A DNA stretch of 63,675 nt, filler included, from Salisapilia sapeloensis CBS 127946 (Eukaryota > Protista > Oomycota): assembly GCA_023334545.1 (NCBI GenBank). It is 5 parts of 5 records of this genome, joined end to end, with 100 filler letters (N's around TTAATTAATTAA, not from the genome) between each part and the next. Parts side by side here need not be neighbours in the genome. Positions count along the whole stretch, not along the records: positions 21,573 to 26,793 come from JAADVB010000630.1; 4 more parts are not named here. One strand, written 5' to 3'. Below the pieces are notes generated by a model that saw nothing but the letters and a program-made list of their open reading frames with translations, made no database searches and was not told where the DNA came from. The position numbers and the translations under genes are program-made. Below are positions 1-63,675 of this stretch, piece after piece; the first letter of the stretch is position 1, and every line of letters begins with the position of its first letter.

Positions 1-561
1 AACCCGAATGACTTTCGGCAATACACCACGATACGCTAGACACTAGTCCCGCCAAGACATAACAGAGGAACGGACGACATACGTGGATATGAATGTAAAA
101 GCTGAAAATGACGCACGAGTAGGATGAACTGCAAAAGACTTATGCATTGATTTTTATTACGGGTTTTGCTTACTTGTGCACGTTATGCCTAACGTCCCTT
201 GCTTAATAGGCGATTAACTGCTCAACGAACACTGCCCGAATGCATCTACTTCTCGGAAAGTTTCACCTAGCAAATTTGCCCATTGCCTTGTCACCTTCCA
301 CAATCATCTATCCGAAGATGTCTAGTTCCCCAGATTATTAATAACTACCTGCAAGACAACTTCTCTACACCCGCCGTTCACTCACCAACTCTAAAGTCAT
401 GTTAGGTATACAATCCGCGTGATATTGGCACAAAGGGCAAAGTGTTGCACTCGTCTAGATTACCACGTCCTCGGATCTAGTCCCACTTTTCGTCGCCTCG
501 TCTTGTCTTAAAAAACAGTTTCTCACGCCAATACTCACAAGAACACGAGAACGCGAGAACA

Positions 562-846
562 ATGAACTGCTTGAGTACGCGTGCGTCGATGCAGACGGAG
601 ATAGAGCTAGAGGAGGCATCTAGGAAAGCTGAGACTGCTTTCAATCGGATCCAGCTAAAGGAGTCCAAGGGAGAACGCGTCCAGCGTGCTATTTCAGAGG
701 TCCAAGCACGAAAAACGAGGGAAATCGCAAGTCACATCCAGTGGTTGCAGCATCGACGAGCACAGTTATTGGCAGAGTTGCAATCCGTGGATGATAAGCT
801 TTCCGAGAAGAAATTGCAGCTTGAAGAAAGGGCCGCAAGTGCTTGA
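562..846 (+). CDS. Small coiled-coil hypothetical protein (94 aa)
   Basis: ATG-started ORF rich in E/K/R/Q/L with heptad-like pattern; no family recognised; 5' exons cannot be excluded. Confidence 0.5.
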   Translation: MNCLSTRASMQTEIELEEASRKAETAFNRIQLKESKGERVQRAISEVQARKTREIASHIQWLQHRRAQLLAELQSVDDKLSEKKLQLEERAASA

Positions 847-1035
847 GGGCAGATGCGATTCATGATTTATGTATAGCGTAGTGCAGAATTGAAACTTACT
901 GAGTCCTTCATGGACTCCGTTGCATGCTTCCTAGTGCCCCCTATCGAATATAAAGATAGTTTTGGTGTTCATGCAAGAGTTATTTTTAACACACACGACG
1001 TTTTCTCTCAAGTAGCTCGTAAATAGTACAGAACG

Positions 1036-3795
1036 ATGGTGGTGCACGGTGAGGAACCAATGTCGTCACCTGAAGCACCGGCAGCTCGGTCGAAAGATGC
1101 TTCTGGTGGCATAAAAGTTCCGGAAGGCGAGGTACATATCGAAACGGACAACGGTGGAGTAGACAGCGAGGAGGGAGAGTCTGAAGATGATGAAGACGAG
1201 GGAGATCCGGATCAAACGATCATGAACATGGGTCGGCATGACCGCATGCAGCGTATTCAAAAGGTCTTGTACGACCAACTCGTCGGTAATGATGAACGTC
1301 TGACGATGGAGCTTCGTGAACGAGAGGAAGAGGTGCGACGGATGAAGCAGAGACGGGAGGATGTGGGCGTCCAGCTCTATGGTGTGCAGCAGCAGTTAGC
1401 ACAGCTTCAAGTAGCTCTGGAAGGCTCTCATCGGAAGCTCACGACGTATCATAACGATCGCTTTGCTGCAGAAGACCTGCTCGATGAGCATAAAGAGCAA
1501 GTGGCGGAACGGAAGGCGTTGGTGGGAAAGCATCGAGCGACGCTGTACAAGACACAGACGGAACTGGACACTCTGAACGCAACGCTGCGGCAGGTTGAAA
1601 AGTATAGTGAAGAGATGAAGTATGAGATAGCTCGGACGCAACGGGAGGCACAGAAAGCCGAAGAGATGATGACGAATATGGAGAAGAGCAAAGTGAAACA
1701 GGATCTGTACATCGATAGTTTGAATGAACAATTGAAGCGACTGGAAGACCAGATTGGAGTGAGTACTGCTCATTTAAAATCACAGCAATTAGAGACTGCG
1801 GCTGCGGAGGAAACGTTGAGAGAGGCTTCTGCTCAGATGGAAGTCGTGGCTTTCGAGAAGAAACAGCTTTTGCAGCAGTGGAAGAGTGCACTCGTTGGAT
1901 TGCAACAACGGGACCAGGCTCTCCAAGCAACGCAGCAGAGTATTTCAAAGGTGAATGAAGAAGATTTGGCGTTGTCCGTGGAAGTGAAGGGGTATAAGGC
2001 ATCGATTGAAAAGGCTCAGCGAGAGCATGAAACCCTCTTGGGCACGGTTGAACGGTTTAATGCTGAGATCCGCTTCGTTGAGGAACAGATTGGATCTTTA
2101 AAGAAGGAGCAAGAGAGATTGGCGAGTCGATATGAGATGCTGACCAAGTCACTGCGACAGACAGAAGCAGAAGAAAGTAAGGTGAAGGAGGAAGGAAAGA
2201 AGCTGGATGGAGAAAACCAGCAAGTCCAGCAGCAGTTAGAAACAACGCAACGTGATCGGCATGTACTTGAAGACCAGGTTGCTAGCCTGAAGAATGAGCA
2301 AACGACAGCGAACAAGGCTGTACATAATCTAACGAAAGAGACTTTGAAGCTGCAGGGTGTAGTCCATGAGAAAGAGAATGCACTCGCAGAACTACGAAAT
2401 GAAATTGCTCGTGTAAACGTAGACATTCTGAATGTCCAATCACACATTGGTCAGCTGGAGGAGGTACAAGGACGTACGGTTGGCGACTTGCAGAATGAAG
2501 ACCGCCGTGTCGAAAAGGTTCAGTTGGAACTTCGTCAGCGCAATGATGAGATTGAAAAGAAGATGCTGCGGCTAGATCGATTAAATAAAAAGTATGAACA
2601 GCTCATGTCGAAAGTAGAAGACGAGAATACTGGGCCGTTGGAAGCAACAATTAAGAATCAAACGAGAGAGACGGCGGAGGTGCGTCGTCGGAATGCAGAG
2701 CTGCAGAAAGAATGGCTACAGATACAAACGGTGCTTGTGAATCTGTCCATTGAATCTCAGGAAATGGGGGAAAAGAATGGAGAGTTGAAAAGTAAGACTA
2801 GTGTACTCGAGCAGAAGCAATTACGATTGATGAACGATCTTGCCAAGATGACACAGGATGTCAAACAACTTCGAACGGTCATCCAGGCCATGCACACTGA
2901 TACGATCAAGCTAAATGAGTTGATTGCGAAGAATACGACGCGACAAGAAGAGCTCGTGAATATGAACCACGGCATGGAGCTTGAGTTTAAGCAGCAGCTA
3001 AAAGAGTTGGAAGCAGAGGCTATGAATGCAGAGAGACGAGCAACAGAGTTGAAAAACGAGAAACAGGAGCTTCTGGATCAGATTGTCGAAGTGGAACGGC
3101 AAATAATGCTATGGGAGAAGAAGATTTTGCTAGAGAAAGAAACGCAAGCAGCTTTGGATCCAGAAGTTGGTCAAGCAGAAGCTCGAAGTATGGAGAAGGA
3201 GATTCATCGCATGCGATTGAGACTTGAGGCTCTGCAGCGTAGCCAGGAGCAAATGCTCATTGATATGGAGCAAGCTGTGCACAAACGAGATTTGCTTGCG
3301 TTACGCGGGCGAAGCAAGAAGGACGCTGATGTAACGTATGCTGCTGTCACGGCCAAGGCATCGACATTGCAGAATAATCTGCAGAAGATGGAGAGGGATA
3401 CGATGAAGCTTGACAAGACGATCAAGAAAAAGATGATTAGTTGTGAAGACTTGACTTTCCAGTTGGAGAAAGCATCAGCCGAGCTGCACGTTGATGAAGA
3501 GCGGGTTGCCACTCTCCAGAAATCTATCAATGACTCGTTGTACGCCAAGCAGCGATTGATTGATGCAGAGTCACGAAAACTGCGATTGTTGCAACGTCTA
3601 GAGGCAGTGCGCAAGGCCGCTGCAACTAAAGGTGTGGACGAAGACAAGGCGAAAAACAACTATGATCGAGCTCGTTCGTCAGTGCTGGTCATTCAGTCTA
3701 TCATTGACAAACTTAAAAGTCAATATCCGCATCTCTCGGAAGTGCTTTCACGTGTTGCAATGCTAGCGGAGGATCCACCGGTGGAAGCTAGTTAG
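1036..3795 (+). CDS. CCDC40: Coiled-coil domain-containing protein 40 (FAP172), axonemal 96-nm ruler / inner dynein arm and N-DRC assembly factor
   Basis: 919-aa single ORF with acidic N-terminus, then long coiled coil carrying CCDC40-type segments REDVGVQLYGVQQQLAQLQ, KQDLYID, QLLQQWKSALVGLQQRD and MEKEIHRMRLR. Confidence 0.88.
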   Translation: MVVHGEEPMSSPEAPAARSKDASGGIKVPEGEVHIETDNGGVDSEEGESEDDEDEGDPDQTIMNMGRHDRMQRIQKVLYDQLVGNDERLTMELREREEEVRRMKQRREDVGVQLYGVQQQLAQLQVALEGSHRKLTTYHNDRFAAEDLLDEHKEQVAERKALVGKHRATLYKTQTELDTLNATLRQVEKYSEEMKYEIARTQREAQKAEEMMTNMEKSKVKQDLYIDSLNEQLKRLEDQIGVSTAHLKSQQLETAAAEETLREASAQMEVVAFEKKQLLQQWKSALVGLQQRDQALQATQQSISKVNEEDLALSVEVKGYKASIEKAQREHETLLGTVERFNAEIRFVEEQIGSLKKEQERLASRYEMLTKSLRQTEAEESKVKEEGKKLDGENQQVQQQLETTQRDRHVLEDQVASLKNEQTTANKAVHNLTKETLKLQGVVHEKENALAELRNEIARVNVDILNVQSHIGQLEEVQGRTVGDLQNEDRRVEKVQLELRQRNDEIEKKMLRLDRLNKKYEQLMSKVEDENTGPLEATIKNQTRETAEVRRRNAELQKEWLQIQTVLVNLSIESQEMGEKNGELKSKTSVLEQKQLRLMNDLAKMTQDVKQLRTVIQAMHTDTIKLNELIAKNTTRQEELVNMNHGMELEFKQQLKELEAEAMNAERRATELKNEKQELLDQIVEVERQIMLWEKKILLEKETQAALDPEVGQAEARSMEKEIHRMRLRLEALQRSQEQMLIDMEQAVHKRDLLALRGRSKKDADVTYAAVTAKASTLQNNLQKMERDTMKLDKTIKKKMISCEDLTFQLEKASAELHVDEERVATLQKSINDSLYAKQRLIDAESRKLRLLQRLEAVRKAAATKGVDEDKAKNNYDRARSSVLVIQSIIDKLKSQYPHLSEVLSRVAMLAEDPPVEAS

Positions 3796-3841
3796 AATGC
3801 GTAGTACTTAGGGAATTAATATATTCTTTACTCTGTACTAT

Positions 3842-5500
3842 TCATGCTGTATGTGTAACTTGGTTTCGCTTCCCTTTGCTGTATCCTCGAGTAGCTTTAT
3901 CCTTATATTCTGCTTGCTTTTCTTCCGCTTCATGCAAATGCTTCTGAGCGCTATGGATGTCCGCATGAAGCTTTCGAATCCGAGAATCCATTTCCTCAAG
4001 ACGCTCCAAATAGATACGCTTCGCTTCACCCCATATGCGTACTTTGGATTGCTCGCGAACGAAAAAGTACTTGGTTTTATCTGCTTCTGCTAGTTCCTCT
4101 CGAGCTTGTAAAATCTCATGCTGGAGCGTTCGGATCCGACTTGTCCAAAACCCAAGTTTCTGCTTGGACTCGTTGATGTTTTGACAGTGCATGCATGGCC
4201 TTGGTAATGTATGCACTTGACAGCGGTCAACTAATCCTGTCGTATCAATATCGTGTAGATCCAATGGGTGGTTCCATCTACATCGCCCAAGCCGCTCCAT
4301 GCTCTTGCACATGCCCGCTCGCTGGAAGGATGTGCACACGGGCAGCGTATTTTCATTATTGGCGTATTTGGATCGAACATCCACGACTCGTTTATAGAGG
4401 TCTTGGAGAGAGATGTGACTACATGGTGGCTTCAGCGTACACTTTCGACAGCGACGCAATGGTTTGTTCATTTCTAAAATCGATAGAGAAAAAGGAATTG
4501 GATCTGTTTCCTGTATCGGCTTGTCAGATGGGAGAAGTGCCTTTGACACATTTGGTATGCTAATAAACGATTGTGTCTTAAAGACTTTCAATAGAAGCTT
4601 CATCGCAGCTCGCAGATTACCCTTGCATTCTTGGACGATGGCTTCTAGTCCATCTTGTGTGTACCCGATCTATTTGTCCACAGTAAAAATTATGACGAAG
4701 AGAAAGCTAGATTGGACGTACCAGTTCCTGTGTGCAAATGGACAGTAGCTTGCGACGCACGTGGTCGGTCTTTAGTGGTTGGAGATGGACTGATACTGCA
4801 ATTGATTTCATTTGGTCGATGATTTTTGTTGCGTCCGGGTTATCGATGCAGATGAAGAACACTTCATGCCGGTTGGCGTTTAATATGATCGGAAGCACGC
4901 CACGTTGTTGAACACTCACCGGTATGCTAGCGTATATTTCTATCAACATTGCCGATTTGTTCTCTCTATGACGAGCAATACCTTCCAAAGTTTTCTATAA
5001 CGATATAACTTTTCTTCTTGACTGCAATGGCGACTTCGGACGAGTCTTTCAAGATGTTCAAAAGCCGCTTTTCACTATAAGTGTGAGCCTCTTTAGATGC
5101 TAAGGTATGCAATGACTACAAAGGTATAAGTACGATAGTTCGATTGCATCGATCTTCTCGAAAGGAATAACAGAATCCTCAGTGTCTAGAGCAAGGATTT
5201 GCTGCAATAACTGCAGTACAGACGTTTTGCCCGTGAATACATCACCCTATCATTTACGTTTACACGATAGGGATAACTTGAATAATTGTAGTAAATATCA
5301 CGCGAAGTATGTTCATTCGTACTGTGATGATGTAGTTAACGGGTGTAGAGACACTTTCGCTAACGAGTGTCTGCAACATTGTAGTCGTCTTCGGGTTACC
5401 AAGAAGACTATCAATGGTTTGCGGTCTGCATCGATGCTTCCTACAAGCATCCACACAATTACTTAAAGGTATGCAATGAGTGAAGCGTGAGTTGAACCAT
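3842..5500 (-). CDS. Multi-exon RFC (clamp loader small subunit)-like AAA+ protein with degenerate Walker B and arginine finger, plus C-terminal Cys/His zinc-binding motifs and coiled coil; 5' end unresolved
   Basis: Manual splicing with exons 5440-5323, 5246-5134, 5074-4982, 4926-4722 and 4669-3842 (all GT-AG, phases compatible) gives RPQTIDSLLGN...NYIITGDVFTGKTS...SYIVIENFGS...KIIDQMKSIA...IGYTQDGLEAIVQECKGNLRAAMKLL...FISIPNVSKA, collinear with RFC small-subunit motifs as recalled. Confidence 0.72.
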
Positions 5501-5721
5501 GCTTCTAGCGTATCTTCGCTACATGGTAACCGAGGTTTGGATGGAACCACGAAAGATCTGTACTCTGCATCAATGGAGGACCAAAATCCATATCGGACTT
5601 GCCACGGCGTATTGGTGGTTGGTACTGCGCCTTGTAGGTGCATTTACGCTAAATCAGTTTTGCATGCGATTTGTCCGTCCGTTAGCAATTTATGTCTGGA
5701 TACCTTTTCCAACTAAATTAC

Positions 5722-6098
5722 CATGATAGCAAAGCTAGTGATATTGGATTGTTTGCTGATTATAGTGGTATGGGCAGTAAGGTTAATCTTACGACAACTA
5801 GTTTACTACGCAATCTTGTGGCCTTGTCGTACATGATGTAGCTGAGTAAATGCTATCCTAAAAATCTTTGTGAGGGTATAGCTATAACTACATTGTAGCT
5901 TAACGGCATCGCACATGTACAACCTCTCTTCCATTTTAGCTTACCAAGACGGATTCGAAGCTTTCCACTGAACAGCTTACTCTCATTCTCTGCATTCATA
6001 ATCTCTTCTACTTTTCTCGCGAAACTTTCTACCTTTGTTACACTCGCACATGGACGAGCTTCCTCTACTTTTTTGTTGTCGTATTTTCTATAGTTCAT
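5722..6098 (-). CDS. Possible upstream exons of the RFC-like gene, or a separate small gene; weak PH-like pattern
   Basis: ORF 5853-6098 contains LFSGKLRIRLGKLKWKR; short open segments and splice-like sites follow, but no consistent splice path was found. Confidence 0.25.
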
Positions 6099-6871
6099 CC
6101 TTCTGCAACTCTGCTCTCATAATCGCTACTCATTCCACTCATACAACCTAGTCTTCATCATGTACACGCGTGCGGAAATCAGGTGCATGGACATTCTCGT
6201 TTCTACTTTCGCTTTAGAGTTAAACTTTCTCTATTCGGCCCATCGAGTACCAGATACAAGACCAAGAAGTAGACAAACCTCATCTACAGTCAGACTCTAT
6301 TTTAACACACATCGTAGCTTTTTAAACTTTTCGTCCTCTACAAAGGCTCTTGGTTACAGAGAGTTTGTATCCTCCTCGTGCTATTGGAAGATGAGGAGCA
6401 CCAAGAAAATATTCTGGTGGTGGTACATGCCACAGTGCAGCTGATGTAATATATCTTGGTGAGGTGGAATCTGGATACGAGTGACGTCAGACAGTGATCT
6501 TCACCTGCATATCCACGAGATCAATCCAGACGACTACCATACGCTTATTTCTTAGCACAATAGAAATAGAGCAGAAGGTGATAAACACAAACCCTCCTCA
6601 GACATAACATCGTTTCGAATTCTATAGCCTTTCAGACTACGTTCAATTTGTTAAACAAAATCGATTTTTAATCCATCCGGATCCGCGTGCCACCAAGATA
6701 AGCTTTACATAGCACATAAACACTGGTCTAGAGAATCGAGTGGTGACGATGCACTCGTAGGCATGACGCAATCCGCTCCACTTCAAGTTGTGTCCTCGTC
6801 GATTCCGAGACATTCCAGTATACTACTGTCTTCCAATCAACTCATTTAACAAGTTATCAAGAGAGAAAGGG

Positions 6872-7895
6872 ATGGCACTGGCGGCGACGTTGCTTCGATG
6901 CATGCCTCGCAAGGCGATGGCAACGCAGACCACTCGGTCGCTCAACTACCTGGCGAACCCGAGTTCGCTCGAACGGTTGTTTGAGAATAACAAAAAGTGG
7001 CGAGAGGGCAAAAAGCTCTTGGACCCAGACTACTTTGACAAGACTTCACAAGGCCAGCATCCGCAGTACTTGTGGATCGGATGCTCTGACTCGCGTGTCC
7101 CGGCCGAAGAGATCACGGGTCTCACGCCTGGTGAAGTCTTTGTGCACCGAAATGTAGCGAATCTGGTCCCGGCGAATGACATCAGCAGTCTCTCGGTCGT
7201 CCAGTACGCTGTCGAGCACCTTAAAGTCAAGGACATTATCATCTGTGGGCACTATGGCTGCGGTGGTGTGAAAGCTGCCGTCGAGAACAAACACCTTGGT
7301 CTTTTAGACAATTGGCTTCGCAATATCCGAGATGGTATGATGACAAAGTAGAGGATAGACTCGAAGTACCTGTCTAACGTTTATGTATCTAGTGGTGCGC
7401 ATTCACTTTGACGAGTTGGAACAGATTGAGACGGATGAAGAGCGTCTTAACCGTATCGTCGAGCTCAATACGATCGAGCAGTGCATCAACGTATTTAAGA
7501 TCGGTTTCGTCCAGAGACATCAAGTGCGATATGGTTTTCCACGTATCCACGGTCTCGTCTACGGCCTGAATGACGGCGAGCTCCAGGAATTGGATATCGA
7601 CTTTGACTCGTACATCAGTCGTTACCGGTCCATCTACCGCCTGCACTCGTTCCCGGACGAAGTCCCTCAGCGTCGATCGCAGCTCCAAGCCAACGCCATC
7701 CGTACGCTCGTGACAGATTTGGATGAGGAAGACGGCAAAGTGCGTGTGAAGCTTCTAAAGCGTGCGATGACGAAAGAGCCGTTGCTCTTTAGTGACACAG
7801 AGATTGACCGTGCCATTTCTGCTGTCCAGGAAGATGATTCAGAGAAGAGCATGGTCAACGTTGAGGACCTCATCTCGTACTTCATGCAGCACTAG
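6872..7895 (+). CDS. Beta-class carbonic anhydrase with probable mitochondrial presequence and C-terminal EF-hand-like extension
   Basis: Zn ligand motifs GCSDSRVP (CxDxR) and GHYGCGG (HxxC), plus [11 protein letters not shown]. Intron 7335-7392 (GTATGA...TAG) joins the two ORFs in frame (RD-VVRIH). ATG at 6872 opens an Arg/Ala-rich leader with no acidic residues. Confidence 0.93.
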
Positions 7896-7998
7896 TGATG
7901 TCTGTCTTGTAGCAGCAATGAATACACATGTGATTTGATTCTTTTTACTTGTTCTTACGTTCACGAACGGAGTTTAAAGTACTTGTACAAAGATATTA

Positions 7999-9821
7999 AT
8001 GGAGGCGAAGAAACGAGTGGCTGTGGAGAACGTGGAGGGAGGTATGTCTATCATGCTCTTGTCCGTCGGAGGGAGCTGGTCTAAAGGCCTCTAGGTCGAC
8101 GGAAGAAAGCCAAGGTCGTGATCGACTGTACTGGAGAAGCGCCCGAGCCGCTCTTCCATCTCACGAAACTCAAAGATGCTCCAGCTTCTCATAACGGTTC
8201 ATAATGTCATTAGAATTATTCTCAAAGCATGCTTGAGCTATAGTGCTTGTAGAAGGTGCAGTGGGGCTGGCAGACTTGCTGGAAGGAGAGTTTTCGAGCT
8301 GCCTCTTGACGAATTACATGTACGACATGGACTGGCTGTTGGGTAAATGTCCTCGACTGCGCAGTGTTCCTGTCGTTCTAGTACATGGTGATCGCGATCC
8401 GAAAGCGTGTGTTGTTATTATTCAGCCTACGATGCATACTTGAGATCCTAAGACTTGCCTAGCCTAGTTGACTGCTGTCTTCCATTCAAGAATATTCAGG
8501 TCGTAACTCCTTCCCTTCCGATCCCTTATGGCACACATCACACCAAGATGATGGTACGACCTAGGTGTTATACCAAGCTATTCGAGTACATAGTTTCATG
8601 AAGGTCGTATTGCAGGTCATCAAGTACGAGACAAAAGTACGCGTTGCTATCTTCACGGCCAATTTTATCTCTTCAGATTGGGAGAAGAAGACACAAGGAG
8701 TGTGGTATCAAGACTTTGGATTGAAAAGTGGAGGTACAAAGTCAAAGGATGAAAAGACTTGGCCGGACTTTGAATCCGATCTCGTGAACTACTTGATGAC
8801 ACTTGGTCATCCAGCCAAGTCTTTCTGTCAAGACTTGTCGGCATTCGATTTCTCGACTGCTCAAGCTGTATTGATCCCTTCCGTACCAGGGTATCATAAA
8901 GGAAAAGGTATGCCTCGAGCTCGTGCTACTTTCATCATCATCCCTCTTATGCTTAAATTGAATAGACATGAAGAAATATGGCCACTATCGCGTCCGAGAG
9001 TAAGTCTAATACTTTCTCTTTCCTGTACTTAAAACCGAACAAAACTGTACGATAGAGTGCTGCAGAAGCTCAATGTACCCAAGACGGACCATCCTCTCAT
9101 TGCTCAATTCTCAAGCCTTGGTTCGATCGATGAAAAGTGGCTTTATGGTGAGTTCACGGATAGTTTGATCCCAACGGCGACAGCTCGTCCGAAAGGAAAC
9201 CCACTTCCAATCTCTGCGCTTCATCTTATCTGGCCTTCTGTCGATGATGTCGTACGCTTCTTTCTTTTCTGACTTTAAAGTGTTGATTCACTAGTCTCAC
9301 GGATGCTTTGATAGCGTAACTCGTTGGAAGGATGGCGGGCAGGTGGGTCATTACCTTGTACGCTCAAGAACATGAAGCCGTTTCTTCACAAGTATCTTCG
9401 AAAGTGGTCTCCTCCAGAATGCTTGCATCGACAGCGGGCGATGCCACACATTAAGACGTACGCGCGATATGACATGGACCCGGACAAGAGAGGCGCAGTG
9501 GACTGGGCAATTCTCACAAGTGCCAATATGAGCAAGGCGGCGTGGGGAGCGCTTCAAAAGAATGGATCACAACTTATGATTCGCTCGTATGAGCTAGGCG
9601 TGCTCTTCCTTCCGCAGCTCACTACCCAGAATGAGACGAGCTTGACAGTTGTCGGCAGTACCCGGGAGGGCAAGTTGGTAGGTGATGGGCAGCTTGTTAC
9701 ACGATTACCGCTGCCTTACTCCTTTCCCTTACACGGCTATGACCCGCGGTCTGATGAGCCGTGGGTATGGGATCTACCTCGTGATGACCCGGATATCTTT
9801 GGTATGCAATATAGTCCGTAG
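7999..9821 (+). CDS. TDP1: Tyrosyl-DNA phosphodiesterase 1, multi-exon
   Basis: Two catalytic HxK motifs (GTHHTKMM and MPHIKTY), plus LTNYMYDMDWL, IFTANF, QGVW, QFSSLGS, TSANMSKAAWG, IRSYELGVLF and EPWVWD. Exon boundaries only partly traced. Confidence 0.92.
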
Positions 9822-9900
9822 AGCAAGTTAACGCCGAACAAGTTTCGCTTTCAAGACTACCATTGTGAATAGCCAAACGCATTTACATTAATATATGAAC

Positions 9901-11004
9901 CTACTTTAAGGTGTGCTTTAATGGACTGCACATTGACGGTACCTGGATGCCTGGTAGCACAGGCGTTGGAAGCTTTAATAGAGGAGATAGTGGCTGTTCT
10001 GCCATTTTGGCTACGACTTGTCGCTTTTTAGGACTCGGCGCACTGACGACGTTGGTCAAGGTAGCTATCGTGACCCGCCGGTATCCTCCCCCCACTCGCT
10101 TCATCACCCCTTTCGGTCGTGTCGGCTTGCGCACCTCGACATCATTCAGGTTACCATCCTCTTTCTGAATTTTCACTACTGGAGTTGCGATCGGACTGTC
10201 CTCCACTTTCTCTTTCTCTTCCTCTGAACTTGATGGACTCAAAACCTCATCTGGTACGACTAAAGGAGTGACAGGTTCTTCTTCTTCTTCATCTTCTTCA
10301 TTGACTTCCAACTCAGCAATATCCACTTCTGGTATGGATGTGTATGCTACTGGTGTCAACTCCAGTTGCTCGAGCTTTCTCCTCTCCTGTCGTTTCCGAG
10401 TATGTCTCTGGAGAACCACGGCAGCGTTCTCCTTTTCTTTCATTGCTTCCTCTAGTCGCTTTGCCTTCTCCCTTTTCAATGTCGACTGTCGAACAAAGCG
10501 CTGGATTGTTCGTGAAGAGTCATTTCTCTTCATTTGCTCCCTCCTTGCGCGACAAACTTTTCGAGCAAGAACACCTCGAGTAATTCGCTGGACATTCGTT
10601 GCAGCATCGATCTCTCGTTCTTGCTGCCTCTGTTCCTTAAGCGCTTGCTGATGTAACCAAGCTCGTTGATTACGTTCCATCTCTCGCTCCTTTCGACGTT
10701 GTCGTCTGCGAATGTCTTCCGCTTGCAATTGTTCTCGCATTTTCGCAGCTCTCTCAGCCTGTTCCTTTGCTAACTGCATCTTCTTCTCTTGTCTCTCGAG
10801 TATCCGTCCAAAGTTCTCCATGGACGAGTTTTCAAACGTAAAGCCATGGAAATGGTTGGTAAACTTGTTATTACGACGATGATCAAAGACGTTCATGTTC
10901 CGATACGAGTCGAGTTGAACGCCCACATTTGCCGGTCGAGCAGTGAGGAGCGGTAGATGAAGGACAGACGTATCACTGCCTTCGGCTTGACGATTCTCAT
11001 TCAT
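9901..11004 (-). CDS. IQ-motif (calmodulin-binding) coiled-coil protein
   Basis: 367-aa ORF with three IQ-like motifs (NVQRITRGVLAR, TIQRFVRQSTLK, VLQRHTRKRQER) in a charged coiled coil; 3' end may be spliced. Confidence 0.7.
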   Translation of the reverse strand: MNENRQAEGSDTSVLHLPLLTARPANVGVQLDSYRNMNVFDHRRNNKFTNHFHGFTFENSSMENFGRILERQEKKMQLAKEQAERAAKMREQLQAEDIRRRQRRKEREMERNQRAWLHQQALKEQRQQEREIDAATNVQRITRGVLARKVCRARREQMKRNDSSRTIQRFVRQSTLKREKAKRLEEAMKEKENAAVVLQRHTRKRQERRKLEQLELTPVAYTSIPEVDIAELEVNEEDEEEEEPVTPLVVPDEVLSPSSSEEEKEKVEDSPIATPVVKIQKEDGNLNDVEVRKPTRPKGVMKRVGGGYRRVTIATLTNVVSAPSPKKRQVVAKMAEQPLSPLLKLPTPVLPGIQVPSMCSPLKHTLK

Positions 11005-11083
11005 ACTTCAAAAGTGTCTAGAACAAGCGCCAACGGGATCCAACCTGCCATCTTAGTCTGGAAACATGGCTTCTATTAATAGT

Positions 11084-12606
11084 TTACGACTCTTCTTCCT
11101 CTTCTTCTGAGTCACTAGATGCTTCGGACGAGCTATCACTATCTTCCTCCACCTCTCCTTTCACTTTCTTCTCCATTTCTTCTAGCGCCCATCCAGTGCT
11201 CTCCTTGGTGAAGCGAGAGATAGCATCTCTCAACTCCTTTGCGACTTGCAGAAAGCGATCTTCTTCCAGACACTGGACCCAGACACAATAGTCTTGGATG
11301 TAAAGTGTGTTTAGCAGATACTGCGTCTCGGACTTTTCAACGATACGATACAAATCTAAGAGTACACGTAGCACCATTCGTTTCCCACGTTCCAAGATGG
11401 CGAGTGTTTCATCCAATACACGTCTGGCCAGATCGAACTGACGTAAGAGAGGGAAGGAGATCATGCGACGGACACCGGATCGAACGACATCATCTAGATT
11501 TGCCGTCGAGTCCAGCCATGAGAGAGTTGGACTGACGATACTAGCTGTCCATGTAGACTCGATGTTACTTTCTCCTTGTGTTGTCAAGTGGTCGTACGTG
11601 TATCCGATGAGGATGTCGACGAGTCCTCCGAGTAGAACAGCTTCTTCTCTACTTCCTTTCTCGATTAAATATTCTTTTCGAGGAAGACGTAGGAGAAGTT
11701 CTTGGTCGTCTTCTGAAAATAAGTCGGTGGACTCTTTGGCGGTGTCTTGTATCTGCAGTGTCTGTAGCTGTTCGCTCAAGCCTTTCGTCCGAACGACGGG
11801 GTATTTCGTCCAAAACGGCGTGTACTCCATGGCCATGGTAAAGTACGGATCTTCATCCTGACCCATGTAATCCATCAAGTAGTGTTCAATGTCGAATTGC
11901 TCTTCTTCCGCCGCCTGACGCAATCTTCGTCGTTCATCCTGATGCAGATTATCTGGATCCGGGTTGGAAACAATCTCGGAAACTGCGCCGTGCCAAGCAC
12001 GGAAGAATTCAGAGTAGGCGTTGTTGAAACCGTAGGACGGTTTCAAGTCCGTCACGTGAATCGAGTCGGTCTTATGGTCTTCATACAGTGTCTGCTTTTG
12101 CTCTAGATTTAGTAGACTGTCATCCGTCTGTGGCTTTGTTGCTGTTTCTTCTGTAAATGTTGATTCCTTGTCTCCATCCTGTGACGTCGGTGAAGAGATG
12201 ACTTCAATGAGCGAACTCTTCGGTTCTGGTGTCGCCAATGGGTTTGGACGTGGTTGGATTAGAAGCTTGGTGAGCATGTCGAGGTCTTCGAAGTGCTGGC
12301 CAGGCATCTCCTTTGGCAAGTGAACTGTGATGGTGCCATTCTCCTACTTGATATGTGAGTCGTGCTAGTCGTAGATAATGTGATGCATGACGATTTTACC
12401 TTGTTCGGGTCATAGACTGCTTTGGCATTGTCGTCATCGACTACGGCGTGAGGGAACTCGAGCTTAAGCAAGTACGGTTTGCAGTAGAACATAAAGTGGG
12501 AGCCATCAACAGTGAACTCCATGTCCGAGACACGGACGTACGGCACGTGCACATGGACGTAGACAAAGTTCTCATCTTGCGAGACGTTAAATCGAGGCGT
12601 GGACAT
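11084..12606 (-). CDS. SHQ1: H/ACA snoRNP assembly chaperone SHQ1
   Basis: N-terminal CS domain MSTPRFNVSQDENFVYVHVHVPYVR...FYCKPYLLKL; in-frame intron 12399-12344; then HFEDLDMLTKLL, YGFNNAYS, ESNIESTWT, LLNTLYIQDYCVW and GWALEEME. Confidence 0.92.
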
Positions 12607-13138
12607 TTTGAAAATGCTTCTAGACCAGTAAGGAGCAGCCAATGAACGGAGGATGCATATCAGATGCAACCAATGAACCGTCTGACAATGGCGGGAAACG
12701 TGCGACCCCATTGGCGATATTAGCAGCATGCTCGTGCGTGTGTGACCTGGCTTTACGCGTCTGTTTTCTATCCACTGTGGGGAGAGAATAAGCAGCGACT
12801 GATAAGCGGAAGAAAACGGTGCCAGTTACACTGCCATCTTCTGCGAAAGCACAGCGTGGGCTCACAACGATGGGATCTTTCCCTTGAGCGCCACTTTCGC
12901 ATATTTCTTCATATCTTTATGTCCGGGATCCAGCACAATCCTTGAAGCTACGCAGAAGAAGCGACCACAGATCACGCTTCGACTTTGTATCTTCAGCAGT
13001 CACCCGACTGTCTTTTTCTTGCAATTCTCGAAAGAAGTTCGAGCTGTAACGGTTGCTAGAACACAACTCGTTCGATTCCTATCTGTTCATTTTTCAATCC
13101 GACCTCGAGCACTCAAGCGCAACTTTTCTCTACGTATT

Positions 13139-13981
13139 ATGGACCCGATCACCGTCAAACTTTCCTGCGGACAAGAAGTTCATCGTCTCTCGGTCTCGAG
13201 CGATGAACTGAACATGAACTGGTTTGTCCGCCAAGTCAATGACCTCTTCAACCCGGGTTCCGCACGCCTGAACTCGTGGGTACTCTTGTACACGGACGAT
13301 GAAGGCGAAGAAATCACGGTCAGCATGGAGCACGAGATCGAGGAAGCGTGCCGCGTCCAGTACCGGATGAACGAAAATTCGAATGCGCCGCTCCGATTCC
13401 GCGTCGGGACGCCCCGTCCCACTTGGTCGGCCAGTCAGTTCAGCATGGAACCACTGATTCACGCGATGCAAGAGCTTTCTGCACGCGTCTCTCGCCTTGC
13501 AGAGAACACTCGGGACAGCTTCCGTTCCAGCGTTTATGTGGAACGTGGCCGTGAGTCACTTGCTGCTTCGTCTGTCCAAACTCGTCGCGCATTTACGAAC
13601 GCAGGTGCGCGTCTTCGTCAAGCGAGCTCTGTCGTTGCAGGTGAGATCTCGGGCCTCCGTCGTCGCACACGCAATGGATCTCGGGACGGCTCAGTGGATG
13701 AAAAGGAGTCGTTCTTGGGCGACAAGAGTGGTGCGACGGAATCAGAGGATGAGACGTGGGAAAAGCTGGGTGCTGCACCTGCCCATGCGGAATCCAAACC
13801 GGCTGAGACTGTCGAAGCCAAAGACCAGGTTGAAGAAGACACTGCGAGCGATGATTTGAACGTCCAGATTGGCACGATCCGCGCCATTGCCCCGGATGTC
13901 GAAGTCGCTCGTTGCCGTGAACTTCTTGAAAAGCACAATGGCAATGTGGAAGCCGTCCTTGTCGAATTGACGGACAAGTAA
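13139..13981 (+). CDS. PB1-LIR-UBA protein, p62/SQSTM1-NBR1-like selective autophagy receptor candidate (280 aa)
   Basis: PB1 with beta1 Lys (VKLSCG) and acidic OPCA motif YTDDEGEEITV; LIR-like ESEDETWEKL; C-terminal UBA/CUE-like CRELLEKHNGNVEAVLVEL. Start taken at ATG 13139, not the TTG at 12884. Confidence 0.78.
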   Translation: MDPITVKLSCGQEVHRLSVSSDELNMNWFVRQVNDLFNPGSARLNSWVLLYTDDEGEEITVSMEHEIEEACRVQYRMNENSNAPLRFRVGTPRPTWSASQFSMEPLIHAMQELSARVSRLAENTRDSFRSSVYVERGRESLAASSVQTRRAFTNAGARLRQASSVVAGEISGLRRRTRNGSRDGSVDEKESFLGDKSGATESEDETWEKLGAAPAHAESKPAETVEAKDQVEEDTASDDLNVQIGTIRAIAPDVEVARCRELLEKHNGNVEAVLVELTDK

Positions 13982-15094
13982 TCGACGGTATTTTATTGGT
14001 GACGACGCCGAGCGTCATCGCTTATTTCGACCTCGGCACTCTTTTCCATACTGTGTGATGTGTTCTCTTCGCTTTTTAGCACGAGCTTTGTGACGATAAG
14101 GAAGGAGCAAACTTGCAAATAGCAAGAAACACGATGTCCAATTCAATTCATTATGTCTTCGATCGATTTTACAGTATATCCCCATGATTGCTTCTACTGG
14201 TGTATCAGTGGCATGGTGAATCTTCACGACCATCTTAGGCAATCGAGTTTATTTCTCGAGCCTCCATTTTACTCACGGTATTCGGAGTAATGTGTCCGTT
14301 GGGCAGACGAGACGTACAACTGTCTGGATGTCCTACCTGTAATGCCTAAAACATCACTTTGCTCCTAGATATTCCGTGCACGTTATGGATGATAACACAA
14401 ATGAGAAATACAAGCGCTGCATGCTACTATAGCTATCATGGACTTGCTTGTTGTAGAAGTACTTGAGCGTAGCGAGAAGAATCCTTTTATCGATCTTGAC
14501 ACTTGATTTATTCGTCCTATTGCAACCGCCAAGCGTTACCAGTAACCCAGCAAAATTTAAATGACAAAACATGAAAATTTGGCATCATGAGCCGATTAGA
14601 GAGTCGTACTCTTTTGTATTCTTCACTTTCTACGTGGATGCATACGTGGCTGGGTACCACCTCTCCGTGCAAAGTCATGTTAACATGACGCATGATTTAT
14701 ATGAAAATTTATCATCGTATCCGCATCACTCCACTTGTGCTAGCTATCGATCTTATTTCTAGTTCACATTGGATATGCTATTTCCGATGATGCATGCCTC
14801 TAGGGTGATATATTCGAATCAATTTCGGCTTAAGACCACAGAGATGCCGCTTTTAACGTGCACGGTTGATTGCGTGTTACATTGCATGCATGACGCACGC
14901 ACTCCCACTCTTCAATAGAGCTTTAATCAGAGAAACTTGCAATACTTCAAGTGAAGAAACAATTGATTTCTTATCTACTTTGTCGTTCCTCGACATTCTA
15001 TCGCATTAAAAGGTCTTTGTTATGATCTGTCCTCTTTTAGCTCTGCAACATGACACTGATGCCCTGCAACCACTGCAAAGCTCATGGTAAGTCC

Positions 15095-18072
15095 TTAACG
15101 TATAGACGCCTTGGATGTCAAGTTAGACGTCTGCTTTGCGCCCAGCACTGCTTGCTTGGGCACAGACATTGATCCATGTGGAGCTCCATTCCGAGTAGGT
15201 AGTGGAGACACAGCTGGAGAACCAGACATACTTTGAGGTGAGTTCCCACTGACAGCTACATTTTGCTTTGCTGATCCAAGCGCGACATTTCGGCATCTCG
15301 AGGCAAAATTGAGTGAACAGAGTGTCTCCCATGCATTCCATTGTACAGGACTAATGTTCACAAACATAAGCGCTTTTGAGCCTCCACTAAGCGAGTCTTG
15401 AAGCAGGAATGTCAGCTTTGAGTTCCGGTAAGGCACATGCTTACTACCGGACGCAAGTGCAGCAATCACGTCCCCAAGCGCTGAAAGAGACCTGTTGATG
15501 TTCTGGGCTTCTTTCAACCGTTGCCCAGTAGCAGCAGTCTTCCCCACTCTTTCCGATCCTGCTAAATCAATCAGGTGGAGCTTTGACGAACGAATACGAC
15601 CGTCGTTGGAACTCTTTGTCTCAATTTTGATGGAAACGACAAGATGCGAACGACTGGAGTGCTCATTTACATCGTGAGCACCGACACTGCGGTGCGAGTG
15701 ACCGAGTTTCATCAAATGTACGACGTCATCTTGGCAGTGGACATCCATCTCGGACAAATTCTCAGCGTAGACCCCTGCTTTACCTAAACGCAATTCCAGA
15801 CCAACTTTAGCACCTGTCTTGGTAGGTGATCCGTACGCAGACATATCCTGCAGTAGGTCCACAATCGTTTCGTTATATACTTCTAGAATACTTAGTTTCA
15901 TAGAGCATTCAAAGTTCCCTGATGTGGCACGTTCATCTCGAATAGCAAACAGCTCTTGCAGAGCGCGATAGTTCACACCTCGATCTGTTGCTGTTCCTTC
16001 CATCGTATGCGTCTTACCACTACCTGTTTGTCCGTACGCGAATATACAGACGCTACAAGGATCCGTGAGAATGAGTAACTGCAAGAGATTTTACAGACTA
16101 AGTAAAGCGTACTTGTATCCGTCTAAAGCACTGACGACTAGCTGACGTGTTTGCTCAAAGACATCCGATTGAGAGCTTTCTGGCTGGAACACATGATCGA
16201 ACTCGAACGTGTGCTTTTGACCAGTTCCTTTGTCCGTATCACCATTCACAAGTAACTCCAGACTTTGCATGTCTTCACCTGGAAAGAAGACAGCAGTACT
16301 GTCCTGGTTGCTAGCTTTCTCCGGTGGTTGTATTGGACGCACACGGCAGAAGACTCGAATATTGCCTTGTAGCTCCATCAGACGGTTGTGTAGTTTTCGT
16401 CGACTGTCGACTTCCTTCGAATAGAGCTCAGACAATCTTGCTGTCTCCGCTTTGGCCTTTGCTATCTCCTTCGCAGCCTATGGATACACATTAGTGGCAG
16501 AGCACGTACAACTTTACCTGTGGAAACTTGGATAGCACGTACCTCTTGTTGAGCAAGAGCTCTTCCTTCTTCCTTCGCACGGACAATAAGCTGCTCTTGC
16601 TTACTTATAGTCTCATTCATTTTCTTGAGCTCTTCTTTGCTCTGAAGAACCTCGTGCTCCAATTGTTCCACTCGTTCCGTAATCGCTTTCTTCTCCTTCT
16701 CTCGATTTCGTAGTTCCTGCGCTAGAGCCTGTCCACGAGTCTTCATGTCTGTCAGTTGAACTGTCATTGCTTCTTTCTGCTTTGTAGCGGCTTCTTCCAC
16801 TTCGTTCTTTTCAGCTTTGATTTGGTCTAGTGCCTTCTTCATTTCCAAAACTCGCTGCTTTTCCTGTTCTAGTCCAGCCGTTTGGGCACTTTGCGTCTCG
16901 TTTTTATAGTCGTCCAAACTCTGCTTTGCTTCCCTTAACTCTTGTTGGTAGCTATCCAACTTTTGTTGTAAATTTCCATTCGCCTCTTTCTCTTCCATGA
17001 GCTTTTTGTCTTTGCTCGCAAGTTCGTCTTGTAGTTCTTTTACCTGGGACTCGTTGCTTGTTTGATCGGCTGTAGAATGCTTTAAGTCCGCTCGTAATGT
17101 CTGAATTTGTTGCTGGGAAGCGCGGAGGTCGTTAATCAGCTTGTCTCGTTGGACCTTCATGGCGTCCAACTCAATCGACGACGACGCGAATCCTTCCTTA
17201 GATTCGGCTTTGTTTTCGTCTGCATCCGTTCGAGCTTCCAATTCATTTCGAGCTCGAATAAGTGCCTTCTTCATCTTTTTATTTGCCTCGCGACCGTCAT
17301 TTTCTTTCTTCAACGCATCCGTGAGCTGCTCCGACAATGACCTCAAGTCTTCTTCCATTTGTTCTTTTTCATCTCGAAGGCTGTCAATAGTAGCTTTCTC
17401 TTTTCCTAGCTGTGCTTTTAAAGTTTCCACTTCCTCTGTAAGCTCTTGTACAACTGCATCATGATTGTCTTGTTCTTTCGGTTCCTGGATATGCCCAGCT
17501 TGTGTCATAGATGAGCTTGCCCACGTTACTCGACGATGGTTTTGACTCGATGGAAACGATGATACATCATGAGCATTACTTTCCAACTTCTTACGTCGTA
17601 GGTTTTGGAATAACTGTCGAAATTGGTCATCCGAAGGATGTTCCCATCGACTCTCACCGGTAACCTCGTTATAGTAGTATGGCTGCTCAGTTTCATCTTC
17701 CGCAATATGGTACCATCCGTCCGGAAGCGGTGCTACGAGAGACTCGCGAGCAATCCACAGGTACTCAGCATCATTAATAGGGTCGATGCCTAACCGAAGT
17801 GCGTGCTCTTCGACGCCAGCCTGAAACAGCTCAGGGTCCGCTGCTTCCATGCGAGCAGACTCCTCTCCAGAGGCTAAAGGTACCTGAAGGTCGTACTCTT
17901 CAAAGTTATCGTATTGTTCAAAATATTCAAAACCGAGTGAATTCGTAGCTGCTTTCGCTTCCTGATCATAGGATGCAGTATCTGGAGATACCACGGAAGC
18001 CTTCACTTCCTCCTCTTCATCCGAATCACTTCCTTCGAATGCCAAACTCAATAGATTATTGCTCTCCGCCAT
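15095..18072 (-). CDS. Kinesin-14 (C-terminal motor) with N-terminal CEP164-type WW module and coiled-coil stalk (950 aa, 3 exons)
   Basis: Exons 18072-16543, 16477-16113 and 16052-15095 splice in frame (total 2853 nt). Kinesin-14 neck RRKLHNRLMELQGNIRVFCRVRP, P-loop GQTGSGKT, switch motifs SSRSH and DLAGSE, and HVPYRNSKLTFLL. Confidence 0.9.
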
Positions 18073-18260
18073 TCTACTTGCAATTTATTGTTTCAAGCGA
18101 CGCATGGACACTTGGGCATAACGGACAAAAAGGTCGATCCACCATCTCCAGTTTATCCAACCTTTCAAGATAGTGTACCTGCCTTATCGAAAATCCGTGG
18201 GCAGGATTTCCAGCTCTAGTGGGTGAAGAGCTCATTTATTGATATACTTCGTCACTAGAA

Positions 18261-19667
18261 ATGGTGTCTTTGCATACCATCATATATGCCTGCTTGGCGA
18301 TACTATCGACATGGCCTGTCCAAGGTGCCAGTATTCATGTAAAGATTCATGAGAGTCCTCACAAGGCGAAGGAGTCCGTGGAGTCTAAGCACCTCTACCA
18401 CATCAAAGGAGACAAGAGGGACATAGGAAATCTCTTGGCAAAGAAGACGAACGGTGTAGATGTATGGAATGTACAGGCACAAGACGATATGGCGGTGGTA
18501 GATGTCCACGCGACGAAGAAAGATGCAGAGAACCTTGTCCACTCTGTGCCAAGCCATGCCCACCACCATGCAAAGGGATATTCTCATGGACGTAAACATA
18601 AGCATGTGAAGCTATGGGAGGATGAAATGGATGAGGAAGAAGAGATCGCTCGAGACAGGAGAGAGGTAAAGGCATGTCTTGATGACCACGGAGAAGACTT
18701 TGTGGACGAGGTGCAGACCGAGGACTATAACTACACCGCCTCGTCCTACTTTGAATGTTTCCGTCCTTATGACCAGACCTATCATTTCTTCGATACGCTC
18801 GCAGAAGCGAATCCAGACCTCATGACAAAAGAGCCGAACATTTCCACGACATACGAAGGCAGGCCGATCCATGCCTATCGAATCAGCATTTCGACCGAAA
18901 AGAAGAAGTCTCTTTACATCCAAGCGCTAATTCATCCTCGCGAGTGGCAAGCAGGTGCATCTACGGCATTTGCAACTGCTTCACTAGTAATGAACTGGAA
19001 GCATGGGGAACAAGACGCTGTCAAGGCACTAGAGGAGTTTGACTGGTACATCGTTCCGATCGTCAATGTCGACGGATACATTTACTCGTGGGAAAAGGAT
19101 CGACTATGGCGTACGAACAGAGACATGGAAGGCACGTTAAATTCCGGAGAGCATGTCGGTGTGGATCTGAATCGGAATTTCGGCCCGGATGAATTTTATG
19201 AGGAGAATATTAAGCATGCCGACGATGAGACGTACCCTGGTGAGCATCCTCTGAGCGAACCTTCCTCTGAAGGCATTATGGAATACCTTCGAGATGTACA
19301 TGAGCTCAGTGGAGTGATTGATATGCATAGCTTTGGTGGAGAAGTACTTCGTCCTTTTAGTGATCAAAGTGACGGGATGGACAAAGCGCATGAATCGAAA
19401 TTAAAGCATCTAGGAGATGCTGTTGCTAACGTCATGGGTTATGAGAGCAAGACAGGTGCAGACCTTTATCTTGCTTATGGGTGCTTTGACGATGGCGTAT
19501 CACATGAGTTTAACTTGACCGTTCCAGCGGTGACATTCGAGGTAGAAGGAGACTTTTTCACTGCGAAACAAAGCACGATCCGAGATGTCGGTGGAAACGT
19601 GTATCAAGGTTGGTTGCAGTTTGCAAAAGAAGCTTTGGACTATAAGAAGTTCATCGATAGCTTGTAG
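18261..19667 (+). CDS. Secreted M14 zinc metallocarboxypeptidase (prepro form)
   Basis: Signal peptide; Zn motif HPREW (HxxE), DLNRNF, DMHSFG and catalytic-Glu region AVTFEV. Confidence 0.9.
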   Translation: MVSLHTIIYACLAILSTWPVQGASIHVKIHESPHKAKESVESKHLYHIKGDKRDIGNLLAKKTNGVDVWNVQAQDDMAVVDVHATKKDAENLVHSVPSHAHHHAKGYSHGRKHKHVKLWEDEMDEEEEIARDRREVKACLDDHGEDFVDEVQTEDYNYTASSYFECFRPYDQTYHFFDTLAEANPDLMTKEPNISTTYEGRPIHAYRISISTEKKKSLYIQALIHPREWQAGASTAFATASLVMNWKHGEQDAVKALEEFDWYIVPIVNVDGYIYSWEKDRLWRTNRDMEGTLNSGEHVGVDLNRNFGPDEFYEENIKHADDETYPGEHPLSEPSSEGIMEYLRDVHELSGVIDMHSFGGEVLRPFSDQSDGMDKAHESKLKHLGDAVANVMGYESKTGADLYLAYGCFDDGVSHEFNLTVPAVTFEVEGDFFTAKQSTIRDVGGNVYQGWLQFAKEALDYKKFIDSL

Positions 19668-19821
19668 CACTTTAACAAGTTGACGTCCAGAGAAGACTTC
19701 ACTTTGTCGATAGGTTTCAAGATGGATAAGAGCGACATAAATATAGATGATTTCAACAATATTGGAGCAACAAATGAGTTCTTGAAATTTACCATTTTGC
19801 CGACTAATTCCAAGCAGCAAG

Positions 19822-21011
19822 ATGATGCGAGCGAAAATCATTTGCTCTAGTCCTGATGAATGGATTGATGAGCTTCCAGAAAGTCTACGTCATGAGTTTT
19901 CGATGGAAGAGTTGGAGCAAATGAAGCAACAGGTTGGATTCTAGTACGGCGATAAAGTGAATGACGTGACCGAAGTGATATGAGTTAGTTTCTGGACTTC
20001 GATACGAGTGGCGATGGAAGCATTGCGCCGGACGAGCTATTTGTTTTGATGAAGTCGATGGGTGTGGAGATTACTATAGACGAGGTATCTATGGTTATGA
20101 CGGAAGATGAGGCTATCCATATCATGTAAGCTCTGAGTAGATCCAGGAGCTTATTGATAGAGTGGACGACAATTACTCGGGCGAGTTGGAATATCCAGAA
20201 TTTGTTCGAGTAAGGAGGCATATACGAATAGCAGAGTCTGCTACTGAAATTTCGATAGCTTATAAGTGAGTTTCGACGTGGAAGTGGTGATAAGCTAGCC
20301 TACTTTATCCAGCATTCCAAGCTTGTGCTTTCCATTCGAATGGAACTGAAGGATTTAAATGAGCACCCGACTGCATACTGTTCAGTGGAAGGAGTCAAAG
20401 GTACGAAACGTGTACTACGATAGAAGGAAATGACGAAAATATACATATACTGTGTATAGAAAACGCTTGGGAATGGAACGGAAGGATCAATGGTCCTGTC
20501 GGAAGTCCGTATGAAGAAAAAACATATCGATTTCAGCTTCGGTAAGCCAAGTCGAAAGGCGATATAATTGTACCTCTGTCCTGTGTTGAAACTTTCATTA
20601 CAGCTTCTCGGAAGGATATCCGTACGAAGCGCCGGCTTTGACTTGGTTCACTCCGATCTATCACCCTAATTTCATTCCGGTAGGAAGCTTTTCTGTTTGA
20701 GTGATACCAATTTCCAGCATACTAAATTCTTGCTCAAATAGCTGTTAAACGGAAAGATGCAGATATACGGTCTACTTGGCAATTGGGAGTCTCACTGGCG
20801 TGCGAGGAATCTTTTGGATGCACTGGAAGCCCTTCTTAGTGAACCAAATGAAAATGCGATTGAAAAGTTCATACAGGAAACCGATCGTATGCGGCAATAT
20901 CAACCTCCTAACAGCTTATCCTTACTCAGCCGAGCATCTACAATGGAATGCATAGCTCTTTACCGCTCTCATCGAGATAAGTATATAAGTGTCGCGCAAA
21001 GCTTTGGCTAA
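19822..21011 (+). CDS. Two-EF-hand (calmodulin N-lobe-like) + ubiquitin E2-variant (UEV) fusion protein, at least 7 exons; start at 19822 or 19722
   Basis: Introns 19933-19988, 20085-20140, 20210-20258, 20401-20459, 20542-20603 and 20680-20741 (all GT-AG, 49-62 nt, phases compatible). They yield FLDFDTSGDGSIAPDEL...RVDDNYSGELEYPEF followed by the UBC fold GPVGSPYEE...YPYEAP...IYHPNF. Confidence 0.85.
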
Positions 21012-21472
21012 CACGACTGCTATCCAAAAGACCAACAATAATACAGTAACATACTGAGCCGCACTGCGTTTCGTCTACACACGATGAAGCGTTATCATTC
21101 AGACCTGTATTCGCGTTTTAGCAGTCATGTAAGAACTGTCGCTGCATACTGTGTGTCTTCGTCGTTACTAGAGCTATGGACTATGGACTATCAATGATCT
21201 CGAGACCGTGACTGCACACGCATGGCAATCTCGGACAGCGATCGAAGCTTCCACTACTCGATGTACCTTGAAAAGTCGTAGACATACTTCGATCTTTTTA
21301 AAGATGACGGAACGACTTGTAGACACTATAGACCAGTCCACTAGACACTTTTGAGCATTCTCTACTCATAGGTGCCAAAATTGGGAGTTTGAAAGACAAA
21401 AGTTTGGTCGTCGACTCGAGCTCGCTACCTTGGGTTTTGCGCTCGAGGATGTTGTGTTGGCGGCTTGGCTCT

Positions 21473-21572
21473 NNNNNNNNNNNNNNNNNNNNNNNNNNNN
21501 NNNNNNNNNNNNNNNNTTAATTAATTAANNNNNNNNNNNNNNNNNNNNNNNNNNNNNNNNNNNNNNNNNNNN
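21473..21572. other. Artificial contig-joining spacer (44 N + TTAATTAATTAA + 44 N)
   Basis: 12-mer with stops in all six frames centred in an N run; identical in four places. Confidence 0.97.
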
Positions 21573-22016
21573 CCCCAGATGCTGTGGAGCTCATCCAACG
21601 TACGTTGCTTTGTCTACCTTGTAGTGTGCATTTGGATACGACTTTAACGCTTTCGTGTAGAATTACTGATTCGAGACCCTACAAAGCGGCTCGGAGCCAA
21701 CGGTGCGGAAGAGATCAAGCAGATGCGGTTCTTCGACGCCATCGACTGGGGCAAGCTGGAGCGCATGGAGCTCGAGCCTCCGTTCGTGCCGGACAATGAG
21801 ATCAACGCGGCGCCCCAGGCCGACATCGGGTCCTTTGACACGGTGGGCATCAAGAGTATGAAGCTGTCGGAGGCAGACCAGGCCATGTACAACGACTGGG
21901 ACTACGTTTCCACGGAAGCGTTCCAGCGGGAGGCGGTGGAGTACCTCGAGTGGGAGGCCCAGCATGGTCCATACAACATCGGAAGAAGCTCGAACTCGTG
22001 CTGCGTGATACTATAG
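21573..22016 (+). CDS. 3' fragment of an AGC kinase with GRK-like C-tail and C-terminal CCVIL CaaX motif (5'-truncated by contig edge)
   Basis: Intron 21600-21660; LLIRDPTKRLG...FFDAIDWGKLERMELEPPFVPDNEINAAPQADIGSFD...SNSCCVIL*. Confidence 0.8.
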
Positions 22017-22298
22017 ACCCCCTAGGTGGTAAACAGACAAGAGTTGTGTTGACACGAACGACCGGGGCCGAGCGCAGTCGGACGAGTGGCCCGTTTTCGG
22101 CAGTCGCGTCGCACGCCTGTGCACCATCTGCTTCGGCCGTTGTCCAATCAGGACACAAATCGGAATCTGACTTGGCAAATGTATGTTCATTCAAAAATTA
22201 CGTGGTCTTCTTTTTTGCGGAACCTGACTTGGAAACTGTATGCCCATACCCACTGACAGAGGGACAGAAACGAGCGCACCTGCCAACCGCTTTACGCA

Positions 22299-22317
22299 CC
22301 TCACTTTCCGATTTGCG
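22299..22317 (+). promoter_or_regulatory. Oomycete-type INR+FPR core promoter of the PX-RING gene
   Basis: CCTCACTTTCCGATTTGCG fits YCAYTYY followed by the WTTT flanking element, about 90 nt upstream of ATG 22403. Confidence 0.6.
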
Positions 22318-22402
22318 CCGAAACCCTCAAGCCGAACTTGAAGAGGATCAGACTCAAGCCACACACGACTTCAAGCAGAATACACGAAACACTGAACCCA
22401 AG

Positions 22403-23251
22403 ATGGAAGTGATCACGGAACCCGCGGTGCGACGCCTGCTCAAGGCGCGCGCGCAAGACATGGAGAAGCTGGAGATCCGCACCAAGTCGCTCTCGGCCTC
22501 CATCAACTACCTCGAGGCCACGCGCTTCACCTTTTACAAGCTGCAGATCCAGCCGACGCACGCGCCGGCCAAGTCATCCTGGACGCTCGCCAAGCGGTAC
22601 TCGGACTTTTACGCCTTCCGGGCCGACCTGCTGACGCGACTGCGCAAGCTCGAGAAGGCGCACGACAGCGCGGCCTCCAAGGCTGTCTCCGAGGAGCGCG
22701 CGTTCGTCCGCGAGTGCCTGCAGCGCCACGTGCTGGAGGCAGATTTCCCGAAAAAGTACCTCCGCAGCGACAACGAGGCCATCACAGCGGAGCGGAGGAC
22801 CAAGCTGCAGGAGTTTGTCCGCGGACTCTTGGACGCCTACGCCGAGATGGCGGCGTACCTGTACAATCGCCAGCGCGCTGGGTCGTCCACGTGCGAGAAC
22901 GACGGCGAGGATGCGGACTTGGTAAAGCAGACGTACGCTCGGATCGAGAAGTTTCTGATGGTGCCCGAGAGTCAGAAGGAGGCGGACCGTCGGCAGGCCG
23001 CTGCGATCTTGGCACTGGAAGATGCGAACGAAGTGGCGACGCACACGAGCGACTCGGAGCACACGTGCTGCATCTGCCTTGACGGAGAGGAGGAAGAAGC
23101 GGAGGGGAACCGAATGGTGAGTCTACCGTGCCGACACCTGTTCCACGAGGACTGCGTGATCGACTGGTTTTCGGCGAGCGCGACATGTCCACTGTGCCGT
23201 CAGCCTGCGTACGACGAGGAGGCTCCTGCTTTTGACGTGTCGATCAACTGA
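22403..23251 (+). CDS. PX domain + RING-H2 E3 ubiquitin ligase
   Basis: PX motifs TFYKLQI...WTLAKRYSDFYAFR...FPKK...ERRTKLQEF; RING-H2 CICL...LPCRHLFHEDCVIDW...CPLCR. Start set at ATG 22403 on promoter position and codon style. Confidence 0.88.
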   Translation: MEVITEPAVRRLLKARAQDMEKLEIRTKSLSASINYLEATRFTFYKLQIQPTHAPAKSSWTLAKRYSDFYAFRADLLTRLRKLEKAHDSAASKAVSEERAFVRECLQRHVLEADFPKKYLRSDNEAITAERRTKLQEFVRGLLDAYAEMAAYLYNRQRAGSSTCENDGEDADLVKQTYARIEKFLMVPESQKEADRRQAAAILALEDANEVATHTSDSEHTCCICLDGEEEEAEGNRMVSLPCRHLFHEDCVIDWFSASATCPLCRQPAYDEEAPAFDVSIN

Positions 23252-23702
23252 TGGCCGGTCGCGAACGAGATAAGTTTATTGTAGGAGGGGAGCGGGTCCG
23301 TCGACAGCTCGTTTGCTCCTGCTTGTGATTTAGGAAAGAGTATGAACACTGGAATGTACATTTGCATCATTGAGGCTCGTGTTGCTTTTGGTTTGGCTAG
23401 TAGATAGCTTCTTGCGTGTGTTGAAGCTGGCGGGAGAAGACCTGCGGATTGTATCCTTGCTGAGAAGTGGGAGTACGTGCCTGCAGAGGTACGCGCAGTA
23501 GACGGAGTGACTAAAAGGCCGCTTGTATTCTCCATCTACACACAAGCGGCGCAACTACCTACGTGGACGCTCCTGCACGCCCATCGGAAACGTAGCCACG
23601 TCCAGATACTCGTCACTACACCCGTGCGTCTCTCTACCAGATCCTACCACAAAAGTCGAAAGTGGTAAATCCACCGCTGCGATCCGAAGGTTGAAGTCGG
23701 TT

Positions 23703-23719
23703 TCCATTCCGCAATTTCC
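23703..23719 (+). promoter_or_regulatory. INR+FPR core promoter of the zinc-finger gene
   Basis: TCCATTCCGCAATTTCC, about 42 nt upstream of ATG 23761. Confidence 0.6.
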
Positions 23720-23760
23720 CGCCACGAGCAGCAGACCTCCGACGGCCGAGGGACGTTGCG

Positions 23761-24451
23761 ATGCCACCCAGAAGCAAGCCACCCGCAAGGTTTCCATCCT
23801 CCATCTACGACTACGCCGCCAAGCGGACGGTGGATAGAGACGTCCAGGAGCTCGACCTGGTCTCTGGCTGGTGGATCCGATGCGCCAGGTTACTTGTTCC
23901 CTCGACACGCTTTATCATTCCGTCCTCAACTCTGACATAGCTGCTTCGGAAGAAAGCAACGGCTCCGACATCCGTTCGACCCAGACGCCTGGTACCAACA
24001 CAAGCGCAAGCCTTCGCACCAGGCCACGGCCGAGGCCATGGGCGGAAACTCGGGCGCCGCCACGCTGCATTCCAACGTCGACGTCGACTTCGCTACAATC
24101 CTGAACGCGTCCGCTGAGCGAGACATGGGTCTTATCAGCGTGCACCAGCAAGCGGTGGATTCGCGTGTGGAGCGAGATCGCAAGGCAGAGGATGCGATCC
24201 TTGCGCTGACGAGGCTCGTCACGGAGCAGCAGCAGGACATCGCTCAACTATATGCAGTCGTCCACGGTCTAAAGAAGCGAGTCTCGCTTTCAGAGCAAGA
24301 AAAGAGTGCAAACGCGCCAGCCATGTCCGATGAGCGAGACAGGAAGCAACACTGTGGGCTAGATGACAGCGCATCTACCAACAGCCTCTCTAGGAATGAC
24401 GATAGTACGAACATCATTGCGTCACTTGTGGACTCATCCTCGTCTCCTTGA
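23761..24451 (+). CDS. Hypothetical protein (212 aa) with N-terminal C2H2-like zinc finger and coiled coil, 2 exons
   Basis: Intron 23889-23940 joins MPPRSK...GWWIRCAS to CFGRKQRLRHPFDPDAWYQHKRKPSH and continues into ORF 24038-24451. Confidence 0.68.
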
Positions 24452-24531
24452 AGGATAGCTTTTCGGCAATTGGACTAAGTCATCAGGTTCACATTCATTT
24501 CACTCGCTTAGGCTAGACCGCTAGACTGTTT

Positions 24532-24992
24532 CTACTGGTTGCGACGTCCTCCGCGCTTGTTGTACCAACGGTACTTGCACCACGGCCAGCGGTACGATCC
24601 ACGATAGCATCGGGAGTCAAATCGGCACCACGGCCAGCTACGGGAGCCCCGGAAGCACCGTCTTCTGAAGCGCTCCGCCATTTCCTCCGACACTTCATCG
24701 TCCGCCATCATACCCTCGTCTTCCGCAAGAGCAAAGTCTTCATACGCGATGTCATCCTCCATAAAGGCGAGATCTTGGTTCTCCGCTTCATCCATTGCAA
24801 AGCCAGCGTCTTGGTTCTCCGTTCCGTCATCTCCTTCCAAGTGGCGGAGCTGGGTACCTGCATCATGACAAGTTTAGTATCGGTGGGAACGAAGCGCTAG
24901 CATGGCGGGACGTTACCGGTCGGGGTGGCGGCAGCGTAGGACGTCGCAGCGACGGTAGCAACCGTTAAGGCGAAGAGCGTGGCAGATTTCAT
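24532..24992 (-). CDS. Secreted prepro-peptide (133 aa): signal peptide, acidic pro-region, cationic Arg/Trp/Cys-rich tandem-repeat C-terminal peptide (antimicrobial-peptide-like)
   Basis: Exon 1 24992-24917 (MKSATLFALTVATVAATSYAAATPT), 59-nt intron 24916-24858 (GTAACG...ACTAAAC...GCAG), exon 2 24857-24532 in frame; upstream INR/FPR element. Confidence 0.85.
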
Positions 24993-25050
24993 CGTGGAGA
25001 GTGGTGCGATCGAAGTGGAAGGTTGGATGGAGTCTTGCGTGGGGCGAAGC

Positions 25051-25066
25051 AAATTCGCAGATGAGC
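25051..25066 (-). promoter_or_regulatory. INR+FPR core promoter of the prepro-peptide gene
   Basis: GCTCATCTGCGAATTT matches 15 of 16 positions of the oomycete core consensus GCTCATTYBNNNWTTY, 58 nt upstream of ATG 24992. Confidence 0.7.
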
Positions 25067-25498
25067 TTTGGTGGCGAGCGCGATGGAGTGGGCGAGTTCC
25101 AGGGCGTCTCGAGGAATTGCGCCGAGCGTCTGCGAGAAATGGCCGGACAGGGCGTTGCTTGACTCCAAGTTTGGACGATATTTCCTGTCGACAGGAGTCG
25201 ACATCGTAAGACTCTTCCTGAGCGTGTTCCGAGGTCATGCGTCTATTAAACCGCCGACGCTAGCATCTTTCCGATACTTATCACGAGCACTGAAGCACAA
25301 TGAAGCTGGATTCATTTCGACCTCCGCTCTGGTCGCTAGGTTTCCACGTGCAGCATGTCACTCGGACAGGCATACGGCAAGCTCCTGTCTATCGATAGCG
25401 ATGCGAAAGGATTCGGACACACGTAAGCAAATGCTCGGTCGGCACGTTGACCGGTGAACTAGACTTCTCTTCGCGAGACGACTACGACTACGTTCCAT

Positions 25499-26725
25499 TC
25501 ACTCGTTACGATCCTCCTCGTCCAGCGCGTTCTCTACATCTTCTTCTCTTCCCCACTCTCCATCTTGGGCATCCGCCACCTCCTCCGTGGCCTGAAGCCA
25601 GTTGGTCTCCAGTACCTCCCTCACCGACATGCGCTTCACAGGGTTCACCGTCAGCAACCCCTCCGCCACCTCCAGTAGGTCGTCCGACAGCTTACAGATC
25701 GCAGACTGCTCGAGATACATGGCTTTGAGGTAGGCCCGGAGTCCGTCTCGTAGGAAGATTTGGAACCCGTTGTCGTCTTTGGACGCCGAGTCGAACAAAG
25801 GCTTCTTCGTCAGCAGCGTGATCAGGATGATGCCCATAGCCCACGTGTCGGCCTTCATCATATCGACAAGACGGCCGTCCTGCGTCGCCTTTGTCGGACT
25901 CCCGCTCCCGCTCCTCCCTGTGCTGCGGAGAGATCCAGCCATATTAGCGTTCGCGTACAGCTCCGGCGCGGTGTACATCTTCCGCTGGGGCGGAGGTCGC
26001 TTGAGCGGCTGCGGCGCGTTCTCGGGGCCGACGAAGACCGCCCGATCAAAGTCTCCGACCTTGAGCACGTTGTCCTGTGTGATGAACAGGTTCTCGAGCG
26101 CCAGGTCTGCGTGGGCGACACCGACGGCGTGCAAGAACCCGACGCCGATGCAGAGGTGGTGGAAGAGCTTCTTGACCTCCTCCTCGGAAGGAGACTCGAT
26201 GAGAGGCAGGTCCGGGTCCGGCGTGTCGATGTACGCATTCCGCATGTTGCCGAGCTCGCAGAACTCGAAGATCAGGTGCACCCGGTCCTTGAAGGCAAAG
26301 TGACCGCACAGACGGACGATGTTCGGGTGCACGATGCCCACCTGCGTCCGTAGGACGTGCCAGATGTAGTTCTGGATCTCGAGCTCGTTCTGCAGCGTCC
26401 CGAGCGTCTCGCTCGCCTTCTCCTTGCGGACGCACTTTTCCACGAAGAGGTAGGTTTCTCCCTTGCGCTGGAGCTTGGCGTCCGACACGACGTTGACTCT
26501 CCGGAGAGGGTCCAGTTTCTGGCACAAGTTCCACTCGGTCGACAGGTTCTGCAGTCGAGTGAACGGTTTCGGGACGCTGGACGACACGATGGACTTTTGC
26601 CGACGCGTTGCCGCTGCTCGCCGACCGGAGGGCATCGCTGCCAGCGCAGGGCTCGTCGCCGCCGTCTCGCTCTTCCTGCTCGCTTCACTCCGATTATCCT
26701 GCGGCTCCGACTGTCGGTTCCCCAT
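25499..26725 (-). CDS. Atypical Ser/Thr protein kinase or pseudokinase (CAMK-like) with possible N-myristoylation site
   Basis: MGNRQS start; HPNIVRL, IFEFCELG, HADLALEN, KVGDFD, YTAPE, KADTWAMG and VKRMSV; no clear Gly-rich loop. Confidence 0.85.
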   Translation of the reverse strand: MGNRQSEPQDNRSEASRKSETAATSPALAAMPSGRRAAATRRQKSIVSSSVPKPFTRLQNLSTEWNLCQKLDPLRRVNVVSDAKLQRKGETYLFVEKCVRKEKASETLGTLQNELEIQNYIWHVLRTQVGIVHPNIVRLCGHFAFKDRVHLIFEFCELGNMRNAYIDTPDPDLPLIESPSEEEVKKLFHHLCIGVGFLHAVGVAHADLALENLFITQDNVLKVGDFDRAVFVGPENAPQPLKRPPPQRKMYTAPELYANANMAGSLRSTGRSGSGSPTKATQDGRLVDMMKADTWAMGIILITLLTKKPLFDSASKDDNGFQIFLRDGLRAYLKAMYLEQSAICKLSDDLLEVAEGLLTVNPVKRMSVREVLETNWLQATEEVADAQDGEWGREEDVENALDEEDRNE

Positions 26726-26793
26726 GGCGCTGCTCTCGAGTGAAGACGCGTCGTATCAGCAAACGATCATTCATATCCTCCACATCGGTTTCA

Positions 26794-26893
26794 NNNNNNN
26801 NNNNNNNNNNNNNNNNNNNNNNNNNNNNNNNNNNNNNTTAATTAATTAANNNNNNNNNNNNNNNNNNNNNNNNNNNNNNNNNNNNNNNNNNNN
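26794..26893. other. Artificial contig-joining spacer
   Basis: 44 N + TTAATTAATTAA + 44 N. Confidence 0.97.
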
Positions 26894-26894
26894 C

Positions 26895-27137
26895 CTCGAG
26901 TACTTGTGCGCTGAAATCCTTGAGCTCGCCGGTAACGCCGCTCGTGACCACAAGAAGACGCGTATCATCCCGCGTCACATTCAGATGGCCGTCCGTAACG
27001 ATGAAGAGCTCAACAAGCTCCTTGGCGACGTCACGATCGCCCAGGGTGGTGTCATGCCGAACATCCACAACGTCCTTTTGCCCAAGAAGAGTGCTTCCAG
27101 CGGCAAGAAGGGTGCTTCCGTCTCCCAAGACTACTAA
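26895..27137 (+). CDS. H2AX: Histone H2A, H2A.X-type C-terminus (5'-truncated)
   Basis: [43 protein letters not shown]...GGVMPNIH; ends in SQDY, the SQ[E/D]-hydrophobic ATM/ATR phosphorylation motif. Confidence 0.92.
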
Positions 27138-27611
27138 GCTCCTTTGCGTGCTCGTGGCTTAAACGCCATTGACGTTTCTCCATGCCTCCTTTTATCTAAG
27201 TAAAAGAAATGTCTTTTTGCATCATTATGTTCCTCCTTTTCTTTGCTTCCTATGCTATAAATCTACCATAGCTCTGTTATGAGCATTGCTAACAGTACAA
27301 AAGGTAGCTTTATGAAGTCTGTACGCTCTAGCTAACGTACTTTAGTCGTTGCGCTGGTGAAGTGGGTGGGAAGCTTGCTGTCACTAAATGCTAGAAGACA
27401 GTATAGTCCGATAGGTATGACGTCCTCCCAGTTGGGTTTACAGAGAGGAGAACTACGGATGAGATAACAAGGTACTAAGGCAAATAACCATAGACAGTAT
27501 CTTCCACTTGCACCAATTCCATTTCTTGCATTCAATTTATATAGCTACGCTTGGCCGATAGACACGGAGTTGTGCATGACTAGGTGGGAAACACAACACA
27601 TACTCATCATA

Positions 27612-30541
27612 CTATTGTACTTCCACAGCTTCTTGATGATCGGACTCACCCGATCTGTCAGTCGCCTCTCTTATCTCCTTCTTTAGTGCCACTCGAACTT
27701 CACGACTGTACTGGACCATATTGACAAACTCCCGTCGCCACTCCTGCTGCGTTGTCTGAAGCTCTTGCTCTTGCTGGTTAATCCTTTCGCCCAAAGCAAC
27801 GATATTGGCACGAGCGACTGGATCGGAGCTCACGACTGCTTTCGCGAGCGAGTCCTTGCATTCTCTTAGAGTAGTCCGAACGGTCGTCTTAATACGTGCT
27901 AGCTTCCAGCATCGATCATGGGAAGTTGGTAGGATCTGAGGCACATCGGCTGATGGATTTGCTAACGAACGGACTTGTTCAAGCACGTTTGGGGAGTATA
28001 TGACCACCTTGGCCACCGCCCCAATGCGTTTTGCTTGCAATTGACGTAGCTGCTGTCGATGCTCCTGCAAATCCTTGTTTAGTCTCGATGCGCGTCTAAA
28101 CTCTTGCTTGGCAGAGTAATGACGGACAGCATTCGCCATCTGCGTCACTTGTACCTCGAGCTTATGAATGTGATCGTTTAACAAGTCGTAGTTGCTTTCA
28201 ACGGAAGAAGCGAGCGGATCTTCGTCGAAATCGATTGCCGTGGTATCGGTGTCGACTACAGAGAGAGCGCTGGATGTTGCAGGTGCAGGTGCTCTTGTTG
28301 GTGGCGGACGAGAGACAGGAGGGTCTGCATGCTGCTGTGCGTATCGTTGTTCATGCTGCCGTAGAATCTGTTCGTAAACTTCGCGTCCCATGGCTTCTTG
28401 TCGCCATTGTGCAGGTGCTTGCTGACGCGACGCAGGTATTTCATTGCTACTGTCTGATGCTGGATGTGGACGCTTACGAGTCCCTTCACCTGTTTCCTTC
28501 GGCAAAGTCTCGACGGCAGTGGAAGGTGTAATCGGAGCTGCATCCAGAGGAGTGGGATCGATCGAAGGGAATATACTCGAGGTATTTGTCGGGGACAAAA
28601 TTGAGCTAACTGCCGGAGAAGCTGTCGAAACAGCTGGAGGAGGCGTACTGGTGTCAACTGTAGCGGGCTTACTGAAAGCAAAATCAGTAGACGTACTGGA
28701 GGCAACTGCAGGTGTAATTGAGGCGGGAGTAGAAGGTGTAGCTGCTGAAGATGATGTAGCATCTGGATGCTGGACGGCAGGTGATGTTGTTTGCGTCGGT
28801 ATAGTAGATTTGACTTTTAAATCCACCGTAGATGCCTGTGCGGCTGTAGACGAGGTGGACTGCGTCGTAGGAGGTATTGACACCGTTGGCTTTGGTGCCG
28901 AAGGCACTGACACTGATCCTGTGGACGCCGGGGCTATTGACGCTTGCATCTTAGATGCGGGAGATACCGTCGATTTCTTCGAGACTGCAGGCTCTTTTGC
29001 TGATTGCTTGGATGCCGTAGATAGTGCTGCCTGCTGCTTAGACACCGTCGGCTTTGGTGCTGACTGCTTCGATACGGCAGGTGCTGATGGTGTCGTCGTT
29101 GGTTGCTTAGACGCCGCATTTACTGGTATGGACTCTCTAGGGGCTGAACGTGTCGGTTTTGATTGTGCTGGAGCTGAAGGTGCCGACGCTGATTGTTTAG
29201 ACACGTGAGGTTCTGTTGCTGTCTGTTTCGGAGCTGAAGAGGTCTGCGCTGACTGTCTCGGCGGTGGATTCGCCGGAATCGAAGAACTAGGAGCTGAAAT
29301 TGGCGATGCAAACTGCCTCGGTGTTGGGGGGCCTGGCATCCACGGTCTAGGAGACGAGTGCATCGGTCTTGGCTGTCCAGGTGGTGGTGGTTGTCCCGGC
29401 ATCCACTTTCGAGTAGCAACAGGTGCTGAAGGTGCCGACGTCGACTGGCTAAATGCTGGAGGCATCGCAGCCGTTGGCTTCGGAGCTGATGACACTGGTG
29501 TCGATTGTGGACGTGCTGGCGTACATTGCGTTTGTTGCTTGTGTGATGGAGGCACTGATACTGACTGGCTAGTTGCTGAGGGTACAGAAGGTTGTTGTTT
29601 TGGAGCTGGACTAGCCGTGTGCTGAGTCGTTGATGAAAGGTTTGACGTTTTCTGCTGTGCTGTAGACTGCTTATTCTGGCGTAAAAGTGGTGCAACGGAC
29701 GTGGGGTTTACGCTCGGGGCTTGTTGCACCTTTTTCCTACTTTCGAGTATAGCTGGCGTTTCAATAGAGACTGGTGACCGACTAGGTGTTGCCGATCGCG
29801 AAGACTGAGATGAGGTCTGTGTAACAGTAGGTTTCGGATGAGGCTGCGTCGGTTTCTGGCCAGTTGCAGAGTTCCCTGTATCCTTCTCCTTTTCCTTCTC
29901 TTTTTCCTGTTCCTCTTTTCTCTTTTTCAACGTCTCTTTCGCTAGTTGAAAGAAGTCCTTTGCCCAGGATGATTTTGCCAGCATCTTTCCACTGGCATCT
30001 ATTAAAGGTAGCGTGATGAGTTGCTGTAGTTTTTAGTATGTGAAGATGATCCTTTCTACCGTCAGTGGCGAAGCAGTGATGGACAGGACCTTGTCGACCT
30101 AGCAGCGATAGGACATGGGGTTTACTTGAACAGTCTCCACAAAAATGGGTGTCACATTCGTGACACCAAAGAGCTCGCTTCTTTAAGCCACACATAGAAC
30201 ATACCGCTGTGAGAATAAGAGAAGGAAGAGTTAGATTAAACGAGCCATGCTATCATGCGAAGGACATATACCTTTATGCTGAGATTCATAGTCACAGTTT
30301 TTGCATTTCGTTGTTCCTTTTGTGTCCGTATACTGCAGACGCAGATGACACTTGGCACATTTTGTCGCCGTGATACCATGGACTATACGTATAAAGCAAC
30401 ATACTTTCAGTCCATACTCCTCCAAATCTAATATAAAGCGTATTATAGCATACGGTGAAGTTGCTTATCCACTTTCTCATTGCACCCAGCCGTGGCTTTT
30501 AATATGTCTTCCGGCCAAGCCTCGCTCGATGCCTCGTCCAT
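27612..30541 (-). CDS. Zinc-finger/B-box protein with long Pro/Ser/Thr/Ala-rich disordered linker and C-terminal coiled coils, 4 exons
   Basis: Short 5' exons splice to give CAKC..CKNC..CSMC..CHECDTHFCGDCSSKPH...HHC, then join ORF 27612-29984 via phase-1 introns; start ATG 30541 inferred. Confidence 0.7.
29030..29460. repeat. Degenerate coding tandem repeats (SKQ-S/P/Q-A...PSAP units)
   Basis: Repeated peptide units SKQSASAPSAP, SKQPTTTPSAP, SKQSAPKP, SKQQAA and SKQSAKEP; the DNA segment GCTGAAGGTGCCGACG occurs near 29173 and 29425. Confidence 0.55.
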
Positions 30542-30722
30542 CGTTTTTCGAGTACCTGTCACGCATTCTGTCCGTCCGGTTATATTAGTCTTCTTTTGTA
30601 TGTTATAATCAGTTTATTACGTATTTTCGACGATATAAAGCTACTTCATGTCACTTTGTAGCTCCTGAAGCAAGTACCTAAAAAAGGAGACGTCAGGGGG
30701 ATCGACTAGTACCGAACGAGGC

Positions 30723-32315
30723 ATGGTACAGCCGATCGACTCTTCCACGATGAAGCACGAGGCTCAAAAACAGAATACAAGTGTCCAAAGCTCTGAATTT
30801 ACACTAGATGCATCTCGTAACAGTCAGAGTAGTGCAAATCAAAGTCATGCAGGATGGTGGTTAACGTATGCGACCTTCTTTTTTGCTGGTGCAAGTGCTG
30901 TCGCTGTGTGGTCTAGCATCACTTTGTCTCTAGATTACTTCCAAGCTCAATTCCCGAACGAAAGTGTCGGATTCGTCTTCCCTGTTGTCAATATGTCTAC
31001 CTTGTTGTCCATGACGCTCTTCATGGTGCTGTCTGGGAGACAGATCGGACTCGATGCGAGGATGCATTTCTCCCTGATGGCCTACCTCATCTTCGTAGTT
31101 GCTATCCCAGTCGCCAGTCTACTTTCTTTGCCTGGGAAGATGTCGTACGCATTGACACTGTTGGCGATCGTCGGGTCCACCATCTCGTCATCCGTGCTGC
31201 AGGCTACGATCTATGGTATCGGAGGTGTCTTCGGTGCTTCCTTCCTCCAAGCTGTAGAAGGTGGAAAGGGTTTCGGAGCCATCTTATTGTTCATTTTCAG
31301 ATTACTATTAAAAGCCGCCATCGGAACGTCATCTGAAGACACCGAGTACGCGATGCTTACGTCCAAAGTCGAGATGGCGACATTCTTTTCGATAACTTTT
31401 GGCATGATTTTCTTTACATGGCTATTGTACATTAGTATGAAACGAACGGAATATGCAGAACCGCTTATGCGAGAGTACTTGCTCGTGCAACATGACACGA
31501 CGTACCCGACAGAAGCCTTCTCTCCTATCAATAGCCCACGAAGCGATGACGATCTAGACTATGCTGCTAATGCTGAGCAGCAACCTCTTCTGTCAACTAA
31601 TGGCGGCCGAAGTGACACGTCGGTGAGATCCAGTGGCGAGTGGAATACTCGTCACTATGACACCACCATCGCACCAGTCTCTCCTTCATCTCATTTCTCA
31701 ACAAGTGGAGCGGAGATCGCATATGCTGTTGGAGACGATGACGAGTTGGATGAGATGCTAAACCACGCCGAGTCAGCGACAGTCCTCGCCGTCCTGCATG
31801 CTGCGGGCAAACCGTTTTTCACGCTTTTCCTTTCCTACTTTGTCTGCCTTGCCTGCTTCCCTGGGTTGATATCGGCTGTGCCGTCCGTGACCTTGGGTCT
31901 GGGTGACTGGTTCCCTGTGGTACTCGTCGGCTGCTACAATGTGGGCGACCTTGTCGGGAAGAACATCGTCGTGTATAAAATGCTTATCGACGTACGCTCG
32001 TTGTACCTCGTGTGGCCATTGCAAGTGGCTTTCATCCCATTCTTCATCCTTGCAGTCATCCATCCGATGGATGATATCGTACAGGTCATTGCGGTACTAC
32101 TTCTCGGACTTGTGACTGGATACGTTGCTACGAGTTGTGTGATACTTGCACCGAGTGTGTGTTCCGAGTATCAGAAAGAAGTGGCTGGAATGGTCGGAGG
32201 ATTGAGTGCTATTGTCGGACTCTGCGCTGGATCGTACGGTGGTTTGTTGATTGAAATGCTGGTGCAATTGTACTTGGGTCGATCGATACAAACGCCCTCA
32301 GCGCCGCACATTTAA
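30723..32315 (+). CDS. Equilibrative nucleoside transporter (ENT/SLC29 family)
   Basis: About 11 hydrophobic segments, VWSSITLSLDYF in TM1, large central loop, CYNVGDLVGK and GLVTGYVATS. Confidence 0.88.
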   Translation: MVQPIDSSTMKHEAQKQNTSVQSSEFTLDASRNSQSSANQSHAGWWLTYATFFFAGASAVAVWSSITLSLDYFQAQFPNESVGFVFPVVNMSTLLSMTLFMVLSGRQIGLDARMHFSLMAYLIFVVAIPVASLLSLPGKMSYALTLLAIVGSTISSSVLQATIYGIGGVFGASFLQAVEGGKGFGAILLFIFRLLLKAAIGTSSEDTEYAMLTSKVEMATFFSITFGMIFFTWLLYISMKRTEYAEPLMREYLLVQHDTTYPTEAFSPINSPRSDDDLDYAANAEQQPLLSTNGGRSDTSVRSSGEWNTRHYDTTIAPVSPSSHFSTSGAEIAYAVGDDDELDEMLNHAESATVLAVLHAAGKPFFTLFLSYFVCLACFPGLISAVPSVTLGLGDWFPVVLVGCYNVGDLVGKNIVVYKMLIDVRSLYLVWPLQVAFIPFFILAVIHPMDDIVQVIAVLLLGLVTGYVATSCVILAPSVCSEYQKEVAGMVGGLSAIVGLCAGSYGGLLIEMLVQLYLGRSIQTPSAPHI

Positions 32316-32933
32316 GTGGAGGTTCTGTTATTAGGCGAAGATTGAATATAATTTCAACAGGAACAAGCGAATTTATACTTTTATAAATGACTATTCTGAT
32401 ACGACTGAGCGACCTACAAATGCTCCTTTACCTGCCGAATCATCTTGATACGCGATCTTACTATGCCGCTCCTCGGTAGACAAAGGCAAGCGCATTGTTC
32501 TTTGCATAGGAGTTATAGATGAGAAAGCAACTGGTCCTGCCCCTTGCAGATTTCGTGCAAGCGTACTCTTTTACCCAATACAAGTCAAATAAATGACTTC
32601 AGTCTATACATCTAATGACGTAAAGGGATGCATGATGAAGAGCAAGATAGCGAGTACACGCGGTCGAAGAGCTCTATTGGACGTGACTTCAATCAAACTT
32701 CAAGTTATCTGAGACGGAGCTATTATTTCTTTTCGACGAATCAACATCCGGGATACCATTTTATAGCCAATCAAGACTAGTTAGCAGATTTTGTCAATCG
32801 TGGACGTGTTCAGCTTCTAGGAGTACGCGCGACAAGTACCTCTTGGTGACTGCCGCTGCCTTTCGCCTCCTAATCTCTACAGAACCTCAAGTACACCCCT
32901 TTGATTGTGCAAGATACGTCTCTCGTAGCAGCA

Positions 32934-35900
32934 ATGTTTCTGCAGTGGATCGCCAAGTGTGAGCTGGTGACGCCGACGCCCGAGTCGCATGTGCTCAAGG
33001 TGCATCCGCTTTCTCCTCCCCCTCCATACCATAACTCCATATCTTACTTGTAACTTGTGTAGAAATTCCCAGGCAAATGCCAGCAAGGTATGGCGTCGAT
33101 GGTGGTGAATTCCCTCACTGCTGACGGCGTCGACATTGCTGATCTACTACCGACGGCGCACCATGTCCATTGGGCTATGGAAGCGATTGGCCAGAGCTTT
33201 GCTCTATCTATGGATGACGGTGACGTTATCTTCGGAGCTGTCCGGATCTATGAACAGTGGCTCGGACTAGACTCTACCTCGTCAAAAGATAAAGACCGAC
33301 GTCCGCAGAGTATGCTCAAGTCGGAGCAAACGTTTATTCAAGATATGGTCGGGCACATGACGATGTTGTTTGAAGAACGATCAGGCAGTAGTTCTCCTTC
33401 AGACGCACACAGTGCGAAACACATTTCTTTATGCACACGTGTATTAGATTTACTAGATGCATTGATCAAGCGTCGTGGGCAACAGCTATCGCCACAGACA
33501 TGGGATCGTCTAACTCGCTACTTGTTAGGATCCGCAGACTCAGTTCTGCATGGATCCAGAGGTACACTCGGGTATCAGCTCTGTGGCCAGTTGATGCGTC
33601 TAGTCTTTGAAACGTACTTGCGTTCTCTTCCTGTCTGCGGACCGAAAGGAGACCTCTGGTCATTGTTTTCTAAATTCTCTAGACGTTGGATCCATCGATT
33701 ACCGGTGGTAGAGCAATGGAACGCTGTTACCGTAGCCTTCACTCGGAGTATGATGAAGCAACTGCGTTCTCCATCTCCGACATCCGAGGTGGAAATCACA
33801 TGGGCAGACAACCGGATGCAATCTTCCATCGAGTACGTTCCTTTATGAACCCTACAAACTTATGTAAGACTTACGTGTGAGCCGTGGATAGGATGGAAAG
33901 TCAGCTCTTGGCGTACGCTTGGTATCGTTTACTTCGTGTGATCGGACATCCAACTGCCATTCACGATCCAGATGTGTACTACACTGCGATCAAAGGCATC
34001 ACTCGTCTCGCAGATGAGTTCACACACATGGATCGACAGTCGAATGTGGATTGGGAAAACGTCCTTGGGGCATTAGATTCCTCCGAGACGCGTGGCAATT
34101 CGACGCTTTACTTTGATAAAACGAGTGAAATTTCAGTCAATAACAGTAGCGTCATGGCCGAGCAGCCACGTGCACCACCTGACGTGAACTCGATCCTTCG
34201 CCTTCTCGGTCCATGGCTCTTTGATGCCTGTCTTGTTCGTCGAGACAAGTATGCTGCTGGCAGAAGTGAGGCGTTGCGTTGTTTAGGCAAGTTATTGACA
34301 AAGTACAGTGGCAGTCGTACGAAGCAAGTGAACTGGTCGTACTCGCTACGAGCACTCATGGCGCTCCAGTCTGCTCTCGACGATAATGATGAACGTATCG
34401 TAGCGTCAGCAGTATACAATTGGTGGCGCGTCCTCGGGTTGTTTGGTGGACACACGTTGCGTGGTGCAGGCGTCGTCTCCACCTCGTTGCACCGCGCTAT
34501 CGATCGACTGCTCAAGGCTGGAGAGCGTCGTGATCCGACCTCGAACCTCCAGCAAAAGGCTAGTGAGGGTACGCGACGAGTTGCTGAAGCGTTTTACAAT
34601 AGCGACGAGTTCCATATTGGTGGCATCCCTATCGTCCTGTTACGTCGAGCTGGTCTCAAGGCATGCGCTTCGCTCTTGTCACTACACGCACATGTCCCGA
34701 AGCAAATGATGAAGGATGCCGAGAAAGAGTTGACACCGATCAACATGTCGGACGTCTCTGGTATCGTCTCCACGATGCCCAAGTACACGAGTTCAAACGT
34801 CGTTGGCATGTTGTCTGCAGCCCTTAAGGGCGAGTCGGATCCGACGAACCAGCAGTTGATTATGTGGCTACTGACGATCGCGATTGAACAAGAAGCATCG
34901 TTATGGTCCACTGGTCTGTCCTCGAGCTCCAACTCCCAAGTTCCTGTCACGATCTTGTTGCTTTGTACTATGATGAGCAAGTCGAATCGGTACAAGCCAC
35001 CCGTGATGTTCACAGCATTCGCATGCCTACGACACATGACATTCGTCTGCGAAAGTCTGTTTACACACACGAGCAATAGTGTCGTCCACGTAGTGAACTC
35101 TTGCTGCGACTTTGTCACGACGAACGCACCTGTCTTACGTTCCAGTCGGGTACCTTTTTACCTTGACTCGTTGATGGCATCGGCATATGACTGCATCATC
35201 GATTGGATCGTTGCTGCACCTTCTCTTCTAGGAAAAGCGCATGTCGTCGATAAGATCATCACGACCGTCGTGGATGGCAATGAGCGTATTCAGTCCTTCG
35301 CTTCGAAGACGATGGCACCAGCAGTACGTGGTGCAGCACAGAGACTAGTCAATATGCTGATGAAGCACCACGCAGCACAGTCGAATTGCTTTGGACCGAT
35401 GAGTTCACGATCGGCCTTGTTTACCGAGTCATCTGTGCTGAGTGAGTACCTTTTGCTTCCAGAAGACACGGCAGACATACTATCGCATTGTCATTTCTTT
35501 GCAGTTGGGAAGGCATCCATCGTGACGGTGGTCGAGAAACCTGCCAACAAGATCGGGTCCGCGGAGTGCATTGTTATCATGCGCGATGGCACGGGACGAT
35601 ATGTCTGGCGTACAAAGCCGAGATACCGTGACGGCGCTCGTATCGGTAGTATCGAAGAGTTTGAAAAGTATGAGGAAGGGGAGGAAAATGTGTCGGATAC
35701 CGAGACGGATGATTCGCGGGAGAACGACGAGTCGGATGATGAGGACGAGGATGTGGCTGGAGATCCTCTCTTGCAAGCACTTCGGACGACGGACGCCAAG
35801 TCGCCTCTAATGAGCTGGAAGAGTCGTGGTCAGGGCGATGGACAGGCGAGGAAGCGGTCAGCGTCTAGACAAGAGAATCCAAATAAAGTGACGATAGGAG

Positions 35901-37171
35901 AAGGCAACACGGGTATCAGCTCATTGATCGAAAGGAAGGCACAGGCAGCGGACCCGGATATAGATCGTGAACGAAAGGACGTTGTCTTTGAAAAGTTGTT
36001 AGATGTACAGAGCCAAGAGGATGACCTTGCAGCATCTGAACGATCGCTATCACCTCGTCATCAACAGCAGCTTCGGTGTCGTAAACCAAGACGAGATGAA
36101 CGAGCTGGAGAGAACTCATGGTCTGTTGCTAGAAGACTAATGACTGAATGTGGTCTCGTCTCGGTTCAGAATTGGGGCGCAGTGTTTGCTATGCATGGAT
36201 CAGATGATCTTTTGAAAGAGATCGAAGCGTTGGATCAACTTCCTGATCGAGAAACATTTGAATTCGCCGTGACGTACATTGTTAGTGAAAGCTCGGAAGG
36301 TGGGTATGATAAGATGCACGTCGTGACAAGTGCCGACGTTCAAAGTAGTTTCCATGAACTTTCGAGTGATTATGAGAATTTCTTATCGGCATTGGGGGAA
36401 CATGTTGGACAGACGGATACCAAGGTCGATTCGCTCGTTGGTACGAACATGGATTCGTCTCGACAGCAGCGATGCATGCTCTACTATTCTCAGTATAGTG
36501 CCGAAGCACTCTTCTACGTCCCGACGATGGTCACTCGTCGACGTGCACGAACGATTGATGAAGAAGCGTATGCGGATCGGTTGTGGAAGAACCCACTAGC
36601 GCCACTTACGAATGCGAATGTCTTGATCGTGTGGAGTGAAGCACAGCAGAACTATCGGCCAGGGAGTGTCTTGTGGGATACAGCCGTCGGTCTGCCATTG
36701 CCAACGTCGAGAGTAGTTATCATCATTGAGCCGCTTGGACATGATTTGTACTGTGTTCGCATCTCTCATGAAGGCACCGCGCTCTTTGATCATGAGGAAG
36801 TGATTACGAATGCAGAGGATGATTGTGTGGATGAAGGTGAAGTCTTCTGTGCACGTGTCTTGGGACCGTTGCAAGACGGGACTGTCGTGAATGGCGCGTG
36901 GCTCGCGCCACTTGTGCGCCAGACGGCGCTGAACGCAGCATCGCTGACGCGGTCGTATGAAAGATACCAGTATGATGTCGGGAAGCTATCGTCATCTCCG
37001 ATCGGACCGGAAGTGAATCGAGAGAATGCGATTACGGAGATGGTGGAGCGTCATGTCCGACCGACGTTGCCAGGTGAATTCTATGGTGGTTTGTTCTCAA
37101 GCTCTCCAGCGACGACAGTCCAGACTTCTCGTAGCAGTGATGAAGGATCTATACATTCATCTTATCGGTAG
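32934..37171 (+). CDS. RALGAPB: RalGAP-beta-like large protein with C-terminal Rap-GAP-like domain, 3 exons
   Basis: Introns 33000-33062 and 33833-33891 splice in frame. N-terminus MFLQW...VLKKFP...VVNSL and HVHWAMEAIGQSFALSMD...AVRIYEQW; C-terminal LDQLPDRETFEFAVTY...YENFLSALG...VLIVWSE...GPLQDGTVV...LVRQTALNA. Confidence 0.75.
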
Positions 37172-37374
37172 ATAGATGACGAAAAGATTTACATGAAAGA
37201 AATGGTTTTACATCGATGCAAAGTCACAATACAAAACGACTTTATGTGCACACGACGTCATAGCTATTTGTAGCTCGGACGTTTCATCATGAAATGTCTT
37301 ATCTGAACAGACTACTTATCAATCTTTTCAATACTTGGTACTAGAAGAGAAAATCTTGTCATTGTGGTGGCAGT

Positions 37375-40369
37375 ATGTCTATTCGAAACTTTGTTCGATC
37401 ATTAACGTCTCCTAGGACGTCACCTACAAGAGCGGCATCGATGGAGGATAATGACAGTGGGAGTTCATGTTCTGGTTGTGATTCTAGACCACCAAGTCCG
37501 TCCAGATCGAGACCTCCGAGTCCGACCAAGTCTTGCATTTCAGGGGAAGTTTTTGCCCCTTATTCGATCGATGAAGAAAGCAGGCCAACGATCAAAGGCT
37601 ACTTGATTATTTTGCGTCGCCGGTACTGCACACTCCATGATCGAACTTTGAAACTCTTCAATACCAAGGAGGAAGCTACACCGACGGAAACTCAACCAAA
37701 TCCGGTCCCGAAGAAGCAGATTACAGTCGTTGGTGTCCGCGATGCAGCCGAGTTGGAACCTGGCGTTAGGGCATCGCTACTTAAAGGCTGTTATGGAGGG
37801 CAGACAAAGGGTACGGCGGCTGCCAATCCTGCAGCTTATGAGCAGAGTCTTATTGTGACCACAACCAAATCGAACTTTGTCGTGATCCAAGCGGAGACCA
37901 CAACGGAGAAACAACGTTGGCTTCAAGCGTTTAATAGTTTAAACTTTCCTTCAGCCGATAGCGAAAAGCTATACTTTGAAGACATGATTAACCGAGAGTA
38001 CGTCCCATTTGATGCACATGCTGCGATCAAGTTCCTGCACAAGTACTGTCACAATGCCGTCGCGACGGAACTCATGATTGACCGCTTTGCGAAGTATGCC
38101 GAGAGCAATGTGGATGATGTCGAGTTTTACGTCCAACAGATTGTGCATTTGATTGTGAATGTAGAGATTGCAGCGCCCGAGAGATTAGTCCACTTGCTGA
38201 TGTCCATGTGTAAAGCAACTCAATACGTCGAGCACTTAGGCAACTGCATTCATCTTGCACTGCAGCTCTTTTGGCTCCTAGAGGCGAAAATGCAGGATGG
38301 TGACTCAAGAGTAGTAGCTCTATGCAGCAACTTGATCGAGTGTATTGAAGCCAATGTCGTGAATCAACAATTCGATACATCCGACACGCCCGTGGCTGAA
38401 GTTGCTGCTGTTCTTTTATCCATTCCTGGCGTGCAGCAACGTTTATCAAGTATGGAAAGCAGTGAAAATACAGAGGAAAGTAAAGAGATAGAGGAAGATT
38501 CAAACGACCAGATTGAGCGACTCATGAGGTGGATCGAAACCGAACGCGTAAAGCGCCACGAATACTTTCACGAGGAACGGGAATTTGTGAAATCGCTTAC
38601 CGATATCTCCGACCGTATGCTCGCTATTACCCCTGTGAGTGATCGCAAGAAGGCTCTACCTGAAGAATTGAAAAACATGTACATTCCTGAGATGGCTTAT
38701 ATTCCACTCGGTCGCGTATCTGATCCTTTCTGCCGTATCACTCGAGTTTTACCAGACGAAGGAACGGTATTTTCAACGCACAGCAGAGCTCCATGTCTAA
38801 TATGCTTTGAGGTTATTGAAGACGTCATTAATGTTGCTGGTCAGCGTCGGTCCCAAAACGAAAGGCAGCTTCGGGGACAAGAGCAAGCTTCAGAAATAAG
38901 CTCAAATGTGCAGGCATCATGGTTTGAAAAGATATGTCCAGGTTTGGACGAAGCACAGTTCATCAAATATTTTAAAAAGTTTGTCATCAGTGGCAAGACG
39001 GTCCCTTTTACTATCTCCTTCCCCACATATAATGCGAAAGACTACAATTCACAGAAACCTCTACCAATGCCGCTTTCACCACGAGACAATGACGTTAAAT
39101 CAGAGTCCTCAGAATCTCATCAAAGTGTCCAGTCGGAATATGAAGATGATGCTCGATGTGAATCACTTCAACAGATATCGTCGGCAAGCAGCCACTCGGA
39201 GTCTGACCTGGGATCACCACAACGAGTGTTGTCGCCATCATGCGTAAATGATACTTTGAATACGTCCACAGCACCAGCTACGGAGGAGGAGCGCAAAATC
39301 TTCCGCCGGAGTTCCAGAACGGCCTATGAGATGGGCTTGGCAAAGATTATGGCCGAAAATGATGCGCTTGGAGAAACTTGGGAAAAGAAAAAGGTAAGTT
39401 TGCTTGGTTTTACATGGGATACATTCAGGCTACAAGTGCTAAGTATGCTTCCCTTACAGCAACGTATTCGTGCTGCTTCACCCTATGGATACTTGTCTGG
39501 ATGGAACCTCATATCGCTAGTAAGTTCATTCTCATATTCGTGGTAACTTAGGCATTGATCGTCAAAACTTCGTCCTTGCCTAGATTTCCAAAAGTAATGA
39601 CGACATTCGGCAAGAGATGTTTGCAATGCAACTCATCACACAGTTCCAAGAGATCTTCCGAGCAAACGAGTTGCCACTATGGCTGCGCCCCTACCGAATC
39701 ATATCCACTGGCAAGACGACTGGTCTGATCGAAACTATCACGGATGCCCAATCACTCGACTCACTCAAGAAAACGATGGACTACAAAGGACTGCGCAACC
39801 ACTTCGCCAATACATTTGGCAGTCCATCCAGTCGTTCCTTTCAAATCGCTCAGCGTAAATACCTACATAGCCTCGTGGCATATTCACTCGTCTGCTATTT
39901 GCTCCAGATCAAAGACCGTCACAACGGAAATATTTTGATCGATAACGAAGGTCACTTGGTCCACATTGACTTTGGCTTCATGCTCGGTATCGCTCCTGGT
40001 GGTAGCTGGAGCTTTGAGAATGCTCCCTTCAAGCTAACGAAAGAGATGACAGAGGTACTTGGTGGTGTCCAGTCGCCAGTGTTTGGTGATTTTTCCAAAC
40101 TCTTTGCGTGCGGTCTCCTCGCACTTCGTAAAGACGCCGATAGGATCATTACGCTCGTCGAAGTGATGATGCACAACTCGACTTTCCCATGCTTCCAAGG
40201 TCGAGACGTGACGAGAGAGCTGCAGAAGTTAAAAGATCGCTTCTTCTTACATGCATCAACGGAAGAAGTGGTGCGATATGTCATGAAAATGATAACAACG
40301 AGCTACAAGAACAAATGGATGAAGCGGTATGATCAATTCCAACGTCTTACAAACGGCATTACGCCATAG
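37375..40369 (+). CDS. PI4KB: Phosphatidylinositol 4-kinase (type III beta-like) with N-terminal PH domain, 3 exons
   Basis: PH (IKGYLIILRRRYCTL...TTEKQRWLQAF), helical domain FYVQQIVHL, KSNDDIRQEMFAMQLI, KDRHNGNILID, HIDFGF and FENAPFKLT. Confidence 0.88.
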
Positions 40370-40435
40370 CCTGCGCTTTCTTTCCCGAATATACATCCAG
40401 CTTGGAGAGATCATGTTGGTTCTTGCTCTTGTGTT

Positions 40436-41794
40436 TTATGGGTTCGGATCGAAATCAAATTGAGATGAACTTAGATCAGTCACGTCAAAACCTGCTAGAT
40501 TGGTCGTCGATGCGGCAGGACTCTTCCCTGTAAAAGCAACTCCAGTTCGCATCGATGGTTGCTGTAAGCCACTAGTATACCGAGGGTTCGTTTGCAGATT
40601 CATTTGTGGAGGACGTGGTCCATTGGGCATTGGTGGTTTCATCGCTGTCGCATTGGAGGTACTGGGCCCATTCTCGTGTCGTGGCCGCTTCGCAGCAGCT
40701 GGATACGCTGGTCGATGGCCGTTAGAGTTTTGTGGGGTGTTCACTTGGCCTGTGCTTGTACTGGTTATTGCTGATGTGTGCTGTAAAGGCTGTGCTGCTT
40801 GTATATTGGGCTGGATTTGTAGTGGAGGAATGCGTTGGGGCGAGACTGGAAGAGGTGGCTCTGTCTTTGTAGGCGTTTGGGCATTGCTAATAGCTGCCGA
40901 AGTAGACGGTGGAGGCCGAGGTGGCATCGCTGGCTGCTCATATCATTAGGAAATAATGTACTTTGATTTGGACGAATGGAAAAAAGTACCTTGTTCGTGT
41001 AGGCGTCACGAACGTGCTAATGCTACTGTCAGAGTCTTCATTTAATGTTGGTTTATGGATAGAGCATACCTCTTGGTCGTAGCAAGAGTTGCCGAGGTAT
41101 TCTCCAAAGAGTCGAAGAGTGCGCTTGCGAGCATCCGAGATACTGGACTGCAGTAAGCGTTACTACAAATATACACATGAGAGCAATGCAAGAAGGGAGT
41201 GCACCTTTTTGGACTGTTCAATGGCTGCAACTACGTCACGTTGGCCGTCACTTCGTCCGATACCTGTGTCTTCGTGATACGTCCCGTCCTTGAGCTCAAT
41301 CCTAACGTCTGAGCTGTACGCGACGCACCATTTCCCATCCTTATGCTCTCTCTAGTATATACGTCACTATCCTTCATACTCTTTTATCCTTCTTATTTGG
41401 TAATTTCTAGACATACGTGAATTTCTTCGCATTTTAAAATAGTGCATGCCCATCCGTTGAACCCAAAGGCGTTATTCGCGAGCTCAATCGCTTTCCAACT
41501 TTCGAGATATGTCAACCTCGTACCACCTGGACCTGGTCGTCTCTTCAAGTCGGTTTTAGCAAGTTTCTGTTTTAGATACCCGCTCACTTCGGCTTCATTC
41601 GCTTGTTTAAATGCAACACTTCCAAAGCGACGAGCCATTTCATGCTTTTGTTCATTCGAAACTTCCGAACGGTGGTCTTCATTGATGAAAGAACTCACTA
41701 AATTCGGTACTTGCTCACGTATCATACGCTGAACCATTTCACGTATCTCTGGACTCATTGTAGCATCCATTTCCGCCGAACTTCGCTTCATCAT
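40436..41794 (-). CDS. RAD52: RAD52 single-strand annealing / recombination mediator, multi-exon
   Basis: RRPGPGGTRLTYLESWKAIELANNAFGFNGW, then spliced VRIELKDGTYHEDTGIG and SISDARKRTLRLFGEYLGNSCYD; Pro/Gln-rich C-terminal exon. Confidence 0.88.
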
Positions 41795-41939
41795 GCTCGA
41801 CTTGTCTCGTCTAGTTTTTATTTGTTGCTGTCGTCAGTAGATTAGTAAATTTCAAATGACAGGAGGTTAAATTGCAAATATGCAGAAGCGCGATGGTATG
41901 CCACGAAGCAGTCACAAATCAATTGTATCAGGAGTCAGC

Positions 41940-42216
41940 ATGTCGGACGTGAACGGACTCGTTTTCCAGCCTCTGCAGCAGTTTGCACGTGACAGCGTTC
42001 ACCTTGTGAAGAAGTGCAACAAGCCGGACCGCAAAGGTAGCTTCCCTCGTCCTACTGATCGTATCTCCCTCGTACTTATCGTTGTCTACAGAGTTCACAC
42101 GTATTGCTGGTGCCACGGCCGTCGGCTTTTTGATGATGGGCTTCATTGGTTTCTTCGTCAAGCTCGTGCACATCCCCATTAACAACATCCTTGTCGGTGG
42201 CGACAAGGCTGCATAA
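41940..42216 (+). CDS. SEC61G: Sec61 translocon gamma subunit
   Basis: [18 protein letters not shown] | [36 protein letters not shown]; intron 42037-42091. Confidence 0.95.
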
Positions 42217-42467
42217 AGCGTCGACGATTCGACTGGACCGCATGCACGTGGACGATGTTTTGCAGCATGTTGGACAATAGTGCCGAGATGATGCAAGTCG
42301 GAATAGGATTTGGATCGGATGACCGTAGACGAAACAAATGCAAGCTTTCTTTGTTTTCATATTACCTCAATCCATCCTTCCCTCCCTTTATGCAGTCGAT
42401 CTTACGTATCTACTTTGCAAAGTATTTTTATACATGTCGATAGAAACGTTTTAATCATCAACGGACG

Positions 42468-45400
42468 ATGTACGTTCGATCTCTTCCTTTGGATAAGCAA
42501 GACATTGCCTATAGCCTCACGGAAGATGTACGAAATAAAAGGATCGGGGTGACGAGGTCCGTTAGTGACCTGCAGCCTGGAGTGATACGATGCCAGTCGG
42601 ATGTAAAACCAGGCCGATCGGACAAGCGAGCTTCCCAACCGAATCTGTATATCAAGCATGAGTCGATAAATTATCTCGAGAGACGACGGACGGATGCAAG
42701 TAAAAAAGCTTTGGAACGAAATCGAAAGCCCGTGATCGTCCCAGAGATCCTCCGGCCATCCCATTCAGACGTAACTCTGGAAAGACACACATTTATCCAT
42801 CCAACGGCCATTACCGCCAGTATCGAACGATCTGAGACGATATTGAGAGTGTTGTCGAGGGAATGGAAACAGGATAAAGGGATCATTCAGTCTTCGAACT
42901 TGTCACAAGAGCTGGATCGACTGGAGAGACAAAAGGAACAAATTGTATTGAATGCTGCTGAGACGAATCTGGAAGCCCATCGACTGTACAATGAGATTCG
43001 GAATCGAAACATCCAACTCGTCTACAAATTCACACCATTGTTTAAGATCTATGCAAAGCATCAAATGAGACCGTACTGGTTGCAATGGATCTCGTATGTC
43101 CAATGGTTCGATGCCGAGACAAAACGATTGTCCTCACAGCAAATGCACATCATTCGAGTCCAAAGGTTAATACGTCGACGACTAGAACGACGCCGGCTGA
43201 AGAGTTACCGACTGGCAATTTGGTGGTCGGAATACAAGGCGGCATCACTTGTCCAGCGTTGGTGGCGACATCTTTTGTATACGAAGGAGGCAGCGTGGAA
43301 ACAAACAGTCAATGCAATTACCCGAATGCAGTCACGCTGGAAGGGACGAAAGTGTCGAGCACGGCTCAAGAAAGCACTACAAACGGACATTCGTAACCTT
43401 CTGCTTTATATATCACCCAACGGGACGTTGCATCGGCTACTAGATATTGCTAAAGGTAGTCAGAAGAATACGAAGTTACTAGAGTATTTCCTATCACTCA
43501 TCGTCGAAACGAAAGTTGAGCTCCAAACTCGAACTTCACCAGGACAACCACCACCAGACAAATCGTTCATTCCAGCTATACAGCCTACTTTACCGCAGCT
43601 TATTCAAGGACTTCAAGCTCTCCAGTACTTTGTCAAGAGACGAGAACGAGAGAAAGAATCCAAGAAGGCAATTTATCGGCACGATCAATCTATAAAGCGA
43701 TATCATGCAGATACAGGTCGGATGCAACAGCAAGCGAATGAACTGCGGAGGACCGAAATGCGACTAGTTGAGGCAACGGAAAGAAGTTTAATGGCTCGAG
43801 CGGAGATGGAAATGAAGGAGTATTGGAGGAGATTGCGTCAAGCTGATGTGGATGCCGTCCGTCGAAAGTATCTACGCCAATTAAGGAATGAAAAGGCGGA
43901 GAGAGAGTTGATGCAGATGGAGGAAGCTTGGATGAAGTACTATTTGATGGAAACTCATCGACGAAAAGTGGATCGGCAGAAGAGAGAACAAGAGCTAGTG
44001 AAGCAAAAAGAGTTACGAGAAAAAGCGCTGGAACTGAACAAGAAGGAGATGGAAGAACTGGAACGCGTAAATGAGGAGAAGCGGTTGGAGCTGCAGCAAC
44101 GGCTGGAAGAAACGAAATTTCGACAACGGGAAGCATGGGCCGAGTTGTCGAAAGCTGAACAGCATGATATGGAAGTGCGTGCAAAGGCTCGCATTCAACT
44201 TGGAATGGAAGAAGAGCATCGAAAGCGGATGCTTGAAGACAATATAAAGGCAGAGGAAGTCCAGCGATTGCAAGAGATAGAGAGGAAGCGAAAGGTGCGT
44301 GAAGAAGAGTTGGAACGAGAGCAGAGTGAGCGAGACGCGATGTTGGTGGAAGAAATGAGATGTCGACAAATTACTTGGCACGAAAAGAAAGTGAAGCAAG
44401 CTGTAGGCTGGAAATCGAAACGTGTGAAAGAGATTACAAAATATGCGTTAGATCCGATGCAATTTGAAGAGCTGAGAGCACAAAAGGAAGAAGAAGAACG
44501 TGAACGGCGTGAATTGTATTTAATGAAAGTGGAGGATGTAAGAGATCGAGCTATCCATACGATAGAGCGGAAGAGGAGGTACTTGGACGAATGTCGTGAA
44601 CGAAGGCGACTAAAAGCAATTGAAGAAGCGCGTGAACGAAAGGAAACTTTGTGTATGACGAAGCAGGATGAGTGGTGCTTAAAATGGAGAGAAGAGCAAC
44701 GACGACAAGAGGAGTATCAACGCAAATTGGAAGAGATGAGAGCATTGGCAACTATTGAATTTGAAAAGCGACAACGATGGCTTTTAGAAGCGCACAATCG
44801 CCAGTGTATGCATGAAGAGGAGATGAAACAGAGACGGGTAGATCAAGCTCGAAGGGAAATAGAAAAACGAAGGCTTAAGCTTGAGCATGAGCGCATGACT
44901 ATGGAGGAAATGAGATCACAACAAATTGAGATGGCTATGCGCAAAGACAGAGACCGATGGGTCCGTGACCGAACTCTCTTAGGAATGCTGAAAGAAGATG
45001 CACTTGCATTGTGTAGATCAGACTGGTTGAAGGATGGAAAGCGCCTAGAAGGTTTGCTATGGACACCTGAAGACGGTGCCGCTTTTGAATACTTGATAGA
45101 GCTTCACGAGTCCGTTTTACTTACTAATGTCCATGTCTTTCGGTCTTTAACTGCCTTGGAAGATGCCCCACCATTTGATTTGGACTTTGATGCTGTCATC
45201 AAGAATCAGGAGCAAGAGTTCAGATTAAATGAACAACAAGTGCCAGTTAGGAAGAGGAAACCTCGACGATTCTTTTATCACGAGTTCTTCGAAGAAGATC
45301 CGATACTATCAGCACTTGGTCCGGCGAAGGTGGTAAGCTTTCCAGAGAAAAGTAGTGCTCAAATCCGAGCGAAGGAGAGATGGAAAACGCTATCCGATCA

Positions 45401-46430
45401 TTTCTTTCCTCCTGTCCACTTTCCAAATGCATTGAAGCTAGGAATGCACTTGATGAGCTGTCGTAAGTATGAACAAGCAGCTAATGTCTTTCGAGATGCA
45501 GTATGCACTGCAGAAGCCCACGGTAGGAAGCCTATGGTCAAAGTAATTCGGCAGTTGGCTCGATGTTACCTTTGCCTGTGGCATGTTCGTGCGGATAAAC
45601 GATGGCTCTCCAAGTCATTGCTTTACTTTCAGCGCATGGGAAGCCACATGGAAATGTTTGGATCGCCAACGTACCTACAAGAGTATGCTTCGGTTTTGGA
45701 GCAAATGGGTAGTTATCAGATAGCAGCAAAAGTATTAGGTGGGATTGTGAAATGCTTTCCACTCTATGTCCGGATAAACGAAGTTATCTTTCGTGCCGGT
45801 ATCATCCTCTTTGCGTTACAGCAGTATCATCAAAGTCGAGAGTACTTGCTACATGTAATGGATTGTGCTGAAACTGGGTGGAAACCACATGAAATGTTGT
45901 TTCTCGTGGCGAGGATATTACATTGTGAAGGCAAAGCATCACATAAGTTATCGTCCGTGGCTTTCGAAGACGCATATCGCAAGGATATTGATGGGAAACC
46001 TTTCGACAGATTTCCAACATGGAAAGAGTGGGTCCAATCGCCACAAACATGGAGAGAATTTGGTGATTTATGCTTCAAGAAACGAGAGTTTGTGATTGCC
46101 AAAGATGCTTACACAATCATGTTAAAGCGTACATCAGGCACGAGTAATAGCTCTCCAAAGCGACGAACTAGAAAGTCAAATCACGAACAGAGGATGGATG
46201 AGGACTGGCATCGGCTCGCCCGAGCGAGTGCAATGGTTCATGACCAGGCAACAACAGTGTATGCTTTAAAAAAATGGCTGAAGAAACACTCATATGCAGC
46301 TTCTGTAGAAGAGAAGTATCGTCAATGGCCAAAAGTGCGATGGAAGCTACTAGGTATATCCATGCGGGAGTCAATGCATGATAAGAAAACATCAGAGTCC
46401 GCAACACATAACACGGCGAAGTCTAGTTGA
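42468..46430 (+). CDS. 1320-aa IQ-motif / long coiled-coil / C-terminal TPR protein
   Basis: IQ-like RVQRLIRRRL, LVQRWWRHLL and RMQSRWKGRKCR; E/R/K-rich coiled coil; TPR-like helices (YEQAANVFRDA, YQIAAKVLG, YHQSREYLL). Confidence 0.8.
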   Translation: MYVRSLPLDKQDIAYSLTEDVRNKRIGVTRSVSDLQPGVIRCQSDVKPGRSDKRASQPNLYIKHESINYLERRRTDASKKALERNRKPVIVPEILRPSHSDVTLERHTFIHPTAITASIERSETILRVLSREWKQDKGIIQSSNLSQELDRLERQKEQIVLNAAETNLEAHRLYNEIRNRNIQLVYKFTPLFKIYAKHQMRPYWLQWISYVQWFDAETKRLSSQQMHIIRVQRLIRRRLERRRLKSYRLAIWWSEYKAASLVQRWWRHLLYTKEAAWKQTVNAITRMQSRWKGRKCRARLKKALQTDIRNLLLYISPNGTLHRLLDIAKGSQKNTKLLEYFLSLIVETKVELQTRTSPGQPPPDKSFIPAIQPTLPQLIQGLQALQYFVKRREREKESKKAIYRHDQSIKRYHADTGRMQQQANELRRTEMRLVEATERSLMARAEMEMKEYWRRLRQADVDAVRRKYLRQLRNEKAERELMQMEEAWMKYYLMETHRRKVDRQKREQELVKQKELREKALELNKKEMEELERVNEEKRLELQQRLEETKFRQREAWAELSKAEQHDMEVRAKARIQLGMEEEHRKRMLEDNIKAEEVQRLQEIERKRKVREEELEREQSERDAMLVEEMRCRQITWHEKKVKQAVGWKSKRVKEITKYALDPMQFEELRAQKEEEERERRELYLMKVEDVRDRAIHTIERKRRYLDECRERRRLKAIEEARERKETLCMTKQDEWCLKWREEQRRQEEYQRKLEEMRALATIEFEKRQRWLLEAHNRQCMHEEEMKQRRVDQARREIEKRRLKLEHERMTMEEMRSQQIEMAMRKDRDRWVRDRTLLGMLKEDALALCRSDWLKDGKRLEGLLWTPEDGAAFEYLIELHESVLLTNVHVFRSLTALEDAPPFDLDFDAVIKNQEQEFRLNEQQVPVRKRKPRRFFYHEFFEEDPILSALGPAKVVSFPEKSSAQIRAKERWKTLSDHFFPPVHFPNALKLGMHLMSCRKYEQAANVFRDAVCTAEAHGRKPMVKVIRQLARCYLCLWHVRADKRWLSKSLLYFQRMGSHMEMFGSPTYLQEYASVLEQMGSYQIAAKVLGGIVKCFPLYVRINEVIFRAGIILFALQQYHQSREYLLHVMDCAETGWKPHEMLFLVARILHCEGKASHKLSSVAFEDAYRKDIDGKPFDRFPTWKEWVQSPQTWREFGDLCFKKREFVIAKDAYTIMLKRTSGTSNSSPKRRTRKSNHEQRMDEDWHRLARASAMVHDQATTVYALKKWLKKHSYAASVEEKYRQWPKVRWKLLGISMRESMHDKKTSESATHNTAKSS

Positions 46431-46462
46431 TATGACTGTGCATGAGCCTTTATATTATCCCT

Positions 46463-47538
46463 TTATGGATTAAAAATCGCCATGCTCTTGCGGTCAACAG
46501 CAGCGTGAACGTGAGAAGCGATTTGGTCGAAGAGCTTAGAGTCTTCGAACGTAGCGGTTTTCATCTCGCCAGACTGTGCGTCCTTATATTTGACACAACT
46601 AGCACGCAGCACAATCCTGGATGTACTGGATATAAAGCATGCGTCCCATTCGCTGATATCTGTGAGCTTTGGTGCTTCAAATTTGATTGGAATGTCGTTC
46701 TCGCGACAAACTTCCAACACAAGCTCCCGAACGGTTCCTTGCAGAATGTCTTCGTCAGCAGTATAGACACAGTCTTGATGAATAACAAAGAAATTTGTTT
46801 GGGAGCCTTCTGGAAGTGTCTGTGTGGCAGGATCCACGAGTACGATTTCCTCCGTATCGCTTTCCATACGATCATACAGCGCCTGGCGGTCTTGGACCCA
46901 CTTGGTGTCTTTCGCGGCAGCATTCTCTCTTGGCATTCCCATGATTTCCAACTTGACGGGACCCTTACGAGCAGGTGGAAGTAGACCGATGTGGCAGAAA
47001 ATGTCAAAGTAGGATGGTAGCTACACGAGGTACATGTCAATGATCAATATTACTAAATTGCTAATTTGCGTTCATCGTACCTGATCTTGCACCAGTGCGC
47101 CTTGGCTTTCTTCTTTCAAGCACACGAGAAGAGTGAGTTTATACTCATCGGATGTTTGCGGGTCGAAACGTTCGTGCAGGTCTGTCATCGCAGCTCGCAT
47201 CGTATCGATCGTATGGGATTCTAGTGCATTTCGAATAGCACTCGGTGAAGCAGTATCGATCATATAAATGGACTTGATCGAATTGGCTACAATAGATTGC
47301 CATAGAGGATGATAAGCTATCCGCTTGATTGTCTGCACGAAGAAGAATGCTTAAAAGACGTACCGAGCCGTTGCATGTGCATGTCAAAATCAAAGACTTT
47401 GGTCCGTCCAATTGTCCTCGCACTTGTATAGGCTCCTCGTGGGTGAGCTAGGAGGAAGTTTGTTGCATTATCTTTCGTAGCAAAAGCTCTGCCATTGCGA
47501 GCAGCAGTCACAACGATCTCGGACAGACGAGCGGCCAT
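46463..47538 (-). CDS. Class IV PLP-dependent aminotransferase-like protein (D-amino acid aminotransferase / ADC lyase fold), multi-exon
   Basis: PRGAYTSART...FDFDMHMQRL, RENAAAKDTKW, EGSQTNFFVI, ILQGTVRELVLEVC and ACFISSTSR. Confidence 0.82.
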
Positions 47539-48324
47539 TTCTTGATCTAAATGTGAACATTTGCAATCATGTCTTGTACAAGATGACAATATCGAATCCT
47601 TAAAAGTCATAATGGAGATCACGGATCGGCCATTCTAAAGTTGCTTCTTACGAGCAAAATATCAGCTATACGTAATTCACAAGCAGTTCTCCTAGACCTA
47701 CGAAGAAATAATATAGCTTTATTTTATTGGCTTTTCAATATTTTGGATGAGGTAGCTTTAATCGTACGTGATAAAGTCTTTGTGATTGCTATAGCGACGG
47801 TGTGGAATTTACCCGTCCATTTTCCATCGATTTTCATATATCATGGACATAGTGGAAGGAGCTAAGGCATCGGGGTACAATCTGAGGGCAGATTGTCAGC
47901 GTGTCTAAAACTCAACCTGACAAAATAACCAAAGTAAATAACTGTAGAAAATGTTTGCATGAATACACATCAAGTTTTGAAATATCGTCCAGCCCGTGAA
48001 CCATGCATAATCCACTGCATTCGTAAGCTAAGCTTTTTTACATATTAAGACAATGTTTATTGAGCAAATAATCGGGTATTATGCAAGGACTAATAGATAT
48101 TATAAAAACAAGCACGCAAAAATTGTGATAGGACTCAATGCCCAAGTCTTTGGCCGTTCGTCCTACTCTTATATCATTATCAGCCTTCCCTTTCCTATCC
48201 ACGTATATCGTCCGTCCCTCTGTCATGCTTTGGCGGGAATAGCACGGTGCATATCGTGGGTTATCGCCGGAAGTCTAGGTTGAAGTTGCATTCGATGTAC
48301 TTGCGCTATTGAGCTCCTCGCCAA

Positions 48325-48424
48325 NNNNNNNNNNNNNNNNNNNNNNNNNNNNNNNNNNNNNNNNNNNNTTAATTAATTAANNNNNNNNNNNNNNNNNNNN
48401 NNNNNNNNNNNNNNNNNNNNNNNN
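48325..48424. other. Artificial contig-joining spacer
   Basis: 44 N + TTAATTAATTAA + 44 N. Confidence 0.97.
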
Positions 48425-49264
48425 GACAATCGAAAGGTTCGCACCGTCCACACTGCTGGACTTGGAGCAGACTTGACAGGAAGGAATTGCGAGTTTCTGG
48501 ATAGGCTCTGTCTTTTGGTCTTGGAGGCGCTTTATTATATACAGCATCGGCTTACCAAATTCCAGATCCGCGGATGAATTCGCCCTCGCCTTGGCGAGTG
48601 TACTGTTCGGATCTTCGCTGGACAAGTCGATCGTTACTCCAGTTGCGACAGTAGATTGCTCTCCCTTCTCCCTCGGGCTAGTCCTAGTGACACTGAAAGT
48701 CTGCTCTGCATCGGACATGCCCTCTTCATTTCCACCATTCATGTTCGGCTCCGTTACCGTATTGGCCGCCACTTGTCCAATAGAATGTAGATCATTCGGT
48801 CTTTCGTCACCAGCGGTACGATGTGTACCTGTCTTTTTATCACGTGCCACATGTGTGCTGGCGAATGAAGGAGGGTTGCCTTCCTTCTCCTGTGCAAAAC
48901 TCATGCTGCTACTAGGATTTTTCTGCGGTTCTTTGGCTATAAAATCCATTTGTTGCAGTTCGTGCGGACGACTCGTTTCACTTGCCAATTGGTCCTCTGT
49001 ATCTGTTCGACTTGTGCTATCCAGCGCATTGGAGCGTTCGCTGTCATTCTTTACATTGGCCTGTTCTGCCGTCGGGCACTCGTCTTCGGCAGGATGTGAA
49101 AGATACATGCTCGACTGTAAACCTTTTAAAGTGTCTTGCATGACGACAGCTGAGGCTTCCATACGATTATTGCCAGTGTACTCTGTTCTGAGATTTATCA
49201 ATGTACGTGCACTTGTTTCCGTAAGCGCCTCGACCGCCGTGCGCAGGAGCAAATAACCAAGCAA
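48425..49264 (-). CDS. Hypothetical low-complexity protein, 3'-truncated at contig edge; start uncertain
   Basis: Long open frame running into the gap; a CxxC (CQVC) just before truncation may begin a zinc finger. Confidence 0.5.
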
Positions 49265-49406
49265 AGCACAAGACGTTCCGCTCTTTATTTGGTTTTCCAG
49301 TCCATTTGCAGCCTCTACTGGCTGAGTCCATTGGACAAGGCCTTATTTAAATATGTGGAAGGCGTCCGCTCTCATATGGCGCCAGGATGTGGACTACAGG
49401 TGAAAA

Positions 49407-50221
49407 ATGGAAGAGGTAGCAGAATTAGAGGAATTTGTAGCGCTGGCGAAGACGGAGGGAAATAAGAGGGACCTTCTGCAGTTAATTAATAGGAAGAAGG
49501 CGGCGTTGGAACCCAAACTAGACAACCAGGACGTTGCACCAGCCAAAGGAGACACGACTGTTGGCCAGAGTGGCAGCGATCAGCGTTTCATCGAGATCTC
49601 TCGATTCGGATGGGAAGATGAAGGTGTGGAAAGATACGTGTCTGCTGTGCTCAATGAGAAGTTAAGCCCATGGTCTAGGATATGGAAAGCCAAAGGTGAC
49701 GGTGCACATCATGTCTGGCGTCGATGGCGTTGGAGACTTGCCCAAGGAGAGCATCCAGTGTGACTTTACGTCCACTTCATTCGACTTGAAGATCTATGGC
49801 CTGCAAGGAAAAAACTACCGGTACGTCAAGTCCGTTTCTCGCTTCTGACTACGTCTTTTAAGACTGGAGTAGGCTCGTGAAAAATAACTTGGACAAGGAG
49901 ATCGATCCAAACAAAAGCTCCTACCGAGTGCGCAAGAACCGCATTTCGGTTCTCCTATACAAAGAAGACGCAAACACGAGCTGGATGAATTTGACGGCCA
50001 AGAATTCTGGCGGCAAGAAACCCCAGCCGAATGATCCTACCGCTGGGCTTTTGGACATGATGAAGGTACCTTGACTGGAAACTTGGCTACTTTTTTCTCT
50101 GACCTGATGCCCAATGCTATTTACCTCGCAGAACATGTACCAGGAGGGAGATGCCGATACGAAAAGGACTATTGCGCAGGCGTGGGAGGAGAGTCAAAAG
50201 AAGAATCCAGCTGGTCTCTAA
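49407..50221 (+). CDS. CACYBP: Calcyclin-binding protein / Siah-interacting protein (CS + SGS domains), 4 exons
   Basis: ISRFGWEDEG, FTSTSFDLKI...GKNYR, NNLDKEIDP..SSYRV, DPTAGLLDMMK | NMYQEGDADTKRTIAQAWEES. Confidence 0.88.
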
Positions 50222-51602
50222 TGACTTTGAAATCTCTCTTATAAGACATCGTTTATCCAGGACCTACTCATCTTTCTACTATTCTCAATTGCTCTGGTCT
50301 ACGCCTCTTTTGATTGCATTTCTAACGACTACCAAGCATGGTGATCGATAGACCATTGTATCTCGAAAGTCTCCGTATGTAGTTTTGCGAGCTACGGATA
50401 ACCTTGTTCAAGTGAACTGGTTGATGAGGCCACGTAAACCGATCGAACAATCGAACAAGTGATTCATTGTTTATTGCTTGAATGCCATGACCAGCTTGGA
50501 CAGAAACCATCCCTGAAATGCCTCAAAGTCTCCGCCCGAATTGACGGGAGGTCAGGACGCGTGCGAAAGACAGAAACACACACAGCTATGCTCTTCTGTG
50601 AATTTTGTTGCTGTGAAATTGCCCCAAGAAAAATGCGTTTCGCATGTTGTGATGTATGTTAGCTGCGCTTGCTGTCGACGCTTTTGTGATGGCATGCCTT
50701 CTGTTGAACTACATAGTACTTGCATGTTCGCATTCACCTCTGGTTGATGGGCTAGACCGAAGGCTTGCGCTGTTCATACGACCTACTAAAGCAATCAGTT
50801 TTGGAAATTTGGGCAGAGGCACAACCTTTCATCGTTTCAACGCGAGTTGGCAGCTCGGACCAGCAACTAGTACATAGCTAGCATGCTGTCGAATTCACGC
50901 TTCATCATCTCACATGCACTTGTGTCGTGCACCATTCAAGACAATTGCAAAGACATCGACATCAGTCTACGATCACTAGAATGTAATCATTCTAGTTAGA
51001 GTAAAGGGGCATTAAAATCTATCAGCAGTTGTAGCCAAGGTGGTTCATGGTCGCAGAGCTTCTACATTGCTACCAAATGAGAATGTCTATATGTCATCGG
51101 ATACGTCCGTAGCAGCAGAGCAACGACGATGCTACACGCCTTGGCTGAAAGTTTATGTGGGCATAATTGCGTTTTGCTGAGCTTGTGGGTGAAACCGAGA
51201 TAATGTAGCCACGCAGACCAGGCGCATGCATCGCCAAGGTCTATATTAGCCCGAGAGGATGTCAAGTCGGGAGGACAAATTGCTTTCTTTTGACCATGCT
51301 TCAGAAAAAGCAGAGTATACTTCTTAAATTGGTTGACCATCAATAAAGCAATGATCGGACTGACAAAGACACCGCATTCGAATGATCAAGTGGCAAGAAC
51401 AAAGAGCTCTCTTTTGACCTGAAGTGCTGCATCCCTTCACGTTGTATATGTAGCCATTTTAGTGTTGACAAGCAAGTTATTTATTTAGATATCATATTTG
51501 ACAAATGAGCGATTTCAAAATTGCGAAAATTATGCTCAGAGTGAATAAATGACGAAGTTTCGGCTGGTGGACAACAAAACAGACAAAGCATTCGTAGTCA
51601 GA

Positions 51603-53358
51603 ATGAGCTCTGTGAACACGGCCGGCAGCGAACCAGCGCCTAAGCGCATGAAGATGAATACTGCTTCCATCGAGCCTGAAGAGCCAACTGTCGTCGATGA
51701 CTCTCGTATGGAGATGCGAGATGACGCTAGTGATGATGAAGAGGACGAGGAAGAACCCATGTCCATAATCGCTCAATTCCAGCGCGAGAGCGTAAGTATT
51801 ATGCCTTTCAAATTGTAAATCCAATGAAAGCTTACTTATACTGTGATGGACATTGCAGGGAGAAAACGTTGGACCGCAACTCGATCTTCCGATCACATCG
51901 AACGTGAAGCAAATGGAGGAACTCGTGAATGAGCTGCTGCAGGTGCGTCCATACAATCAATAATGCGGCTTCATACTTTGACTAAGTTTTCTCTTGAGTA
52001 GAATGGCAAAGAAAAAGTCCCGTATTCACTCTTTGTGGGTGACACAGAAGTCTCAACTACACTCCAAGCCACCATTAACGACCTCGTACTGCCTCTTATA
52101 TTACCAAAAATGCAATTCACATTATTAACATGAGCTCAAATGATAGAAATTGAGCACAGAGTCAGCATTGACGATCACCTTCCAGCCCCTAGCCGTCTTT
52201 CGAGTTCGCCCCGTCACTCGCTGCAGTGACACTCTTCAAGGTCACTCCGAAGCTGTTCTGCACGTCAGCTTCAGCCCAGACGGCAGAAAGCTTGCCAGTG
52301 GGGGCGGTGATGCCACCGTCCGCTTCTGGGACACATCTACTTGTATGCCAAAGCACACTGGACGCGGCCACAAGCACCATGTGCTCTGCACAGCATGGTC
52401 ACCTGACGGAGAGAAATTTGCTTCCGCAGACAAGACAGGCGAGATCCGGATGTGGGATCCCAAGACAGGTGAATGCAAACAAGTGATGAAAGGTCATCGT
52501 CAGTGGGTCAACTCCATTTCGTGGGAGCCTCTGCACCGCAACGCCAATTGCGAGCGCTTTGCCACTGCCTCGAAGGACGCAAGTATTAAAATTTGGAATG
52601 CACGTACCGGCCGACAGATCATTTCACTCACAGGACACACGGACTCTGTTGAATGCGTCAAGTGGGGCGGACAGGGGCTCTTGTACACTGCCTCGCGTGA
52701 TCGAACGATCAAAGTGTGGAACGTTGAGGGTGACTCGATTGGAAAACTAGTTCGAACACTATCCGGCCACGGCCATCGCATCAACACACTGGCATTGAAT
52801 GTGGACTATGTCTGCCGAACTGGTCCGTTCAGTCATAAGAACAACCTCGTGTTCAATTCTCGTGAAGACATGCAAGAGGCAGCTCGGAAACGATACGAAG
52901 GCGTCAAGCAGAGTCAGCCGGAGCGTCTTGTGTCCGGATCGGATGACTTTACACTGTTCATGTGGGAGCCTGAGACGAGTAAGAAGCCGGTGGAGAGACT
53001 GACGGGACACGTGCAACCAGTAAACCACCTCTGCTTTTCTCCTGACGGCAGATACTTTGCCAGCGCTTCTTTCGACAAAAAGGTCAAGGTCTGGAACGGG
53101 TCCAATGGCAAGTTCGTCTCGACGTTAACGGGTCACGTCGGATCGGTCTACCAAGTCGGATGGTCGAGTGATTCGAGACTCATCGTTAGTGCTAGCAAAG
53201 ACTCGACGGTCAAAGTGTGGGAGCTTAGTAACCCGAAGACGGCCAAGGCGACGCTGTCGGGACACCACGATGAAGTGTACGCGTTAGACTGGAGTCCGAA
53301 TGGAGCTCAAGTTGCATCAGGCAGTAAGGATCGGACCATCAAGATATGGAAACATTAG
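51603..53358 (+). CDS. NLE1: Notchless / Rsa4 ribosome assembly factor (NLE ubiquitin-like domain + WD40 repeats), multi-exon
   Basis: GPQLDLPITSNVKQMEELVNELL, TITFQPLAVFRVRPVTRC, eight WD repeats, ERLVSGSDDFTLFMW and ASGSKDRTIKIW. Confidence 0.93.
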
Positions 53359-53730
53359 ACGAGCGATGGCGTTTGAACGGCTACTCAATTACAGAATTGC
53401 ATACCTTCCACTTCAGAAACGTTTGTCGGTATTTTGGTATGCGTGCATGTGCGCTTAGTCTCTGTACCTGAGGAGTAGCCATTTAAATAGACGTAGGGTT
53501 AGAAAGAATGAAGTAAACTGCGGGATATGCAAACAGAGGTGTTGTCATCTTATCTGCTTGGATTTCATATAGAGTATCTAAAGTTGGAAAGATGGCAGAA
53601 AAGGGTGTTCAATTATAAAGGTATCGAGTACCATACAAAATGCAAAGTAAATTCTGGCGCGGAGAGTCCCAATAGCGAGGGTTGGCGCTTATTCGCGCCA
53701 AATGCCTATTATCGATTTCACCGGTCCGAG

Positions 53731-54350
53731 ATGAAGCGTTCACGAGAGTCCTTTGAGATTGAGTGCCCGCCCGCTTGCCGCGATTCGCCTCCACGCTCTC
53801 TATTGTCTACACACCAGTCTGCATCGATATCTCCTTGGAAGACTCGGTTGCTCTTTTCCTCCCTAGCCATTAAGGAGGAGCGTGCGACGCCACATAAAAA
53901 GCAGCGTGACCGAAACACACCTATCGGTATGGAACTAGCTTGATTCTTACATTTAGTACTTATGACTCAGTTTATATTAAATGATAGATGCTTTAAGTCG
54001 AATGATGAGCGCTGCCACGACATCGGCGAGACTTCAAAGACGCGTCGCCAACCAAGACTTTGTTTCGATGGCAGTATGCAACGGATGTGAAATTAAGGGT
54101 GGGTCGAAGCAATTGCTACATGCCCATGAAGTGGAGCCTTGCTCCCACTGTGAGCGCAGCATTGGTGCATGCTGTGCTTGCGAGTGTCTCAACTGCGGTG
54201 GCGTGTTCTGTTCTCTGTGCTCCACGATCAAGTAATATTTATTGTACATGCGTATCTGCTGCATAAACGTCTGACTTGTACATGTCTAGCTCTGATGAAC
54301 AGTTTGATCGTGTCTTTTGTCTTGCGTGCAACTCGGACCTTGGAAGATGA
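53731..54350 (+). CDS. SIVA-like Cys-rich zinc-finger protein, 3 exons
   Basis: Introns 53927-53987 and 54232-54289 give MKRSRESF...CNGC...CSHCERSIGACCACECLNCGGVFCSLCSTINSDEQFDRVFCLAC, matching the SIVA C-terminal Cys spacing as recalled. Confidence 0.75.
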
Positions 54351-54444
54351 AGCAAGTTGTGTATCCAACGTTCAAATTCAGATAATTCTGCTTTAATAAA
54401 GATCATGAAAATGTAATTATGCAATGCCCAAAGTCTTCTGGAAA

Positions 54445-57400
54445 CTAAGAATAGAAGGTGGCGTCAAGAGATAGCATCCGGTTGTCTGGAATCACGTGCA
54501 CTTGTCTGGCTTCGTTTCGTGGCTCAATAGCAGCTTCGTTTGGTTCAGCGTTTACCCCTCGTAGCCTACGAAGCAACTTTCTGTCCATCGCGGTCGGGTT
54601 CGGTGGAGACTGGAGCAGATCCCGAGGCGCCTAAACCATCGTGTCGTCAAACAGCACTCGACTCAGCCAGCTTACTCTTTATAGAAGTTAGGTGATTAGC
54701 GTCTGGTCCATGCAGGTCCGCCATACATACCTTTTTGATTAGATACTTGTGGAGTATCGGTCTGTCCTTAATACTGTTATGATGAGATGTTGTGTCTCCT
54801 TTCGTTGGATCTTTCGAATCATGAGCTCCAAAATGCTCGGACGGTGGAGCGACTCGAGTAGATCGATCACTTAGCTTCTGCAGTCGAGACTTTCCGTCCG
54901 ATTTCATCTTGGACGGAGAGCGATCAAAGTACTTTGACTCTGTCTTTTCAAAGCGCTTAAACGGATTTACGACCATCTTTTCCTTCCAATCGGACGACTT
55001 GGTACGCTTTGCTTCCTGAACTTCACTCTTGAGCTCATAGTCTTTTGGCTTCCTCTTTCTGTGGCTGAAAGATTTGCGAGCAACATGGTAATCGGTGGGT
55101 GAATCTTTGTGGTTGCTAACGTCTGGAATTACGTCCACGTGACACTTGACTAGATGACAGGGCTGGTTCTTAGGCCGAGCAACTGCGTTGGAGTCTTTTC
55201 TCTTGGAAGTTGAGGGAGCAGATGAAAGTAAAAGTTTGGGAGGTACATGACCTTTCGGTGTCTGGCTAAACCTAGGTGGTCGGACTGCAGCTGAATAACG
55301 AGCAGACTCGGGCGCAGGAGCTTTGGTCTTGTCGTAAGCCTCTGTGGACCTAGATGTAGGTGTTGGGAAAGCTTTTGGAACAGGACGGGTGCGTGTAGAA
55401 ACCTGGGTAATTGAAGCAGGTGGAATCAAGGATACTGGAGGAGTAAACGGACGCTCGTAGTGAGTGTCCTCCACTTTAATGCGCGAGCTTGCATCATTCA
55501 GACCCCCCTCGTTATCGTTCAAGGTGTACGGAGCATCCGGTAAGTGTTCCATCGCAGCGGGAGAGCTCCGCTGGGTATTAATCGTTGGTATGTACTCGTC
55601 AATCTCGACGTTCGGTTTCTGCTTTGGCACTCGGAAAAAGCGTGTCAAGTCTAACCCAACGTAACCTTCTGGCAGGATCTTTACGTGCACTGTGAATCTC
55701 TTGGTCAGGTCGACTGCAAGAGGTATTGACACAGGAGCGACTTGTTCTTTTTTAAAGAGTAAAAGCCTTTCTTCTGTCCATACAATCAACGCAAATGCGT
55801 CGTTTTGTTTCGTGTCGTGCGCATTGTCAGGATGAGTCTTCACTGTCAGCACAGCATCTTCTTTCAGTTCAGCCTCAAACGTCGGTAGTTTTGCTGCGCA
55901 TTCTATTATGTCCTGCGCTCTGTCTGCTTTTCGTTTTATATATTTCTGCAGCTCAGTTGGAGAAGAGTTTGCTAGCTGAGCAATAGAATGAATGCCAATA
56001 AACGTCAATCCCGCTGCTATCGTGTCATCAACGCCTTTGACTTGTGCAAGGACTGCTGCTCCAGCGCTATCATTCCACCGCCTCAGTCGTAAACTTCGCC
56101 ACAGACTGAAAGCTGTGACGAGTTCATTGGTACAGCCGCGACTGTACAAGTGATCCACGAGCGCTTGACAGGAAAATTGTTCAGTACTATTAATCAGCTA
56201 TACTTTGATAGTCTCATATAGGAACTCACCTGCCATGATGCGACTGGAAGCTTCAAGTGTTTCCTCCATGTCGGCTTGAAGACCATAGTCATTGAATACA
56301 CTCCGATTCATGGCTGCTTGCAAAAGTATATTGGCTTTGACTATCGACGATATCGCAGTGGACTTGGAGTCCTTCTCATGGACACGGTACCGAAGGTATT
56401 TCGTACTTAATTCCTTTAAAAATGCTTTCTCGCTTCGTCGAACTGGATGGTAGCATTCATTGCACATGGAGAGCACAGTTAGGATGCTGCGGAAGGTTGA
56501 ATATGCTTCTGGATGGCTTTCAAGCAGTAGCTTCATCGTCAGTAAAGAGACACAACGTCTAGACATGATTTCGCCTGCAATCGTAGACCAAAGTGTGCCT
56601 GTGCTTTTATCTAACGTGGCGACTCCGTGGAGACATAACTCAGAGATGGCTCGATCACAGACTCTGTCTACTTCCAAAGTGCTTCTCTTTAAGGCAAAAT
56701 ACGTCGACTATAAAAGAAACTAGATTATTACCACTCTACCACGATTGAAAGACTACTATGTAGCATACCTGGATCCACTCGTGAGCCTCATCTTTACTTT
56801 TGACAGTACTGGCAACGATTTCGACGTTCAAGATTTCTGCAAGCCGACTGTCGAGGACACTGTCGACTTTGAAGGAATGGCGTCCACTTGTACAGCAGCA
56901 TATTTGAGTGCTTGTGTGCATTTAGAAGGATTTAAAAAGCCGAGTTACCTGCAGACTTGTCTGTAGTGCTCCTTCATATCCGTCTTTGTCATGATGACTG
57001 CCGTTGCAGAGCTTTTCGACAGTTCGTCAAATATATCATACAAAAGTACTTGCTAACAGAACCAGTACGTGTCCATGCCCGGTCTTCCTGCCCTTCCCAT
57101 CATTTGCAAAATGGTGGACGCTGGATACTCTTTGTACTGATTGTCTCCGTCATACGTTTGAGTCGATTTCACAATGACAAGGTGTGCTGGCTGCAGTAAA
57201 GTTGGTTAGAAGCCTTGTAAAAGACTTGAAGTGAAATCCTCTCTAGCGTCCATGCAGTTACCAAGTTTACACCCACGGCCAACGAGCTCGTGCAGCTAAA
57301 CAAAATGTATTGTCGAAACGTCTAGTCAGATCTATTCGGCAAGTAGCATACAGCAAACTATTTTGTACCACAAGATAGAGAGGTTGCCGTCTCGAAACTC

Positions 57401-59222
57401 TTTCTCAATGAATGCTCTACGCAATGTAGTTAGTACTACTCAGCTGCTAATGTTTGTCTCCGTACCTTTGTGGTGGTGTCAGTCCGGCATGATGGTAGCC
57501 GACACCCACAGCTATCGTGTTGAGCCAACTTTCGTCGTCTGAGACCTATTGCAAAGTGTGTTACGCATTCTGTAATTTCGCTCGTAAGAGTAACATCTCA
57601 CCTCTTTTGCTTTTCTCAACAATCGCTACAGTGTATTCTTGTTTGGGTAGCTGTTTTATGCTTTTAAGTAGTTTTAACGTACCTCGAGCGATTCATTTGA
57701 TTCTTCGTCTAGCAAGCGCTCTTTGACTTCAATAGCAAGCTGCCTGGTAGTAACCTGATTTAGATATGATTTTTGAGTAATTTACGACGCTCACATACTG
57801 TGCTAATCGTGCCGTTGCAGTCCGAGAGACACAGAAAACCAACGTGGATTTTCCACCGGAAAAATCTTTGATAACGGAGTAGACTTGCTTATCTAGAAAC
57901 CTGGGCACAATGATGCGATTTGAGTTCCGACTCAGATGACTTCTTGTCGATCAGATTGAAAGAGTTGACGTACCTCTCAAAGACAAAGCCGTTGGAGCCA
58001 GGCCGGTAACCCAACACATGATATGAAAGTGGTACTATATCAATTCGATACACACAAAGTTACGTGAGGGCTAATAGCATATATTGCATCGTTCATTACC
58101 TGGGCGAAAGTCATTCCCAAACTGTTGTGATTAGTCATAGAAAAATAGTTAAGTGTATGAGTTTAGATTGGAGATACTTCATCATCAGCTCACTTGCAGA
58201 CAGTTCTCTTTGGAACACCCTATCCAAGCGGCAATGTCATCCATATTCGAAAACGTGGCCGATAGGCCTATGATGCGTCTGAAAAGGAAATAGGTAAGCC
58301 TCTATGAGGACTTATGTGAAGAGAGGTTTCGTCTGCGCACAGTCTCGACGCTTCTATCTGCTGCTGGCTAGCTTTCTTCATTAGAGTGCGATGCTTGAGC
58401 TGGCAAATAATTGCCTCTAGCGTTGATCCTCTAGCTTGGTCCCCAATGTGGTGAATTTCGTCTATTAGCAAAACATCGATCTGCTTCTCGAAACTCTTTT
58501 AAGATACGACATCCTCATCGTTAGTACTATGTGACCCTTTCATTGACTCGCGCCAATGTCTATTGCCACTGCGCTACACTACCGAGTTAGGTCCGAGGTT
58601 TCTTGAGATGACATCCCACTAGTGTACAAAGTTAAATCTGTTATCACACTGTGGGAGGTAGACAAATTGTAACGCTAGCGCCTACCTTTTCAGGTGTGCT
58701 GAGGAGAACATGCGCAGCGTTCAGATCTTTGTTCGTGTATACTGCATCGCTTGACAGTTCCAAGAACTCCATGCCCACTGTGTTCTCGCCGAATCTCACT
58801 CTCCAGTCTTCCAATCTAGAGACAGCGTCATCTGTGTTAAAGTGCAAAGGTTTTTATGGATGGCAATGTGACGAGTAGCAACCTCTCTTGAAGCAACGAC
58901 TTGGCAGGTGCAATGTAAAGTGTTTTTCCACTCTGCTTGCGATGAAATGATCGCAAGAACGCGGCTTCGCATATACTCGTCTTCCCCGATCCTTTTACAT
59001 ACTTTGGTGAGCACAGAATCTCCAGGACACCGCAGGACGTAGATAGCCAAAGAAAGTTGAAGCAGAACGTAGCGTACCGGTGGGAGCACACACGACCATA
59101 CTGTCGTCTGTGGCAAACGCCTTGGTCATGCACTTTTGCTGTACGCTCGTGAAGTGATTGTACTTGAAGCACGGATGCAGGTAGCGGGGGAAGACGTCGT
59201 CTAAAACAAAAGCTTCCGCCAT
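54445..59222 (-). CDS. HFM1: Meiotic Ski2-like DExH helicase MER3/HFM1 with Sec63 domain, many exons
   Basis: FTSVQQKC...VVCAPTG|SGKT, LYIAPAKSL, STPEK, IDEIH, GVGYHHAGL, SSLAVGVNL|PAHLVIVKST, QMMGRAGRPG and Sec63 KANILLQA. Last exon probably extends to stop 54445 (alternative stop 54647). Confidence 0.88.
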
Positions 59223-59330
59223 GTCGCCTGTAGTTCAATTGCTTCAACTCGGAGTTTCGTAAAATAGCTCCAGAGTCGATTTATCCGCCACCAAAATCCG
59301 AGCGACCACATTTATTGCATCGAGCTCAGG

Positions 59331-60473
59331 ATGAAGCTTCTGAAGAAACAAGTGAGTGAAAAGGATGGCAATGGGAGTGTCGTGCTGCGTGCCGAAGAGC
59401 CAGAGGATATGTGGCACGTATACAACCTCATCCACGTCGGAGATCGCGTGAAAACCACCACGATTCGAAAGGTACCCGGCTAGTTCTACCGAAGTCGATG
59501 CGATCATATCTCACAAGGACGTTTCCATCGCGTAGGTGAACAAGGAGAGCACGACAGGGTCTGTTAGTAGTCAGAGAGTGCGCCTGACACTCGAGATTGA
59601 GGTAATTATAGCTGTCTTTGCATGTATAGCCCCACTCATTCCTGTCGAGTAGGTGGAACAAACCAACTTTGACCAAGACACGTGCGTTCTCCGACTAAGT
59701 GGAAAGAATATTCTCGAGAATCAGCATGTTCGCGTATGTATTCTCTAGTCTACAGCAGTGTTATTCGAAGCATTAATGACAAAGGGATGCAGTTAGGAGC
59801 GTACCATACGATGGATCTGGAGATGAACCGCAATTTCACGCTGAGTAAAAATGTGTGGGACGTCATGTCTCTCGAACGCATCGATCTCGCGACGGACATT
59901 GCTAAGCAAGCCGAACTTGCTGCTGTTGTCATGCAGACAGGTCTGGCTCACTTGTGTCTGATCAAAGGTCACATGACAGTCATTAAAGCCCGAATCGAAA
60001 AGAGTATCCCAAAGAAAAGAACCGGGAGCTCGGCGCATGGTAAAAGCACTCACAAGTTCTACGAAGATGTCATCCGCTCCATCAAGCAGCACATTGACTT
60101 TAGTCTGGTCAAATGTGTCCTCCTGGCCTCGCCTGGATTTGTCAAGGACGACTTTCACAAGTACATGATGGAGCAGGCGGTCAAGCTAGACGATAAGGCA
60201 ATTTTGGACCACAAGGGCAAGTTTTTACTTTGCCATGCGTCTTCTGGTCACAAGCATGCTCTCGATGAAGTTTTGAACGATCCCGTATGCCCATATCTAT
60301 AGAGTCTAGGCATGATGGATGGGTAGATTTAACTAACTGTACATGGTAATAGTCGATCCAGTCGCAGGTGGCAGATACAAAGGCTGTGGAGGATGTCCAG
60401 TGCCTCGAGACCTTCTTCAAGATGCTGCATCAGGACCAAGACAGAGCTTACTACGGCTACAAGCATGTGATGA
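59331..60473 (+). CDS. PELO: Pelota/Dom34 ribosome rescue factor (3'-truncated), multi-exon
   Basis: MKLLKK...EEPEDMWHVYNLIHVGDRVKTTTIRK, LGAYHTMDLE, LAAVVMQTGLAHLCLI, IPKKR and LASPGFVKDDF. Confidence 0.94.
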
Positions 60474-60573
60474 NNNNNNNNNNNNNNNNNNNNNNNNNNN
60501 NNNNNNNNNNNNNNNNNTTAATTAATTAANNNNNNNNNNNNNNNNNNNNNNNNNNNNNNNNNNNNNNNNNNNN
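60474..60573. other. Artificial contig-joining spacer
   Basis: 44 N + TTAATTAATTAA + 44 N. Confidence 0.97.
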
Positions 60574-61295
60574 CCAAGCAAAAGTGTACCCACCACGCGC
60601 CTTCCGACAGCTTCAACGTGTGCAATCTGCATGGTGGTCCGAGTCCAGCTACTGGAGCTTCTAGACCGCTAGGTGAAGCTGTACGCTGCTTTCACTTGAA
60701 TTACCGGTATCTCTTTCGCACGGATGCGCATAAAGTGAAAACTCAGGACTCGCTCCATGCTAGCCGGTCCGGGATCCCATCGTCTATAAAGAAATGGATT
60801 CGCCCGACGAACAGCAAGTCGCACATGCTCTCCGACATGGCATCTTGCAATGGTTCGTACCACTTTCTGTCCACAGAGCACGCACTTGAAAGATGACTCT
60901 GCCTATCTCAGCAAAAGTCCAAGTGTCCACAGTTTCGGCGAAAATGAGCCAGCATGTTTGTTCGTAGGCAATGCAGCATCGACATCGATCGTGGCAATCC
61001 GAATACACAAGTCTGTCTCTGATGGGCAGAGGTAGACCCGCCGGCTCGGATAAACGGATGGAGTCCAACGCTTTGATCAAGAAAGAATCCACCTCTGCAC
61101 CAAAATCGAGCACATTCCGTCGAAAGATATGAAACGTTGCAGCCACTTGAACCAACAAAGTACACGATACCGTCTGCACCCACAAATCGGATGCGCCCAA
61201 TCTGCACCCATCTATTTCAACTATCAGTGGCGCCAACTGCTCCATTCCGCCCGAAATCATCATTTGGAACTATTTGCCATCGGAGACTACGCGCG

Positions 61296-62165
61296 ATGCA
61301 TCGATCTGTTCCAACCACGCTCGGCAGAGCGCTGCTGCTGCTGCAATGCTTCCTATTCGCCTACGTCCAGGCAACCACGCGCCACCTCAAAGGCTCCGAC
61401 TCGGGTGCAGCCTCCGAGCTAGCCTCCGAGTCCACCTCCGGCTCGGCTTCCGAGGAAGAGAATGAGGATACGCCGACGCACATCCTGTCGTCGACAAAGC
61501 ACTTGCAGGTGGCACCGTCCATCGCAGCGGCCATCCTGGGTGTGGCTGGCGCTGGTATTTGTATGGCCGGCTACAAGCTCTTCCGCCCCACGACGTTCGT
61601 CTGCGCCTTCCTCGTCGGAGGCTACTTCTTGGCGAGCATCGCCGAGACCGCTTTCAAGAACACCGAGTACCAGACGATCGCGTCGTGGATCACGTTCGCG
61701 GCGGCCGGCATGATCTGCGGCTTCACCGTCCTCTTCCTGTACAACCTCGGTATCTTTTTGGCCGGTGCCGCCGCAGGTGCGCTCTTGGCTTTGACGCTGA
61801 ACACGCAGCTGGGTCCGCAGATCTGGCCAGACCAGCCGGACGTGATGGCCGTCATCTTCTGCATCGTCCTGGGTATCATCGGAGGCGTCTTGGCGCTCAA
61901 GCTGGAGCGGCCAGTGCTGATCGTGTGCACGGCGTTCGTGGGCGCGGCGCTGTTCGTGATAGCCGTGGGCCACTTTGCCGGCAACTTCCCGAACGGCACG
62001 GACCTCAAGCAGTACGCCAAGCAGCTGGACGACGGCCACTACGAGTACCATCTCCCGGACGCCTGGTACGGGTACCTCGGCGGTCTGTTGGTTCTATTTG
62101 TGCTCGGCATGCTCGTGCAGTTCACGCGCACGGCGCCGGCCGAGCAGGTTCATAAGCGACATTAA
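61296..62165 (+). CDS. TM7S3/TMEM198-like (DUF4203) multi-pass membrane protein, paralog 1
   Basis: Signal peptide, acidic ectodomain, GICMAGYKLFRPTTFVCAFLVGG, LERPVLIVCTAFVGA and about 7 TM segments. Confidence 0.85.
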   Translation: MHRSVPTTLGRALLLLQCFLFAYVQATTRHLKGSDSGAASELASESTSGSASEEENEDTPTHILSSTKHLQVAPSIAAAILGVAGAGICMAGYKLFRPTTFVCAFLVGGYFLASIAETAFKNTEYQTIASWITFAAAGMICGFTVLFLYNLGIFLAGAAAGALLALTLNTQLGPQIWPDQPDVMAVIFCIVLGIIGGVLALKLERPVLIVCTAFVGAALFVIAVGHFAGNFPNGTDLKQYAKQLDDGHYEYHLPDAWYGYLGGLLVLFVLGMLVQFTRTAPAEQVHKRH

Positions 62166-62619
62166 GTAGGTTTCCACGGTGCGAATGAACTGTCGTTTGC
62201 GTCTTCTTTTTTTGTTTTTTTGTCGCGTCGTGTGGAGGTGTACGAATCGGTTTCTAGTCAACGTACAAGAGAAGCATTCGGCTATCAGTCTCTGAGCCTC
62301 TGAAGAAATACCTGCACTGGCAACAAGCCGCCGACCCCATCCGACGGACACTCGTGGTACTCGATGACCAGATGGCTTCGCCTGCAATTTTCACTCGGCA
62401 AATGAGTTTTTCCCACGTGCTATTGACACCCTCTGTCACGGCGTCTCCGGCTGCCGGACGAGTGGAAACTCAGGAGACGCACAAACGACCGACGCTCAAA
62501 CCGTGGCAATAGGCACCGTCAGGTCGCGCCATGACCAACTTGTCTGCTTCAAAATTTACATGACGATGATGCGACTCCGAGCCATTCCTCACTCTCTCTC
62601 TCTCCATTGCTACCGTTAA

Positions 62620-63552
62620 ATGGCGCCTTCGCCCTTCTATCTATGCCTCTTGCTCCTCTCCACCGTCGCCGCGGCTTCTAGTTCCTCGGACGCATCCGAC
62701 GCATCCGACGATGAAAACACCGTCACCAACGTCCTCGGCGACGCAGGAGACCTCAACATCGGCGCATCCGTCATCGCTGGCATCGCCATCGTCGTCGGCA
62801 TCGCCATGACCTTTGGCGGCTACCGGCTCTTCCGACTCGCCATGTTCGTCACAGGCTTCCTCGTCGGAGGATACTTTATCGCCTGGGGCATCGAAGAGGG
62901 GCTGTCCAGCAAGAGCTGGGTCGTCGAGGCCTCCTGGGTCGGCTTCTTCCTCGGCGGACTCGTCGTCGGCAGCCTCGTGCTCGTGTTCTACCACCTCGGC
63001 ATCTTCGCCGGAGGGGCCGGCGCAGGGGTTCTGCTCGCCTACGTCCTCAACACGGCGGTCGGGCATAAAATCTACTCGGACGACCCCAAGATCGTCTTCA
63101 TCGTCATGGCCGTCATCTTTGGCGTCCTGCTCGGCATCCTGGCCATCATGGTCGAGCGGCCGGCGCTCATCGTCACCACGAGCTTCGTCGGCGCCGGCCT
63201 CTTCATATGGGGCATCGGGTACTTTGCCGGAGACTTTCCGAGCGGCGACGAGATCAAGACCTTCCGGTTGTCCAACGTGGACGAGGCCTGGATCGACGCC
63301 ATCCCGGACGCCTGGTGGGGCTACTTTGCCGCGCTCATCGTGCTCTCCGTCATCGGCGCCGTGGTCCAGTTCCGCCAGACGCCGCCGGCGCAGTTCAACT
63401 ACACTCGAGGACGCGCTGGTTGGATGGGCTACAACCGGGCCGTAGGTCGTCGGGAAGAAGACGACGACCGAGAGATTCCGTACCAAAGGTCCAACATGTC
63501 TCCTCGCGCCATGGAGGACGGCCGAGTCAACGGCGCCAACCGCTACGTCTAA
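62620..63552 (+). CDS. TM7S3/TMEM198-like (DUF4203) multi-pass membrane protein, paralog 2
   Basis: Signal peptide, GIAMTFGGYRLFRLAMFVTGFLVGG, VERPALIVTTSFVGA and PDAWWGY; same layout as the upstream copy. Confidence 0.87.
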   Translation: MAPSPFYLCLLLLSTVAAASSSSDASDASDDENTVTNVLGDAGDLNIGASVIAGIAIVVGIAMTFGGYRLFRLAMFVTGFLVGGYFIAWGIEEGLSSKSWVVEASWVGFFLGGLVVGSLVLVFYHLGIFAGGAGAGVLLAYVLNTAVGHKIYSDDPKIVFIVMAVIFGVLLGILAIMVERPALIVTTSFVGAGLFIWGIGYFAGDFPSGDEIKTFRLSNVDEAWIDAIPDAWWGYFAALIVLSVIGAVVQFRQTPPAQFNYTRGRAGWMGYNRAVGRREEDDDREIPYQRSNMSPRAMEDGRVNGANRYV

Positions 63553-63675
63553 ACTTATGAATAAAGAAAATGCAAACCTCGTTCCTTCTCTTCTCAATCC
63601 AACCGACTCCGCCGGTACCTACCGCCACTACTGTCTCGCGCCTCCCATCGACTCTTCCGGCCGTTCGGACGAAGA

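Follow-up and report, generated by a model that had tools for sequence, protein, structure and literature searches.

An intact six-exon gene of Salisapilia sapeloensis from a stramenopile family that probably combines an RFC2-type AAA+ core with a zinc module

Known relatives of the RFC small subunits work—to our knowledge—within pentamers, held by a collar, whose task is the loading or unloading of sliding clamps. What, then, is the product of a gene that seems to keep the AAA+ core of such a subunit, with altered catalytic motifs, and that has a Cys/His-rich tail where the collar would be expected? This question is raised by a locus in a 63,675-nucleotide stretch of DNA (filler included) from Salisapilia sapeloensis CBS 127946, referred to here as the window, for which an initial annotation made from the sequence alone had proposed a repurposed clamp-loader paralogue. 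Here we define the gene and compare its product with its relatives and with solved and predicted structures. The identity that emerges, structural as well as evolutionary, is with high probability that of an intact six-exon gene from a stramenopile family whose members combine an RFC2-type AAA+ core with a zinc module.

The RFC2-like gene occupies 5643–3842 on the minus strand and has six exons, five introns and a product of 500 amino acids (aa). Joining the six pieces by script yields a 1,503-nt frame of 500 residues in which the only stop codon is the terminal one. The introns are 52–76 nt in length and all five have GT–AG boundaries. Reading on into four of the five meets an in-frame stop within 4–20 codons, so splicing of this gene is required; the 57-nt intron 0 (5497–5441) has no in-frame stop and thus owes its support entirely to homology. 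The initial annotation had spliced five exons within 3842–5500; splicing and those five exons stand, but the gene has six exons and starts at 5643, exon 0 (5643–5498) having been missed.

Exon 0 (5498–5643) translates into an N-terminal extension (MHLQ...PWQVRYGFW...SKPRLP...TLEA) that begins with the first start codon past an upstream stop and ends with the TG of a Trp codon. It bears W..YGF...KPRLP, an N-terminal motif that is conserved in the family, and aligns with oomycete orthologues. Excision of intron 0 (5441–5497) restores the W-x5-P spacing found in all relatives, and in a genomic contig from one relative (L002) a stop immediately follows the equivalent Trp. Exon A (5323–5440) encodes the RFC box II-like region, (W)KHRCRPQTIDSLLGN ... 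NYIIT, which includes RPQTIDSLLGN and is matched to WVEKYRPVKLNEIVG of human RFC2 in the family profile alignment. After intron 1 (5247–5322, 76 nt), exon B (5134–5246) starts with the Walker A motif GDVFTGKT and has a weak match to Pfam AAA_24; exon C (4982–5074), which follows intron 2 (5075–5133, 59 nt), starts with the third base of a split Ser codon and ends in a degenerate Walker B motif (YIVIENFG). Intron 3 (4927–4981, 55 nt) leads to exon D (4722–4926), with the box VI glutamines (VQQ), the sensor-1 strand (VFFICIDN) and KSIA (within KSIAVSV) at the SRC position. Beyond intron 4 (4670–4721, 52 nt), exon E (4669–3842, with the stop codon at 3844–3842) comprises the AAA+ lid, or domain II (4535–4669), with GNLR and a retained sensor-2 Arg; the zinc module (4190–4498), which reads RC-x2-C-x5-C-x-H, then C-x8-C-x8-C-x3-H, then C-x2-H-x5-C-x2-C; and a long heptad-rich coiled-coil tail, modelled as an antiparallel helical hairpin (3845–4189; helices at exon-E residues 160–208 and 215–261), with a basic RGYSKGK tail. 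Every motif that had been quoted for this locus, from RPQTIDSLLGN, GDVFTGKT, YIVIENFG and KSIAVSV to the lid and the Cys/His motifs, is present in these translations.

Introns 0 and 2 share an identical 14-mer, TCATTGCATACCTT (5466–5479 and 5102–5115, minus strand), followed by similar bases. Around 0.19 chance matches are expected in the window at ≤2 mismatches; three were found, a number reached in none of 100 shuffles. The 14-mer may have been left by an intron duplication, or it may serve both introns as a splicing signal.

The remaining genes of the window form an ordinary compact eukaryotic neighbourhood, and they too are split by short introns. The RFC-like gene is convergent with a plus-strand gene for a 919-aa coiled-coil protein (1036–3795; BRE1-like coiled-coil match), and the two stop codons are 46 bp apart, so the 3′ untranslated regions of both genes probably overlap. 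On its other side, a spacer of around 1.2 kb (5644–6868), which is long given how compact the region is, separates it from a divergent beta-carbonic-anhydrase gene (6869–7351, perhaps continuing at 7383–7895) and contains no open reading frame (ORF) of more than 94 aa. An 81-aa ORF in this spacer (5853–6098) crosses a GTAAGC donor-like site (approximately 5942–5937) but matches none of the acceptors in the RFC-like gene. An alternative upstream exon at about 5853–6098 that would use this donor was rejected: its phase suits no plausible acceptor, and the start at 5643 reproduces the N terminus of the relatives. Further along lie genes for a tyrosyl-DNA phosphodiesterase in at least two pieces (8565–9032 and 9324–9821), SHQ1 (11084–12319, with a likely upstream exon at 12259–12729) and a PB1-domain protein (12884–13981), as well as an ORF that looks like an M14-like carboxypeptidase (18261–19667). 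Three consecutive minus-strand ORFs at 15095–18072—a C-terminal kinesin motor (15095–16084), a short piece (16091–16435) and a long coiled coil with a WW domain (16462–18072)—look like one gene, which would encode a motor of the kinesin-14 type bearing a WW domain at its N terminus.

Comparison with relatives favours the joining of the AAA+ exons to the exon at 4669–3842 in the window gene. The spliced window protein is collinear with oomycete proteins, and local alignment shows no indel at any of the five junctions. Single blastp high-scoring segment pairs (HSPs) span window residues 14–491 in Phytophthora infestans PInf_019804 (6e-118) and Pythium oligandrum (6e-115). L002, a high-GC contig of 21 kb, carries the orthologue at 5800–8419, with breaks at the positions of introns 0–3 and none at the D/E junction: a single unbroken tblastn HSP covers window residues 157–491, which indicates that the coding sequence of this relative runs on without interruption from the last AAA+ exon into the counterpart of 4669–3842, and the upstream pieces shift frame or meet stops where the window has introns 0–3. 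The positions of introns 1 and 3 are common to both. Intron 4 is absent from L002, so it was either gained in the lineage of the window or lost in that of the relative. In the transcriptome-derived, full-length member from Heterosigma akashiwo, the AAA+ and zinc parts lie within one ORF, and in a Tribonema transcript a Pfam AAA match lies upstream of the zinc module, again in one ORF. Whether these exons are joined had been set in advance as a test of the proposal, and the blastp HSPs, L002 and the Heterosigma ORF argue that they are.

The window gene is a member of a sizeable, uncharacterised stramenopile family and not a unique oddity. An exhaustive protein search with exon E returned 108 relatives, 18 of them at E < 1e-30; many are 450–630 aa in length, with the match beginning near residue 240–290. 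A word-index search with an alignment added only P. infestans and bacterial DnaX. In every named case the origin is stramenopile, either oomycete (Lagenidium, Pythium, Globisporangium, Phytophthora, Aphanomyces and Saprolegnia) or algal (the raphidophyte Heterosigma, the xanthophyte Tribonema, and the chrysophytes Ochromonas danica and Ochromonadaceae CCMP2298); the remaining members are metagenome or run-assembly proteins. The marks of the family are found in the window protein in collinear order: W..KPRLP, RFC domains I and II, RC-x2-C-TL-PPC-x-H, the CCCH motif and RC-x2-(C/H)-TLP-PC-x-HC. A maximum-likelihood tree places it within the peronosporalean oomycete clade with good support, as sister to the Pythium–Phytophthora group and on a terminal branch (1.13) that is the longest among the oomycete-clade rows. 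Members are mostly named hypothetical in the databases; some are called C3H1-type domain-containing (two orthologues in UniProt) or AAA+ ATPase domain-containing, and one record gives an orthologue the automatic name ‘subunit of heteropentameric RF-C’. A full-text literature search, including the locus tags of orthologues, found no paper describing the family. The statement that no protein with such an architecture had been described thus holds for the literature searched, but not for the databases, which contain more than 100 homologues, some of them automatically named.

From what did this family arise? Searched singly against Pfam and the PDB, the window exons gave weak matches (AAA_24, E = 0.024; RCF1/5-like lid, E = 0.005), and phmmer aligned exon-E residues 2–44 to human RFC2 212–254 at E = 0.05, so the RFC assignment depends on a chain that leads from the window to the family and from the family to RFC2. 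The profile of the family, built from 30 full-length members and scored against solved structures, gave matches that span box II to the lid. The best was to human RFC2 (E = 1.6e-43), followed by yeast Rfc4 (8e-41), the archaeal RFC small subunit RFCS (about 1e-32), human RFC5 (4e-29), human RFC4 (6e-27), human RFC3 (1e-18), DnaX (3e-14), RFC1 (3e-10) and RarA (5e-8). Structure comparison gave related results. The Lagenidium orthologue was modelled with AlphaFold (pLDDT 86), and RFC small-subunit chains were the top structural matches of the model, with a TM score of 0.83 and an rmsd of 3.3 Å to RFC domains 1–2 (2chg_A); a search of the ESM Atlas with this orthologue returned RFC2 and other small subunits. 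The AlphaFold model of window exon E has a pLDDT of 91.8, and Foldseek placed its 43 N-terminal residues, the lid, on the chain at the B position of RFC (RFC2/Rfc4) at 0.6–0.8 Å with 35–42% identity. The likeness of the lid (YTQDGLEAIVQECKGNLRAAMKLL...FISIPNVSKA) to RFC2, which the initial annotation had pointed out, is therefore real in both the phmmer alignment to residues 212–254 and the Foldseek superposition.

An RFC-type AAA+ domain I and a lid domain II are present, as judged by the profile, the orthologue model and the superposition of the window lid. Together with the motif states below, the profile and the models uphold the view of a repurposed, RFC2-like small-subunit paralogue. The evidence points to an RFC2/Rfc4-type small subunit as the source of the family, although its closeness to RFC2 in particular is judged from the ranking of E values.

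We counted the columns of the catalytic motifs over 37 full-length members. The G, G and K of Walker A are invariant (37/37; GDVFTGKT in the window), and the acid of Walker B is D in 24 members and E in 11 (E in the window). At the position of the catalytic Glu, by contrast, Asn predominates (N 22, G 5, D 4, H 2 and others; N in the window, IVIENFG) and no member has Glu (0/37), so loss of the hydrolytic Glu is a property of the whole family and not decay of the window gene, as an account of degenerate catalysis in this gene alone would have had it. The final acid of the D/E-N-F-D/E box is missing from the window protein as well. The SRC arginine-finger position is variable (K 15, R 9, S 6 and others) and reads I in the window (KSIA). 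In the lid, the sensor-2 position is S in 17 members and G in 8, with others, and is R in the window, where GNLR aligns to GDMR of RFC2 and the sensor-2 Arg is present; among the other members, R is not listed for this column. The residues of box II and of the P-loop are kept. These exon translations and counts agree with what had been read from the window, namely a retained P-loop with the catalytic Glu of Walker B and the SRC arginine missing. A further part of that reading, the replacement of the collar by a Cys/His-rich tail and a coiled coil, also survives: the Rep_fac_C collar (domain III) had no match in the window exons or in 30 relatives, and after the lid the exon-E model shows the zinc module and hairpin where RFC has its collar.

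In the exon-E model, the lid is followed by a short linker, the module (approximately residues 58–160, pLDDT >86) and two long antiparallel helices (160–208 and 215–261). An alignment of 42 modules shows eleven invariant Cys/His ligand positions (C17, C20, C26 and H28; C55, C64, C73 and H77; C93, C102 and C105), plus a few invariant Arg, Leu and Pro residues; at a twelfth position, the algal sequences shown have Cys and the oomycete sequences have His. These twelve ligands would suffice for three zinc sites, which they probably form. The first motif (RC-x2-C-TL-PPC-x-H) is similar to the third (RC-x2-(C/H)-TLP-PC-x-HC), and the middle motif, C-x8-C-x8-C-x3-HP, has a spacing that is atypical for CCCH fingers (canonically C-x7-8-C-x4-5-C-x3-H). 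The profile of the module has weak matches only, the best being to muscleblind CCCH pairs at E = 0.035–0.3, which is not significant. Pfam zf-CCCH was sub-threshold in 8 of 46 relatives (best E = 0.00097) and had no match in the window exons. The middle motif may be a muscleblind-like CCCH finger, the profile match being weak (E = 0.035). The hairpin and a basic RGxSKG tail are common to the oomycete orthologues only; algal members have a different tail.

How might such a protein work? A copy of an RFC2/Rfc4-type small subunit, the probable ancestor, has kept domains I and II, with box II, the P-loop and the lid (in the window protein with its sensor-2 Arg), and has lost the Walker B catalytic Glu (family-wide), the SRC arginine (loosely kept in the family) and the collar. 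The place of the collar is taken by the compact Cys/His module, followed in oomycetes by the long antiparallel helical hairpin. The invariant P-loop, the missing catalytic Glu and the drifting arginine-finger position together suggest that ATP would be bound without useful turnover, serving the AAA+ module as a structural cofactor or slow switch and not as fuel. Binding of single-stranded nucleic acid, with RNA likelier than DNA, would be the simplest reading of a three-zinc module with a muscleblind-like CCCH finger, and the hairpin may dimerise the protein or dock a partner. With the collar missing, there is no known route for the protein into the RFC pentamer, and it would act outside it. 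We put this nucleic-acid-binding switch, proposed from sequence, at close to but not quite an even chance. A bolder form of the same idea is tentative and, on balance, doubtful: that this is the first case, stramenopile-wide, of an RFC small subunit wholly outside the clamp-loader ring, in which a frozen ATP-site switch gates a three-zinc module that binds RNA or single-stranded DNA. If true, it would represent a nucleotide-sensing nucleic-acid regulator made from replication machinery.

The zinc module might instead be a protein-interaction or structural domain, in which case the ATP-bound protein would serve as a scaffold or adaptor, for instance in cytoskeletal or flagellar assembly. We consider this improbable. 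It would account for flanking motifs (C-x2-C-x5-C-x-H) that match no known RNA-binding finger, and it would suit named hosts that are all stramenopiles; however, the central finger does align, weakly, with the RNA-binding fingers of muscleblind. The hairpin bears on this reading in two ways. Its nearest structures are generic coiled-coil hairpins, many of them axonemal, but searches with the exon-E model (Foldseek, VIA-wide and Atlas) were dominated by the hairpin, with generic hairpin matches whose scores fall within the range given for non-specific helical matches, and the hairpin is restricted to the oomycete clade.

The odds are a little longer still for a role in an RFC-like clamp loader, as an alternative subunit or an accessory factor, in which the protein would dock RFC, PCNA or a 9-1-1-type clamp by its AAA+ face or hairpin. 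Ctf18, Elg1 and Rad17 swap into RFC, and some clamp-loader subunits also pair an intact P-loop with a non-catalytic site; in sequence as in fold, the family stands nearest to human RFC2 and yeast Rfc4, the subunits at the B position. Every RFC-type pentamer known to us, however, is held together by the collar domain, which this protein lacks, and the arginine-finger position, which would act on a neighbouring subunit, is not conserved. The record that calls an orthologue an RF-C subunit favours this role, but that name is automatic.

That the gene is a decaying RFC2 duplicate, or a true RFC2 garbled by errors of sequencing or assembly, with a Cys/His-rich tail by chance, is effectively excluded. 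Degenerate catalytic motifs, a branch (1.13) longer than any other among the oomycete-clade rows and weak single-exon Pfam matches might suggest it, but the reading frame runs unbroken through six exons, none of the eleven invariant Cys/His ligands or of the residues of box II and the P-loop has been lost, and intron positions are common to a relative. The same architecture occurs in Heterosigma, Tribonema, Ochromonas and at least seven oomycete genera, so the gene is not a canonical RFC2 with sequencing errors, an outcome that the initial annotation had named among its refutations.

The nucleic-acid-binding switch is the reading that we prefer for a protein that is a clamp-loader-clade AAA+ in a new architecture. 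A collar-less, catalytically silenced RFC2 derivative with a zinc module suggests that the clamp-loader ATPase module has been reused for another job, in hosts that include oomycetes, many of which are pathogens of plants or animals, and ochrophyte algae. This study defines an uncharacterised gene family, possibly with a new zinc-binding domain, and corrects the automatic annotation of its members as hypothetical proteins or RF-C subunits.

Compared with human RFC2 and yeast Rfc4, which occupy the B position of the clamp loader, the window protein has the folds of AAA+ domain I and lid domain II in common, as well as box II, the P-loop GxxxxGKT, the box VI glutamines and the GD/N-x-R lid motif; it is without the Walker B DE (IENFG), the SRC arginine and collar domain III, and adds an N-terminal extension, the triple Cys/His module and the helical hairpin. 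WRNIP1/Mgs1/RarA is likewise a clamp-loader-clade ATPase that acts outside the RFC pentamer and has a zinc finger, and RarA matches the family profile at 5e-8. WRNIP1 combines an N-terminal UBZ finger with an active ATPase and an MgsA_C tetramerisation domain (PMC5384577), whereas the zinc module of the window protein is C-terminal, of another type and found beside degenerate catalytic residues. The zinc-finger pair of muscleblind-like (MBNL) proteins aligns weakly (E = 0.035–0.3) with the central C-x8-C-x8-C-x3-HP finger and the next Cys-rich stretch, but the scores are not significant, the spacing in the window is longer than in canonical CCCH fingers, and MBNL has no counterpart to the two flanking RC-x2-C-TL-PPC-x-H motifs. 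The oomycete orthologues (P. infestans PInf_019804, Pythium oligandrum Poli38472_006395, Lagenidium N0F65_002422, Saprolegnia SDRG_02311 and Aphanomyces Ae201684_000876) are collinear with the window protein over around 480 residues at 33–40% identity, with the same domain order and zinc ligands; in the Pythium, Lagenidium and P. infestans-clade sequences shown, the SRC Arg is kept and the sensor-2 Arg is missing, whereas the window protein has the reverse.

Follow-up and report, generated by a model that had tools for sequence, protein, structure and literature searches.

An EF-hand/UBC fusion protein without the catalytic cysteine in the oomycete Salisapilia sapeloensis: a candidate Ca2+-responsive pseudo-E2

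Introduction

Does a stretch of an oomycete genome in which no long reading frame is visible encode one protein with both a Ca2+ sensor and a UBC fold, and, if it does, what can such a protein do with its catalytic cysteine gone? Ca2+ signalling has a central place in the spore development of oomycetes, and we know of few of its downstream effectors in this group. A Ca2+ sensor covalently joined to a fold of the ubiquitin system is a testable candidate link between two signalling systems.

The window, i.e., the whole stretch of DNA that was analysed, is 63,675 nucleotides long and comes from Salisapilia sapeloensis CBS 127946; the sequence under study lies on the plus strand in its part from JAADVB010000281.1. 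A preliminary description, made from this DNA only, proposed that an EF-hand pair is fused here to a Cys-less UBC fold. We call this gene EF-UBC and consider below its model, its domains, its distribution and its possible role.

Results

Gene model and reality of the fusion

The EF-UBC gene occupies positions 19822-21011 (plus strand) and consists of seven exons and six introns, with an uninterrupted coding sequence of 846 nt that specifies 281 amino acids followed by TAA. The introns (56, 56, 49, 59, 62 and 62 nt, in order) are all GT-AG, and all 12 splice sites are canonical; the expectation of six short introns and a protein of about 280 residues was thus accurate. The start was misplaced: the coding sequence begins at 19822 (MMRAKII..., matching MKVKV... 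of the orthologs), while the ATG at 19722, from which the gene was originally drawn, opens an out-of-frame ORF of 42 codons that stops at 19850. The gene had also been called invisible in the ORF track. Indeed, no plus-strand ORF of at least 100 aa was found in the region of the gene; however, it is hidden in this genome only, and orthologs are annotated elsewhere. The exons, all on the plus strand, are as follows.

19822-19932, plus strand, exon 1: aa 1-37, start codon and N-terminal segment; orthologs start at the same place
19989-20084, plus strand, exon 2: aa 38-69, 96 nt, EF-hand 1 (Pfam EF-hand_6, E 3e-4 for the piece alone)
20141-20209, plus strand, exon 3: aa 70-92, 69 nt, EF-hand 2 (Pfam EF-hand_1, E 0.014)
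20259-20400, plus strand, exon 4: aa 93-139, 142 nt, bridges both domains
20460-20541, plus strand, exon 5: 82 nt, UBC strands beta-2/beta-3 with the GP..SPY motif (UQ_con 27-51, E 1.3e-3)
20604-20679, plus strand, exon 6: 76 nt, YPYEAP loop and IYHPNF motif (UQ_con 53-74, E 3e-4)
20742-21011, plus strand, exon 7: aa 193-281 and TAA, with the former active-site strand LLNGKMQIYGLL

Within exon 1 the motif LPESL+HEFS.EELEQMKQQ is conserved; the helix that enters EF-hand 1 is part of it. Exon 4 encodes the end of the exit helix of EF-hand 2, a hinge with invariant RRG, the extended helix alpha-1 of the UBC fold and its strand beta-1; the AF2 models of orthologs show helices here. Exon 7 additionally encodes the crossover helix, a helical insert peculiar to the family and two C-terminal helices with Cys262 (20949-20951), which is invariant in the family. 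The Pfam matches of the separate exon pieces are colinear, EF-hand in exons 2 and 3 and then UQ_con in exons 5 and 6; the latter two each fall below the cut-off, solely through their short length. Exon 7 alone gave only weak matches to designed armadillo-repeat proteins in Pfam and PDB. As a query it retrieved seven proteins out of 1.84 billion, of which three were later traced to their source, an oomycete in each case; two others lie on contigs that also bear an oomycete-type M14 gene.

The predicted splicing of the window copy rests on homology: the sequencing runs listed were DNA runs only, and the one run that contains the locus may be the source of the assembly itself. The spliced protein matches the P. 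cinnamomi ortholog (blastp E 1e-116), and its alignment to the profile of oomycete orthologs runs over the full length with a score of 395 bits. The lengths of exons 2-6 (96/69/142/82/76 nt) are identical in P. infestans PITG_22667 and nearly identical in Lagenidium: exons 3 and 4 do not differ in length from those of P. infestans, Lagenidium and Saprolegnia; the 96-nt exon 2 is common to P. infestans and Lagenidium, the 76-nt exon 6 is common to P. infestans, and the 82-nt length of exon 5 is also shared with orthologs. Saprolegnia shares five of the six intron positions with the window gene.

Could the fusion be an artefact of the gene model, produced from two neighbouring genes or from chance exons? 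Public models of this locus are often wrong, and several of them merge the EF-UBC gene with a downstream prefoldin or an upstream NPP1 gene. The artefact reading fails since exon 4 by itself encodes both the end of EF-hand 2 and alpha-1/beta-1 of the UBC fold, i.e., a single exon spans the domain junction; furthermore, three distant oomycetes have kept both the lengths and the phases of the exons, and more than 15 species have been independently annotated with the same architecture. We consider it effectively refuted already. The claim that the EF-hand and UBC parts form one transcript unit is supported by the exon 4 bridge and by the exon structure kept in P. infestans, Lagenidium and Saprolegnia; the gene, the fusion and the loss of the Cys are almost certainly all real.

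The EF-hand pair

The Ca2+-binding loop of EF-hand 1, DTSGDGSIAPDE (20001-20036), matches the strict EF-hand pattern. The loop of EF-hand 2, DDNYSGELEYPE (20165-20200), keeps all ligand positions, and positions 1, 3, 5, 9 and 12 are conserved in all orthologs; in the window copy this loop has Y at the non-ligand position 4 and fails the strict pattern there only. Both 12-residue loops, each within a helix-loop-helix motif, thus have the expected ligand residues (positions 1, 3, 5 and 12) and the Gly of position 6. In full-length orthologs EF-hand_7 scores 44-48 bits, above the Pfam cut-off, and the N-terminal part of the family profile aligns to residues 4-74 of calmodulin in PDB. The reported pair of canonical loops of a calmodulin N-lobe therefore stands as regards the N-lobe match and the ligands, but not as regards position 4 of loop 2. 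The pair would quite probably bind Ca2+.

The protein is nevertheless no calmodulin: we rejected this identity on the grounds that a single EF pair is followed by a UBC fold, whereas calmodulin proper has four EF-hands in two lobes, about 149 aa and no other domain. The name "Calmodulin" given to several orthologs in UniRef is misleading.

The UBC fold and the link between the domains

In orthologs UQ_con (PF00179) scores 88 and 79 bits against a gathering cut-off of 27; together with the colinear matches of exons 5 and 6 and the end-to-end alignment of the window protein with its orthologs, this places the C-terminal half in the UBC superfamily. According to AF2 models (pLDDT 81 and 82), the orthologs of P. 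cinnamomi and Saprolegnia have the alpha/beta UBC fold with alpha-1, a four-stranded sheet, the crossover helix and two C-terminal helices, and Foldseek aligns an ortholog model to UbcH5b with a target-normalised TM of 0.85 at about 27% identity. The full UBC fold originally read from the window is thus borne out by the scores and models of orthologs. In PDB the UBC part of the family profile is nearest to UBE2D2 (E 2e-29), the best matches being the C85S and C85K variants; among the 60 PDB matches listed, all UBC chains are UBE2D, the remainder are calmodulin, and UEV1 is absent. The UBC part derives from the UBE2D/UbcH5 lineage.

The family has features of its own, namely a helical insert of 25-45 aa before alpha-3 and the invariant Cys in helix alpha-3. 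The family has not conserved the equivalent of Ser22, a backside ubiquitin contact of UbcH5. One AF2 model has a continuous inter-domain helix, and the other breaks it at RRG; the proposal of a rigid continuous helix was withdrawn once the second model showed this break. We also dropped a K63E-like change in loop L4 as an argument against RING binding, since an ordinary UBE2E-like E2 also has E at this position.

The lost catalytic cysteine

The Cys column, HPN and the EF loops were compared across 14 family members. All motifs quoted in the preliminary description are present in the window, including HPN (20662-20670) and the Q that replaces the active-site Cys, Q199 (20760-20762). The column holds Q, S, V, A or P in the 14 members and never C, so the reported loss applies across the aligned family and the loss is therefore ancient. 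The signature of an active E2, a Cys about eight residues after HPN within G-x-[IL]-C-[LM], is absent. HPN itself is kept in Peronosporomycetes and reads HLN or HVN in Saprolegniales. A splice variant near intron 6 that restores the Cys had been contemplated as well; eight in-frame alternatives exist around this intron, none of them supplies a Cys, and retention of the intron leads to a stop.

Distribution and peculiarities of the window copy

The family was found in Phytophthora, Pythium, Globisporangium, Lagenidium, Saprolegnia, Achlya, Aphanomyces and Thraustotheca only and spans both major oomycete lineages. The distribution check suggested at the outset thus yields an oomycete-only family, with the Cys absent in all aligned members. 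Named orthologs are:

P. infestans, PITG_22667
P. sojae, PHYSODRAFT_510020
Pythium oligandrum, Poli38472_013001
Lagenidium, N0F65_007060
Saprolegnia, SPRG_03553

Identity to the window protein is 50-55% in Peronosporales, Pythiales and Lagenidium and 43% in Thraustotheca, the member of Saprolegniales that was compared directly. No full-length match was found outside oomycetes; full-length structural matches come from Aphanomyces only; and no EF+UBC cluster appears in the ESM Atlas, where a feature search returned only generic, uninformative EF-hand clusters with scores of at most 0.70. In public proteomes the orthologs are annotated as hypothetical protein, Calmodulin or E2. In the library searched, no paper names PITG_22667, PHYSODRAFT_510020, SPRG_03553 or the oomycete EF-hand/UQ_con combination, and none on the family was found; the earlier concern that the fusion might already be characterised is answered to this extent.

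The window copy departs from otherwise invariant positions. The GG of SPYEGGVF is replaced by EK (SPYEEKTY), WESHW stands where the family has WxPEW, loop 2 has its Y at position 4, the insert is about 11 aa shorter, and the C-terminus is about 8-12 aa shorter and without the QCA tail. These changes, together with the lack of any listed RNA run, could mean that this copy is decaying or non-functional within a family that is itself real. We regard this as very unlikely: the frame is open over seven exons with canonical splice sites, the Ca2+ ligands, HPN and Cys262 are kept, the profile score is the 395 bits given above, and, with identity at about 55%, stops or frameshifts should have accumulated had the gene been free of selection.

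Synteny and loss in Peronospora

The upstream neighbour in the window serves as the synteny anchor of the locus:

18261-19667, plus strand: M14 zinc carboxypeptidase gene, single exon (Pfam Peptidase_M14, E 3e-44)

In Pythium oligandrum and several Phytophthora species, the orthologs of this M14 gene have locus tags that differ by 1-3 from that of the EF-UBC gene. In the window, the 460 nt that follow the EF-UBC gene gave no match to the prefoldin neighbour. In Peronospora farinosa about 165 nt, with no EF-UBC remnant, separate the end of the M14 ORF (near 6470) from the prefoldin ATG (6637); in P. destructor the M14 and prefoldin matches are about 330 nt apart, with no EF-UBC match at the site. 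The gene is deleted from its syntenic slot in these two species, a statement that concerns the syntenic site only. The ortholog search gave no EF-UBC match in H. arabidopsidis, for which the M14 locus is not on record. Peronospora is not known to make zoospores.

Expression in spore stages

Expression of PITG_22667 was taken from PMC5322657 (Additional file 2; isolates 1306 and 88069). In isolate 1306 the values, in CPM, are 0.33/0.44 in mycelium, 18.3/17.3 in sporangia, 21.4/17.2 in cleaving sporangia, 8.0/4.6 in zoospores and 6.2/6.5 in germinated cysts; in isolate 88069 they are 0.2-0.6 in mycelium against 14-19 in spore stages. The rise from mycelium to sporangia and zoospores is about 35-55-fold. 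The levels are modest (about 20 CPM) and unaltered by three inhibitors of Ca2+ signalling. The pattern is not very specific, because PMC5322657 gives more than 4200 P. infestans genes as induced in sporangia. The release of zoospores is reported to be prevented by blockers of Ca2+ channels and by a calmodulin antagonist (PMC5322657). The list of 257 P. infestans proteins associated with flagella in PMC3471859 does not include PITG_22667; since other flagellates served as the comparison in compiling it, an oomycete-only gene would escape this list. The link to zoospores, consisting of the spore-stage expression and the Peronospora deletion, is circumstantial; on balance, we lean towards a spore-stage role of the protein.

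Discussion

We favour, with some reserve, the reading that EF-UBC is a non-catalytic UBC-fold protein with a built-in Ca2+ sensor that acts as a Ca2+-responsive adaptor in spore stages. Such a protein would be unable to carry ubiquitin as a thioester. Ca2+ at the EF pair may expose or reorient a binding surface through the RRG hinge and alpha-1, the helix through which active E2s bind E1 and E3, and this would alter how the UBC fold binds, non-covalently, to a partner such as ubiquitin, an active E2 or an E3. A direct Ca2+-to-ubiquitin adaptor role is what we infer from this scheme; that the partner comes from the ubiquitin system is a tentative suggestion, to which we give rather less than even weight.

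The UBC fold might instead be a pure protein-protein scaffold outside the ubiquitin system, a Ca2+-regulated part of a spore-specific cytoskeletal, vesicle or flagellar complex. There is a parallel in AKTIP/FTS, which has a UBC fold without the Cys and belongs to the Hook/FHF dynein-adaptor complex, and the deletion in Peronospora, a genus not known to make zoospores, points the same way. The unconserved Ser22 equivalent, the change of the L7 loop from WSPAL to WxPEW and an active-site column free to vary also fit a scaffold, as does the induction in spore stages together with flagellar, channel and Ca-binding genes (PMC5322657). Its absence from the flagellar list (PMC3471859) tells against a scaffold, although, as noted, the list would miss such a gene; and HPN, the YPF/YxxP loop and the E2 surface motifs are conserved well beyond the likely needs of fold stability. 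We therefore regard the scaffold as somewhat unlikely, though a serious competitor.

A cryptic active enzyme has much less to recommend it. Cys262 (motif ECI, helix alpha-3) would serve as a new nucleophile, or the Ser or Thr present at the old site in some species would form an oxyester; Cys262 is invariant in 14 of 14 aligned members from Saprolegnia to Phytophthora, and HPN, whose Asn supports catalysis in E2s, is retained in Peronosporomycetes. But Cys262 aligns with Ile123 of UbcH5b in helix alpha-3, outside the known active site, the residues at the old site conserve no single chemistry, and in Saprolegniales HPN has become HLN or HVN. We hold this enzyme to be very improbable. A bolder version, improbable as well but less so, is that a Ca2+-gated pseudo-E2 switch couples spore Ca2+ transients to ubiquitin-chain building or E3 activity, or that the active site has relocated to Cys262. 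In the switch form a UBE2D-type E2/E3 pair would be activated or blocked in a Ca2+-dependent manner during cleavage, swimming and encystment, and the gene would be dispensable after zoospore loss, as in Peronospora.

Two consequences follow for a non-catalytic adaptor and its locus. We found no EF-hand fusion to a Cys-less E2 outside oomycetes, so with this family the class of pseudo-E2s would gain a regulatory input that is new to it and one more independent origin. Short-intron genes are missed or mis-merged in oomycete annotation, as the EF-UBC locus shows.

The public oomycete orthologs share the architecture of the window protein, its missing Cys and, wholly or largely, its intron positions. 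By profile and fold, the closest relatives beyond the family are the class I E2s UBE2D/UbcH5 (yeast Ubc4/5), which have in common with it HPN, the YPF.PP loop, the crossover helix and both C-terminal helices; the family differs in the absent catalytic Cys and in WxPEW for WSPAL, and it adds the 25-45 aa insert, the N-terminal extension of alpha-1 and the fused EF-hand pair.

The original label of UEV holds in the broad sense of a Cys-less UBC fold, but the protein is not of the MMS2/UEV1 or TSG101 type, as HPN and the C-terminal helices are kept: it is a pseudo-E2, or a UEV in the broad sense only. MMS2/UEV1 proteins have neither HPN nor the two C-terminal helices, and they work through binding to UBC13 and acceptor ubiquitin. 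The likeness to MMS2/UEV1 (UBE2V1/2) lies in a UBC fold without the active-site Cys, presumably non-catalytic; the window family differs in its HPN, its two predicted C-terminal helices and the lack of UEV1 among the 60 PDB matches listed. Since these features are kept and the listed PDB relatives are UBE2D, the Cys was lost independently of MMS2/UEV1. Plant COP10, a UEV in the CDD complex, and AKTIP/FTS share with the window family a UBC fold that lacks the Cys; they serve as E2 enhancer or scaffold and have no known Ca2+ sensor.

A known functional parallel combines two proteins. ALG-2 is a penta-EF-hand protein, and the UEV of TSG101 corresponds to Pfam PF05743. The orthologs do not match this TSG101/Vps23 profile, Pfam giving UQ_con and EF-hand families only. 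According to PMC7865452, ALG-2 binds ESCRT-I/TSG101 in a Ca2+-dependent manner. There, as proposed here, an EF-hand Ca2+ sensor works with a Cys-less UBC-fold protein; the sensor and the UEV are separate proteins in that system, whereas in the window family they are one fused protein.

Results

Seven segments in the region 19400-21472 join into an open coding sequence of 846 nt, which encodes 281 aa and ends in TAA at 21009-21011. The product carries an EF-hand pair and a UBC fold; we refer to the gene as EF-UBC.

Exons of the EF-UBC gene
19822-19932, +, exon 1: start of the coding sequence
19989-20084, +, exon 2: EF-hand model match
20141-20209, +, exon 3: EF-hand model match
20259-20400, +, exon 4: end of the EF-hand 2 exit helix, linker, UBC alpha-1/beta-1
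20460-20541, +, exon 5: UQ_con profile positions 27-51
20604-20679, +, exon 6: UQ_con profile positions 53-74
20742-21011, +, exon 7: searched alone, no Pfam or PDB match

The six introns are 49-62 nt long, all GT-AG, and the + strand has no ORF of at least 100 aa at the locus; the preliminary description was right that six short introns hide a protein of about 280 aa from the ORF track. In a piecewise scan the UQ_con matches of exons 5 and 6 are consecutive along the profile. The start proposed there, 19722, had to be moved: this ATG is out of frame and opens a 42-codon ORF (19722-19850, +) overlapping the true start codon at 19822, from which the N-terminus MMRAKII... agrees with the MKVKV... 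start of the orthologs. The oomycete initiator-like motif is YCAYTYY. Considering that only 155 nt separate the stop of the upstream M14 zinc carboxypeptidase gene from the EF-UBC start, and that this motif occurs twice upstream of the start (at about 19699 and about 19797), the ATG at 19722 may serve as a uORF or may not be in the mRNA at all.

Exon 7 as a query against 1.84 billion representative proteins gave only 7 matches, one of them a 305-aa P. cactorum protein with the architecture of the window protein. Searches with this protein and then with a 12-sequence profile recovered orthologs in many Phytophthora species (including PITG_22667 of P. infestans and PHYSODRAFT_510020 of P. sojae) and in Globisporangium, Pythium, Lagenidium, Thraustotheca, Saprolegnia, Achlya and Aphanomyces. 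Identity to the spliced window protein is 50-55% in Peronosporales, Pythiales and Lagenidium and 43% in Thraustotheca; the family profile matches it end to end (395 bits).

Exon lengths (nt), annotated orthologs being mapped onto their own genomic loci
Window: 111/96/69/142/82/76/270
P. infestans: 108/96/69/142/82/76/339
Lagenidium: 111/96/69/142/82/70/324
Saprolegnia: 90/37+59/69/142/82/128/248

By these lengths, Peronosporomycetes inherited all six intron positions from their ancestor, and Saprolegniales have five of them in common. Because exon 4 alone, 142 nt in all four species, spans the end of EF-hand 2, the linker and the beginning of the UBC fold, we regard separate EF-hand and UBC transcripts as ruled out, the splicing in the window being judged by homology; the fusion first described thus stands.

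Many public gene models at this locus run neighbouring genes together; its short introns and narrow intergenic spacers seem to lead gene predictors astray. Among the protein models, P0014, P0016, P0018, P0023 and P0026 merge EF-UBC with the downstream prefoldin gene, P0019 merges it with NPP1, and P0115 and P0118 merge M14 with prefoldin. Models P0033 (Achlya) and P0024 (Globisporangium ultimum) have a 15-19 aa insertion within EF loop 1; the Achlya insertion falls at the exact site of the extra Saprolegnia intron (exon 2 split as 37+59) and is therefore probably an intron that the annotation failed to splice out, not biology.

Profile positions 24-94 align to calmodulin residues 4-74 (N-lobe), and positions 116-229 and 273-295 to UBE2D2/UbcH5b (E 2e-29), the top matches being its C85S and C85K variants. 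Two full-length orthologs pass the Pfam thresholds (UQ_con 88 and 79 bits; EF-hand_7 44 and 48 bits). AF2 gives confident models (pLDDT 81 and 82) for the P. cinnamomi and Saprolegnia orthologs. Both have alpha-1, four strands, the crossover helix and two C-terminal helices, plus an extra helical insert. In Foldseek the UBC part superposes on UbcH5b with a target-normalised TM of 0.85, in agreement with the full UBC fold proposed earlier. Between EF-hand 2 and alpha-1 one model has a continuous 41-residue helix, whereas in the other this helix is interrupted at RRG, an invariant motif. We therefore treat RRG as a putative hinge and not as part of a rigid rod. The two EF loops had been called canonical: by the strict PROSITE-type pattern this holds for loop 1, whereas loop 2 misses it at non-ligand position 4 (Y) with all ligand positions kept. 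In most orthologs both loops fit.

Catalytic-Cys column of the alignment, amino acid by member
Window: Q
Phytophthora, two Globisporangium species: S
Pythium oligandrum, one metagenomic member: V
Lagenidium: A
Saprolegnia, Achlya, Thraustotheca: S
Aphanomyces: P

The cysteine noted as missing in the window is absent from this column in every aligned family member. As the column varies freely and is never C, loss of the nucleophile predates the Saprolegniales/Peronosporales split, without replacement at the same site. Alternative splicing near intron 6 does not restore it: none of 8 in-frame alternative GT-AG combinations introduces a Cys, and intron retention leads to a stop. Peronosporomycetes retain HPN, where Saprolegniales have HLN or HVN. 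Although the canonical Cys is gone, a Cys in helix alpha-3 (window Cys262, 20949-20951; motif ECI/DCL/DCF, ECI in the window) is invariant in all members; in the family-profile alignment it is aligned with UbcH5b Ile123.

The window copy departs from the orthologs at its C-terminus and in exon 5. In the region 20985-21060 (+) the protein ends in ...SVAQSFG, about 8-12 residues short of the orthologs' ...LT.QCA..., and the same frame beyond the TAA reads H-D-C-Y-P, with its Cys close to that of QCA; either a premature stop was gained recently, or the protein may truly be shorter. In exon 5 (20484-20520, +) the near-universal E2 motif SPYEGGVF, whose second Gly all 12 members of the ortholog alignment share, is SPYEEKTY.

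Other ORFs of the same part of the window
1036-3795, +: 919-aa coiled-coil protein, BRE1 E3-ligase domain match
11084-12319, -: SHQ1 ORF
12884-13981, +: ORF with a weak PB1 match
15095-16084, -: kinesin motor ORF
16462-18072, -: WW-domain coiled-coil protein ORF
18261-19667, +: M14 zinc carboxypeptidase, single exon, directly upstream of EF-UBC

The M14 protein has a hydrophobic, signal-peptide-like N-terminus. Its best database relatives share only 43-50% identity with it, so that the source organism is without a close annotated relative; its distance from Phytophthora, Pythium and Lagenidium is about the same. For the other five ORFs we saw no link to EF-UBC. By locus-tag numbering, M14 orthologs lie 1-3 tags from EF-UBC in Pythium oligandrum, P. 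ramorum, P. capsici, P. cactorum, P. boehmeriae and P. pseudosyringae; prefoldin is the downstream neighbour in P. infestans and Lagenidium.

In Peronospora farinosa and P. destructor, public models fuse M14 with prefoldin, and tblastn at these loci matched both genes and no EF-UBC; in P. farinosa about 165 nt separate the M14 ORF end from the prefoldin ATG. A clean excision has removed the gene from the syntenic site. Peronosclerospora has M14 with no EF-UBC within 6 kb, and the profile search found no downy-mildew member in a database including Peronospora, Peronosclerospora and Hyaloperonospora proteomes. Immediately upstream of EF-UBC, P. infestans has an intact Jacalin-lectin + NPP1 (NLP) gene (positions 2106-3665 of the locus L002), absent from the window and the Peronospora loci; probably it sits between M14 and EF-UBC, with M14 beyond the 4-kb flank. 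The identifier next in number, PITG_22668, whichever gene it denotes, likewise shows strong induction in spores (PMC5322657).

Expression of PITG_22667 (CPM; P. infestans life-stage RNA-seq, PMC5322657 Additional file 2)
Isolate 1306: mycelium 0.33/0.44; sporangia 18.3/17.3; cleaving sporangia 21.4/17.2; zoospores 8.0/4.6; germinated cysts 6.2/6.5
Isolate 88069: mycelium 0.2-0.6; sporangia 14.4/14.4; cleaving sporangia 18.0/19.1; zoospores 15.9/15.8; germinated cysts not sampled

This pattern is suggestive and not specific, since PMC5322657 reports more than 4200 sporangia-induced genes; it also places most two-EF-hand proteins of unknown role among them. In the same data verapamil, trifluoperazine and 2-APB leave the PITG_22667 level in cleaving sporangia unchanged. 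The gene is absent from the comparative flagellar gene set of PMC3471859.

Discussion

EF-UBC fuses an EF-hand pair to a UBC fold without the catalytic Cys, as the preliminary description observed. It cannot form the canonical E2 thioester; its EF pair is Ca-competent by the retained ligand positions, and both parts lie on one chain, joined at alpha-1. We presume a non-catalytic adaptor that responds to Ca2+ in spore stages and whose UBC fold would bind a partner non-covalently. That this partner comes from the ubiquitin system is a tentative proposal, and the Ca2+-to-ubiquitin role suggested earlier is likewise tentative. By analogy with AKTIP/FTS, the fold might instead be a scaffold unrelated to ubiquitin, which we rate slightly less probable.

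The architecture is specific to oomycetes within the limits of the searches. In the AlphaFold DB fold-cluster search only two orthologs, both from Aphanomyces, matched confidently over the full length; the few long alignments besides these had an rmsd of 11-22 Å at 13-21% identity. The ESM Atlas shape search returned only E2s with other partner domains, and the profile search outside oomycetes only E2-only or EF-only proteins. The family proteins are already in public databases, where the two Pfam domains are visible; our literature search found no paper describing the family. To our knowledge, established here for the first time are the family-wide variable Cys column, the UBE2D origin of the UBC part, the conservation of the intron structure, the expression of PITG_22667 in spore stages (taken from published data) and the syntenic deletion in Peronospora.

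The earlier UEV label holds in the broad sense of a Cys-less UBC fold, and the protein is a pseudo-E2 in that sense; it fits neither established type. Membership in MMS2/UEV1 is rejected because EF-UBC is closest to UBE2D and has kept HPN as well as the C-terminal helices, and the TSG101 type because the ortholog Pfam scan gave no PF05743 match. The UBC part resembles UBE2D2/UbcH5b but is without the catalytic Cys, a loss that happened independently in a UBC4/5-like E2. A precedent for an EF-hand sensor acting with a UEV is ALG-2 with TSG101/ESCRT-I (PMC7865452); there the two work in trans, whereas in EF-UBC they share one chain.

Follow-up and report, generated by a model that had tools for sequence, protein, structure and literature searches.

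What does the short minus-strand locus between positions 25064 and 24532 of the window (the whole 63,675-nucleotide stretch of DNA analysed here) encode, and could its product be the precursor of a secreted cationic peptide? An initial annotation had proposed a spliced gene with a 133-aa product of prepro-peptide layout. Assembling the model by script from the minus-strand reading of 24300..25400 gave this same small spliced gene on the minus strand, with a 133-aa product. Exon 1 (24992..24917, 76 nt, minus strand) begins with the ATG at 24992 and encodes a signal-peptide-like segment, MKSATLFALTVATVAATSYA, together with the first residues of the pro-region. It is followed by a 59-nt intron (24916..24858, minus strand) with GT..AG borders (GTAACG...GATGCAG), a CTAAA branch-like element and an in-frame stop. 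Exon 2 (24857..24532, minus strand, stop included) consists of a 102-aa ORF whose acidic part (24857..24670, TQLRHLEGDD...EEMAER) precedes a 45-aa basic tail (24669..24535), both on the minus strand, as is the TAG stop codon read from the sequence at 24534..24532. Because a stop lies in frame within the intron, splicing is required to connect the signal-peptide exon with the long ORF: intron retention would cut the product at 32 aa, and removal of the intron fuses this exon in frame with the 102-aa ORF. An alternative start, at the ATG at 25238 of a longer in-frame upstream ORF, was considered and rejected, as this ORF carries no coding signal (GC3 0.55) and its start lies upstream of the core-promoter block described below.

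Four public runs from one study (X1-X4), which represent two samples, contain the stretch. The depth of their contigs is very uneven, from below 10 to above 1500, and GT..AG joints occur at three places; thus, the contigs behave as RNA, although the record itself does not say so. A joint in X3 and X4, that is, in one run per sample (24854->24914, cut +3; depth 20-22), equals the predicted 24857|24917 exactly, and it reads CT..AC on the plus strand, which makes it a minus-strand intron. The shorter side of this junction unitig comprises just 26 letters (plus 4 ambiguous ones), and the junction is exact, canonical and was predicted beforehand. The intron that the initial annotation had called clean is a 59-nt GT..AG intron whose predicted junction is present in the contigs of both samples. 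Beside the spliced form there is an intron-retaining unitig (24829..24943), and in X1 and X2 the sole assembled path across the intron is unspliced and part of long contigs. The transcript signal over the intron is largely unspliced (depth 27-36, versus 20-22 for the spliced form), and it may correspond to pre-mRNA, to read-through from the upstream kinase gene or to antisense transcription from the convergent gene, three origins that contigs cannot distinguish. In addition, the RNA-like contigs show zero substitutions and zero indels relative to the window, which excludes a frameshift artefact.

The coding signal was scored in six frames with a codon table derived from about 1000 codons of the neighbouring genes. 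In the acidic part, the candidate frame reaches +27.3, with the other frames at 8.7 or below, and its score per codon (0.44) resembles that of the neighbouring kinase (0.43). The candidate frame also ranks first in the tail (-3.4, versus -7.5 or below), where it is the best of six poor scores with a GC3 of 0.71; exon 1 and the tail both have mediocre codon scores. Across the acidic and basic parts, the GC3 of the candidate frame stays at 0.61-0.72. As for its promoter, the oomycete elements INR (YCAYTYY) and FPR (MWTTTNC) stand 2 nt apart in a 16-nt block, and their combination has been tied to genes with a role in infection and to expression that is higher and regulated during development (PMC3599244). 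Such a block, TCATCTG-CG-AATTTGC, occupies 25064..25049 on the minus strand, begins 72 nt upstream of the ATG and is the sole INR+FPR block that a pattern scan found on the minus strand of the 5.2-kb piece holding the candidate. Its FPR matches at 7/7 positions and its 2-nt spacer is correct, but the INR matches at only 5/7, so the earlier description of a near-perfect core promoter was slightly generous. A scan for bacterial promoters and terminators was empty, which is irrelevant for an oomycete gene. With the predicted junction in the X3 and X4 contigs, and with reading frame, GC3 and promoter block in agreement, our data support the candidate as a genuine oomycete gene that is transcribed and correctly spliced.

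The candidate lies downstream of a protein kinase gene (25499..26725, minus strand), and its other neighbours are a PX+RING gene (22403..23251, plus strand) and a convergent gene for a 212-aa protein (exons 23761..23888 and 23941..24451, plus strand). The best database relatives of the kinase and the PX+RING protein are 45-54% identical and are spread about equally over Globisporangium, Pythium, Phytophthora, Nothophytophthora, Lagenidium and Bremia; an exact-sequence look-up of the kinase gave no match, with no near-identical protein on record. These similarities, together with the FPR element and introns of 52-61 nt, point to a peronosporomycete oomycete that belongs to none of the genera sampled and annotated so far. 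The PX+RING gene is apparently very highly expressed in these samples, its contigs (22318..23296) standing at a depth of 800-1550 against 30-150 for its neighbours. The convergent gene has a 52-nt GT..AG intron (23889..23940), whose joint is seen in all four runs, and a perfect INR+2+FPR block, CCATTCC-GC-AATTTCC, starting at 23704 on the plus strand. Its product has a weak SlyX-like coiled coil, and the homologs of this gene in Pythium oligandrum (L005) and Globisporangium splendens (L004) are separated from the PX-RING gene by a few kb. Its stop is just 80 nt from that of the candidate, so the 3' UTRs of the two genes probably overlap. At 24355..24384, a separate contig of 1350-1536 nt (depth 78-163), present in all four runs, has only this 30-mer in common with the window and then continues with TTTTTTCAGCAGTGATGAAAACATGGATCT. 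Position 24385 has no GT donor, and the match may reflect repetition of the 30-mer, an allelic or structural variant, or a chimeric assembly. Finally, a 61-nt GT..AG intron at 21600..21660 (plus strand), with its joint in X2 only, lies in the 3' portion of an AGC-kinase-like gene truncated at the edge of the piece.

Turning to the protein, its signal-peptide-like start has a Kyte-Doolittle mean of 2.24 over residues 6-16 and, by inspection, small residues at -3/-1 of SYA|A. The pro-region (residues 22-88, 67 aa) contains 23 Asp/Glu, all of them encoded in exon 2, is built in its acidic part of loose repeats of about 12 aa (ENQDxxF / EDFA) and ends in EEMAER. The 45-aa tail has 13 R, 2 K, 1 D, 5 W and 4 C, with a pI of 11.5. 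At pH 7, the charge is -21.1 for the pro-region, +13.7 for the tail and about -7 for the whole of the predicted secreted protein. Recounting thus agrees with the earlier description of the tail composition, of its net charge of about +14, of the 23 Asp/Glu and of the EEMAER end, and the sequence likewise bears out the prepro layout itself, in which a signal-peptide-like N-terminus leads into an anionic block (about -21) and then a cationic one (about +14). The opposing charges of an anionic propiece and a cationic C-terminal peptide, which define a class of host-defence precursors, are present here. The tail also carries basic clusters, RRR (90-92), KR (126-127) and RR (130-131), that frame its Cys-loop core, with ER|F-RRR before C93 and KR plus RR after N125, and sequence inspection gives ER|F, RRR, KR and RR as candidate cut points. 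In the precursors of animal host-defence peptides, an anionic propiece neutralises the mature peptide and prevents autotoxicity, and the cut points are often KR, ER or RR (PMC7073735). The charge segregation and the ER/KR/RR cut points of the candidate match this net-charge-balance layout, which supports its reading as a precursor.

The interpretation that we favour, with a probability of roughly 35%, is that the gene encodes a precursor, masked by charge, of a cationic peptide that is stabilised by disulfides and acts on surfaces or membranes. A cleavable signal peptide would direct the product into the secretory pathway, and the 67-aa anionic pro-region would electrostatically mask the 45-aa cationic tail inside the producer. 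Cleavage at one or several of the basic sites (ER|FRRR, KR, RR) would then release a peptide of about 34-45 aa, rich in Arg, Trp and Tyr, which two disulfides may stabilise by forming either a pair of C-x9-C loops or a C1-C4/C2-C3 hairpin ladder. Once free, the peptide could bind the anionic surfaces or membranes of other cells, most likely those of competing microbes and possibly those of host cells. The literature on WPWC-type motifs and on Kex2-type processing in oomycetes offered nothing useful. AlphaFold2 returned unconfident models for the 102-aa ORF (pLDDT 51) and for the 45-aa tail (pLDDT 50), and a complex prediction of pro-region and tail scored 0.00, which bears neither way on masking.

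The same charge architecture could also belong to a secreted block polyampholyte that is never processed and works intact. It might form part of the surface or wall or serve as an adhesive, for instance if charge and cation-pi contacts drive its self-coacervation, or it might bind glucan or cellulose through its Trp and Tyr residues. Such a protein would account for the strong segregation of charge and for a tail that is 27% aromatic, and it would dispense with cleavage of the precursor, a step that we only infer. Moreover, four Cys with aromatic residues recall small carbohydrate-binding modules. However, Pfam gave no match to a binding module, CBM1 included, at a threshold as loose as E 0.1, the tail is short and single-copy, without the repeat expansion typical of structural proteins, and the positions of the basic clusters coincide exactly with the edges of the Cys-loop core. 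Weighing these points, we regard an unprocessed polyampholyte as unlikely.

Beyond its charge, the most distinctive property of the tail is its internal duplication. As the initial annotation had noted, it holds two RC[FY]RGSxxWPWC[RK][FY] modules, RCFRGSRSWPWCRF and RCYRGSYRWPWCKY, whose cysteines, at residues 93/103 and 109/119, form C-x9-C twice (C93-x9-C103, x5, C109-x9-C119). The two modules are identical at 9/14 residues. When the tail was shuffled 5000 times with its composition preserved, none of the shuffles reached the observed module identity of 9/12, the maximum being 8. In the DNA, this corresponds to a direct repeat with 48-nt spacing and 72% identity, and Tandem Repeats Finder reported no repeat in the candidate because the copies are too diverged at this level. 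Among the nine residues identical between the modules, seven have degenerate codons, and at four of these seven the two copies differ in codon; NG86, on 14 codons only, gives a dN of 0.23 with saturated dS. The different synonymous codons and the saturated dS indicate an old duplication in which the peptide motif was kept, and the module motif looks conserved at the peptide level.

The initial annotation had proposed searching for paralogs and repeat-number variants, and every search was blank. No relative was found among 5.8 billion proteins in a word-indexed search, among JGI metagenome contigs, in the ESM Atlas (with the whole ORF or with the tail alone) or among PDB sequences, where the single match was an irrelevant lectin (E=1). 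The 102-aa exon-2 ORF matched 0 Pfam families at E<=0.1, a search that included the CBM1, knottin and defensin models. An exhaustive phmmer search of 1.84 billion representative proteins likewise gave no relative; its one match, P0022, is an ORF of eight or so tandem GIEWPLCQGRARVLNG units that matches through its WP.C/GR repetition, and was rejected as a tandem-repeat artefact. Synteny was examined in six loci around homologs of the kinase, PX-RING and convergent 212-aa genes, from Pythium oligandrum, Globisporangium splendens and four Logan assemblies, and tblastn and composition scans revealed no candidate-like gene beside the homologs of the three neighbours. The neighbourhood is rearranged in these six loci, so a missing ortholog there is weak evidence. 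In one of the Logan assemblies (L001, SRR15309551), from a related oomycete, a 99-aa secreted 8-Cys protein is encoded directly upstream of the kinase homolog (1832..2131, plus strand). It has two C-x7-C-x5-WC-x-W-x4/5-C modules, and a second ORF with the same WCxW motif lies nearby (about 788, minus strand). These WCxW proteins show no similarity to the candidate by tblastn and may form a separate small Cys-rich secreted family.

One way to read this isolation is that the locus is a young, lineage-specific orphan transcript, possibly born de novo and with little or no function, whose composition would come from GC-rich sequence and a local 48-nt duplication. The blanks in 1.84 billion representative proteins, metagenome contigs, the ESM Atlas, Pfam and PDB would fit, as would the lack of the gene beside the homologs of all three neighbours in the six related loci, its high intron retention and the mediocre codon score of its tail and exon 1. 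However, the splice joins the signal-peptide exon to the ORF with the frame precisely restored, the gene has an oomycete core promoter block, its acidic part scores per codon like the neighbouring kinase, and the module pair differs by many synonymous and few radical changes. The lineage is also barely sampled, with best neighbour identities of 45-54%, and small spliced genes are poorly called; 'orphan' here therefore means that no relative is present in the available data, and the blank homology is weak evidence. A young transcript of little or no function seems improbable to us.

A further possibility is that the protein is a host-translocated effector, with a degenerate RxLR-dEER-type leader (RHL at residues 30-32, then EEMAER) and an Arg/Trp-rich tail that would act inside host cells, either as the effector itself or as a cell-entry or nuclear-targeting module. 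Like oomycete RxLR-dEER effectors, which are small, secreted and lineage-specific, as the candidate is predicted to be, it combines a signal peptide-like start and an RxL tripeptide from residue 30, within the window used for RxLR prediction, with an acidic stretch ending in ER. Arg/Trp-rich peptides are, in addition, classic cell-penetrating sequences. The degenerate dEER pattern [ED][ED].{0,3}[KR] (Ai et al.) matches EEMAER at residue 83, but such a relaxed match is trivial in a stretch with 23 D/E, and the strict form, [ED][ED][KR], is absent. The defining R.LR, which the relaxed regex expects within about 40 residues downstream of the signal peptide and the original regex within 96, occurs nowhere in the protein, which has only RHLE at 30-33, so both published regexes fail, as does PEXEL (R.L.[EQD]). 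The ER follows RHL by 53 residues, the limit being 40, and a Pfam search revealed no WY-type or other effector domain. The class motifs CRN LxLFLAK, CHxC, CCG and YxSL[RK] are likewise missing from the candidate protein. An effector is, in our estimation, quite improbable, and what probability remains falls to a wrong start, to non-secretion or to other roles.

Returning to the masked precursor that we favour, its closest parallels in layout are the anionic-propiece precursors, such as those of mammalian alpha-defensins and frog skin peptides. In them, as in the predicted layout of the candidate, a signal peptide is followed by an acidic propiece and a C-terminal cationic peptide, the charges roughly balance and basic or ER-type cut points mark the border (PMC7073735). 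In contrast, the candidate has no similarity to them in sequence or Cys pattern, its producer is a stramenopile and not an animal, its propiece over-compensates (-21 vs +14) and its processing is a prediction. The tail also shares its shortness, its very cationic, aromatic-rich character and its four Cys with the disulfide-stabilised beta-hairpin Arg-rich peptides tachyplesin, polyphemusin, gomesin, protegrin and arenicin, and a C1-C4/C2-C3 ladder is geometrically possible in it. Its CFRG / CYRG strings recall tachyplesin. Yet it is twice as long, spaces its cysteines as C-x9-C / x5 / C-x9-C and holds a Pro inside each loop, and the PDB sequence search gave no similarity of the tachyplesin or protegrin type. 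In tachyplesin and gomesin precursors, moreover, the acidic piece is C-terminal to the peptide, not N-terminal. With indolicidin and tritrpticin the tail has in common a WPW in an Arg-rich context, but these peptides are 13 residues long, Cys-free and cathelicidin-derived, whereas the WPW of the candidate sits in a duplicated Cys loop. The resemblance to indolicidin, tritrpticin, tachyplesin and protegrin that the initial annotation had drawn is one of composition and not of homology.

Animals, plants and fungi are well-known sources of cationic peptides that are gene-encoded, processed and Cys-stabilised. In oomycetes such peptides are, to our knowledge, essentially undescribed, the only reported protein antimicrobials being long disordered domains from Albugo. 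In Albugo candida, the cationic disordered C-terminal domains of the secreted proteins C06 and C14 inhibit bacteria with an activity that tracks net charge, and their release by proteolysis has been proposed (bioRxiv 10.1101/2022.05.16.492175). Like these, the candidate is predicted to be a secreted oomycete protein with a cationic C-terminal region. However, the C06/C14 domains span 129-165 aa, are disordered and lack Cys loops, Trp richness and an anionic propiece, and they are unrelated to the candidate in sequence. The earlier remark that oomycete antimicrobials of this type were undescribed should be softened in view of the Albugo precedent, although the Albugo proteins are long, Cys-free and unrelated.

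It is possible, if doubtful, that the candidate is the first representative of a class of oomycete ribosomal peptides not yet described, in which a self-neutralised precursor would release a duplicated Cys-looped Arg/Trp (WPWC) peptide deployed against competing microbes or for entering or binding host cells. If the peptide is released and active, it would provide a compact new scaffold of two WPWC loops with a built-in anionic safety catch, and an entry point for studying the competition of oomycetes with bacteria and fungi or their interaction with host surfaces. The case also illustrates that current protein databases do not show small secreted genes with introns when these come from oomycete lineages with little sampling. 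By our analysis, the candidate would belong to none of the families compared here, and its likeness to antimicrobial peptide precursors would be one of layout and composition. Cationic secreted antibacterials have already been reported from oomycetes, in Albugo; what is new in this gene is the compact duplicated Cys-loop WPWC peptide preceded by an N-terminal acidic piece.
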